This document shows, piece by piece, positions 1-64,000 of a stretch of DNA of 64,000 bases (the stretch's first letter is position 1; each line of letters starts with the position of its first letter). The stretch is taken from the NCBI RefSeq assembly GCF_009914755.1, contig NC_060925.1; one strand, given 5' to 3'. The translations under genes were made by a program, and so were the position numbers. This DNA comes from the human T2T-CHM13v2.0 reference genome, Homo sapiens. The notes below the pieces were generated by a model. The model made no database searches and was not told the origin of the DNA. It worked only from the letters and a program-made list of their open reading frames with translations.

Positions 1-3000
1 TCTGTTATGTTTTGACTTTTTAATAATAGCCATTCTGACTGGTATGAGATGGTACCTCATTGTGGTTTTGATTTGTATCTGTTTGATGATTAGTGAGGTT
101 GAGCATTTTTTCATGTTTGTTGACTACTTGTATGTCTTCTTCTGAGAAGTGTCTGCTCATGTCCTTTGCCTATTTTTTAATAGAGATGTTTGGTTTTTGC
201 TTGTTGATTTAAGTTCCTTATAGATTCTGGATACTAGACCTCTGTCAGTTTGCAAATAAAATTTTTCTTATTCTGTAGGTTGTCTGTTTGCTCTCTTGAT
301 AGTTTATTTTGCTGTGAAGACACTGTTTAGTTTAATTAGGTCCCACTTGTCAATTTTTGTCTTTGTTGCTATTGCTTTTAAGGATTTAGTCATATTCTTT
401 GCATAGATCAATGTCTAGAAGAGTATTTCCTGGATTTTCTTCTAGTATTTTTATAGTTTTAGGTTTTACACATTAGTCTTTAATCCATTTTTAGTTAATT
501 TTTGTATGTAGTGAAAGGCAAGGGTCCAATTTCACTCTGCTGTATGTGGTTAGCCAGTTTTCCCAGAAGCACTTGCTGAATAGGGTATCCTTTCCCAGTT
601 GTTTATTTTTGTAAACTTTGTTGAATATCAGTTGGCTGTATGTGGGCAGGTTTATTTCAGAGGTCTCTATTCAGTTATGTTGATCTGTGTCTACATTTGT
701 ACCAGTACCATGTCATTTTGTTTACTGCAGCCTTGTAGCATAGTTTGAAGTCAGGTAACATGATGATTCCAGCTTTATTCTTTTTGCTTAGGACTTCCTT
801 GGCTATTTGGGCTCTTTTAGTTCCATATGAACTTTATGATCATTTTTTCTAATTATGTGAAAAAATGACATTGGTAATTGGATAGAAATAGCATTGAATC
901 TGTAGATTGCTTTGGGCAGTATGAACATTTTAATGATATTGGTTCTTCCAACCTATGTATGTGGAATGTTTTTCCATTTATTTGTGTCATCTCCGATTTC
1001 TTTCAGCTCTGTTTTCTAGTTCTCATTGTAGAGATATTTCACTTCCTTGGTTATATGTATTAGTGGGTACTTTTGTGTGTAAATTGTAAATGGGATTACA
1101 TTCTCCTTTTTACACATTTTTTTGAGACAGGGTCTCATTCTGTCACCCAGGCTGGAGTGCAGTGGTGTGAACATGGCTAACAGGACCCCGATCTCCTGGA
1201 TGCAAGCCTGCAGAACAACTGGGACCACAGCCACATGTTTCCATTCTTGGCTAATTATTTCAGTGAATTCTTGACTTGGTTCTCAGCTTGAACTTTTTTT
1301 TTTGGTGTATTAAAATGCTAGTGATTTTTCCATGTTGATTTTGTATCCTGAGACTTTGCTGAACTATTTAAAAAAATAGCTCTAGGGATATTTGGCAGAA
1401 TCTTCAGGGTTTTATAGGTATAAAAAAGGTATTGAAGAGTTTGGTATTTATTGTAGTCTTCTCAGTCTGGCCTTGTTTGTACCTGTCCTTTTTGGAAAGA
1501 CTTTCCAGGTATTTGAAATAACTGGAGTGTTGTAATTTAAGCTGTATCTGCATTAGGAGCCACCCCAAGTACATTAGCAAAGAGAGAAAATCTGACTTCC
1601 TCTTTTCCTATGTAGATGCCTTTTATTTCTTCCTCTTACTGGATTGTTCCAGCTAAAACTTCCAGCAGTACGTTGAATAGTAGTGGTGAAAGTGGACATT
1701 ATTGTCTTGTTCCAGTTCTTAGGAGAAATGTTTCCAGTTTTTGCCCATTCACTATGATATTGGCTGTAGGTTTATCATAGATGGCTTTTATTATTTTGAG
1801 GTATGTTCCTTTGATGCCTAGTTTGTTGAGGGTATTTAACATGCAAGCATGTTGGATGTTATCGCATGCTTTTCCTGCATCTATTGAGATAATCTTATGG
1901 GTTTTGTTTTTAATTCTGTTTATATAATGTATTACATTTATTGATTTGCATATGTTGAACCATCCTTGAATTCCAGGAATAAAGCCCACTTCATCAGGGT
2001 GAATAAGTTTTTGATGTGCTGCTGCATTCAGTTTGATAGTATTTTTTGAGGACTTTTGTGTCTATGTTCATCAGGGATATTGGCCTGTAGTTTTTTTTGT
2101 TTTGTCTTTGCCAGACTTTGGCACCAAGATGATATTGATTTCATAGAATGAGTCAGAGAGGAGTCTCTCCTCAATTTTTTTGGAATTGTTTCAGTAGGAT
2201 TGATAGCAGTTCTTCTTTGTACATCAGGTAAAATTGGCTGTGAATCCATCTCGTCCAGGGCTTGTGTTTGTTGTAGGTATTTTTATCCCTTATTCAGTTT
2301 TATTACTCATTATTGGTCTGTTCAGGATTTTGATTTCTTCCTTGTTCAATCTTCCAAAGTTGTGTGTTTCTAGAAATTTATCCATTTCCTCTAGATTTTC
2401 CAGTTTTTGTGCATAGAAATGTTCACAGTAGTCTCTGAGGATCTTTTGTATTTCTGTGGGATTGGTCGTGATGTTACCTCTGTCATTTCTAATTGTGCTT
2501 ATTTGGATCTTCTCTCTATTTCTTTTTTAATGTAGCAAGCAGTTTATCAATCTCATTTATCCTTTCAAAGAACCAACTTTGTATGTTGCTGAACCTTTGT
2601 ATAATTTTGGGAGTCTCAGTTTCATTTAGTTATGCTCTGGTTTCAGTTATTTCATTTCTTCCACTAGCTTTGGGTTTAGTTTGTTTTTGTTCTAGTTGCT
2701 TTAGGTGTGAGGTTGGGTTGTTAATTTGAGATCTTTATATTGAGGTGCTTAGCATTGTAATCTTTCCTCTTAACACTGCTTTTGCTGCATCCCAGAGATT
2801 TTGGTATGTTTTGTCTCTGTCTTCATTTATTTCAAAGAATTTTTTTTTATTTCTGCCTAAATCTTGATGTTTACCCAAAAGTCACTCAGGAGAAAGTTGT
2901 TTAATTTTCATGTATTTATGTGAATTTAAGAGATCTTCTTGGTACTGATTTCTATTTTTATTCCATTGTATGCTTAGTATAATTTCAATTGTTTTATGAC

Positions 3001-3460
3001 AGAGAATGTGGTCAATCTTAGAGTATGTTCCATGTGCAGATGACAACGTACATCTTGAGGTTGTTGGGTGGATTATTCTGTAGATGTCTATTAGATACAA
3101 CTGATCAAATGTCAAATTTAGGTCCATATTTTTTTCATTAGTTTTCTGCCTCGATAATCTGTCTAATGCTGTCAGCGAGATGTTGAAGTCCCCCACTATT
3201 ATTGGTGGCTGTCAATATTTTTTCTTAGGTCTAAAAGTACTTGATTTTTGAATCTGGGTGCTCCAATACTGAGTGCATGTATCCTTACAATAGTTAGGTC
3301 TTCTTGTTGAATTGAACACATTATCATTATATAATGCCCTTCTTGGTCCTTTTTCTTATTGTTTCTGACTTAAAGACTGTTTTATGTAATATAAGAATAG
3401 TGATCTCTGCTATTTTTTGTTTTAAATTTGTGTGATAGATCTTTCTCCATCCCTTTACCT
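1..3460 (-). mobile_element. Old LINE-1 (L1PB/late L1PA-like), ORF2 remnant, runs off window start; interrupted by an Alu fragment and a 145-bp foreign insert
   Basis: Minus-strand ORFs give L1 ORF2 peptides: 1699..1989 [20 protein letters not shown] (RT) and 2882..3196 GDFNISLTALDR (endonuclease); many stops and frameshifts. Confidence 0.95.
1117..1260 (-). mobile_element. Degenerate Alu monomer (FRAM/AluJ-like)
   Basis: ttttttgagacagggtctcattctgtcacccaggctggagtgcagtgg then a diverged body ending ggctaattatt; only one arm. Confidence 0.85.
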
Positions 3461-3465
3461 TATGA

Positions 3466-5961
3466 GACTATAGCATTTCTGGACCTGCCCTGGGCCTGAG
3501 GGTTGCTCAGTACACTGAAAGGTGAATCCCAGGCATGGCAGCATTCACCACAAGCTGACTGAAGAGCCCTTGGGCCTGAAGATAAAATCAATAGAAGCCT
3601 GGCAGTAAGTACTCCCTAAGGGCCTGTTGTGGTATAGTCCATATGATGAAACTTCTCTGCCTGTGGAAAGGGGAGGAAACAATGGGAAGGACTGCATCTC
3701 ATGATTTGAGTGTCAGATAGGCCACACTAAAATAGAATACCAGGTAGGTTTTTTAAGTTTTCGACTCTAGTCCCTGGTCCTCGAACAGCACCTCTGGACC
3801 CATGCAGGGCCTTGGGAACTCACCTCACTGAAGGGAAGGATATAAACTTGGATAGCTTCACTAGCTGCTAATTGTAGTTGCAGGGCCTTGAGCAAACATA
3901 GGTGGTAGCAAGGTAGTAATTACAGCAGACCTTGGGCAAGACACAGTGCTATGCTGGCTTCAGGTTTGACCCAGCACAGTCCTAGTGATGGTGACTGCAG
4001 AGGTTTTTGTGTCACCAGAACCCTAGATCCACGTAGCTTAGAGTGGAGAGAAATCAGCTCCATTTGTTTGGAAGAAAGTAAGGGAAGAGATCAAGAGTCT
4101 CTGCCTGGTAATCCAGAAAAGTCTTTTGGATCTTACCCAAGACCACCAAGGTGGTACCTCCATGAGGCTACAAGAATCATAGCATTACTAGGCTTGGGGT
4201 GCCCCCTAATGTGGATACAACTTAAATCACAACACTCAAGTTCTTTCAAACACCTGGAAAGCCTTCCTGAGAATGACAGGTACAAACAAGGCCAGACTGA
4301 GAAGACTGCAATAAATAACAAACTTTTCAGTGCTGAAGAAATCTACTAGCATCAATACCATCTAGAAAAACATGACCTTACCAAATGAACTAAATAAGGC
4401 ACTGGAAAACAATCCTGGAGAAAGAGATATGTGACCTTTCAGACAGAGAATTCAAAATCACTGTTTTGAGGAAACTAAAAGAAATTCAAGATAACACAGA
4501 GAAGGAATTGATAATTTTATCAAATAAATGTCACAAAGAGATTTGAAAAATTAAAAAAGAACCAAATAAAGATTCTGGAGATGAAAATGCAACTGACACA
4601 CTGAAGAACACATCAGTCTTTTAATAGCAGAACTGATCAAGCAGAAGAAAGCATAAGTGATCTTGAATACAGGCTATTTGAAAATACACAGTCAGATGAG
4701 AAAAAATTTTAAAAAAGAATTAAAAGAAGAAAGCCTGCTTGCAGGATTTAGAAAATATCTTTAAAAGAGCAAATCTAAGAGTCATTGGGCTTAAAGAGGA
4801 GGTAGAGAAAAGATAGAGTTACAAAGTTTATTCAAATGGATAATAACAGAGAATTCCCAAACCTAGAGAAAGATAACAATATCTAAGTATAAAAATAAAA
4901 TACCAAGCAGGTTTGACCAATAGAAGACTAACTCAAGACATTTAATAGCCAAACTCCCAAAGGTCAAGGATAAAAAAAGGACTCTAAGAGGAGCCAAAAG
5001 AAGAAGAAGGAGAAGAAAGAAGAAGTAAAAAAGAAAGAAATAACATATAAGGAATTCCAATATGTCTAGCAGCAGATTTTTCAATAGAAACCTTATAGGC
5101 CAGGAGAGAAGCATGACATATTTAATGCTCTGAGGGAACAAACTTTTACCCTAGAATACTATCTGGTGAAAATAACCTTCAATCATGAAGGAGAAATAAA
5201 GACTTACCCAGACAAACAAAAGCTGAGGGATTTCATCAACACTAGACCTGCCATATAAAAAATGCTAAAGGGATTACTTCAGTCAGAAAAAAAAGAATAT
5301 TAATGAACAGTAAAAAATCATCAGAAGGTACCAAACTCATTGCTAATAGTAAGGACACAGAAAAACACAGACTATTATAACACTGTAACTGTAGAGTGTA
5401 AACCACTCTTACGTAGAAAGACTAGAGTATGAACCAATCAAAAATAACTACAGCAACTTTTCAAGACATAGACGATGCAATAAGACATAAATAGAAATAA
5501 CAAAAAGTTAAAAAGGAAGAAATGGAGTTAAAATGTAGAGTTTTTATTAATTTTCTTTTTGTTTGTTTATGCAGAGTTAAGTTGTTATCGGCTTATAATA
5601 ATGGGTTTTAAGATACTATTTGCAAGCCTTATGTTAACCTTAAATCAAAAAACATAGGATACATAAAAAATAAAAAGCAAAAATCAAATCATACCACCCG
5701 ACAAAATCATACTCACTGAAAGGAAGACATGCAAGAAAAAAGGAAAAAAGAGAAGACCTCAAAACAACCAGAAAAGAAATATAATGGTAAGAGTAAGTCC
5801 TTACTTGTCAATAATAACACTAGAACCGACAAATTAAGTAATGCTGTAGGATATAAAATCAATATACAAAAATCAGTTGCATTTCTGTATGCCAACAGTG
5901 AACAAATCAAATCAGGAAAGTTATCCCATTTACAATAACTACAAATACAATGAAATATCTA
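3466..5961 (+). mobile_element. L1MA-type LINE-1, 5' part (5'UTR, decayed ORF1, ORF2 start fused to RT region)
   Basis: L1M-like 5'UTR, A-rich ORF1 region ~4350-5300 (cagatttttcaatagaaacctta, ttttaccctagaata), ORF2 start gtaagtccttacttgtcaataataacac, then GYKINIQKSVAFLYAN. Confidence 0.9.
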
Positions 5962-5962
5962 G

Positions 5963-9931
<3,969 letters not shown>

Positions 9932-11590
9932 GGATCTTAACCAAAGAAGTAAATAATCTTGGCAATAAAAACTATAAAACATTTATGCAAGACACTGAAC
10001 AAGACACCAAAAAATAGAAAATTATTCCCTGTTCATGGATTGGAAGAATTAATATAGCTAAAATGTCCATACTACCCAAAGCAATCTACAAATTGAATGC
10101 AATCCCTCTCAAAATACCAATGAAATTATTCACAGAAACATAAAAAAATTCCTAAATTCATATAGAATGATACAAGACCCAGAATAGCCAATAAGTGGTG
10201 CTGGGAAACATGGATATCCATATGGAAAAGAAGAAAATTAAACCCCTATCTCTCACCACATACAAAAATCAAATCAAAGTGGATTAAAGACTTAAATCTA
10301 CCTTAAACTATAAAACTACTACAAAACACATTGAGGAACCTCTCCAGGACATAGAACTGGGCAAAGGTTTCTTGAGTAACGCTCCGCAAGCACAGGCAAC
10401 CAAAGTAAACATGGCCCAATGAAATCCCATCATGTTAAAAAAAAAAGAAACTTATGCACAGTATAGGAAACAATCAAGTGAAGAGACAACCCATAGAATG
10501 GCAGAAAATATTTGCAAACTATGCATCTGACAAGGAATTAATAAACAGAATATATAAAGAGCTCAAACAACTATATAGGAAAATATCTAATAATCTGATA
10601 TAAAAATGGGTAAAGATCTGAATATACATCTCTCAAAAGAAGACATACAAATGGCAAATGGGTATAAAAAGGTGCTCAACATTATTGATCATCAGAGAAA
10701 TGCAAATCAAAACTGCAATGAGATATCATATTATTACATTTAAAATGGCTTTTCCAAGAGTCAGGCAATAACAAATGCAAGTGAGGATGTGGAAGAAAGA
10801 GATCCCTCATACACTGTTTGTGGGAATGTAAATTAGTACAACCACTGAGAAAAAACGGTTTGGAAGTTCTTCAGAAACTACAGATAGAGCTATGTTATGA
10901 TCCAGCAATCCCTCTCCTAGGTATATATTCAAAAGTTGGGAAATCAACATACTGAAGAGATATCTGAACTCCCATGTTTATTTCAGCACTATTGTCAATA
11001 GGCAATATTTGGGAGCAACCTAAGCATCCATCAACAGAAAAATGGATAAAGAAAATGTGGTACATATACACAATGGAGTACTATTCAGCCGTAAAAAAAG
11101 AATGAGATCTTTTCATTTGTAACAACATGGATGTAACTGGAGATCATTATGTTAAGTGAAATTAGCCAGCCACAGAAAGACAAAATTCACATGTTCTCCC
11201 TTATTTGTGGGATCTGAAAATTTAAACAATTGAACTCATGGAGACAGAGAGTAGAAGGATGATTATCAGAGGCTGGAAAGGGCAGGGCGGTACAGGGATG
11301 GGGTGGGGTTGATTGGTACAAATAATTAGAAAGAATAAATAAGGCCTACTATTTGATAGCATAACAGAGTGACTATAGTCAATAATAATTTAATTGTACA
11401 TTTAAAGATAACAAAAAGAGTATAATGGGATAGTTAGTAACACAAAGGATAAAAGCTTGAGGGGATAAATATCTCATTCTTCATGATGTGATTGTTACAC
11501 ATTGCAGGCCAGTATCAAAACATCTCATTTAATTCATAAATATATATATACACTATGTACCCACAAAAGTTAAAAACTTTTAAAAATCTT
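9932..11590 (+). mobile_element. L1MA-type LINE-1, 3' part (continuation of 3466..5961), L1MA2/3-like 3'UTR
   Basis: ORF2 C-terminal homology; 3'UTR tttgatagcataacagagtgactatagtcaataataatttaattgtac...tatgtacccacaaaagttaaaaa. Confidence 0.92.
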
Positions 11591-11604
11591 TATAAATGTA
11601 AAAG

Positions 11605-12715
11605 AAAAAAGCAGAAAATGTGGTACATATACATGGTGGAGTACCATTCAGCCTTTAAAAAGAATGAGATCCACTGTTGGTGGGACTGTAAACTAGTTCA
11701 ACCATTGGGGAAGTCAGTGTGGCGATTCCTCAGGGATCTAGAACTAGAAATACCATTTGACCCAGCCATCCCATTACTGGGTATATACCCAAAGGATTAT
11801 AAATCATGCTGCTATAAAGACACATGCACACGTATGTTTAATGTGGCACTATTCACAATAGCAAAGACTTGGAACCAACCCAAATGTCCAACAATGATAG
11901 ACTGGATTAAGAAAATATGGCATATATACACCATGGAATACTATGCAGCCATAAAAAATGATGAGTTCATGTCCTTTGTAGGAACATGGATGAAGCTGGA
12001 AATCATCATTCTCAGCAAACTATCGCAAGGACAAAAAACCAAACACCGCATGTTCTCACTCATAGGTGGGAATTGAACAATGAGAACACATGGACACTGG
12101 AAGGGGAACATCACACACCGGGGTCTGTTGTGGGGTGGGGGGAGGGGGGAGGGATAGCATTAGGAGATATACCTAATGTTAAATGATGAGTTAATGGGTG
12201 CAGCACACCAACATGGCACATGTATACATATGTAACTAACCTGCACATTGTGCACATGTACCCTAAAACTTAAAGTATAATAATAATAATAAAAAGAAAC
12301 AGGTGAAATTAAAAAAAAAAAGAATGAGATCCTGTCATTTAGAACATGGATAGTATTGGAGGTGATTATGTTAAGTGAAATAAGCTAAGCACAGAAAGAC
12401 AAACTTTGCATGTTCTCACCTATTTGTGAGAACTAAAAATTAAAACAGTTGATCTCAGGAGACAGAGGATAGAAGGATAGTTACCACAGGCTGGGAAGGG
12501 TAGTGGAGGGTTGCAGGGGATGTAGAGAGCCTTAATGGGTACAAACTAATAGAAAAAATGAAGAATACCTAATATTTGCTAGCATAACAGGGTGACTATA
12601 GTAAAAAGTCATTTCATTGTGCATTTTTAAATAATTAGAAAAGTATAATTGGATTGCTTGTAACACAAAGCATAAGTGCTTGAGGAGATAAATACCCCCA
12701 TTTACCCTGATGTGA
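11605..12715 (+). mobile_element. Second L1MA 3'-end fragment (host of the young L1PA)
   Basis: gaaaatgtggtacatatac...aaaaagaatgagatcc | tgtcattt...gcataacagggtgactatag...cccatttaccctgatgtga. Confidence 0.85.
11673..12316 (+). mobile_element. Young 5'-truncated L1PA (PA3-5-like)
   Basis: ORF2 C-terminus [11 protein letters not shown]...MFSLIGGN, G-rich 3'UTR, A-tail, perfect 16-bp TSD aaaaagaatgagatcc (11657-11672; 12317-12332). Confidence 0.97.
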
Positions 12716-13914
12716 AGATGCTATTAGAGATGCTCAAAGCTGACAATTGCTTTGGAAGGAGTCTGTGGAGTGAGTCCCACCTCTTCTCACACTGCTTCAA
12801 TTTGTCAGACCCCAGAGTCTGTCTATGCACTCAGAAATCAGATAGCAAATCAAAGTATTCATGTACTCTTTTTCAAATATGTACAAAATTTACTCTCAAT
12901 TACCTTTACGGAAATACAGAGAATCTTCACCTATTTTCCAAAGGTAATCTCAGAAAGATGTCATCATATGTATTGTTCTTTTAAAATAATAACCATCAAC
13001 AACTTAATAAGTTCACCTATCATTAGAACCAGTACCTAGCATACAGCTGGTTAAACACACCCAACCCTCTGATGTCATTCCACAAAGAATCTTAAAAACT
13101 CAGTCATAGGGAGAAAGCCCATCTCAGTTAATGAACCCCAACCCATCAAAATCCCTCAACCTGCTATGGCATGTTCCGTATAAGACCTTGTGGTCCTTAG
13201 CTCTCCTCATCCAGTTTTCAATGTTTCCTGCCCATCCTCCTCAAATTGGTGACCTATTCAGGCCTCTCTCTCTGGTTCATTTCCCTCACTACCTATTTCA
13301 CTCTTGGTTATGCATTCTCCTGTGATTTCAGCATCACTTTTCACTTTAAGTAACAGGAAATCCCATTGTCCCATCTCTAGAAAAACGTCGGCGTAAGTAA
13401 TCATTCCTCACATGATGCAAACAAGTTCTGAAAATCTAATGAAAAAATTTACATTCCTCTTACATGCAACCAAAAATGGGACAAACACCCTTAGAACAAA
13501 ACTGCTAGCCCCATGTCTGTGTCTGAAGTTAAGAAATAGAGCAAAAGGTTAGTATGAATAATTTTCTCTCCATTGTGAGCAATAGTTGCTATAATTCAAG
13601 CTATGACATAACTATAAAAGAAATGCATACCTCGTCCTCCAAATAGCTATAAATGTTAGAAAATATATTAGTCAATATGTTAGTCAAATGTGATCAAAGA
13701 TGTTCCACTCAGCATAGTACCTCTCAAAACAGAAAAATAATTAAATGTTCAAAAATAAGCTGGTGTGGGGTGGGGAAGGTGAAGTACAACGAAGATTTGT
13801 GGAAATGTTAGTATTATTATGCTATGCTCATTATGCTATTGAGTTTTACTCAGATTATTTCATCCAACTCATAACAACCCTGAGAAGTTAAAAAAGTTTA
13901 AGTAACATGCAACA

Positions 13915-14530
13915 GCTAACATTTACAGTATACTTCCAATATACCTGATATTGTGCTAAATGTTCTACAGGCACTATCTTATTTTATCCTCATGACAACT
14001 ATATGAGGTAGGTGTCTGAGAAGTTTTGCTCTGTGTCCCCACCCAAATCTCACTTTGAATTGTAATTCTCATAATCCCCACATGTCAAGAACAGGAACAG
14101 GTGGAGGTAATTGAATCATGGGGGCAGTTTCCCCCATGCTGTTCTCCTCAGACAGACAAGACAAGCTAGTGAGTGAGTTCTCAGGAGATTTGGTGGTTTT
14201 ATATGTGTCTGGCATTTCCCCTGCTTGCTCTCACTCCGTCCTGCTGCCCTGTGAAGAAGGTACCTGCCTCTCCTTTGCCTTCCACCATGATTATGTTTCC
14301 TGAGGCCTCACCAGCAATGCAGAAACTGTGAGTCAATTAAACCTCTTCCCTTTATAAATTACCCAGTGTTGAGTATTTCTTCATGGCAGTGTGAGAATGA
14401 ACTAATACAGTGCCATTATCATCTTATTTTAAAAATGAAAAACCTATGGTCTAGAAAAGTAACTGTTTCAGTGGCATCAGGCAGCTAGTAAACTGTACAG
14501 ACAGGGTTTGAACCCTGATATTCTGAGTAC
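13915..14530 (-). mobile_element. MIR split by the THE1D-like LTR
   Basis: ttatcctcatgacaactatatgaggtagg | attatcatcttattttaaaaatgaaaaacc...cagctagtaaac...gggtttgaaccc. Confidence 0.7.
14017..14409 (+). mobile_element. MaLR solo LTR (THE1D/MSTA-like)
   Basis: TG...CA ends, ctctgtgtccccacccaaatctc, gagtcaattaaacctc, aactaataca; TSD gtgtc/gtgcc. Confidence 0.93.
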
Positions 14531-14699
14531 CGACCCCATGATCATGATCATGTAATTAAAGGATAGGTTTCAACAACTAAATGAAGGCAAAGATATCAGG
14601 GATAATTGAAACCAAGTGCTCCAATACGTAAACATTAGATTATTTGTGTTTTTATAAATGAAGAAACCTAAATTGAAATTAAACTTCTGTAAACCTCCA

Positions 14700-17250
14700 C
14701 AGCAGGAATTGTTATTTTCAAATATCTGAAATATTATCTTATGTTTACTTTGTTGAATTTTAAAATTTTTGTTATGAAATATTTAGGTGTACTGAATACC
14801 CAGATTTAATCCATGTTAATATTTTGCCAGCTTCTAATCTTTAAAAAGAAATAAAAATTGTAAAGTTTTTCGTATAATCACCTCTCCCCAGAAAACCATT
14901 CTTTTCCTTTCTATCCCTGTGATAACTAATGCCCTGCAGTTGTTATATATTCTTTGTCCACATATTTTTGTATTTTATCATGTATGACTTTTGTATATTA
15001 ATCTAGTATCCAACAGTCTTGTATGATTCATTCTAATAGTTATTCTGTGGCTTTCTCTTGAATTTTTTTATTAATTTTTAATTTTTGTGGATATATAGTA
15101 GTTGTAGATAATTACGGGATAATGAGACATTTTGATGTAAGTTTACAATGCATAATAATCACATCAGGGTAAGTGGGTTATCCATCACCTCAAGCATTTA
15201 TCCTTTCTTTGTTTTAGAAACAATCCAATGATACTCTTTTAGTTATTTCAATACACACAATTAAATTATTGACTGTACTCATCCTGTAGTGCTATCAAAT
15301 ACCATATCTTATTCATTTTATATTACTATATTTTTGCACACATTAACTGTCCCCACATCCCACCCCTCCCACTATCCTTCTTTTCCTGTGGTTATCTTCT
15401 GTCTACTCTCCATCTCCATGAGTTAAATTGTTTTAATTTTTAGCTTCCACAAATAAGTGAGAACATGCAAACTTTGTCTTTCTGTGTTTGGCTTATTTCA
15501 CCTCCAGTTCCATCTATGTTGTTGCAAATGACAGGATCTCATTCTTTTTTATGGCTGAATTGTACCCCATTGTGTATATGCATCACGTTTTCTTTATCCA
15601 TTCATCTGTTGATGGATGCATATGTTGCTTCCAAATCTTGGCTGCGTGAATAGTGCTGCAATAAACACAGACTTGCAGATATATTTTTGATATACTGATT
15701 TCCTATCTTTTCGGTATATATCTAGTAGTGGAATTGCTGGATCATAAGGTAGCTCTATTTTTAGTTTTTTGAGGAACTTCTAAGCTGTTCTCTATAGTGT
15801 GTACTAATTTACATTCCCACCAACAGTGTATGAGGGCTCCCCCTTCTCCACATCCTCGCTTTCATTTGTTATTGCCTGACTTGGATAAAAGCCATTTTAA
15901 CTGGAGTAAGATGATATCTCATTGTAGTTCTGACTTGCATTTCCCTAATGATCAATGATGTTGAGCCTCATTTCATACACCTGTTTGCCATTTATATGTT
16001 TTCTTTTGAGAGATGCCTATTCAGATCTTTTGCTTATTTTTTTAAATCAGATTATTAGATTTTTTTCCAGTATAGTTGTTTTCCCTGCTTATATATTCTG
16101 GTTATTAATCCCCTGTCAGATGAATAGTTTGCACATATTTTCTCCCATTCTGTGGTTTCCCTCTCCACTTTCTTGATTGTTTCTTTTGCTGTGCAGAAGC
16201 TTTTTACATTGATGTGATCCAATTTGTCCATTTTTACTTTGGGTTGTCTGTGCTTGTGGGGTATTACTCAAGAAATCTTTGCCCAGTCCAATGGCCTGGA
16301 GAGTTTCTTCAATGTTCCTTGTAGCAATTTTATAGTTTGAATCTTAGCTTTAAATTTTTAATCCATTTTGAATTGATTTTTATATGGCAAGAGATAAAGG
16401 TCTAATTTTATTCTTCTACATATGGATATACAGTTTTCCCAGCAGCATTTATTGAAGAGATTGTCCTTTCCCCAGTGTATGCCTTTGTTAAAATGTGTTC
16501 ACTATAGATGTATGGATTTGTTTCTGGGTTCTCTATTCTTTTCTATCGGTTTATGTGTCTATTTTTATGCCAGTAGCATGCTGTTTTGGTCACTATAGCT
16601 TTGTAGTATAATTTTCTCTTGGATTTTCTATGTAGGAAATCATCATCTGGAAATAAGAAATAATTTTGTTTCTATTTCCAAATACTTACATGTCTTAATT
16701 CTCTTCCCTGTATTATGTGTTCTGGCTAAAACCTCACGTGTAATGTCAAATAGAGGTAGTGGCAGCAGGCATCTTTGCCTCTTCTTTTTCTTTAAGAGAA
16801 ATGTTTCTAAAGTTTTGACAACAATTTGTGGTTTTAATAGGCAATCATTATCTAGTTTAGATTAATTCTCTTTGATTCCTGAATTTTCAGGAGATTTAAT
16901 CATGGTTATTGAATTTTATCTTGTTTTTTCATTCATCTATTGAGATGAACATATTGATTTTGCTACTTAAATCTGTTAATGTTGTAACTTATTTTAAATT
17001 AAACAGTAATTAATGTATCTTTGAAGTTTTTAGATAAATCCTACTTCTCAGTAATTAAATTTTCTGCATATTGCTGTTTTTTTCCTACATATTGCTGGAT
17101 TTTGGTTGTAAATATTTAAGTTGGATTTTTCATCAATATTCATAAAATTTCTTTCTATAAATTGTATTTCTAGTGTCATCTTTTCCTGGTTTTGCTATCA
17201 AAGTTTGCTAGCCTCTTTAAATGCTTGTTTATTTTTGTTTTAACTTACAG
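14700..17250 (-). mobile_element. Ancient L1M (L1ME/MC-like) remnant, host of the next element
   Basis: Highly decayed antisense ORF2 motifs (aatcatcatctggaaata, tcatctattgagatga, tttttcatcaatattcat). Confidence 0.6.
15063..16612 (-). mobile_element. L1MA (MA2-4-like) 5'-truncated LINE-1
   Basis: 3'UTR taatttttgtgg...cataataatcacatcagggtaagtggg...catcacctcaagcatttatcc; degenerate TSD tttctcttg(a/g)attt at 15052 and 16613. Confidence 0.9.
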
Positions 17251-18481
17251 ACATACTTCTCTCAAATGTCAGAGAACATAAAAGCCAACAAGTCCAAATT
17301 TGTATATCTTGGAGTTATTCACTTTTTTCTTAGTTTCCATCTGAAAAATCCCAAGGAATAATTCTGATTTGCTTTGCAAACCACATGGTTGGAGTTTGGA
17401 AGTGGGGGCATTTCTAAGAGGAAAAAAATGGATTCTGGGGAGATAGTGCTGTAGTTGTGCATTACATACTTCTTGCAAGTTTATTTTAACATGCTATAAC
17501 TGGAAAGAAAACACAATAAAAACAAAAACTCAATTAAAGAAAATATGAAAGGGGTTTTAAGTTAAGCTTAACTTCCTCCTACCTGTGTAATTTTGGATCA
17601 ATTATATCACCTCTCTGTACTCCCCTTTCCTCAGCTAGAAGAAAGAAAGAAAAAATATCTACCTTAGAGATAGGTAAAGTTTAATTAGTTTGCCTATGAG
17701 CTTCTTAAATATACATACCATGTCTCTATTCTCAGTACTCCACACAAAGTAGAAGCTCAGTGATAGTTGAATGAATGACCTAATGTACAGTTCATTTAAT
17801 GCACCCTCCCTTGTGTCTAATGCAGTACTGGTACATAATCAGAGTTTAATATTTACTCTGTTTTACAATCCCAAAGGGCACACAGTAACATTAGCTTCAA
17901 CTGCTTTACAAGTACCTCCCACATCAGATTGTTTTAGGCCTTTCCTGCAGATAAATCTATCCTAATTATAACCAAAGTTCTGAAAGTGAATAGGTCACCC
18001 TTCTAGCCTACCCATATTAAAGTACCAAATGGTGCAAAGGGAGAGTACTAGGGAGAAAATAAGAGTTTGTTTTAAAATGCGTATCTTCTCCCCCTCCTCA
18101 AAAGAAAGAAAAAAATGGCATAAGACTTTAAGCACCTAGAAAGCTGCATTGACTTTGAAATGCCACATTTGACCTTAGTTCTTGACACATAAAAAGTTTA
18201 AGTCATTTATCTTTTCCAAAAGGAATTACCATGATTCAAAAATTACTCAGGAGACTGTGGGTATATGCAAAGAACTAGATGGAAGCCAAAGTTTAATGAA
18301 ATACTGGTGAAACCTTCTCAGAAAAGGCTGGCTTAATCAAGTTAGTTGACTCTCTTGTTAAAGTAAATTTGCTACAACAGCAGCAGCTGCCATTTATCTG
18401 AGCAACTTATATGTGGGACAGTCAGGATTAAAATTCAGATCTGTCTGATGTCAAAGCTCATGTTCTTTCCAAAATGCAATA

Positions 18482-19169
18482 TAGTAGTCTCCTCTTATCT
18501 TCAGGGAATATGTTCCAAAACCCCCAGTGGATGCCTGAAACCACAGACAGTAGAAAACCCTGTATATATTATGTTTTCCCAATACATACATATCTTTCAT
18601 AAAGTTTAAATTATAAATTAGGCACAGTTTGAGATTAACAGCAATAACTAATAATAAAATAGAATAATTATAATAAACTGTAATGAAAGTGATGTGAATG
18701 TGGTCTCTCTCTCTCCCTCAAAATACTTTATTGTACTGCTCTCACATTTCTTGTTATGATGTGAGATGATACATGCCTACCTAATGAGATTAGGTGAGGT
18801 AAGTGGCATAGGCATTATGACATAACATTAGGCTATTATTGACCTTCTGATAACATGTCAGAAGGAGGATCATCTGCTTTGGGTGATCCTGGATCATAGA
18901 GCCATAGCAATATTGATGGTTGAATGTTTGGAGCAGACAATGTCAATGATTAACAGACAGGTTGTGTATATAGTGTGAATATGCTGGAAAAATGGGCTGA
19001 TTGATGTTCTGGGCAGGACAGATGAGGGGCAGCTATTCAGAACAGCTTGAAATTTAAAACTTATGAATTGTTTACTTTTGAAATTTTCCACTTAATATTT
19101 CTAAACCCCACTTGACTGTGGGTAACTGAAACTGTGAAAAGCAAAACTGTTGATAAGGGGGGACTACTG
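18482..19169 (-). mobile_element. MER44-family (Tigger/Tc1-mariner) non-autonomous DNA transposon
   Basis: TIRs tagtagtctcctcttatc / gataaggggggactactg, TA flanks on both sides, internal ccccagtggatgcctgaaacc. Confidence 0.9.
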
Positions 19170-19472
19170 TATTGCTTTCTAATCAAAACAGTTCCGAAAT
19201 TCACCAAAGGACTTTATTGTGATTGCATCTGTGTTCCTTTTTACCACATATAGGTTTGGTCACTGTATTAATAGGACTATCAGATTTCAAGACCATATTT
19301 GTATGAGTGATAAGTGGGTAGAATATGGAAGCTTCCCCATGTAAGTACAGCTATTAAGACAGGCCTTCATCCCTCATGGGATCCAGGAGCTTTTCATCTC
19401 TATTTCCCGGCCAATTAGTTATGAATGAACTGTGGAAAGAAACAGCAGAGCCCTGGTGTCATGGAAGGTTAG

Positions 19473-20136
19473 AAGAGCAGATAACCTTTACTGAGCACTG
19501 TATTAGTCTGTTCTCATGCTGCTAATAAAGACATACCCAAGACTGGGTAATTGATAAAGGAAAGAGGTTTAAATGACTCACAATTGAGCATGACTGGGTA
19601 GGCCTCAGGAAACTCACAATCATGGTGGAAGGGGAAGCAAACATGTCCTTCTTCACATGGCAGCAGCAAGAAGAAGTGCCAAGCAAAAGAGAAAAAGCCC
19701 CTTATAACACCATCCGATCTCATGAGAACTCACTATTAGGAGAACAGCATGGAGGTAACTGTCCCCATGATTAAATTGCCTCCCACTGGGTCCTTCCCAT
19801 GACACATGGGGATTATGGAAACTACAATTCAGGATGAGATTTGGGTGGGGACACAGGCAAACAATATCAAGCACTTACTAAGTATCAGGCTTTATACTAA
19901 GCACTTTGTATATGTTAATGCTTACTACAATTCCTTGAAATAGTTATTATAATACTTAGAATATGGAGCCAGGGTTCTGTCAGAAACAAGAGCAGATAAT
20001 TTTTATTGAGCACTTACTAAGCAACAGGCTTTATACTAAAAACTAAAAACTTTATATACATTAATGTTCACTGCAATTCTTTGAAGTAGTTATTATTACA
20101 ATATTTATAATGTATAGCCAGGATTCTGCCAGAAAG
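19473..20136 (+). repeat. Local tandem duplication of a ~145-bp MIR-like unit (first copy carries the THE1 LTR)
   Basis: aagagcagataa...tgagcac[LTR]ttactaag...caggctttatactaa...agccagggttctgtcagaaa repeated at 19988-20136. Confidence 0.9.
19499..19869 (-). mobile_element. THE1 solo LTR (THE1C-like)
   Basis: tgtattagtctgttctcatgctgctaataaagacatacccaagactggg...gagatttgggtggggacacag...atatca; perfect TSD agcac (19494-19498; 19870-19874). Confidence 0.95.
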
Positions 20137-20950
20137 TGCCATTTCACTGACATCTGAAAGATGAGTGGGACAACAGACAAAAGGTATGTTTACAGGAGTA
20201 GTGAGAAAGCTTTTCAGGTAGAAGGAACAACATACACAATTCCCCAAGTCAAAAGGCAGCAGGACACATTCCAGGAAGTAAGAAGGCCAGGGTAACAGGA
20301 ACCCAAGAGAAGGAGAGAACCATGTGAGAGGAAACTGAAATGTGGGCTGGGGTCCCTTCTCATAAGAACTTGTAGTCAAACCAATGTGCTTCCCAAATCT
20401 TAGTCACTGGGACATGTCTTCATGAGTTTTGAATTGTTTTTGTATCATTTTGACAAAAAATAAATCCTATTTTTTAAAATTAAATAAATTGTTCTCTCTA
20501 GTAAGTAAATAGAGTTTATTTAGAAAGTGTTAGGCTGCCATATCTCTTTTTTAAAGATCCAAGGAAAGGGGTTTGTATACATGCTACCACTGGCATTTTA
20601 AAAGGTGTGGGAGTAACAACATCCCTCTGATGGCAGCAAAGATCAGAGGAAGGGACTGGAAAGGTAAAGATAAGACTTTCGAAAACAGGGTCACCAGTCT
20701 AGCCCTGCTCCCTTCCCTCTAGAGCTTACTCTGTTCTAACCTCAGTTCTTACAGGACAGTTTAGGGTATATTTTAATTAAGGGAGTTAATTTTCTCATAA
20801 CCCTTACCCAGTCTTAACAATTAAATTCACTGAAGCCCACATTAAACCCCCAGTGGTAAGAAACACAATAGGGTATATGAGCTATGACTTTTGACTCTGT
20901 GGGTCTGTTCTTGGCTTCATCATTAATATGGTGAATATCTTTGCCTTGAG

Positions 20951-21624
20951 TTTTTTTTTTTATTATACTTTAAGTTTTAGGGTACATGTGCACAATGTGC
21001 AGGTTAGTTACATATGTATACATGTGACATGCTGGTGCGCTGCACCCACTAACTCGTCATCTAGCATTAGGTATATCTCCCAATGCTATCCCTCCCCTCT
21101 CCCCGCACCCCACAACGTCCCCAGAGTGTGATGTTCCCCTTCCTATGTCCATGTGTTCTCATTGTTCAATTCCCACCTATGAGTGAGAATATGTGGTGTT
21201 TGGTTTTTTGTTCTTGCGATAGTTTACTGAGAATGATGATTTCCAATTTCATCCATGTCCCTACAAAGGACATGAACTCATCATTTTTTATGGCTGCATA
21301 GTATTCCATGGTGTATATGTGCCACATTTTCTTAATCCAGTCTAATACTGTTAGACATTTGGGTTGGTTCCAAGTCTTTGCTATTGTGAATAATGCCGCC
21401 ATAAACATACGTGTGCATGTGTCTTTATAGCAGCATGATTTATAGTCCTTTGGGTATATACCCAGTAATGAGATGGCTGGGTCAAATGGTATTTCTAGTT
21501 CTAGATCCCTGAGGAATCGCCACACTGACTTCCCCAATGGTTGAACTAGTTTACAGTCCCACCAACAGTGTAAAAGTGTTCCTATTTCTCCACATCCTCT
21601 CCAGCACCTGTTTCCTGACTTTTA
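20951..21624 (-). mobile_element. Young L1PA2-like 3' fragment
   Basis: 3'UTR reads (sense) gctagatgacgagttagtgggtgcagcgcaccagcatg (GAG, non-Ta); ORF2 C-terminus at 21166..21537. Confidence 0.95.
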
Positions 21625-21927
21625 GTACAATTTTAATATACTTTAATTGTCATTTTTTGTGGTATGAATTGTCTTATTAAAATATAATTTTTAAGCAGTT
21701 AAATTTATTTACTTAATTAGAGTTCTATTGTCTCCTCAATATCCACATTCTCAGAAGCCAATTACATCTGCAAATGGGAGGAATATGGAGATGGAGAGAA
21801 TATACGTTTTAGTACACTAACGTCTAATTATAGGATTGCATTGGTGCACATGGTACCTGGAATCATATAAAATTTTATCTAACAAAAAGAAATCCTGTGC
21901 TGATCTTTCAACACTAATATCTTACAA

Positions 21928-22146
21928 CTAGCTTGTCCAACCTGTGGCCCGTGGGCCGCATGTGGCTCACAGTGGCCCTGAATGTGGCCCAATACAAATT
22001 TGTAAACTTTCTTAAAACATTATGAGTTTTTTGCTATTTTTCTTATAGCTCATCAGCTCTTGTTAGTGTTAGCATATTGTATGTGTGGCCCAAGACAATT
22101 ATCCTTCCAACATGGCCCAGGGAATCCAAAAGATTAGACAGCCCTG
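21928..22146 (-). mobile_element. MER30 (hAT-Charlie MITE)
   Basis: agcttgtccaacctgtggcccgtgggccgcatg...ggcccagggaatccaaaagattagacagccctg; degenerate 8-bp TSD tcttacaa/tcttaaag. Confidence 0.9.
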
Positions 22147-25100
22147 TCTTAAAGCATGAATGTTAGCACAGACCATGTTCGTCTCTGCCTCATGTGTGGA
22201 TTTTTGATTTCAGAAGGAACAAAAAAAAAAACCAGGTTTGGAGAACCTGATGTGACTATTTTGATTAGTGATAAAGTATAAAAATTTCCAGAAATAACAA
22301 TAACAATAGTAAAAATCATGACAACAATGTACAATAATAGGGGTCTTAATGGTTTTTAAATGCTTTTCATATAAACTTTTTCCTTTTATCTTCACATTGA
22401 TTTAAAAAAAGGGGAGGTATTATTAGTACTTCATAAATAAAGAAATTAAGGATCAAAAATGTTCACATTTTGGGGAGTAAGTTGGAATGCCCACAAGGAA
22501 TCAGAGGCAAATCTGATCAGACTACTTTTCCTGAACTTTCCCATTAGAAAAACTATGAGATCTTGGGAAGCCATTGGAATTCTCTATCCTTAATTTATTC
22601 ATCTGTAAAATGGTCTACATTATAGGGTATGGACATAGAGGGATAGAAAAAGACACTGAATTTCACTGGAGGGAAGAATTAGTGTGGATAAAACAGGGCC
22701 TGTGCCTCCCACAGACACCTGTACACAGGATAAAGACTGCAGGCAAGGCCAAGACTCAGAAGATTGAATGGGCTATTCCAATGAGATCCTTAAGATATAT
22801 CACAAAGAAGGCAGTGTGGTGGAGCACAAAATTACAAGCATACACATCAAACTAAGTCAGTCCTAAGAGATTACTAGCTCTGCTACTTGGCAGCCATTTA
22901 AAATGGAGTCTTTTTTTTCAATTATTTATTTTAATTGGCAAAAATATTGTATACAATTATCATGCATAATATGATTTTTTGAAATATGTATACATTGTGG
23001 AATGGCTAAAGTGAGCTAATTAACATACAAAGCCTCACGTACTTATTTTTGTGGTGAGAACACTTAAAATCTACTCAGTGATTTTAAAGAATACAATACA
23101 TTGTTATTAACAATAGTCACCATGTTGCACAATAAATCTCTTGAATTTATTCCTCCTAACCGAAATTTTGTATCCTTTCACCAACATCTCACCCACCCCA
23201 CCCCACCCCACCCAAGCCCCTAGTAACCACTATACTAACCTTCACTTCTATGAGTTGAATTTTTTTTAGATTCCACATAGAAGTAATATTATGCAGTATT
23301 TGTCTTTCTGTGCCTGTATTATTTCACTTAGCATTATGTCCTCAAGGTCCATCCATCTTGTCACAAATGACAGGATTTCCTTTTTTAAGGCTGAATAGTA
23401 TTCCATTGTGTATGTATACCACATTTTCTTTATTCATTCATCGGCTGATAGATACTTATGTTGATTCTATATCTTGAATATTGTGAAAAATGCTGCAGTA
23501 AATATGGGAGTGCAGATATCTCCCCAACATGTTGATTTCATTTCCTTTGGATATATACCCAGTAGTTGGATTGCTGGATCATATAGTAATTCTAGTTTTA
23601 ATTTTTTGAGAAACATTCTTACTGTTTTCAATAATGGCCATACTATCATACATTCCCACCAACAGTATGCAAATGTTCCCTTTTCTCCATATCATGGTTG
23701 CCACCACCTGTCATCTTTTGTCTTTGTGGTAATAGTCACTCCAACAGGTGTAAGGTGATATTTCATTGTGGTTTTAATATGCATGTCCCCAATTTTTAGT
23801 GAGGTTGAACATTTTTTATATGCCTGTTGGCCATTTGTATGTCTTCTTTTGAGAAATGTCTAATAGTACCTTTGCCCATTTTTAAAAATAGGGTTATTTG
23901 TTTTCTTGCTATTGAGTTCCTTACATATTTTGAATATTAACCCCTTATCAGATGTAAAGGTTGAAGATATTTTCTCCCATTCCATAGGTTGTCTCTTCAC
24001 TTTATTGATTGTTTTCTTTGCAGTGCTGAAGCTTTTAATTTTGACGTAATTACATTTGTTTATTTTCAATTTTGATGCCTGTGTTTTGGGGTCATATCCA
24101 AAAAATCCTTGCCCAGACATGGAGCCAGTCATAAAACCAGTGTCATGAAGCTTTTCCCCTATATTTTCTTCTAGCAGCTTTAAAATTTCAAGTCGTATAT
24201 TTAAGTTTCTAATTCATTTTGAGTTTATTTTTGTACATGATGTGAGATAAAGTCTATTTTCATTCTTCTATATGTGGATATCCAGTTTTCCCAATACCAT
24301 TTATTGAAGAGACTGTCCTTTACTCACTGTGTGTTTTGGGCACGTTCGTTGAAAATAAATTGACCATAGATATGTGGGTTTATTTCTGGGTTCACTCTCT
24401 ATTTTCTTGGTCAATGTGTCTATTTCCATGCCAGTGCCATGCTGTTTTCATTACTATAACACATTTTAAAATCATGTAGTGTGATGCCCCCAGCTGTTCT
24501 TTTTGCTCAAGGTTGTTTTGGCTATTTCAAGTCTTCTGTAGTCCCACATGAATTTTAAAATTTGTTTTTTCAATTTCTGTGTAAAATGTCATTAGAATTT
24601 TTATATAAACTACATTGAATCTGCTTTTCATCTGGGGTAATATGGACATTTTTAACAATATTCCAATTTATGAACACGGTATGTCTTACCATCTATTTGT
24701 ATTTTCCTCAATTTCTTTTGTCAGTGTTTTGTAATTTTCAGTGTACAGGCCTTTCATTTCCTTGGTTAAATTTATTCTTAAGTATTTCATTTTCTTTTTT
24801 GTAGATGTTGTAAAAGAGATTGTTTCTTGATTTATTTTTTGGATAGTTCATTAGTAAGTGTGTAGAAACTACTGATAATTGCATATTGACGTTGTATCCT
24901 GCAACTCTACTGAATTTGTTTATCAGACCTCACAGTTTTTTGTTAGACTCTTTATCATGTTTGTAGACTGTGTTATCTACACACAAAAACAATTTAGCTT
25001 CTCCCTTTCCTATATGAATGTCCTTTATTTCTTTCTCTTGCCTAATTGCTTGGACTTCCAGTACTATGTTGAATAGAAGAGGCAAGAGTGAGATTATGCA

Positions 25101-26032
25101 GTATTTGTCTTTCTGTGCCTGGATTATTTCACTTAGCATAATGTCCTCCAGGTCCATCCAGGTTGTCACAAATTACAGAATTATCTTTTTAAAGGCTAAT
25201 ATAATATTCCGTTGTGTATATATACTACAGAGTTGGAGGACATTTTGCTAAGTGAAATAATCCAGGCACAGGGAAAAAAAATACTGCATAATCTGACTCC
25301 TATGTGTAATGTTGTTCCTGTTCTTAGAAAAAAAAAGCTTTCAATTATTCAGGGTTGAGCATGATGATAGAGGTGCATTGGTCATATATGGCCTTTACTG
25401 TATTGAAGTACATTCCTCTTATACCTAACTTGTTGATGGTGTTTATCATGAAAATACATTGAACTTTGTCAGATGCCTTTTCTTCAACTACTATCCTTCA
25501 TTCAGTTAATGTGGTATTGTTGTACATCACGTTTATACATTTAAATTATGTTGAACCATCCTTACATTCCAGGGATAAATCCTACTTGATCATGGGTAAT
25601 GATAACTTTCATGTGCTATTGAATTTAGGTTGCTAACATTTTGTTGAAAATTTTTACACCTATGTTCATCGAGGATATTGGCCTCTAATTTTCTTCTCTG
25701 ACAGTGTCCTTGTATGGCTTTGGTTTCAGGGTTGTCCTGGCCTTGTAAAATGAGTATGGAACTATTCCCTCTTCTTCAATTTTTTGGGAGTCCTTAAAAA
25801 ATTGATATTAATTCTTCTTTAAATGTGGTAGAATCAGCAATAAGACCATCAAGAGATGGGTTTTCTTTTATGGGACACTTTCTATTACTCCTTCAATCTC
25901 CTTTCTCAACATTTGTGTGTTCAGATTTTCTATTTCTTCATGATTCATTCTTGGTAGGTTTTATGTGTCTTAAGAATTTATCCATTTCTCCTAAGTTATC
26001 CAATTTGTTGGTATATAATTACAAATAAAATC

Positions 26033-28117
26033 CTTTTATTATTATTATTATTTCAATAGTTTTTGGGGAACAAGTGGTGTATGGTTACAAGAATAAGTTC
26101 CTTAATGGTGATTTCTAAAATGTTGGTGCACCCACCACCCAAGAAGTGTACGTGGCACCCAAAGTGAAGTCTTTTATCACTCACCCCCTTCCAGCCTCCC
26201 CCCAAGTCCCCAGAGTCCATTACATCATTCTTATGCTTTTGTTTCCTCATACCTTAGTTCCCACTTATAAGTGAGAACATATGATATCTGGTTTTCCATT
26301 ATTTAGTTACTTCACTTAGAATAATGGTCTCCAATTCCATACAAGTTGTTGTGAATGCCATCATTTTGTTCCTTTTCATGGCTGAATGGTATTCATATAT
26401 ATATATATATATATACACACATATGCACATATCACATTTTTTTATCCTTGTTTGTTGATGGGCATTTAGGCTGGTTACATATTTTGGCAATTGAGAATTG
26501 TGCTGCTGTAAACATGCATGTGCAAGTGTCTATCATATAGTGACTCCTCTGGGTAGGTAACCCAGTAGTGGGATTGCTGGATGAAATGGTAGATCTACTT
26601 TTCATTCTTTAAAGAATCCCCACACTGTTTTCCATACTGATTGTACTAGTTTACATTCCCAATGGCAATGTAAAAGTGTTCCCTTTTCACCACATCCACG
26701 TCAACATCTATTATTTTTTGATTTTTTAAATTATGGCTATGTTTGCAGGAGTAACTTGGTATTGCATTGTGGTTTTAATTAGCATTTTCCTGATTATTAG
26801 TGATGGTGAGCATTTTTTCATATGTTTGTTAGCCATTTGTATATCTTCTTTTGAGAATTGTCTATTCATGTCCTTAGCCCACTTTTTGATGGGATTATTT
26901 GTTTTCTTCTTGCTGATTTGTTTGAGTTCCTTGTAGATTCTGGATATTAGTCCTTTGTTGGATGCATAGTTTGCAAACATTTTCTGCCACTCTGTGGGTT
27001 GTCTTTACTCTGCTGATTATTTATTTTGCTGTGCAGAAGCTTTTTATTTTTAGTTTAATTAGGTCCCATCTATTTATCTTTTTTTTTTTTGCATTTGCTT
27101 TTGGGTTTTTGTTCATGAACTCTGCCTAAGCCAATGTCAAGAAGAATTTTTCTGATGTTATCTTCTAGAATTTTTATAGTTTCACATCTTAGATTTAAGT
27201 TTTTGACTCACCTTGAGTTGGTTTTTGTATAAGGTGAGAGACGAGGATCAACTTTTATTCTTCTACACGTGTCTTGACAATTATCCTAGAACCCTTTGTT
27301 GAATAGAATGTCCTTTCCCCACTTTATGTTTTTATTCACTTTGTCAAAGATCAGTTGACTATAAGTATTTGTTTTATTTCTGGGTTCTCTATTCTGTTCC
27401 ATTGGTCTATATGCCTGTTTTTATACCAGTACCATGCTGTTTTGGTAACTATTGCCTTGAGGTATAGTTTGAAGTAGAATAATGTGATGCCACCAGATTT
27501 GTTCTTTTTGCTTAGTCTTCCTTTGGAAAAGCGGGCTGTTTTTAATTCCATATGAATTTTAGGATTCAGTTATCTAGTTCTGTAAAAATGATGATGGTAT
27601 TTTGATGAAAGGTGCACTGAATTTGCACACTGCTTTTGCCAGTATGATCATTTTCACAATATTAATTCTATCCATCCACGAGCATGAAATGTATTTGTTT
27701 GTATAGTCTATAATTTCTTTCAGCAGTGTTTTGTAGTTTTCCTTGTAGAGATCTTTCACCTTCTTGATTAGGTATATTGCTAAGTGTATTTTTTGTTTTT
27801 GTTTTTGTTTTATGTCATGGTTCTAAAAGGGGTTGAGTTCTTCATTTGATTCTCAACTTGGTCACTGTTGGGGTATAGCAGTGTTACTGATTTTGCAGCA
27901 GCAAACTCTTTCAATGAGTTCTTTCAAATGATCTCTGAATCCTTTTGGTTTTCCTGGTATGTTCCTGAAAGAATTATGGTTTTACTCCAAAAGAATTTCC
28001 TTTGCTCTGGCTGGTGGTTATTGGAGTGAAGGCTCACAAGGTGAGTCTCCACACGCTGTTCTGTCCATCCAAGTTGGAGCTACACGTTAGTCCTGTCTCC
28101 TATCTGCCATCTTCCTC
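26033..28117 (-). mobile_element. L1PB-type LINE-1 with both termini but large internal deletion
   Basis: L1PB 3'UTR tttcaatagtttttggggaacaagtgg; ORF2 to ~27893; then (sense) aagatggcagataggagacaggactaacgtgtagctcc, an L1PB-like 5' terminus. Confidence 0.85.
26396..26422 (+). repeat. (TA)n(CA)n microsatellite
   Basis: atatatatatatatatatacacacat within L1PB. Confidence 0.9.
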
Positions 28118-28789
28118 CTGCCAATAACAGTCTTTTGTGATCCTCTGCATTTCTGTGGTATCAGTGGTAATGTCTTTTCTTTCATTTATAATTTTATTTG
28201 AGTCTTCTCCCTTTTTTTCTTAGTCTACCTGAAGATTTGTCCATTTTTATTTATCTTTTCAAAAAACCAACTCAGTTTCATTGATTTATTATTTTTTCTA
28301 GTCTGTGTTTCACTTATTTATATTTTTATCTTTATTATTTCCTTCCTTTTCTAGTTCCTTGAGGTGTAATATTAGGTGTTTATTTGAGATTTTTCTTATT
28401 TTTTAATGTAGAATTTTATTACTATAAACTTCTCTCAGAACTGCTTTTGCTACATTCCCATAAATTTTGATATGTTGAGTTTTCATTTTTATTTGTCTCA
28501 AGATATAGTTTAATGTCTCTTTTAATTTCTTTATTGAATCATTGCTTGTTAAGCAGCATATTGTTTATTTTCCATGTATTTGTCAATTTTCCAAAATTTC
28601 TCCTGTTATTGACATCCAGTTTCATACCATTGTGGTCAGAAAAGATACTTGACATAATTTCAATCTTCTTAAATTTGTTAAGACTTGTTTTGTAACCTCA
28701 CATATTATATATCCTGAAGAATATTTTGTGTCATTTTGAGAAGAATATGTGTTCTGCTGCTGTTGGGTGGGATGTTCTCTTTACATCTG

Positions 28790-29078
28790 TGTAATGGTTA
28801 ATATTAGCTGTCAACTTGATTGGATTGAAGGAAGCAAAGTTTCTAGTTGTGTCTGTGAGGGTGTTGGCCTTTGGCCACAGACTGGAGGCTGCACTGTTGG
28901 CTTTCCTACTTTTGAGGTTTTGGGACTTGGACTGGCTTCCTTTCTCCTCAGCTTGCAGAGAGTCTATTGTGGTAGTTCACATTGTGATTGTGTGAGTCAG
29001 TACTCCTTAATAAACTCCTCTTCATATATTCATCTATCCTATTAGTTCTGCCCTTCTAGAGAACCCTCACAAATACAG
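28790..29078 (+). mobile_element. ERV-L LTR (MLT2A-type, MLT2A2-like), internally deleted
   Basis: tgtaatggttaatatt..tgtcaacttgattggattgaagg start; ggccacagactggaggctgcactg; end ctattagttctgcccttctagagaaccctcacaaataca; short for MLT2A, with a jump at gtgttggcc|ttggccac. Confidence 0.9.
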
Positions 29079-30662
29079 ATTTTGCTACCAGAAGTGGGGT
29101 GCTGCTGTAAAGATATCTGAAAATGTGGAAGTGATTTTGGAACTCAAAAACAGGCAGAAGTTGAAAGAGTTTGGAGGGCTCAGAAGACAAAAAATTGGGG
29201 GAAATTTTGAAACTTCCTAGAGACTTGGAGGGCTAAGAAGAAAAAATGATGTGGAAAAGTTTGGAACTTCCTAGAGAATTGTTGAATGGTTTTAATGAAA
29301 ATGCTGATAGAAATATGGACAATGAAGTCCAGACTGATGTGGATTCAGGTGGAGATGAGGAAGTAATTGGGAAGAGGAATAAAGGTGACTCTTGCTATGC
29401 TTTAGTAAAGAGACTGATGGTATTTTACCCCTGCCCTAGAGAATCTGTGGAACTTTGAACTTAGGAGAGATGATTTAGGATATCTGGTGGAAGAAATTTC
29501 TAAGCAGCAAAGCACTCAAGAGGTGACAGAGCATAAAAATTTGGAAAATTTGCAGCCTGACAATGCTATTGAAAATAAAAACCATTTTCTGGAGTGAAAT
29601 TCAAGCTGGCTGCAGAAATTTGCATGAGTAATGATGAGCCAAATATTAATCAGCAAGACAATGGGAAAAATGCTTCCAGGGCATGTCACAGACCTTCCTG
29701 AGGGCCCCTACCATCACAGACCCAGGGGCCAAGGAGGGAAAAAATGGTGTCTTGGGCTGGTTCCAGGGCCCCTTTGCTGTGTGCAGCCTTGGGACTTGGT
29801 GCCCTGTGTCCCAGCCACTCCAGCCATGGCTAAAGGAGGCCAAGGTACAGTCCAGGCTGTATCTTCAGAGGGTACAAGCCCCCAGCCTTAGTAACTTCCA
29901 TGTGGTGTTTTTCCTGTGGGTCCACAGAATACAAGAACTGAGGTTTGGGAACCTTCACCTAGATTTCAGAGGATGTATGCAAACACCTGGATGTCCAGGC
30001 AAAGGTGTGCTTCAGGGGCAGAGCCCTCATGAAGAACTACTGCTAGGGCAGTGCAGAAGGGAAATATGGGGTTGGAGCCCCCACACAGAGTCCTCAATGG
30101 GGCACTGCCTAGTGGAACTGTGAGAAGGTGGCCACTGTCCTCTGGACCCCACAATGGTAGATCCATTGACAGCTTGCTCTGTGCACCTGGAAAAGCCACA
30201 GGTACTCAACACCAGTCTGTGAAAGCAGCCAGGATGGATGCTGTACCCTGCAAAGCCACAGGGGCAGAGCTGCCCAAAGCTGTGGGAGCCCACCTCTTGA
30301 ATCAGGTGACCTGGATGTGAGACATGGAGTCAAAGAAGATCATTTTGGAGCTTTAAGGTTTACTTACTGCCCTATTGTATTTTGGACTTGCATGGGGCCT
30401 ATGGCCCTTTTGTTTAGGCCAATTTCTCTCATTTGGAGTGGGTATATTTACCTAATGCCTGTACCCCCATTGTACTTAGGAAGTACCTAATTTGCTTTTG
30501 GTGGCTCATAATTGGAAGGGACTTACCTTGTCTCAGATGAGACTTTGGACTTGGACTTTTGGTTTAATGCTGGAATGCATGAAGACTTTGGTAGACTGTT
30601 GGAAAGGCATGATTGTGTTTTGAAACATGAGGACATGAGATTTGGGAAGGGCTGGGACAAAA
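29079..30662 (+). mobile_element. MaLR internal region (THE1D/MST-int-like)
   Basis: gtggggtgctgctgtaaagata..gaaaatgtggaag, ttggagggctcagaag, ggagcccccacacagagtcc, gtctcagatgagactttggac, PPT gagatttgggaaggg; ~1.6 kb. Confidence 0.93.
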
Positions 30663-31039
30663 TGATATGATTTGTCTGTGTCCCCACTCAAAGTCTCATT
30701 ACAAATGAATTGTAATTCTCATAATCCCCACAAATCAAGGGTGGGACAAGGTGGAGATAATTGAATTATGGGGGCGGTTTCCCCCATGCTGTTCTGGTGA
30801 TAGTGAGTGTGTCTCATGAGAGCTGATAGTTTTATAATCATTGGCATCTCTCCTGCTTGCACTCACTTCGTCCTTTCACCCTATGTAGAAGGAGCCTTCT
30901 TCTTCGCCTTCTGCCATGATTGTAAGTTTTCTGAGGCCTCCCCAGTAATGCAGAACTGTGAGTCAATTAAACCTCTTTCCTTTCTAAATTACCCAGTCTC
31001 AGAGGTATTTCTCCACAGCAGTGTGAGAATGGACTAATA
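30663..31039 (+). mobile_element. MaLR 3' LTR (THE1D-like)
   Basis: tgatatgatttgtctgtgtcccc...gagtcaattaaacctc...gagaatggactaata; same type as 14017 LTR; terminal CA missing. Confidence 0.93.
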
Positions 31040-32808
31040 GTCTGTTACACACATTTGATCTTAAGTATAGTTTTATTCCAATGTTTTCATATTAATTTTT
31101 TCTCTGGATGATGATTTGTCCACTGCTGAAAGTGTGATCAATTTATATCTCCCTTCAGATCTAGTAATATTTGCTATATTTATTTAGATGCTCCAATTTT
31201 GGGGTGCATATATATTTACAATTGTTATATTCACTTGATGAGTTTACCCCTCTCTCATTACATAATGTCTTCTTTGTCTATTTTTATAGTTTTGAACTTA
31301 AAGTCTATTTTATATGATTAAAAATACAGCTACCCTTACTCTCTTTTGGTTTCCATTTGCATGGCATATCTTTTTTCATCCCTTCACTTTCAGTGTATCT
31401 GTGTCCTTAATGTGAGGTGAATCTCTTATAGGCAGAATATACTTGGGTCTTGCTTTCATTTATCTATTCCAGCATGCTATGGCTTTTGATTGGAGAATCT
31501 AATCCATTTACATTCAAGGTAATTATTGATAGGTAAGGACTTACTACCACCATTTTTGTTGTTTTATTATTATTATTTTTTAGATCCTTTGTTTCTTTAT
31601 TTCTCTCTTACTGTCTTCCCTGTGATTAAATGATTTTCTGTAGTGGTATGCTTTGATTCTTTGCTTTTTTATCTTTTGTGTACCTACTATAGGTTTTTGC
31701 TTTCTGGTTACTATGAGGCTTACATAAAATGTTATACAGTAATAACAGGCTATTTTAGGCTGATAATTTAACTCTAGTCACATGAAATAACTACACTTTC
31801 ACTCCAACTCCCATTTTATGTTTTTGATTTCACACTTTACATCTTTTTATAATATATATCCCTTAAAAAGTATTGTAGCTATTGTTTTTACTAGTTTTGT
31901 CTTTTAACCTTAATCCTAAAGATATAAGTGACTTAGAAACCACTATTACAGTATTTTAGTATTCTGAATTTGATTGTGAAGTTACTTTAACCAGTGAGTT
32001 TTATATTCTCATATGTTTTTGTGTCACTAATTAGTGTCTTTTTTTTTTCAACTTTAAGAACTCCCTTTAGCATTTCTTACAAGTCTGGTGACAGTGAACT
32101 CCCTCAGCTGTTGTTTGTCTAGGAAAGTGTTTATCTCTCTTTCATTTCTGAAGGATAGCTTTGTCAGGTTCATTAGTTTTAGCTGTCAGGTTTTTTTGTC
32201 CTTCAGACCTTTGAATATATCATCCTACTCTTTTCTGGTATGTAGAGTTTCTGCCTCTAGCATTACTGGAACTCCCTTCCCTGGAACTCTCTTCCATGTG
32301 ATTTGCTTCTTTTCTCTTGCTGTTTTCAGGATTCTCTTTTGTCTTTGATTTTTCACAGTCTGATTTAATATGTCTTGATGTAGTCTTGTTTGGATTGAGT
32401 CTGCTTGTAGACTTTTTTCTTTTCTGTATCTGGATATATATACATCTTTCCCTGGATTTGGAATATTTTCTGTTATTATTTCTTTAAATAAGCTTTCTAT
32501 CCTTTAGTCTCTCTCTTCTTAATTCCTATACCATGTACATTTGCTCTGTTGAAGCTGTTCTATAATTCCCGTAAACTTTCCTTTTTCTTTTTTCTCCTCT
32601 ATATATTTTCAAATAATCTGTCTTCAGGTTTACAGATTCTTCTAATTGATCATTTCTGGTGTTGATACTCTCTATTGCATTTTTCATTTCACTCATTGTA
32701 TTTTTCAATTGATCCTCATTTCCTTATCTAAAAATTGGGATAATATTGTATCTCTCTCAGGGAAACAATAAGAAAAAGCTGATTTAGTGTATGTGTAACA
32801 TCTATTAG

Positions 32809-33573
32809 AGGGGTCAGCGAACTTTTTGTATAAAGGGCTATATAGCACATATTTTAAGCTTTCTGGGCTAGGCAGCAAACCAAGGATGTTATTTAGGTAC
32901 TGATATAACAAGAAAGAAAAAAATTTTACAAAAATTTTTCACAAAATCTTTTACACAAATTTTTATTAGAAAAATGTAACATATAATAATAGCAAATTAA
33001 CTTTTGTTTTTGTTAATACATGTTGATATGGTTTGGCTATGTCCCCACCTGAGCCTCATCTTGAATTGTAGCTCTTGTAATTCCCACATGTTGTGGGAGG
33101 GACCCAGTGGGCGGTACTTGAATCATGGGGGTGGGTCTTTCTTGTGCTGTTCTCATGATAGTGAATCAGTCTCATGAGATCTGTTGGTTTTATAAAGGGG
33201 AGTTCCCCTGAATATGCTCTTTTTGCCTACCAGTATGTAAGACATGACTTTACTCCTCCTTTGCCTTCTGCCATGATTCTGAGGCATCCACAGCCATGTG
33301 GAACTGAGTCAATTAAACCTCTTTTCTTTATAAATTACCCAGTCTTGGGTATGTCTTTATTACCTGTGTAAGAGTGGACTAATACACATTTCTAGTAATT
33401 AAAAGAATGGAATATGGTGGGAAATAATAGTTTACTTAATTGGGGAATCAAAGTCAATGTTGCCTATCAGCAAATTGGTTGCAAAGCCCATCTATAAAAA
33501 CATTTTTATTCACAGGCCATACAAAAACAGATAAGCTGGGCTGGACCTGAGGGCTATAGTGTGCCAATCTCTG
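32809..33573 (-). mobile_element. hAT-Charlie MER58/Cheshire-like element split by THE1B
   Basis: Ends aggggtcagcgaactttttgtataaagggc and ctatagtgtgccaatctctg resemble MER58 TIRs. Confidence 0.65.
33024..33386 (+). mobile_element. THE1B-like solo LTR
   Basis: tgatatggtttggctatgtcccc...ataaaggggagttcccctg...ggactaataca; TSD catgt/cattt. Confidence 0.93.
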
Positions 33574-33574
33574 G

Positions 33575-34090
33575 TGTATTTCATTGATGGTTCCCAATGA
33601 ACCATACCTCCCCATATTCACACCCTTATGTACTCCTCTCCCTTTGAATTTGGGCTGGATCTGAAATGGCCTTTTAATTAACAGAATGCAACAGAAATGA
33701 TGCTGAATCAGCTGAAGACCTGTCTCAAGAAGATGTGGCAGCTTCCATTCTGCATTCTTGGGTGTCCTAAACCACCCTGTAAAAAGTCCAGCTATCCTGC
33801 TAGAGAGATCATATAGAAAAGCCACATTAAGAGGGAGAAACCCAGAGACAACTGGGAGAGAGAATGAATCTTAGCCATACCAGCATCCCAGCTGAGCCTA
33901 TTTCTCAACCATTAGCTAGGACCAATTACCAGCCATATGGGTGAACCATATTGATATTCCAGTCCTGGCTATATCTGAGACACTACCACAGCCACAAGAG
34001 AGAGCCAAATTGGGACCAAAAGAACGGTCCAGCTGAACCTAGTCAATCTCATGAACAGACTCATGAGAGACAGTAAAAGCTAATATATTT
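33575..34090 (+). mobile_element. Ancient MLT1-type MaLR LTR
   Basis: atggttcccaatgaaccatacctcc..ttcacacccttatgta..tttgaatttgggctgg..aacagaatgcaacagaaatgatgctg..cccagctgagcc. Confidence 0.7.
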
Positions 34091-34654
34091 ACCAACTTAC
34101 ACTCCTGTTAGAAATCTGTGATAGTTCTATAGTTTTGCATCCTTGCTAACAGTATTTTCAGTTTTTAATTTTTTTTTTATTCTGGTGAATGTGTGAAGTT
34201 GAACACTTTTCAATTACTCCTTCCCCAGTCATCAAGACTCAAATAAAATTTTTCCTAAACCTAGAGTTGGAAGCTGCAGGTTATTCAATTGAGAACTTGG
34301 GTGCTTCTTGGAGGAAAAAATAATTATTGATAAATGTTTTTAAGTTCTTGCATTAAATATTTTATTTCTTAAAAGGAGTGTCTTATTATTAGGTATGAAT
34401 TTAATAACTCTCACAGCTAGTAATGATTTTAAGAATAAATATGAGATAGATTACAAGGATTCATAATTTTATTACTTCACTGGTTTATGCAAACAACCCA
34501 AGAGCTGGGAAATATGATTTTCAGAGTGGTCCTACCACTCTGAAACTTAAGCAACTTGCTTAAGTTGCTCTTAAGGAAGACATTTTTCTTCTTGATTTTG
34601 ACTTAGTAATACATCAAATGAGACTGATAATAGCATTTGCAATCTCACATAATT

Positions 34655-34800
34655 GTTCAATCAACAAATATTTTCTGAGTACCTATTATGGGCAGGTACT
34701 GGGGATACAATGGTAAGCAAAAATAAACATAGCCTCTAGTTCATGAAGTTTATACTCTAGTGTAAACACTAATCCAAGATTAAACAATCAATATTTTAAT
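34655..34800 (-). mobile_element. L2 3' fragment
   Basis: ttcaatcaacaaatattttctgagtacctattatgggcaggtactggggataca. Confidence 0.7.
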
Positions 34801-34953
34801 ACATAATAGTTTCATGTATAATTATTAACTAACAAATAGACTGTAAAGTTAAGTTAGAGCATCAGAACCTCATAATTAAGAGTTACCTTACAGATTATCT
34901 ATTACAATCCTCCAATCTCTTTTTCAAAGATAAACAAAATATTAAAGGATGGT

Positions 34954-35049
34954 TTTTGAAAAGTTAAAAGTTCCAGATAAATGAGAAGTGCCAACATTAC
35001 TGTTATGTAATTTCAGAAAGATAACTAGATACACTTATGTTCCAGCATT
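34954..35049 (+). repeat. Dispersed ~97-bp direct repeat, copy 1
   Basis: Matches 38512-38608 with 5 substitutions and 1 indel by hand alignment. Confidence 0.95.
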
Positions 35050-35269
35050 AAAAATTAGAAATAAAACAGCTTAAACCCAGTATCTTTGACCTTCAATGTG
35101 GCCCATAGTAGAAAAATTAATAGTGAAATTTCATTAACCAAAATAAAGTAGGCTCTGACTGTGAAAGTGATGGACTGAGGGCCCACGCAGAGGACAAAAA
35201 GTTCAGAAGAGAAATAAATTTTATTGACCCACAATGAGAGAGACATCCAGGTCTCTTAGAAAAGTAATA

Positions 35270-35490
35270 TGTTTAGAGCTGGCTTGGAACTCTGACCTAG
35301 TTTGGCTAGATATTCATGGGTTTAAATCCCTGCAACCTTCTATGCAACCTTAGGCAAATTACTTATCCTCTTAGACCTAAGTTTCTTAATTTCATCCGTA
35401 AAATGAAAATAATCATGACCATCTCACATGATTATTGTGAACATTAAGAAAAATGAGGTATATAAAGCATCAGGCATGGCTAATAGTTTC
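35270..35490 (+). mobile_element. MIR
   Basis: gggtttaaatccc..accttaggcaaattactt..gtttctt..gtaaaatgaaaataat core. Confidence 0.75.
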
Positions 35491-36339
35491 CTTCTTTTCT
35501 CCTGACTGTGGGGATTATAGCATTGATTACAGGCAATCTCAAATTTGTGATATGACTCAATACAGCAATTACCATATGCCCAAACTCAATTCATCCAATA
35601 AGACATGAGAATGATACAGAGAAGAAAAACATGATCCCTGCTTAAAGTACTTATCATCTAGTAGGGAACATGGATAAGATACCCAAACACCCCAAACACA
35701 AAGCCAACTATGATATTATAATACATACCTGAAGTGTGGCATACCAAACTGTGTTAGTATTCAAATGGGAGAAGACACTTCAGGATGAGGTGGGGGCAGG
35801 GAGGATCAAAGAAAGCTTCCTAGAGAGGTTGCCCTTGAAAGAGGCTTGAACGACGGATTAGATTTTGGCAGCCAGAGATACAAGGAGAAGATTCAAGGTG
35901 GAGAGGAAACACACACAAAGGCAAAGAGATAGGAAAGTGTATGGCAGATTAGGTTAAGCAGAGGATAACCAATTATTTTTTAAGTAATATTGAGTGTCTC
36001 CATATGTCAGGGCCTGTATTGAGTATTTACATGCATTATTTTATTTACCTGTGGAGGTGTTTTATTTTCCTCAACTTTTAGATACTTGGAAAGGTAAATA
36101 ATCTTGCCAAATATTTTTTACAGCTATTTAATCGGAGACCTGGGTTATAAAAACATGTGTCTCTTATTCCAAAGACCACTCTTTATAACTAATGAGTAGT
36201 GAGAAATGCAGCTAGAAATAAGGACACCAGGGAGGCCTCTAAATACCAAGGTGAAAAGTTTGCATTTTGAATTAAAAACCAAATAGGGAGTCATTGGAGG
36301 TTTCTAAGCAGGAATATGACATGGATAAAGATTATATTA

Positions 36340-36590
36340 CATAATGTTTAAGAGCTTAGAATTCATAGCTAAACTGCCTTAAATTGAATCTCAATTTTTC
36401 TGCTTACAACCTTTATGGCCTTGGAGCAAGTTACCAAATTTTTCTGTCCCTTAGTTTCCTCATCCATAAAATAGGGGTAACAATATTACCTCCCACAATG
36501 TTGTGGGAAAAATAAAGTCCATTAATATATATGAAATACTAGAATTCCTGGCTTACAGTGAACACACACTAAATATTAGGTGCTGCTGCT
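36340..36590 (+). mobile_element. MIR
   Basis: ttaagagc..gcaagttacc..ttagtttcctcatccataaaataggggtaacaat. Confidence 0.8.
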
Positions 36591-36767
36591 GCTATTCCTT
36601 TAGGAAGAAAACTACTGAACTCTTGTATCTCAATCTGACAATTCAGCCTTTTATTCAAGGATGAGCAAAAGGCTAATTGTACATTGTCAGTGAAGGCAAG
36701 GCTTGCTTTGTGAGTTAATAAGAATCCAGGAGGAATGTTTAATATAATTAAGAGGGTAAGTAGCTCA

Positions 36768-38301
<1,534 letters not shown>

Positions 38302-38511
38302 AAATTGAAGCTCCTTAGCTTGGCATTTTCTCCCCAATGCGTTTTATAATCTGCCTTCTTCTTGGGAGAAGAAGACTATGAAATGCAGTGGGGAGAAAAT
38401 ACCAAGTCAGAAGACTTGGATTCCAATCACAAACCTGCTACTGATTCATTCTGTTGGACAGAATGACCTCTCTTTTAACATTGTACATGGACAGTTGACT
38501 CTCCTTTTTAG

Positions 38512-38608
38512 TTTTGAAAAGTTAAAAGTTTCAGATAATTGAGAAGTGCCAACATTACTGTTAATGTAACTTCAGAAAGATAACTAGATGCACTTATATT
38601 CCAGCATT
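38512..38608 (+). repeat. Dispersed ~97-bp direct repeat, copy 2 (inside a MIR)
   Basis: See copy 1; MIR-like flanks (agaagacttggattccaatc upstream; atgagaattaaatgagata downstream). Confidence 0.95.
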
Positions 38609-38889
38609 CTGAGTCCTCAACAGTAAATAAGGAATGATGCTTGCCCTCTGCATGGATCATCATGAGAATTAAATGAGATATAGGATATGTAAAATATCTT
38701 GGTTTGCAGGGTGCTATGTACATAGTAGGTATTCAAAACACTGTTGAATAAAGTTCTTATTCTATTCGAGAAGTGTCTTTAGACGTAAGAAAAAAGGTAA
38801 AGCAGATGGTGGAATATTTCTGCATTTCAGCCTTGGAGAAGATAAAAAGCTCTATATTGAAAATGTCCCTTAAAATGTGTAAGAAGAGG

Positions 38890-39062
38890 GTTGGTATAGT
38901 GGAAAGAGCCTGAGATTCAAAGTAAAGTGGAACTAGGATTAAATCCTACCTGCAATATTTATTAGCTATGAAATATTGAACCAGCTATTTGAGCATCTGC
39001 TTTTTCCAAATACAAAATTGAAATATTAATACTTGCCTCATAGGTTGGCTCAGATAATTAAA
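38890..39062 (+). mobile_element. MIR
   Basis: ggtatagtggaaagagc..ggattaaatcctacc..atttattagctatg..acttgcctcataggttg. Confidence 0.75.
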
Positions 39063-39076
39063 TTAAACATTACTCC

Positions 39077-39435
39077 TGAACTGTAATCCCTAATGTTGGA
39101 GGTGGGGCCTGGTAGGAGATATTTGGATCATGGGGGCAGATCCTTCATGGCTTGGTGCTCTTCTCACAATAGTGAGTAAATTCTTACAAGATCTTGTTAA
39201 GTTTGTGGCATTTCCTGCCACCCCCCCTCTTTCCTACTTCACCATGTGACATACCTGCTCCCTCTTTGCCTTCTGCCGTGATTGGAAGCCTCCTGACACC
39301 CTCTCCAAACCCAGAAGCAGATACCATGATGCTTCTTGTACAGCCTGCAGAACCATGAGCCAATTAAACCCCTTTGCTTATTAATTACCCAGTCTCATGC
39401 ATTTCTTTATAGCAATGCACAAACAGACTAACACA
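39077..39435 (+). mobile_element. MSTB-like MaLR LTR, 5' end missing
   Basis: tgtaatccctaatgttggaggtggggcctgg..cagcctgcagaaccatgagccaattaaacc..cagactaacaca. Confidence 0.88.
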
Positions 39436-39942
39436 ACTAATTATATAATTCTTTCCAGATATTACTGATGAGAAAACAGAGGCACAGGGCACACAATCTC
39501 ACCCTAGATCACAGAGCTAGAAAGTGACCAAAAAAAAAGTAGAATAAAACTACATATATTTAACTCTCCTCCAAAAGTTGTACTCTTTTCAAAAATCTTG
39601 TAAAAAATTCCCAAGTACTTTCCCTCTGTTATCTCATTTTATCCTATTCTTGAAGAAACTCTATTATATAGACTGACCAGGAATAACTATCCCCATGTTA
39701 CAAATGGGAAAAGAGAAACTTGAAGAAGATAAATGACTAATGTCAGACAAACAGCAGTCACACTTCAACCTCTGCCATGTGGCAGAACTGGAAAATGAAC
39801 CTCTATCTTTAAACTCCAAGTTCAGTGTTCTTTCTAGTATAAATCTGAATTTCCCAAATACCATGCCAGAATGAATATTTCTCCTTAAATTCAGACTCCT
39901 CCGATATTAATCCAAATTAATAATGTTTTGCTGTGGCTATTT

Positions 39943-40262
39943 CTTTTTAAAATTTCCAACTTTTATTTTAGATACGGGGGTACATGTGCAGATTTGTTAC
40001 ATAGGAATATTGCATGATGCTGGGATTTGGAATATGGATCCTGTCACCATGGTAGTATTGCCTGATATGTAGTTTTTTAACCTATCCCACTCCCTCCACC
40101 CTCTAGGATTCCATAGTGTCTGTTGTTCCCATATTTCTATTCGTGTGTGCTCAGTGTTTAGCTCTAATTTATAAGTGAGAACATGTTTGGTTTTCTGTTC
40201 CTGCATTAATTTGCTTAGGATTATGGCCTCCAGCTCCATTCATGTTGCTTCAAAGGACATGA
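39943..40262 (-). mobile_element. Old L1PA/L1PB 3' end fragment
   Basis: aacttttattttagatacgggggtacatgtgcagatttgttac..ataagtgagaacatg..caaaggacatgat. Confidence 0.88.
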
Positions 40263-40556
40263 TGATTGATTGTGAATGTTTTCTACTTTTACAACTTTTC
40301 CTATGTTTATAGAAAGACCTGTCCCAGAAACATTCCTTTCATTACAGATAAAGATATTTCAACTCAACAGTCTTCTTTATGGTAAGTGATTTATATTTTC
40401 TTCTTAATTTACAGGTGTTACTATAAATGACTATTTCAATTGCTTTTCAACTTTTCTTGCTGCGCTGGGTCAACTGACTGCTTGACTGACAAATTAATCA
40501 GTTAACAAAAATGGCCTGACCAGTTGCTGTTTGCCAGACACTGTGGTGGGCATAAG

Positions 40557-42830
<2,274 letters not shown>

Positions 42831-43380
42831 ATGCTGGGATACAGAAATGGATATGACAGTGTCCTTATCTCCAAGGATCTCACAATATAATAGGGAACAC
42901 AGGCAAATACACATGCAATTATACTATAGCATCACAAATGGTGTTATAAAGGAAAGTCCAAGGTGCCATGAGATCACATAAGAGGGACAACTAATTCAGC
43001 CTGGAAGATCAAGGGAGGTTCTCCAAAGAAGGTAACAACTAAACTGAGCCCAAATAAATAGATGTTAAAGAAATACTTGTAGATAAAAAAGAGGTGTGCT
43101 GTCTCCCACAGAAAGAGAACAATTTTAGCAAAGAAACAGAGGAAAGAAACATCATTGCATGTACAGCATTGCTGTGGGATAACATTTGAGGTTAAGTTTT
43201 AAGAGGCAAGGTGGGGAAAAGGAAAAGAAGAAATCAGGGACAGATACTGAAGGCTTTGCCAAACTAAGGAGTCTGTTTTTTATATGAGGTGGGTAATGGG
43301 TTGCCATTAAGAGAAATAAACCAGGAGAGGATATGTGATTAGATTTGCATTTTATAAAGATTCTTCTGACATGGGGATGG
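42831..43380 (-). mobile_element. L2 fragment
   Basis: tgctgggatacagaaatgg..ctcacaatataataggg..gattagatttgcattttataaagatt. Confidence 0.7.
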
Positions 43381-44659
43381 AGGAAGTGCTGTGTCTAGGA
43401 CTTTCATATAACACCATTAGAGATGTTTCAAAGAATTATTTGTTAAGTAATCCAATTTAGATTTTCAAAGCAGAGAGGAAAAGTAATATCCTTAGAAATG
43501 TTCCTATGACTCTCACTCTGTTAGGCATACATGTCAAGTAGACAGACATTCCTATAAGTGATGCAAATCTCATTTCTGAATGATTTTATAAAGCTCAAGC
43601 TTGTTTCATATAATAAAAACGATAATCAAAACATAAATTTAAATATAATAGGCCATACTTCAACAGATTCCGTTTACATTATTCCTATACAAGGTATTAT
43701 TTATGATGGTGCATGGACACCTAATCTCGATGTTGTGAAGGTGACCCAGGCTGGGTGGGGAAGGCAGCTGAGCCAGTGAAAGCATTTACACATCACCTCA
43801 AGTGTGTATCACAAAGCTCACCTTTGCATGAAGGGCAATTTGGACTGTGAAGAAGCAGAAGTCCAAATCAAGGACAATGAGAGTATTGAACTAATGTATC
43901 TAGTATCAAGACCCAAAGTCCATTCTTAAAGGAAAACATACTCCAAGAGGGGAAATTTATATGAATTCTAAAACTCTTTGAAGGTTGAGGACAAAAAAAA
44001 AATCAGTATTACCAGGGTAGAAATGGGTATTTCTCCTAGTATCAGTAGCATGGTCACAGCACATAATATATAAAAGAAGAATTTTCACTTGCCACCATAA
44101 TGTCTTACTGTTTTTCTCATCCCAAGGTTTTTGCTGAAAGAATCAAGAGTTCAGTGACAGAAGAATGAGGGTCAGAGAAGCATGAAGACAAAGGAGAATG
44201 AGGGTCATTTATTCAATAAACATTTGTAACACTCATACTATAAGCCAGGCACTATGCTAGGAGCGTTCAGAAGTACTGTCTCACTTAATAAAGCACTACT
44301 ACCTCCATTTTGCAGATAATAAAACTGAGGCAAGTATACTTAAGACTAGATGAAAAGTCCACATAGAGTTTATCTTTAAGTACAAAGTACTTCTTTACAA
44401 AAAATTAAAATATAGAGACTCAAATTTATTAGAAATATTCAATATAACAATCTTTTAATGATTTCTGGAAGCATTTACAACCATAAATATATATGTACTA
44501 TTTTAAAAGGTAAATGTACCATGGCAAACTGCTGCTGCTACCTTTCCTACCAATCTAATATTGAATCAGACTAAATATGTTAATGATTCACTGTTACAAA
44601 TTCTGTTCCTTTATCAATAATCTCCCTACCTTTGCTATTGTACCCTGAATCATATTATT

Positions 44660-44905
44660 TGTTCATTCATTCATTCACTCATTCTACTTGGTGCCTATCA
44701 TTTGCCACATGCAGTCCATAGACTGAAGTATAATGGGAATCCACTGCTGCTCTCAAGAGATTCACAGTTTGTAAGGGAAGCCAGACAACTGAACAGATAA
44801 TTAACATACAATGTGATAAGTGCTGTGATATAAGGATGTTCAGGGGGGCTGTGTAGCATAGTTAGGTTACATTCATTCAGTCTGGAGGCCAATATATCAG
44901 GGAAA
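44660..44905 (-). mobile_element. L2 3' fragment
   Basis: ttcattcattcattcactcatt..ctcaagagattcacagt..atacaatgtgataagtgct. Confidence 0.75.
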
Positions 44906-45219
44906 ACCCAGGGCCTTCCTATCTATAAAAAATACTGAGATCCAACACACTTTTCAAAAAGCTTCCCTCAGCCCAATCTTCCCATGGGCGGTTTCTCCTC
45001 AAGACCTGTGACTCTATGACACCAAACCCTTCTCCATTCACTCAACCAATATTTATTGAGCATTTCCATTATGCCACACATTGTGCTAGGCACTGAAGTT
45101 ACAAAGCTAAATAAGATAGAGATGTTTCTTGTACCATGAGTTTGTAATCTAATAAAAGAATCTGCTGTAGCCTTTGAAAAGATTGCTAATTATATAACAT
45201 CAGTGTCAATAAGCAACTT

Positions 45220-45400
45220 GACTTTCGTACACCCTTGCTGTGTGACTTTTGACAAGTCATTTCACCTCTCTATCCTTGGTTTCTTCATTTGTAAAATGAA
45301 AATAATATTTGCCTTATTCAGTTTAAGGAATTTTCAAGATCAAAGGATATAATGAATGCAAAAGCACCTTGATACTATAAAGGAATGTAAAACTATGAGG
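45220..45400 (+). mobile_element. MIR
   Basis: gctgtgtgacttttgacaagtcatttcacctctct..gtttcttcatttgtaaaatg. Confidence 0.8.
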
Positions 45401-47372
45401 AATTTTGTCATTCTCATGATTAAAAGATGGTTCTGATTTAATTAAATGTATGAATCACAAAATACTTAAATGCAATTGTATTACTTTTTAATATTTGTCG
45501 TAACTAAAAGCAGGCCAATAAACTACGATTTAGTACAGATCATTTGGAGATTCACTTAAAGGCACACATATAAAGTATTCACATTGATTTGTGAAAGTAG
45601 ACATTTCTGAACTGTTCAAAAGCTGTCAGATCTCTGGAGGGTTATAAATAATCCCTCTTACAAAGAGGTTTATACAATTATTTGCTCTACTAAAAATAAG
45701 TTTGCATAGAAAATGCAAACATTAGCCTGAGTTATTTCCATTTTCATATTAACTGAAACTATATTAATGGGTTTCTACTACTTTGAAGTTGGAGAAAGGC
45801 ATTGATATGCCATAGAAGATAGAAAATAGAATTTGTCATCAGAATACCAAACCTGACTTATGGCTATACCATTTGATGCCTATGTGATCTTGGGTGAGTC
45901 TCTTAAGAGAGAATGATATTGGTTTTTTATTCTCTAAAATATGGAAAATAAGCATAGACAAATGACAAGTTCATTATGAGAAATAAGTGAGATAGAACAT
46001 CTGGAAAAGCTTTTCTTTTAATCTATAAAACAACTTAAAGATGTTAACTGATATTAATATTATCACTTTAGTCTGTATTTTAACTCTACTTACTTAAATA
46101 AATGATGTTCATACAATTAGTTTGCTTTTATTTAATACCGGAGTTCATCCTGTTTTACAGGTGAAAAATAAAACAGAGGCCAAAACACATTAGGAGTAAG
46201 AAATAGCACAGACTAGAAATGAGAAAATATGAATTTTAATATTATTTTCACCACCAGTGGCTTTGAAACCCTATGTAGTCACATATCTTTTTTATACCTT
46301 AGGATTCACTTTTGAAAACTGAGGCAAATACTCTACCTTGATCACTCTACAGGTATTAAAAACACAATGTGAAAACAACAACTCTGATTCCCCCAAAATA
46401 TTTTGCCATGGCCAAGTCAGATAAACAAAAGAAATTTACCAACTCAAATGAGACTATGCAAACTAGGTGAGTCTATGAAGCTGAGTTTGGCAGAGACTAA
46501 AGGACTAAAAGTGGAAAGTAGGGAGTGAGGCATAGAGTGCTGTAGAACTGACAATTTCATAAATTAGATTGTTTTTGTTCTTGCTGATTTTTTAATGTTG
46601 TCCTTGTGGCTGTCAATGTGGGACAGTGAATAAGGGAAGTCAGAAGTGAGGGCCCCAGTAGTGGTTTAAAAATATAGATGGAGAATGCACATACAAGGTC
46701 TTGCTCAGATTCTAAGAACCTGAACAAATAACAATCTACTACTCCCTTGGCAATGCAAGATCAGCGTTGGAGACAAGTGACCTGATAATCTACTAGTGTC
46801 TCACTCTTTATTCTAATGATCTTTGGAAGGCTATGATTACCTGCTCATTGCTCCTGCCTGTTAGTATTTAACTTCCTCCTCTGGTTATGCTTGTTTTATT
46901 TATCATTAGGCACTGAAGCTCAGATCCTAAGGGCTTTCAAGAGCCTATGAAAATGTTTTGAGACTTGAAGAAAATATCATCTCAAAAATAAAACAAAACA
47001 ACCCTGCAAAACTGAAATAAGTAAAAATTAAATACCTACAAAAATGACAACTACCCAACTGAACTTCAACTCAACTCTTTTTAAAGTATATATTAACTTT
47101 ACTTAATTTGAATGGTACATTTTAATGTTTGATATGATGAGAGTTAGAACTCAAAAAGTAAGAAAGCCTAGAGCTTTCAAAAGTCATAATAAGGCCCTAC
47201 CTGTTGCTTCTATCTCTACTTTACCCTGAACTTTGAATACCCTACTTTGAATATCTTGACTGCTCCCATTACAATCTATACTCAGCTATAATTTAGACTT
47301 TGGGTTTCTAAATCCTCATACGAACTTCCTGCTGACCTGGCTGCCTGATCTGATTCCTCCTCTAGACGCTGA

Positions 47373-47795
<423 letters not shown>

Positions 47796-47855
47796 TAGTA
47801 CATTTATAACGTACATTTATACAGTACATTTACAATTGCCATCAAGAAAAATTTT

Positions 47856-48757
47856 GCTGCCCAAAGCAATCTACAGATTCAACACTATTCCTATGAAACA
47901 ACCAATGTTATTTTTCACAGAATTAAAAAGACTACTCTAAAATTCATATGGTACAAAAAAGAGCCTGACTAGTAAAAGCAATCCTAAGTAAAAAGAACAA
48001 AGCTGGAGGCATCACATTACAGGACTTCAAACTAAACTATAAGTTTATAGTAACCAAAACAGCATGGTACTGGTACAAAAACAGACACATAGACCAATGG
48101 AACAGAATAGAGAATCCAGAATAAATCCACACACCTATAGAACAGAATAGAGAACCTAGAATAAATCCATACACCTACACCCATCTGATCTTCAAAAAAA
48201 TCAACAAAAATAAGCAATGGGGAAAGGACTCCTTATTCAATAAACAGTGCTGGGATAACTGGATAACTGGCTAGCTATATACAGAAGAATAAAAATGGAC
48301 CCCTATCTTTTACCATAGAAAAAAACTAACACAACATGGATAAAATATTTAAACATAAGACCCCCAACCTATAAAAATTCTAAAAGAAAAACTAAGAATA
48401 TCATTTTGAACATCAGTCTTGGCAAAGAATTAATGACTAAGTCCTCAAAAGCAATTGCAACAAAAATTAAAATTTACAAGTGGGACCTAATTAAACTAAA
48501 GAGTGTCTTCACAGCAAAATAAACTATCAACAGAGCAAACAGACAACCCATAGAATGAGAACAATAGACATTGGAAACTATTAGAGGGGGGAATGAGTGC
48601 AGGGGCAAGGGCTGGAAAACTACCTATTGGGTATTTTGCTCACTACCTGGGTGATGGGATCATTCGTACCCCAAACCTCAGCATCATTCAATAAACCCAT
48701 GTAATAAACCTACACATGTACCCTCTGAATCTAAAATAAAAGTTGAAATTATAAAAA
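47856..48757 (+). mobile_element. Old L1PA/L1PB fragment with internal deletion and 40-bp duplication
   Basis: ctgcccaaagcaatctacagattc ORF2; jump to 3'UTR at ~48560; end ctaaaataaaagttgaaatt; degenerate TSD agaaaaattt. Confidence 0.88.
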
Positions 48758-48989
48758 CAGAAAAATTTGTTACAGTCTGTCCTAGAACTGCCAATAACTG
48801 CCACAATCTAATCATACTGCTATGATTGCATTTATCATATTGAGTTAGATTTTTTTTGTTTATTGTAATTTTCTCTTTATCATAGATCCACCATTTACTA
48901 TCTGTATGACCTTAGGTAAGTTTCGTAAGCTCTCTGAGCCTTAGTTTTCTTATGAGTAGGTGGGTATAATAATATGGAGTCTCTGATCC

Positions 48990-49285
48990 TCTGTATTACC
49001 TAATCAACATCTAGCCTGTTTCAAACCTTAATAATCACTTCTTCAGAGAAATCTCCCTGTGTCACTAGACCATACGCAACATGCCTTCTCATCGTAATTT
49101 TTTCCACACACATTTTTCCTACACCTGTTTATTGTGTGGGAATATTTGATTAATATCTACCTGCCCTATTAGACTATAAGAACTGTAATCACTAGTGCCT
49201 GGTTTTGCTCAATTTTACATCCCAGCCCAGTCCAGTAGCTGCCTTATGATAGATTCTCAATAAATATTTGTTGAATGAATAAACA
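48990..49285 (+). mobile_element. L2 3' end
   Basis: atcacttcttcagagaa..tagactataag..ctcaataaatatttgttgaatgaat. Confidence 0.8.
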
Positions 49286-50630
49286 TTTTCTTTTTCATGA
49301 TCCTGGCTTTTATTTCAAATTTTTAGGAGGACCACTCAATCACAAATGGACCCTTTCACTTAGCTCCTGTAATTTCTTTCCTTAGAGCTAGACCATGATC
49401 TGCCATTTCTCTAGCCACTACCTAGCATCTCTCCCCTGAATCAATCTGGAAAAAACCTTTCTGATACAGTGTAGAAGCACAGCATGAGCACGGATCAGGT
49501 ATCAGTAACACCTAGCACTTAGACAATACTTACCATTGATGTACTTCCACCATTAGTGCCAGGCCAGTACATTAGTTTAAACAGTGCTTGCCCTCTGCTC
49601 AGCAAAGGTGTACCTGCCCCTTGGAAATGTTCAATCCAGAGAAGGTGGTAGGGTATATTTCAGGGGTGCATAGCAATGTATGAGGAGGTCACAGCACAGG
49701 ACTCTTGCTGTTAAAATCCACCCCGATTACCTGAAATTCCTTCATTAAGCTAATCTTTGGAGTTCTTGGGCTGTTTTCTCATCATTAAGATCATTCCATT
49801 AACTCCTGAGATCTGGGATTCAGCTATATTTTCATACGAATCAATGACAAATATCATCCATAAGTTGGATAGTGCAAGAAAAGGTTATCTGTGGGAGATA
49901 TTAAGGTTATCAAAAGAACATTTTAGTGAGGCATAAATACCAAGCAAAATAGGCACATGATTGAAAATAAGAAGACCTTAACTCTAGTTATGTTTCCACC
50001 ATTTACTATATGTGTGGCTCTGGACAAGTCCCTGAAGTTCTTTGTGTCTCAGATCAATTTCCCCATTACACAGCGCAGAGTCATAAGGATTAAATAAGAA
50101 CATAAAGTGTTAAGAATATATATAGTGCTTTGTGTAGCACTGGACCTTAAATATTGGTGCAATTATAGTATTTTTCACTTGATTCCAAAAAACTGGTATT
50201 TGTTTGATTTCTTTCAGATTGAACCTAATTTCCATAACTTTAAGTACATAATAACTGGGAGGTGAAGACAAGGAAAAGGAAGACTATATTCTGAAAAGAC
50301 CCTTAACACGTGACGTAAGGTTGATTTTAATCCTTCCATTTGACTGATGTCAACTCAAATTAATATAATGTAAAATCAGATAACTTCATCATATTAATGA
50401 ATAAATCAATTAGATAGTTATCAAGCAACCACACAGTGTTACGCACTGAATGCAGAAATGAATAAGCCATGATTATCCCTGCACTCAGCCTAAACTCACA
50501 TATAAGTTCTAAGTGGGTAGGGTTCATGCCTGTCTTTCCAATATCTATACCCACAATGGCTAGCCAAGTGCCAAATAGCAAGGGCCTCAGTCATGTGGTC
50601 CAGGGTTCAGACAATGATGAGCATTATCAC

Positions 50631-50663
<33 letters not shown>
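50631..50663 (+). repeat. (CAT)11 trinucleotide microsatellite
   Basis: Perfect cat x11, preceded by imperfect units and followed by an antisense MIR. Confidence 0.97.
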
Positions 50664-50879
50664 GAAGACAGCACTAACAATTTCTTGAGTGCTTGCTATG
50701 TGGCAAGCACTTTGTACACATTGTGTCATTTAACCCTAACACAAATGCTACAAGGTACAGTAAGTATATTATGCATTATTTATATCACCACCTACCTCCT
50801 TCATACATCTGCCCTGGCCCTCAAGACTTAAGTTTGATATTCTAAGCACACACATTCATCTCCTTACTACTATGAATAA

Positions 50880-51095
50880 TAATAATAAAGAATACTTTCT
50901 ATGTACCAGATTCTGTTCTACATACATTAATTATATTGAAGCATTTCAGCTTCACAACACTCGTATCAGGTAAGTATTGTTAATATCCTCATTTTATAGA
51001 CAGGGTAAGTAACTTGTCCAAGTACACACAGCTAGCAGAGTCTGGATCTGAACAAAAGTAGTCTTCAGTCAAAGTCTGTGGTCTTAATTACTCTG
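50880..51095 (-). mobile_element. MIR
   Basis: ctatgtaccag..cacaacac..cctcattttatagac..taagtaacttgtccaag..cacagctag. Confidence 0.75.
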
Positions 51096-51759
51096 CAATG
51101 TCCAGCAGGTGAGACAAAGTAGGAGCAGGATCATTTTAACCAAAAGAGAATATAGTCCTGGGCATCTAAAAGCCTGGTTAAAGATGTATTATAGTTAAGG
51201 TTCTTATATCTGGCCTCTGGACTGACCAGTGCCATACTGGAATATCTCTGCAGGGCCTTAAATAAGGAGTCCACATGGTCACTACAGTTATGCAGAACTT
51301 TTTTTTTTCCATTATCAGACACACATTATAATGTCTCTCTCTTGCCATACAATCCATCCCTCTCTGCCCAGGAAACTTCAAATTTTCTTTAAAGACACTT
51401 CCCAAGAAGCTTTTCTTGGCCCCTTCTTTGTAACACCATAATAATTTACTCATGCCTTTATTATGATACCTATGATACTACCTTATAACCACTGATATCA
51501 CTCCTACTAATGCGTGAACCCCTTATGAATAATAAACCAGTCTAATTCACTCTAATAGCAACCTCAGAGATGAACAATGGCAGAAGTAAGCCTTAATTTT
51601 TTAATTAAAGAGTATGGGCTTTGGGCTTAGTGAAATCCGATTTGACCCTTGCTCAATAATTTACGACTGCATTATCTTGGGTAACTTATTCTTCTGTTTT
51701 CCCTTCTACAAAATGGAAACAATAATATGTACCTTGCAAGGTTGCTGTTAGGAATATAT

Positions 51760-52155
51760 TTATTAATCTCAGCTTATATTTACTGAATGCCAACTATGTG
51801 CCAGGGATAATTCTGGGTACTGGGGATATGGTGGTGAACAATATAGACAAGATCCTTGCTTCACTGGAGTTTATATTGTATTGGAGGATACAAATAATAA
51901 ATACATTAACAAACAAGAAAAATCTGATAATAGCAGGAATTATAAAAAGAATTAAAATAGTGATATAATAGGATTATATACAAACCTGCTGTAGAGTGAG
52001 TGGTCAGGGAAAGCTTGCAGAAAATACAACATTTACTGAGATCTCAGTGACAAGAAGAAGCCATGAGAATAGAGGTAGGGGGAGTGCCTTTCTAGGCAAA
52101 GGAACTAGCCAGGGTAAAATCCTTAAAGGCAGTAATGAGCTTGGTGAGCCTGAGA
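51760..52155 (-). mobile_element. L2 fragment
   Basis: tatttactgaatgccaactatgtgccagg..tactggggatatggtggtgaaca..ctggagtttatatt. Confidence 0.8.
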
Positions 52156-52480
52156 GAATCTTTTCTTCTTTTTATGTAATGTCTTCCCTCCCTTTCACTC
52201 AGCAGAAATAAGACAGGTCTATAGTAGCCTCTTGTTTGGGCATGGAAATAAAGAGGAGGGGGCAACAGGAAGGAAGCACAGTATCAGGCATTCCTTTACT
52301 TTACCTAGATCTTATGTAAAAGGGGAAAAGAAGCACCCTGCTCACCAGGGAAGAGGCCAGACGGGAGTTCAGGGGCACAGACTTCACTAAGAAGAAAGAG
52401 CATTCCATCAGCCTAAAGTGTATCGTGAGGAGACACTCCACAGAAACCTAATGATGGCTGCATAAACATTAGGCCTCTGC

Positions 52481-52794
52481 ACCGGGCACAGTGGCTCACG
52501 CCTGTAATCCTAGTACTTTGGGAGGCCAAGGCGGGTGGGTCAGGAGGTCAGGAGATCCAGACCATCCTGGCTAACACGGTGAAACCCCGTCTCTACTAAA
52601 AAAAAAATACAAAAAATTAGCCGGGCATGGTGGCGGGTGCCTGTAGTCCCAGCTACTCGGGAGGCTGAGGCAGGAGAATGGCGTGAACCCTGGGAGGTGG
52701 AGCTTGCAGGTGAGCCGAGATCGCACCACTGCACTCCAGCCTGGGCAACAGAGTGAGACTCTGTCTCAAAAAAAACAAAAAAACAAAAAAAAAC
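52481..52794 (+). mobile_element. AluY
   Basis: gaccatcctggctaacacggtgaaacc, gaatggcgtgaacc, gagcttgcag; TSD cattaggcc(t/c)ctgc (52467-52480; 52795-52808). Confidence 0.96.
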
Positions 52795-54479
52795 CATTAG
52801 GCCCCTGCCTTAGGATTAGCAATTGCTCAATAAACACCTACTGGATGAACAAATAGGCTTTTGCTGCAATGTAAGGCCTTGCTTTCACAGAAGAGTCATT
52901 AAATAACCCTATCTTACTGAAAACTCTGTCATACCATAAAAAGATATAAAGAGAAAAAAACTACAAAATCTGGAGAGTCTGGCCTATTTTACTGCTCTTG
53001 TCCTTGATCTTACATTTGTACTTTGTGTGTCTTGGGATGCTCACTTCATAAATATTTTACACAAATAAAAATAGAAACTTCTAAACTGTGACCAGAACAA
53101 TACATTTGAAAGCTGCATAATATAAATTGCCTTTGCTTAATAAGAGAAAAAAAAGAAGGAGCATAATGTCATAAATAAGTCATTTATGCTTACTGACTAA
53201 GGAATCTCCCATTTGGAGAGTCAAATATAAATATAGGTAGGTGGATACCAAAAAAAGCCAGTCTCCAGTGGCTTTGCATCCACTATGAAGCAACAAATTT
53301 AAATGTATCATTAAAAAAACCTCATCCCTAGTGACAAGTCAATGTCTAGAAGACAGTTAAATGAGTGTTCAGCAGAGGATGACAAAGAGTTTGGAGCATA
53401 GAATATGACAGAGTTCTTTCCATGAACATCGATTACAACAAGGCAGCAGTTATTCTGTCTGGAAGAGAAACATTTATTCTGTGTTTGACATTGTGCATGG
53501 TATCTAATTGACCAGTAATAGCATTTTCTGTGTAATTCTGGAGTGATTTCTTAAAGGTAAAAGCAGTAGAAAAAGTACATTTTCTGATACTGTCCAGCAG
53601 CAGCCAGATAACTGAGATAACTGATGTACTTTAATTCAACTTTATTTGAAGAAAAAGCAAACATTAGGTTGATGATACTGTACTTAGAAATTATTTATCC
53701 TTTCTCTTATTTAAGTAACATTTGTTAAGTAAATACTATGTGTCAGATCCTAGGCTAGAAACTAAAAATAATAAAACCTCTCCTTGACTACCAGACGCTC
53801 ACAAGGCAGATGTACCCTATATAACTAACTGTAATTCAGTTTTTTTGGTCTTTAAAAGAAGGTGTATCCAAGTGCTCAATGAGAACATTGTACTCTTTCT
53901 CCACGACCATTCCTCAAGGTCCCTGACCTTACCAAGTGGCAGGTACCGGAGACCTGCACCTTATATCTTAGTCCCATCCAGTCATCAAGCCCATGAACAT
54001 CAAGCATGTACATGAAAAGCCCTATCCGTATCAGAAATTGGTATTTAGAATAAGGCTTATAACACCCTGACCTCAGGGCTTAGTGCTTGGGAGCAGGCCC
54101 AACTTACTCATTCATTTAATCAAAAACATTAAATAAGCTTTTATTAGATGCTGGGTCATAAGCCTCAATGTACCATTTACCTGCAGACTTTCTTCCATTG
54201 CTATCACAGGGGCCTACTTCTTTACATCCAGGATATGCCCAAGCTCTTAGTTTTCACTTCAGTTATCAATAAGATTTCCTGTGAGAATAAAGCACTATTT
54301 TAAACTCCATCCCACTTGACTGGACAAATTACAACTCTTATAACGTTTATCAAGCCATCCCTTTGGGGAATTTGCCACCATTCTCGGTGCCCCATCCACT
54401 AGCTCGGATCCTTTCAATCTCTAACTCCAGCCAGAATGAAGAGACTGCTAACCATGAAATATGCAAATAGCTTTGCTTC

Positions 54480-55055
54480 AACCTAGAAATACTTTCAGAC
54501 TTGCTCAACTCAGCAGACAGGAAATACTTGGGATGCAGTTATATAGCACTTGGTTATCAAAAGTTAGACTCCTCCACACCTGATCCAAAGGAGTGGATCT
54601 GCAGCTTCAAATCTGCAATGTGTAACTCTGACCCCCAGGTCATAGCTGATTGACTGAGTTAGACAAATTAGATTTTTTTTCAACAGGACATCAAAATTAG
54701 GAGAGACAGCAAGTCTCTGGGTACGTAGTCCCCTACAAAGTGACTGATTTTAGAGATGCTGAGGAAGTATGACGTTTGGGATTTGATGACTAATATGATG
54801 CACAGGGTAGATTATAAGATAAAGAGAACTGCACGGTCACCACATTCTGTCTTGGGCAAGGAGATGTAGAAAAAGCATGTCAGGAAGGAAAAGCAGAGAA
54901 AAATAAAGGCTGAGATAAGGAACAAAGAGTGTCCAATAAGTACTCATGGTACTTATGAGACACTTACGTATCTTATTATAAACTCTTGTTTTTTTCAACT
55001 TAAACTAGCTTGAGTTGATTTCTGCCACTTACAAGCAAAGAATCCTAATCAATAT
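54480..55055 (+). mobile_element. Ancient ERVL-class LTR (LTR16/LTR33-like)
   Basis: 3' end taaactc..cttaaactagcttgagttgatttctgccacttacaagcaaagaatcctaatcaata; cagctgattgac upstream. Confidence 0.5.
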
Positions 55056-55139
55056 AGCACTTCTATATAATTTGGCTCCATAAACTTGTTAGTGTCCCCA
55101 ACTGTTCCAAGATCCCTCTGCTCTCTTTATGATTAAACC

Positions 55140-56630
55140 TGGTTCATTTGTTCACTCATCCACTCAGTCCTCTAGAAACATTTACTATGTACCAGGTATT
55201 ATGCTAGACATAATCCCCACCTCAAATTACTTATTAACCTATAGGGGAGATAAGTAAGCAATTATAATATAGAACAATTGGGGCCAGAAAATAGTCAAAC
55301 ATGAAGCTCTGGGAGCACAAACGTTTAGGTGGTACCCAAGGGTTTAGGTGATCAGGAAAAAATTTCCAGAGTGATTGACATTTATAAGATGAGTGGGAGA
55401 TTGGTGGACGAAAAATTTTTAAAAAAATTAGAAAGTAAGGGGAAGAATGATATTTCAGGCAGAGGAAAGAGAATGTACAAAGCAAGGAAGTTTGAGATCC
55501 TATGGTTTATATATAAGAAATTACAAGTAGTTCTTTACGGTTGGAGCTGTGTGGGTGTATAAACAGAGGGGAGTAAATAGTAGGAGATGAAGTTAGAGAG
55601 GTAGAAAATTCTAGGTCATAAAAAGTCTTGTACATTAAGCTCTAGAATATGAACTTAATTTTAAACACTACAAAGTCATTAAAGAATCATGGACCAAAAA
55701 GTTATAAGATCAGATTATTATTTTAGAAACATTATTGTGTCAATCTGGAGGATGGATTGCAAAATGGGGGTGCAGGGCTGTAATCAGGAGAGAGAACCAT
55801 AAACACAAAAAGGCTAGGAAGAAACTGAATGCAGTAATGCTGAGAATAGGTAAAAGCCTGAAATAAGACCGTGGTGATAAATTTGAAGAGTAGGAAATGT
55901 CTTTGAGAGATAATGGGGAATATAATCTGTGGTACTTGGATATTTGGATTTTGGGATAAGAAAAAATTTGAAAAGACTATTTTATTTCCATCTTGTATTA
56001 CAGTTCAAAAGATGATACCCTGAATGAAATGTAGAACAAAGGAGAAAGAGCAAATGTAAGGAAATAAATCTGGCCAGGCATGGTGGCTTATGCCAGTAAT
56101 CCCAGCACTTTGGGAGGCCGAGCAGGCAGATGACTTGAGGCCAGGAGTTCAAGACAAGCCTGGCCAACATGGTGAAACCCCTTCTCTACTAAAAATATAA
56201 AAATTAGCTAAGCATGGTGGCACATGCCTGTAATCCCAGCTACTCAGGACGCTGAGGTATGAGAATCACTTGAACCCAGGAGGCAGAGTGCAGGGAGCTG
56301 AGATTGTGCCACTACACTTCAGCCTGGACAACAGCGCAAGACCCTGTCTCAAATAATAATACTAATAACAATATTATTGTTACTATTCAATAACAGTTTT
56401 AGACAGTTTAGTTTGAGGTGTATGTGAAATGCTCAAGGGTACATGTGTAGGAGGCAGTTACAAATGGGGTATGGCTTCTAGCAGACAGTTAAGGGCTAGA
56501 GATAAATGTTCCGGGACCTTATTGAAGCTCTGGGTGAATATTAAATCATAAAAAGAGAGTGCATAACATCAGCAGAGCGGGGGTAAGAGAAGAAACTCTG
56601 AGATATTTAAGAGGTGAAAGAGGAAAAGGA
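55140..56630 (-). mobile_element. Long L2 fragment interrupted by Alu
   Basis: ttcatttgttcactca..actatgtaccagg..gatcagatta..ctggaggatggattg..gtttgaggtg..gggctagagataaat. Confidence 0.75.
56072..56372 (+). mobile_element. Older Alu (AluSz/J-like)
   Basis: ggccaggcatggtggct..ttgaggccaggagttcaagac..gaccctgtctc with (aat)n-like tail. Confidence 0.93.
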
Positions 56631-56964
56631 GATGGGAATGGAGAGGAAAACAGGGTTAGGTCATCAAGGCCCTTGTGTCACAATACTTGGCACACAGTAG
56701 GGCTCAGTAAATATTTATTTTTTGAATGAATAATAAAAGATTACCACTTGCTTCTGTACATGGTATGAAACTACTGAACATTTCTAAGAGACTTGACTTC
56801 ACTGAACCTAAATTATCATCAACATTGTCGTCATGATCATTGTTATCATCATTATTATCATTTTCCCTTACATTTGGATTTTACATTATTGTTTTAAAAA
56901 GTTTCCACAGCTATGTTTTCAAGTAGAATTTGTAAAAAAAAAAAACAAAAAAAAACTCTATGAG

Positions 56965-57109
56965 TTTTTTTTTATTATTATACTTTACATTTGAGGGTAC
57001 ATGTGCACAACGTGCAGGTTTGTTACATACGTATACATGTGCCATGTTGGTGTGCTGCACCCATTAACTCTTCATTTAACATTAGGTATATCTCTTAATG
57101 CTATCCCTC
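56965..57109 (-). mobile_element. Very short L1PA 3' end in a MIR
   Basis: tttttttattattatacttt..gggtacatgtgcacaacgtgcagg..aatgctatccctc. Confidence 0.93.
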
Positions 57110-57324
57110 TTTTTATATGTGGAAATATTGAGGCTTAAAGCAATGAAGTAGCTAGCTAAAAGCTTGTAAGAATCCTCAGGTTTTTAATCTGACTTCCAGT
57201 TCAGTTTTCATTTAAGTATATCCCAGCCACCTCTCTGAAATAGTCTCTTAAAATCACATGGTATTTTGGGATTGGGAAAATAATCATATGCACCATCCTA
57301 TTTGATAATATATGGGTTTATTTG

Positions 57325-57437
57325 TGGATATTACAGATACCTGGGTTGCATTGGACTGAGAGGCTTCTTGGGACTTAGGGATTTCAGGATTAAAACTAAG
57401 AAAGTCCAAGGAAAAGTGGGAACAGTTAATTACTCTA
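57325..57437. mobile_element. MER94-like (hAT-Blackjack) MITE
   Basis: ggactgagaggcttcttgggac..gggatttcag..taaaactaagaaagtccaaggaaaagtgggaacagttaattactcta. Confidence 0.6.
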
Positions 57438-57459
57438 CCATTTATTATCATCCTGAAGA

Positions 57460-57700
57460 GAGTAAATATAATAAAATGATTAAGAATATAAGCCCTAGTG
57501 TTAGACTACCTGGATTCAAATCCTGCATCCTATCTCATACTGGCAAAGCAACTAGACAAATTACTCAACTTTTCTGTGCTTCTGTTGTCTTATCTATAAA
57601 ATAGGGGAAATAAAAATACCTAAACACTGAGGATTAGATGAAATAGTATATGTAAATACCTAGGTCAATACCTAGCACAGAGCACTCAATCAATAAATTC
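57460..57700 (+). mobile_element. MIR
   Basis: gattaagaat..agactacctggattcaaatcctg..tctgtgcttctgtt..tctataaaataggg. Confidence 0.8.
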
Positions 57701-58229
57701 TCACCTCATATGTATTATTTCTATTCTTTCCCACAGTTTGCCTCTAAATTATATGTGGCTTAGTATTTTTATTTTCTAATTTTGATATCAAGTTAGAGGA
57801 TTTTGGTATCTTTGGAGAGTGACTTCACAGGATAAGAAAGAAAAGAACCCTAGCATCAGTCTCTGCAAGTGTTCTTTCTCTGAGACCTAAGCTGCTGAGA
57901 AGAGTGCACTGGGCTGTCTTTAAGTCTGGCTCATTTATTTTGTGGCACTAGGCATGTCAGTTTCCCTCTCTGGGTTTAAGTTTACTCATCTGCAAAACAA
58001 AAAGATTTAAATGATCTGTAGAGTCCCTTCTATGTTGGGCATTCTATGATGTCTCTATTCCCTAGACTTTACTGAAAGAATGACAGAGGAAACAAACCCT
58101 ACTCTAGCAACCCTTTTAAATTCCAAAGTCCAGAGATGAAAAAATGAGAATAACCAAAGGATTTCTGTGAAACAGTCATAAACTTACAATAATTGTGACT
58201 TTTTAAAAATAAGAAATCAGAACAACAAT

Positions 58230-58480
58230 TCACTGTTGACTATTTAGTAATAGGTATTGTTCTCATTATTTTATAGATATCATATTGTCATCATATTCTA
58301 ATTCTCACAACAACCCTGTGATGTAGTTATTATTATCCCTATTTACAGATAAGACAACTGGGGTTCTGACAAGTTCTATAATTTATCAAAGTCACACATC
58401 TGTCAAGAGATGAGAGCAGATCTTTAATTTGAATGCATACAATTCAAATGCCCATGGTTTTCCTACACTAGCACGTTACT
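58230..58480 (-). mobile_element. MIR
   Basis: attctcacaacaaccctgtgatgtagttattattatccctatttacagataagacaactgggg. Confidence 0.82.
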
Positions 58481-60844
58481 ATTGATGACTATCCATCTCA
58501 CCCCATAAGAGGCTCTCACATTTAGAGTATAGACATAAGATAACATAAAAACACAATTTCATAATATCCTCAAAAGAAAACTATACACATATGCTAATGG
58601 TCTGTCCCAACATTACAATTTATGGGAAAAGGTATATACAATACACTCTATTTTGACTTTAGTAACTCTCACTACGACTGCTCAGGAAAGCAAAGCCACC
58701 ATCTGTAGAATGGAATATGGTCTTTTGTTAGTTCCCCTTCATCATATTTTCCCATCAGTTTGATTTCACAGGAAAGAAATCCCCTTCCCTCATCTGTATG
58801 GTACCTTTCAGCTGAGCCAAGGGAACTCTAGCTGAAAGCAAACTAGACTGTCATCTCTATGAAGGCAGGCAGGATCATGTCTGCTTTGTTAAACATAGAA
58901 TATCAGTACCTAAAACAATTCCTGAAATATAGAACATGCTCAGGGAATTAGCTTTTATTATATTATGCTGCAGTATAGCCTAGTTTGTCCTGATGATTAC
59001 ATAACCCTAAATCAAATGGATACAAAAGAGCTGAGATTCAAATTCATGTTTTTGTGATAACAAAGCTCATACTCTTTTCACTAAGTAAAAAGTTAAAACA
59101 TTGAATTTCATGTTGCTCAGGAATACTTACTCATCCCTTCTTCTAATCCCTTCCTTGTTCATTATCCAAGTAAATACAAAATTAGGTGCATTTCCCTAAT
59201 TTATAGTTGAATTATATACCACTCCAATTAAAAATTATGCCTTTGTGTTACACTGCAAGACAGAAAAATGTTACTGGGCCATTGACCATGTGCTTTCACC
59301 TTTAATTACATTTAGTTTAATATACTTTTACAAAGAAAAGGGAATCAAGAAGTATTATCTGTTAAGCATCCACTCTATTCTAGGCATTGTCCTGGAAGCT
59401 TTAAGTAGATTACCATTATTTAGCTTCCACTGTTTCTAAGGTCACCTATCTACCAAGTGATGGCACAGAAATTCAAACCCAGGTCTGTGCATTTTAAAAT
59501 CTGTTTTTATTTTGCTATTCCCTTTCCATTTTGCATGGGCACAGTGTCCTTTTTATACTGTTATGGTTTCAGGAAAATCCACTGCAGTTTTTCTGCCCTC
59601 CTGACATGGTTCTCTTATTTGCCAGAGAATGTACCTCTTAAACTATCTTCAGGCACTATTATTTCTGGCATTCCACAGTACAATTCTGCTAGTTTTCCAA
59701 TTCCTACCTACCTCTCAGTCTAGTCTGTTTATATGTCTAGAAGTTACTATGAACTCATTAACTGATTTTCTTACAAGTTAGTGGCTTCTGATCCTCTTTA
59801 TTCCACCCAGTGCTTCACTTCCCTTCTCTTCACAACCACACCCACAATACCACCTACACCCCGCCCCCACACACAGACATCCAGACAGGTAATCCATGTT
59901 TCTGCTATTCTTTAATCTGGGTCCTGGACTTCCACTATGCCCTCTGACTCTGCGCTTCTAAACTCAACATGTACCTTTAAACTGGTTGTGCTCCATGACC
60001 TGGTCAGTTTAGAAAATAAGCCACAAATATGAATGCTTAATCCTGGTAATGATCTAAATTCTTCACCTCAAGTCAAAAGATGATCTTTTTCCAGGGGTCC
60101 TCAATCTGCTTGCACTTATTCTTGTTCTCCCGTTTCCATTTTCCTTTCTCAGAAGCCCAGCTACAGAGAAGCTTCAAATACAACCTTAGGGGCTGAATCA
60201 GATGACTACTCAGGTCTCTTCCTGCATGGAGATTTTAAGATTCTGGATTATTATGCCAAGGTTTTCTTAGTGCAAGGTCTTCAATCTATTCTCCTGTTAG
60301 CTATACTCTACTCTTCAAGTCCTGAGGATTATCACTATCACAACCATTTAATCAGATTTCTGTATGCCTTGCTGACACATAATTCAGATTTCTCTAGGAT
60401 CCTATATGATTCTTGAGCCCATATTTGCCCGCTTCAACATCCACAAATTCCCTCATATTCTTGTCTGCTGGGTTTCTGATCCTGCTTCACCTTGACCTTG
60501 GATTTGAACATATTCTTAGACACCTGATCTTTGGCTTGGCTTTTAACTACCTAGCCCCAACACTAGCCCTGCAAGTGTGAGTCACGCTGCAGGTTGGGCA
60601 TAGATTTGGGAATGAGTTGAAGCACAGAATCTGCAGATTTGGGGATTTCGCCAAAGAGAAGGGTCTAGGGTTTCTAAAGAGGGGTCAAATTTCTATAATA
60701 CTCTATCAACTTTCTAAGTATAACCACCAATTGAATAAACATTTCTTGGACATCAACTAAAAAGCATTTTTCTATTCCCTTGCATGTGTTAGCTCATTAA
60801 ATCCTCACAAAAGCCCCATGAAGCAGGGATCAACACCATTTTAC

Positions 60845-60868
60845 AAAAAAAAAAAAAAAAAAAAAAAA
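60845..60868 (+). repeat. A24 homopolymer within a MIR remnant
   Basis: ccattttac(a)24gc preceded by aatcctcacaaaagccccatgaag. Confidence 0.9.
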
Positions 60869-61499
60869 GCACAAAAATTACCTATGGGCACAGAATACAA
60901 GTCAAAATGCATGCCACAATATGGCTAAAATAATGATGTTCTTTAAATAGAAGTCAGTATATTTCTGTAAATTAGTTAGTCAAAAAAGCAATTTACAAAG
61001 AAAAAATATATCAACCATTTATTCTGAGATAAAAGGGTACAATACCTGTAACCCTACCAATATCTCCCTGCCCAGGCTATAATATGACCAATTCAGTCAG
61101 TGTCTTTGCTCCTGCCTCACATACACCTTTCCCAAAGCCAGGTTAAAGAAAACACTTTCTCTGAGAGACATTAAGTCTTCAGTCAAGTGTTTGCAAGTAG
61201 CACATGACCCAAAAGGATGATGTTCCTAGACAGAAAAGGTCCATTATTTGCTTAATAGTATACATAGTAGCACTCAATAAAAAAGAATGACCTTCCCAGA
61301 CAGAGAAAGGCCACTCCTACATCGAGCAGGTATGAGAGCCCTGGGTTTGCAGAGGGAGATCTTCCCAGATAGAGGAGGCTCTTGCAAGGGTTTATGAAGC
61401 TGAACACTCCCTGTAAGAATCTCCATCTAATCTGGCAAGATTTGACCTACTTTGTACAAAGGTCACATTTCAGTATTTTAGAAGCCAAGACCACCAGAT

Positions 61500-62280
61500 C
61501 ACACCGTGAAGTTCACGGTACTGCTGATGGATAAAAGTTGCTCATATGGAGAATCAGAAAAATGTTTACACATTGAAACAATGATAAGAAATGTGATTAA
61601 AGTATTACTAAAATTGGAAATAACCTCTTTAGGACATCACCCCTCCCCTAGCCCCAGGCTGCACAGCTCTTGGCTCCCAAAGACACTCCTTCCTTCCCCT
61701 TGAAAAGAGGTGAGGGAAGAGTGAAAAGGACTTTGTCTTCAATATTGACACTTTTACAAGATGACAGTATGTACATGAAACAGTATATTATATGCATCAA
61801 ACAGTTCAGTGAAACAGAGTAGAAAATCCACAAACTAACCCAAGTGCAGAGAATAACTTTATAGATTAAAAAATATGTCATTTGAAAGCAGTTGGGAAAG
61901 GATATATTAGTCAATAATGGCTAAGATCATCTGGCTAACCATTTGGGGGAAAATATATTACAAACCTATCTCATTCTATACATTAATATATTAATATAAT
62001 ATAATATGTAATATGACATAATAATATGTTATATTATTATATATTATAATATATAATAAGATAAGATAAAAATAAAATGTAAAGAAAATGAAATCACAAA
62101 AGTGTTAGATTTTGGTATTTATATAATTTAGTGGGAAAAAACTCTGACTACAATACCAAACCAGACAACTTAAAAGATTGACTGACTTTACTAAAATATA
62201 CTTTAAAAATCTACAGAAAAGAGAATGAAAAAGGGAAAAGTGAGCAAACTGAGTATAAAATATATAACAAATAATTATTT
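61500..62280 (+). mobile_element. Ancient L1M ORF2 remnant containing an orphan L1 5'UTR piece (61635-61750) and an AT-rich tract (~61980-62075)
   Basis: gaaacagagtagaaaatcca, gggaaaggatatattagtcaataa, tggctaaccatttggggg, aacctatctcattctatac. Confidence 0.6.
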
Positions 62281-62325
62281 GACATGTGCTACCTTTTTAT
62301 CCAACATTGACATTTTTGGTATTAA

Positions 62326-62662
<337 letters not shown>

Positions 62663-63029
62663 TGAAATAATGTTTCAGAAGAATAAATTTTATTGAACAT
62701 TTTTTGAGTTCCTTTTAGTAGTTGTTACTAGTTTTCTATTAATTACAAGTCATAAAATATTTATTTAGCTTTCATTGTATCATCTTTCTACTTTTAAGAA
62801 TATTTCTACTCTGAGTTCCTTAAGCTATAGGACAATTTGAAAACAAAATACCAACAGTAAATAACAAAGAAAAAGAACAATGAGTACTTTAGCAAAATGG
62901 AAAGAGTTGTGGTGATGTCTTAACAATAAGCTTTTAGAGCCCCCTGTGTGTCTATATTGTATATTACTAGGAATTCTGTGTTGCTTGAGATAGTAGACAC
63001 ATCACAGCAACAGAGCAGAAATTTTTATC

Positions 63030-63066
63030 TGTGTGTGTGCGTGTGTGTTCATGTGCATGTGTGTGT
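63030..63066 (+). repeat. Imperfect (TG)n
   Basis: tgtgtgtgtgcgtgtgtgttcatgtgcatgtgtgtg. Confidence 0.85.
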
Positions 63067-63157
63067 TGGGGTCATGAAATAGTTGATAATTTTTGCATTT
63101 AATTTTTATTTTTTGTATTCTGAATAAAAAAATTAGTAACATTAGCTTTAACCAAAC

Positions 63158-64000
<843 letters not shown>

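What the first reader, a model, noticed from the sequence alone, without database searches (positions are those of the whole stretch)
28785..31044. Chimeric provirus: ERV-L (MLT2A) 5' LTR joined at the PBS to a MaLR (THE1D-type) body and 3' LTR, within one TSD
Seen: the 5' LTR (28790-29078) is MLT2A-type and shares no body sequence with the 3' LTR (30663-31039), which is THE1D-type. The switch falls in the primer-binding region: aataca|gattttgctaccag (ERV-L-like) runs into aagtggggtgctgctgtaaagata (MaLR-int). The flanks atctg (28785-28789) and gtctg (31040-31044) form a 4/5 TSD, and the host L1 reads through collinearly, so this looks like one integration. Established: reverse transcription normally makes the LTRs identical; MaLRs lack pol and are thought to depend on ERV-L-type enzymes; plus-strand strong-stop DNA (LTR+PBS) transfers by PBS complementarity. 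Inference: intermolecular plus-strand transfer from an ERV-L genome onto a co-packaged THE1 minus strand gives exactly this layout. It would be a fossil of the helper/parasite relationship between the two families. Post-integration gene conversion is the alternative. I cannot tell whether such chimeras are already catalogued.
Basis: partly seen in the sequence, partly recalled or inferred. Interest (0 to 1): 0.85.

Follow-up and report, generated by a model that had tools for sequence, protein, structure and literature searches.

The report
Old provirus with two unlike ends
A roughly 50-million-year-old retrovirus remnant in an AGBL4 intron has the front end of one virus family and the body and back end of another; at least seven more copies of this hybrid layout elsewhere in the genome suggest that the two families were once copied together.

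Summary
Window 28790-31039 is one 2.25-kb LTR element whose two LTRs do not align with each other. It sits in an antisense old L1, between 5-base flanks that match at 4 of 5 positions. The flanks abut in an uninterrupted L1 copy of the same window.

The layout is not unique. Of the 39 other best places for the 5' LTR plus junction, 8 continue from the same LTR type into the same internal sequence. Six of these have the full layout, one is a short version with both ends, and one has only the front. Flank duplications of at least 4 of 5 bases occur in 5 of 8 loci.

The hybrids are not one clade. In each of the three segments they are mostly nearest to ordinary copies. The switch maps to the ~18-base primer-binding site shared by both families.

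My best reading is repeated pre-integration recombination. Plus-strand strong-stop DNA of a pol-bearing ERV-L-type element landed on a MaLR minus strand. The products were dead ends.

The remnant is old (about 30-60 My), has no recognisable genes and no envelope. The family names MLT2A and THE1 are recalled, not tested. I found no report of this layout in the papers I could search.

The parts
28785..28789 (.). Left copy of the 5-base target-site duplication (host L1 sequence)
   Evidence: Matches 31040-31044 at 4 of 5 positions. The pentamer occurs once at the matching place of a second L1 copy in the window.
28790..31039 (+). The whole element: a 2.25-kb LTR element with unlike LTRs
   Evidence: Six other loci match it end to end at 74-80% identity.
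28790..29077 (+). 5' LTR of the ERV-L type (the name MLT2A is recalled). It carries an internal deletion of about 255 bases after base 28865.
   Evidence: It is 86-91% identical to 31 LTR-only places. The same LTR type flanks a ~7-kb provirus, L026, whose open frames hit RVT_1 and RT_RNaseH_2. The deletion is measured against 12 of 12 kin.
29078..29100 (+). Short spacer plus primer-binding site. This stretch is shared by both families and contains the switch.
   Evidence: Matched at 14-19 of 23 bases in 3 ERV-L-type loci, 17-20 of 23 in 8 hybrids, and 17-19 of 23 in 9 ordinary MaLR proviruses. Spacer diagnostics place the hybrids with the ERV-L type.
29101..30662 (+). Internal region of the MaLR type, with no recognisable gene. 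It holds a 54-base tandem duplication at 29171-29278.
   Evidence: It is 77-82% identical to 39 other places. 0 of 5 open frames hit Pfam at E <= 0.01. The duplication is family D1.
30663..31039 (+). 3' LTR of the MaLR type (the name THE1 is recalled). It lacks the last two bases seen in kin.
   Evidence: It matches three solo LTRs in the window at 70-78% and the LTRs of ordinary proviruses L017-L025. The termini were compared.
31040..31044 (.). Right copy of the target-site duplication (host L1 sequence)
28542..28789 (-). Host L1, left flank: antisense ORF2, end of the endonuclease region. It extends further left.
   Evidence: The piece 28542-28697 matches L1 ORF2 protein residues 209-258. 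The frame runs unbroken in register to the junction, with stops.
31040..31553 (-). Host L1, right flank: antisense ORF2, start of the endonuclease region. It extends further right.
   Evidence: The piece 31467-31553 matches L1 ORF2 protein residues 6-27. Bases 31052-31138 align to the second L1 copy at 9804-9885.

Best explanation
The element is a dead-end recombinant made before integration, about 30-60 million years ago. A particle of a pol-bearing ERV-L-type retrovirus-like element also held RNA of a gene-less MaLR element that uses the same primer-binding site. Both RNAs were copied into minus-strand DNA. The plus-strand strong-stop DNA of the ERV-L-type copy (whole LTR, spacer and primer-binding site) then annealed through that site to the MaLR minus strand instead of to its own. 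Completing both strands gave a DNA with an ERV-L-type 5' LTR, a MaLR body and a MaLR 3' LTR. It was integrated once, with a 5-base duplication, into an old L1 in what is now an AGBL4 intron. The same accident happened many times with different MaLR variants.

Shown: the layout, the single integration, the recurrence, the absence of a hybrid clade, and a switch confined to the shared primer-binding site.

Inferred: joint packaging and the strand-transfer step.
For: 1. **The LTRs are unlike**.
2. **There was one integration.** The flanks match at 4 of 5 bases and abut in an uninterrupted L1 copy, and the L1 frame is kept.
3. **The layout recurs.** 8 of the 39 other places scored cross the same junction. 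Six are full-length with a MaLR-type 3' LTR, one is short with both ends, and one has the front only. They lie on seven chromosomes and have different flanks.
4. **Flank duplications recur.** They reach at least 4 of 5 bases in 5 of 8 loci, one of them 5 of 5.
5. **The hybrids are not a clade.** None of the 39 best relatives of the body plus 3' LTR is a hybrid locus. All 9 fetched relatives have MaLR-type sequence at the 5' end and 0 of 9 have the ERV-L type. The nearest neighbour is an ordinary copy for 7 of 7 hybrids in the 3' LTR, 5 of 7 in the body and 6 of 9 in the 5' LTR. Mean hybrid-to-hybrid distance is not below hybrid-to-ordinary distance.
6. **The switch is in the shared site.** ERV-L-type homology ends at 29096-29101. 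MaLR homology starts at 29069-29093. The spacer before the primer-binding site is of the ERV-L type in 8 of 9 hybrids at each of two diagnostics, as expected if the strong-stop DNA brought it along.
7. **The donor LTR type belongs to a pol-bearing element**, while the body has no recognisable gene.
8. **Published background fits.** The two families are said to overlap in time in early simian primates (passages of PMC11359688). Second strand transfer is said to be mostly but not always intramolecular (abstract of PMC5651808).
Against: - No step of reverse transcription can be observed in a fossil.
- The own-branch divergence of the 5' LTR block (JC 0.06-0.08) is lower than that of the body (0.11) and the 3' LTR (0.14) in the window, and this order recurs in the other hybrids. 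It may reflect how the kin were picked, the short block length (212 bases) or base composition. Taken at face value, it would suit a younger 5' LTR.
- Flank duplications were not found in 2 of 8 loci and are ambiguous in 1.
- Only 3 ERV-L-type loci define the spacer diagnostics.
- Only 40 of 5782 and 40 of 17263 candidates were scored.
- The window's 3' LTR lacks its last two bases, so its duplication is not clean.
Confidence: 0.6

Rival explanations
1. Recombination before integration at the DNA level. Two finished or nearly finished linear DNAs, one ERV-L-type and one MaLR, recombined through the short shared stretch (LTR tip plus primer-binding site) in the same particle or cell, and the product was then integrated.
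For: It gives the same layout, the same single flank duplication, the same recurrence and the same breakpoint interval as the best explanation.
Against: It needs homologous recombination on about 20-30 shared bases between free DNAs. The canonical replication scheme already has an annealing step at exactly this site. It does not by itself predict that only the 5' LTR is swapped. All 7 hybrids with a determinable back end have the MaLR-type 3' LTR, although the query could only find front junctions.
Confidence: 0.15
2. A distinct family. One hybrid master arose once and was copied many times by some unusual route, so that all copies inherit the unlike LTRs.
For: Nine loci have a uniform layout. 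Two pairs of hybrids are each other's nearest neighbours in one segment: L013/L027 in the 5' LTR, and WIN/L011 and L028/L011 in the body.
Against: LTR replication makes both LTRs alike from one RNA, so such a master could not breed true (established knowledge). Hybrids are mostly nearest to ordinary copies in all three segments, and mean hybrid-to-hybrid distances are not smaller. Their 3' LTRs fall into different LTR subgroups next to ordinary proviruses. None of the 39 best relatives of the window's body plus 3' LTR is a hybrid.
Confidence: 0.1
3. A change after integration. An ordinary MaLR provirus had its 5' LTR replaced by gene conversion from, or unequal recombination with, a genomic ERV-L LTR.
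For: Gene conversion among human LTRs is reported (PMC4921805, search listing only). The lower divergence of the 5' LTR block would fit a later event.
Against: There is no homology on the host side of the 5' LTR to resolve a conversion tract. Recombination between two loci would destroy the flank duplication and the L1 continuity, yet both are kept here, and duplications are kept in 5 of 8 loci. The event would have to recur at nine places with the same junction.
Confidence: 0.05
4. Two separate insertions. An ERV-L solo LTR and a 5'-truncated MaLR element happen to lie next to each other.
For: Nested and adjacent repeats are common. For example, L015 has an unrelated older MaLR-like copy right beside the hybrid.
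Against: The LTR runs into the primer-binding site and body without a gap in 8 of 8 junction-crossing places. One duplication brackets the whole element. No L1 sequence lies between the parts, and none is lost.
Confidence: 0.02

Closest known systems
HERV-L / ERV-L proviruses with MLT2A-type LTRs
   Same: The 5' LTR is 86-91% identical to 31 LTR-only places. One pair of these brackets a ~7-kb provirus whose open frames hit reverse transcriptase and RNase H. The spacer and primer-binding stretch match, and the flank duplication is 5 bases.
   Different: After the primer-binding site the window element does not continue as that provirus does. Homology to L026, L029 and L030 stops at 29096-29101. 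It has no pol and a different 3' LTR. The names HERV-L and MLT2A are recalled. The pairing HERVL/MLT2A1-A2 is from passages of PMC5753468. No repeat library was available to test the name.
MaLR elements of the THE1/MST kind
   Same: The body and 3' LTR are 77-82% identical to 39 other places. The 9 fetched are proviruses of the same size with this LTR type at both ends, 8 fully and 1 partly within the flank held. The body has no recognisable gene. The primer-binding stretch is the same.
   Different: The 5' LTR belongs to the other family.
Recombinant ERV families such as HARLEQUIN, or the ERV1/ERV3 recombinants HERV18, HERVL32 and HERVL66
   Same: They are mosaics of different ERV families, ascribed to recombination (passages of PMC5753468; mosaic forms in PMC4724089).
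   Different: Those are families that bred true, with like LTRs and switches inside the body. Here the two LTRs differ, the switch is at the primer-binding site, and the copies look like independent dead ends.
Complex LTR retrotransposons made by template switching in Triticeae, and LTR swapping between autonomous and non-autonomous partners in soybean
   Same: Abnormal strand or template switching during reverse transcription joins two parent elements into one daughter that is then inserted (abstract of PMC1950507). The soybean work concerns a helper and its parasite.
   Different: The Triticeae cases are large fusions of two elements that share an LTR, not a clean swap of the 5' LTR. I saw the soybean paper (Du et al. 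2010) only as an entry in reference lists. It is not held, so I cannot say how close it is.
Intermolecular second (plus-strand) transfer in retroviruses and Ty elements
   Same: The step invoked here is the same. The abstract of PMC5651808 says that the second transfer is generally intramolecular but may be intermolecular in heterozygous particles with very divergent RNAs.
   Different: That evidence is from HIV-1 recombinants of one virus species. Here the partners would be an autonomous element and its gene-less dependant, and the products are fixed genomic fossils. Lauermann and Boeke 1997 on Ty was seen only in reference lists.

Membership tests
ERV-L (HERV-L, MLT2A-type LTR), for the 5' LTR | The LTR matches the curated MLT2A family model | not testable with these tools
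   No Dfam or Repbase library is on hand. The name rests on recall of the consensus. The tools show only 86-91% identity to 31 genomic LTR copies.
ERV-L (HERV-L, MLT2A-type LTR), for the 5' LTR | The LTR type brackets a pol-bearing provirus | tested here: met
   A pair of matches on C12 lies 6.8 kb apart. Open frames of L026 hit RVT_1 (73 bits) and RT_RNaseH_2 (47.5 bits).
ERV-L (HERV-L, MLT2A-type LTR), for the 5' LTR | Class III pol with a dUTPase domain | tested here: inconclusive
   The best solved relative of the RT piece is murine leukaemia virus RT (58 bits), with foamy virus RT at 30-36 bits. Named relatives are only generic reverse transcriptase entries.
ERV-L (HERV-L, MLT2A-type LTR), for the 5' LTR | Primer-binding site for tRNA-Leu | not testable with these tools
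   That needs a tRNA sequence, which I may not type from memory, and none is in the held DNA. The assignment to tRNA-Leu is recalled.
MaLR (THE1/MST kind), for the body and 3' LTR | LTRs of about 370 bases bracket a body of about 1.6 kb without pol or env | tested here: met
   The body is 1585 bases and the 3' LTR 377 bases. 0 of 5 open frames hit Pfam at E <= 0.01. 9 of 9 fetched relatives have the same build.
MaLR (THE1/MST kind), for the body and 3' LTR | Subfamily THE1D | not testable with these tools
   No repeat library is available. The nearest LTR found is a solo copy in the window at 77.5% identity.
Ordinary provirus | The two LTRs are copies of one sequence | tested here: not met
   There is no similarity between the LTRs.
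Ordinary provirus | Single integration with a short target-site duplication | tested here: met
   The flanks match at 4 of 5 bases, abut in an L1 relative, and keep the L1 frame.
Product of intermolecular plus-strand strong-stop transfer | Only the 5' LTR is foreign, and the switch lies in the primer-binding site with the donor's spacer | tested here: met
   The homology limits are 29069-29093 and 29096-29101. The spacer diagnostics are of donor type in 8 of 9 hybrids each. The 3' LTR is MaLR-type in 7 of 7 determinable hybrids.
Product of intermolecular plus-strand strong-stop transfer | The reciprocal product exists (MaLR-type 5' LTR on an ERV-L body) | not tested

The most novel reading that the evidence does not exclude
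These hybrids are a fossil record of ERV-L-type and MaLR genomes being packaged and reverse-transcribed in the same particles. That would be the first direct sequence evidence naming the helper of the most abundant LTR elements of the human genome. It would also give a natural measure of how often the second strand transfer goes between molecules.
Probability: 0.5. Interest if true: 0.8.

Novelty: new variant of a known kind. Interest (0 to 1): 0.65.

Why it matters
[quoted passage not shown] Their dependence on ERV-L enzymes is an inference from sequence likeness.

A set of single-integration hybrids, whose only foreign part is the 5' LTR and whose switch is the shared primer-binding site, is what joint copying of the two genomes in one particle would leave behind. 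It would turn that assumption into something that can be counted in genomes. The counts could cover how often it happened, with which subfamilies, at what time, and whether the same holds in other mammals.

There is also a practical point for annotation. Such loci break the rule that a provirus has like LTRs, so LTR-divergence dating and provirus-finding tools will misread them.

Tried and rejected
- **A unique event.** Rejected: 8 further loci share the junction.
- **The ERV-L body simply starts with MaLR-like sequence.** Rejected. Three LTR copies with their own body (L026, L029, L030) lose homology at 29096-29101, and L026 goes on to pol.
- **A family with ERV-L-type LTRs at both ends around a MaLR body.** Not seen: 0 of 7 determinable hybrids.
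- **L1 continuity through solved L1 ORF2 protein.** This worked only in part. Pieces of 52 and 29 residues anchored both flanks. Three shorter pieces next to the junction found no L1. One of these gave only chance matches to an unrelated surface protein.
- **L1 relatives of the flanks in the fetched loci.** None found. BLAST of the right flank against the window found nothing. A protein-level look then led to the second L1 copy used. In one search the short left-flank control against a trimmed reference was not significant (score 16, reached by 309 of 500 shuffles). The left-flank result therefore rests.
- **Naming the class of the donor.** Solved structures and named proteins gave no ERV-L name.
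- **Dating by LTR-LTR divergence.** Not applicable, because the LTRs are unrelated. I used own-branch distances from pairwise comparisons instead. These are biased by how the kin were chosen.
- **Literature.** Nine answered searches found no description of this layout. The library lacks most subscription journals. Smit 1993 and Cordonnier 1995 were not seen (recalled only). Two papers were not held. The additional files of PMC4724089, which list mosaic chains including class III and MaLR, are closed and may bear on whether such loci were already tabulated.

Full report
**What is there.** Window 28790-31039 is a 2.25-kb LTR element on the + strand. It lies in an intron of AGBL4 and within the span of the lncRNA LOC107984954, and it touches no exon (annotation given with the task).

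Its parts are these:
- a stretch of about 23 bases holding a short spacer and the primer-binding site (29078-29100);
- a 1.56-kb internal region (29101-30662);
- a 377-base 3' LTR (30663-31039).

The two LTRs are unrelated at the sequence level. BLAST of the 5' LTR against the whole window finds only itself. The 3' LTR finds three other solo LTRs (14017-14407, 19501-19869 on the minus strand, and 33024-33384, at 77.5, 74.4 and 69.9% identity) and two small fragments, but not the 5' LTR. A forced alignment gives 96 identical columns of 452.

**One integration.** The five bases on either side match at 4 of 5 positions.

- *Both flanks are one antisense L1.* A 52-residue open piece of the left flank matches human L1 ORF2 protein residues 209-258 (E 1e-5). 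A 29-residue piece of the right flank matches residues 6-27 (E 0.0035). Three shorter pieces nearer the junction found no L1.
- *The L1 frame is kept.* On the minus strand the frame runs from the right flank into the left flank in register if exactly one copy of the five bases is counted.
- *The flanks abut in another L1.* A second, uninterrupted L1 copy in the same window (about 9500-10050) gives a DNA-level test. The left flank aligns without gaps up to its last base (28737-28789 to 9748-9800; score 52, reached by 0 of 200 shuffles). The right flank resumes at 9804 (31052-31138 to 9804-9885; score 39, reached by 4 of 500 shuffles). The pentamer occurs once at that place.

No host sequence is missing at the site. 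The two L1 copies differ there by four bases, and the second copy has a frameshift at that point.

Two blemishes remain. Compared with kin, the 3' LTR lacks its last two bases. The right flank is about 7-8 codons shorter than the human L1 protein somewhere more than 100 bases from the junction (my count).

**The layout recurs.** A search of the whole reference used the 5' LTR plus the first 93 internal bases as query. It scored 40 of 5782 candidates. Apart from the window itself there were two kinds of place:

- 31 places match the LTR only (86-91% identity). Six of these run on for another 10-24 bases into the primer-binding stretch.
- 8 places run from the LTR straight into the same internal sequence.

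All 8 continue in that sequence as far as the loci reach. I extended seven of them. [quoted passage not shown] L014 has only the front. The eighth, L003, needed no extension. It is a short copy with the same 5' LTR, part of the body and the end of the same 3' LTR type.

The nine loci lie on seven chromosomes and have different flanks. At the expected positions the flank pentamers match as follows:
- 5 of 5 in L027;
- 4 of 5 in the window, L011, L015 and L028;
- ambiguous in L012;
- absent in L013 and L003.

That is 5 of 8 loci with at least 4 of 5, where chance gives about 0.016-0.03 per locus. At the 3' end I allowed a shift of one or two bases, because indels near the LTR tip move the extrapolated boundary.

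**Not one lineage.** A second search used the body plus 3' LTR and scored 40 of 17263 candidates. None of the 39 other places is a hybrid locus. All nine fetched (L017-L025) are ordinary proviruses with the MaLR-type LTR at the 5' end as well. Eight show it in full, and L023 shows only a 75-base piece within the flank held. None has the ERV-L-type LTR.

| Segment | Hybrids whose nearest neighbour is an ordinary copy | Mean JC distance: hybrid-hybrid / hybrid-ordinary / ordinary-ordinary |
|---|---|---|
| Body | 5 of 7 | 0.215 / 0.196 / 0.179 |
| 3' LTR | 7 of 7 | 0.282 / 0.288 / 0.261 |
| 5' LTR | 6 of 9 (only 4 of the 12 other sequences were non-hybrid) | 0.161 / 0.133 / 0.102 |

Pairwise distances in the body are star-like. 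In the 3' LTR the hybrids fall beside different ordinary proviruses. The hybrids therefore look like independent products drawn from the pools of both families.

These trees rest on short, old sequences. The ordinary copies were picked for likeness to the window, which should bias against, not for, this result for the other hybrids.

**Where the switch is.**
- Ordinary MaLR proviruses become alignable to the window from 29069-29093 onward.
- Three ERV-L-type LTR copies with their own body (L026, L029, L030) stop being alignable at 29096-29101.
- The 23 bases after the LTR are matched at 14-19 of 23 in the ERV-L type, 17-20 in eight hybrids and 17-19 in nine ordinary MaLR copies.
- The last 20 bases of the LTR separate the classes (17-18, 14-18 and 7-14 of 20). 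So do the next 30 bases (0-16, 23-28 and 22-27 of 30).
- In the few bases between the LTR end and the primer-binding site, two features differ between the families. One is a base column. The other is an extra base present in 7 of 9 ordinary MaLR copies and 0 of 3 ERV-L-type copies. The hybrids, counting the window, go with the ERV-L type in 8 of 9 for each feature.

The switch therefore lies within the primer-binding site of about 18 bases.

**Family and age.**
- *Donor LTR.* This LTR type brackets a ~7-kb provirus on C12 (two matches 6.8 kb apart). The front 5 kb (L026) holds open pieces that hit RVT_1 (73 bits), RT_RNaseH_2 (47.5 bits) and DUF5535 (29 bits). These are 3 of the 8 pieces scanned. 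Its pol is in several pieces, and I did not count its stops and frameshifts.
- *Class not settled.* The tools did not settle the retroviral class. The best solved relative of the RT piece is murine leukaemia virus RT (58 bits), ahead of foamy virus RT (30-36 bits). Named relatives are generic. The names ERV-L and MLT2A for the 5' LTR, and THE1 for the 3' LTR, rest on my recall of the consensus sequences. The published pairings HERVL/MLT2A1-A2 and THE1_I/THE1A-D are from passages of PMC5753468.
- *Window element.* It has no recognisable viral gene. The longest open frame is 146 residues, and 0 of 5 open frames hit Pfam at E <= 0.01. There is no envelope.
- *Damage.* The 5' LTR lacks about 255 bases that 12 of 12 kin have. 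The body carries a 54-base tandem duplication that most kin lack (rows).
- *Divergence.* Own-branch Jukes-Cantor distances for the window copy are 0.06-0.08 for the 5' LTR block, 0.11 for the body and 0.14 for the 3' LTR. The 3' LTR figure is an upper bound because of poor sampling of its subgroup.
- *Date.* With a recalled neutral rate of 2.2e-9 per site per year, these distances give about 30-60 million years, and about 50 from the body, which is the longest segment. This fits the published picture that MLT2A1/A2 entered simian ancestors about 65-45 million years ago and that THE1 is simian-specific (passages of PMC11359688).

The remnant is old, broken and without envelope, so nothing here calls for referral on grounds of youth or wholeness.

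**Mechanism.** In the standard scheme both LTRs of a new DNA copy come from one minus strand. The plus-strand strong-stop DNA (LTR, spacer and a copy of the primer-binding site) anneals to the primer-binding site at the other end of that same minus strand. Unlike LTRs arise if that short DNA anneals to the primer-binding site of a second minus strand made in the same particle. The result is the donor's LTR and spacer at the 5' end, the recipient's body and 3' LTR, and a switch in the primer-binding site.

That is exactly the anatomy found here. It is found repeatedly, with single flank duplications and without a hybrid lineage. Such a product could not breed true, because its RNA would carry ends from two families. 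That fits the lack of a clade.

What is shown is the anatomy, the single integration, the recurrence and the breakpoint. Joint packaging and the transfer step are inferred.

Rivals:
- Recombination of two free DNAs before integration gives the same anatomy and is less specific.
- A self-copying hybrid family runs against the trees and against the logic of LTR replication.
- Post-integration conversion or unequal recombination runs against the kept duplications, the L1 continuity and the lack of homology on the host side.
- Chance adjacency runs against gap-free junctions in 8 of 8 places.

One observation sits uneasily with the best reading. The 5' LTR block is consistently the least diverged segment of the hybrids. 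I cannot tell whether this is sampling bias, composition or a real difference.

**Known or new.**
- Recombinant ERV families and mosaic HERV chains are well known (passages of PMC5753468 and PMC4724089).
- Template switching that makes complex LTR elements is described in Triticeae (abstract of PMC1950507).
- Intermolecular second strand transfer is discussed for HIV-1 (abstract of PMC5651808).
- A review of recombination during reverse transcription treats the first transfer and copy choice as the recombinogenic steps (passages of PMC6894440).

Nine answered searches found no description of ERV-L-type 5' LTRs on MaLR bodies. The library lacks most subscription journals, and supplements are closed. 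I therefore rate this as a new variant of a known kind, not as certainly unreported.

**Limits set by the caps.**
- Both genome searches and both cuts were used.
- The reciprocal arrangement, the true number of hybrids (only the 40 best candidates were scored in each search), the dUTPase of the donor provirus and L1 relatives from outside the window remain open.
- Orthologues cannot be reached with these tools.

Noticed in passing
window 29171-29278: There is a 54-base tandem duplication (two copies, 81% alike) in the internal region. Most kin match this part as a single copy, because the rows break at query position 128-130.
   Followed up: partly
window 28865/28866: The 5' LTR lacks about 255 bases that are present in 12 of 12 kin LTRs (124-348 bases between the two blocks). 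This is presumably a deletion after integration.
   Followed up: yes
window about 9500-10050 (minus-sense L1): A second old L1 copy covers the same part of ORF2. It has a four-base difference and a frameshift right at the place that corresponds to the insertion site.
   Followed up: partly
window 14017-14407, 19501-19869 (minus strand), 33024-33384, and fragments at 39263-39417: Three solo LTRs and two fragments of the same MaLR LTR type lie within 20 kb of the element. The one at 14017 is the nearest relative found for the window's 3' LTR.
   Followed up: partly
L015 1-2067 (G000 C7:31086800-31088866): An older MaLR-like copy (68-81% to the window's body) lies directly beside the hybrid, in the opposite orientation.
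   Followed up: no
L012 about 2457-2760: About 300 extra bases interrupt the body of this hybrid, at the place matching window 30355/30356. I did not identify them.
   Followed up: no
L026, open piece between the LTR and the RT piece: One open piece hits Pfam DUF5535 (29 bits, cut-off 25). This is a family of unknown function that may be the gag-side part of this provirus type.
   Followed up: no
proteins P0004-P0007: Four hits to the RT piece (73-81% identity) are labelled Clostridium, Escherichia, Salmonella (marked as contaminant by its source) and Klebsiella. They sit on contigs of 292-1545 bases and look like mammalian, possibly human, contamination of bacterial assemblies. I left them alone.
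   Followed up: no
L025 near 2318-2333 against window 31040-31055: The local alignment of this ordinary provirus runs 16 bases past the LTR end into the window's right flank. This is probably chance and was not examined.
   Followed up: no
L026 and L030, first 30 bases after the primer-binding site: Two of the three ERV-L-type bodies still match the MaLR-type leader at 14-16 of 30 bases. This may be a faint sign of the common descent of the two families.
   Followed up: no
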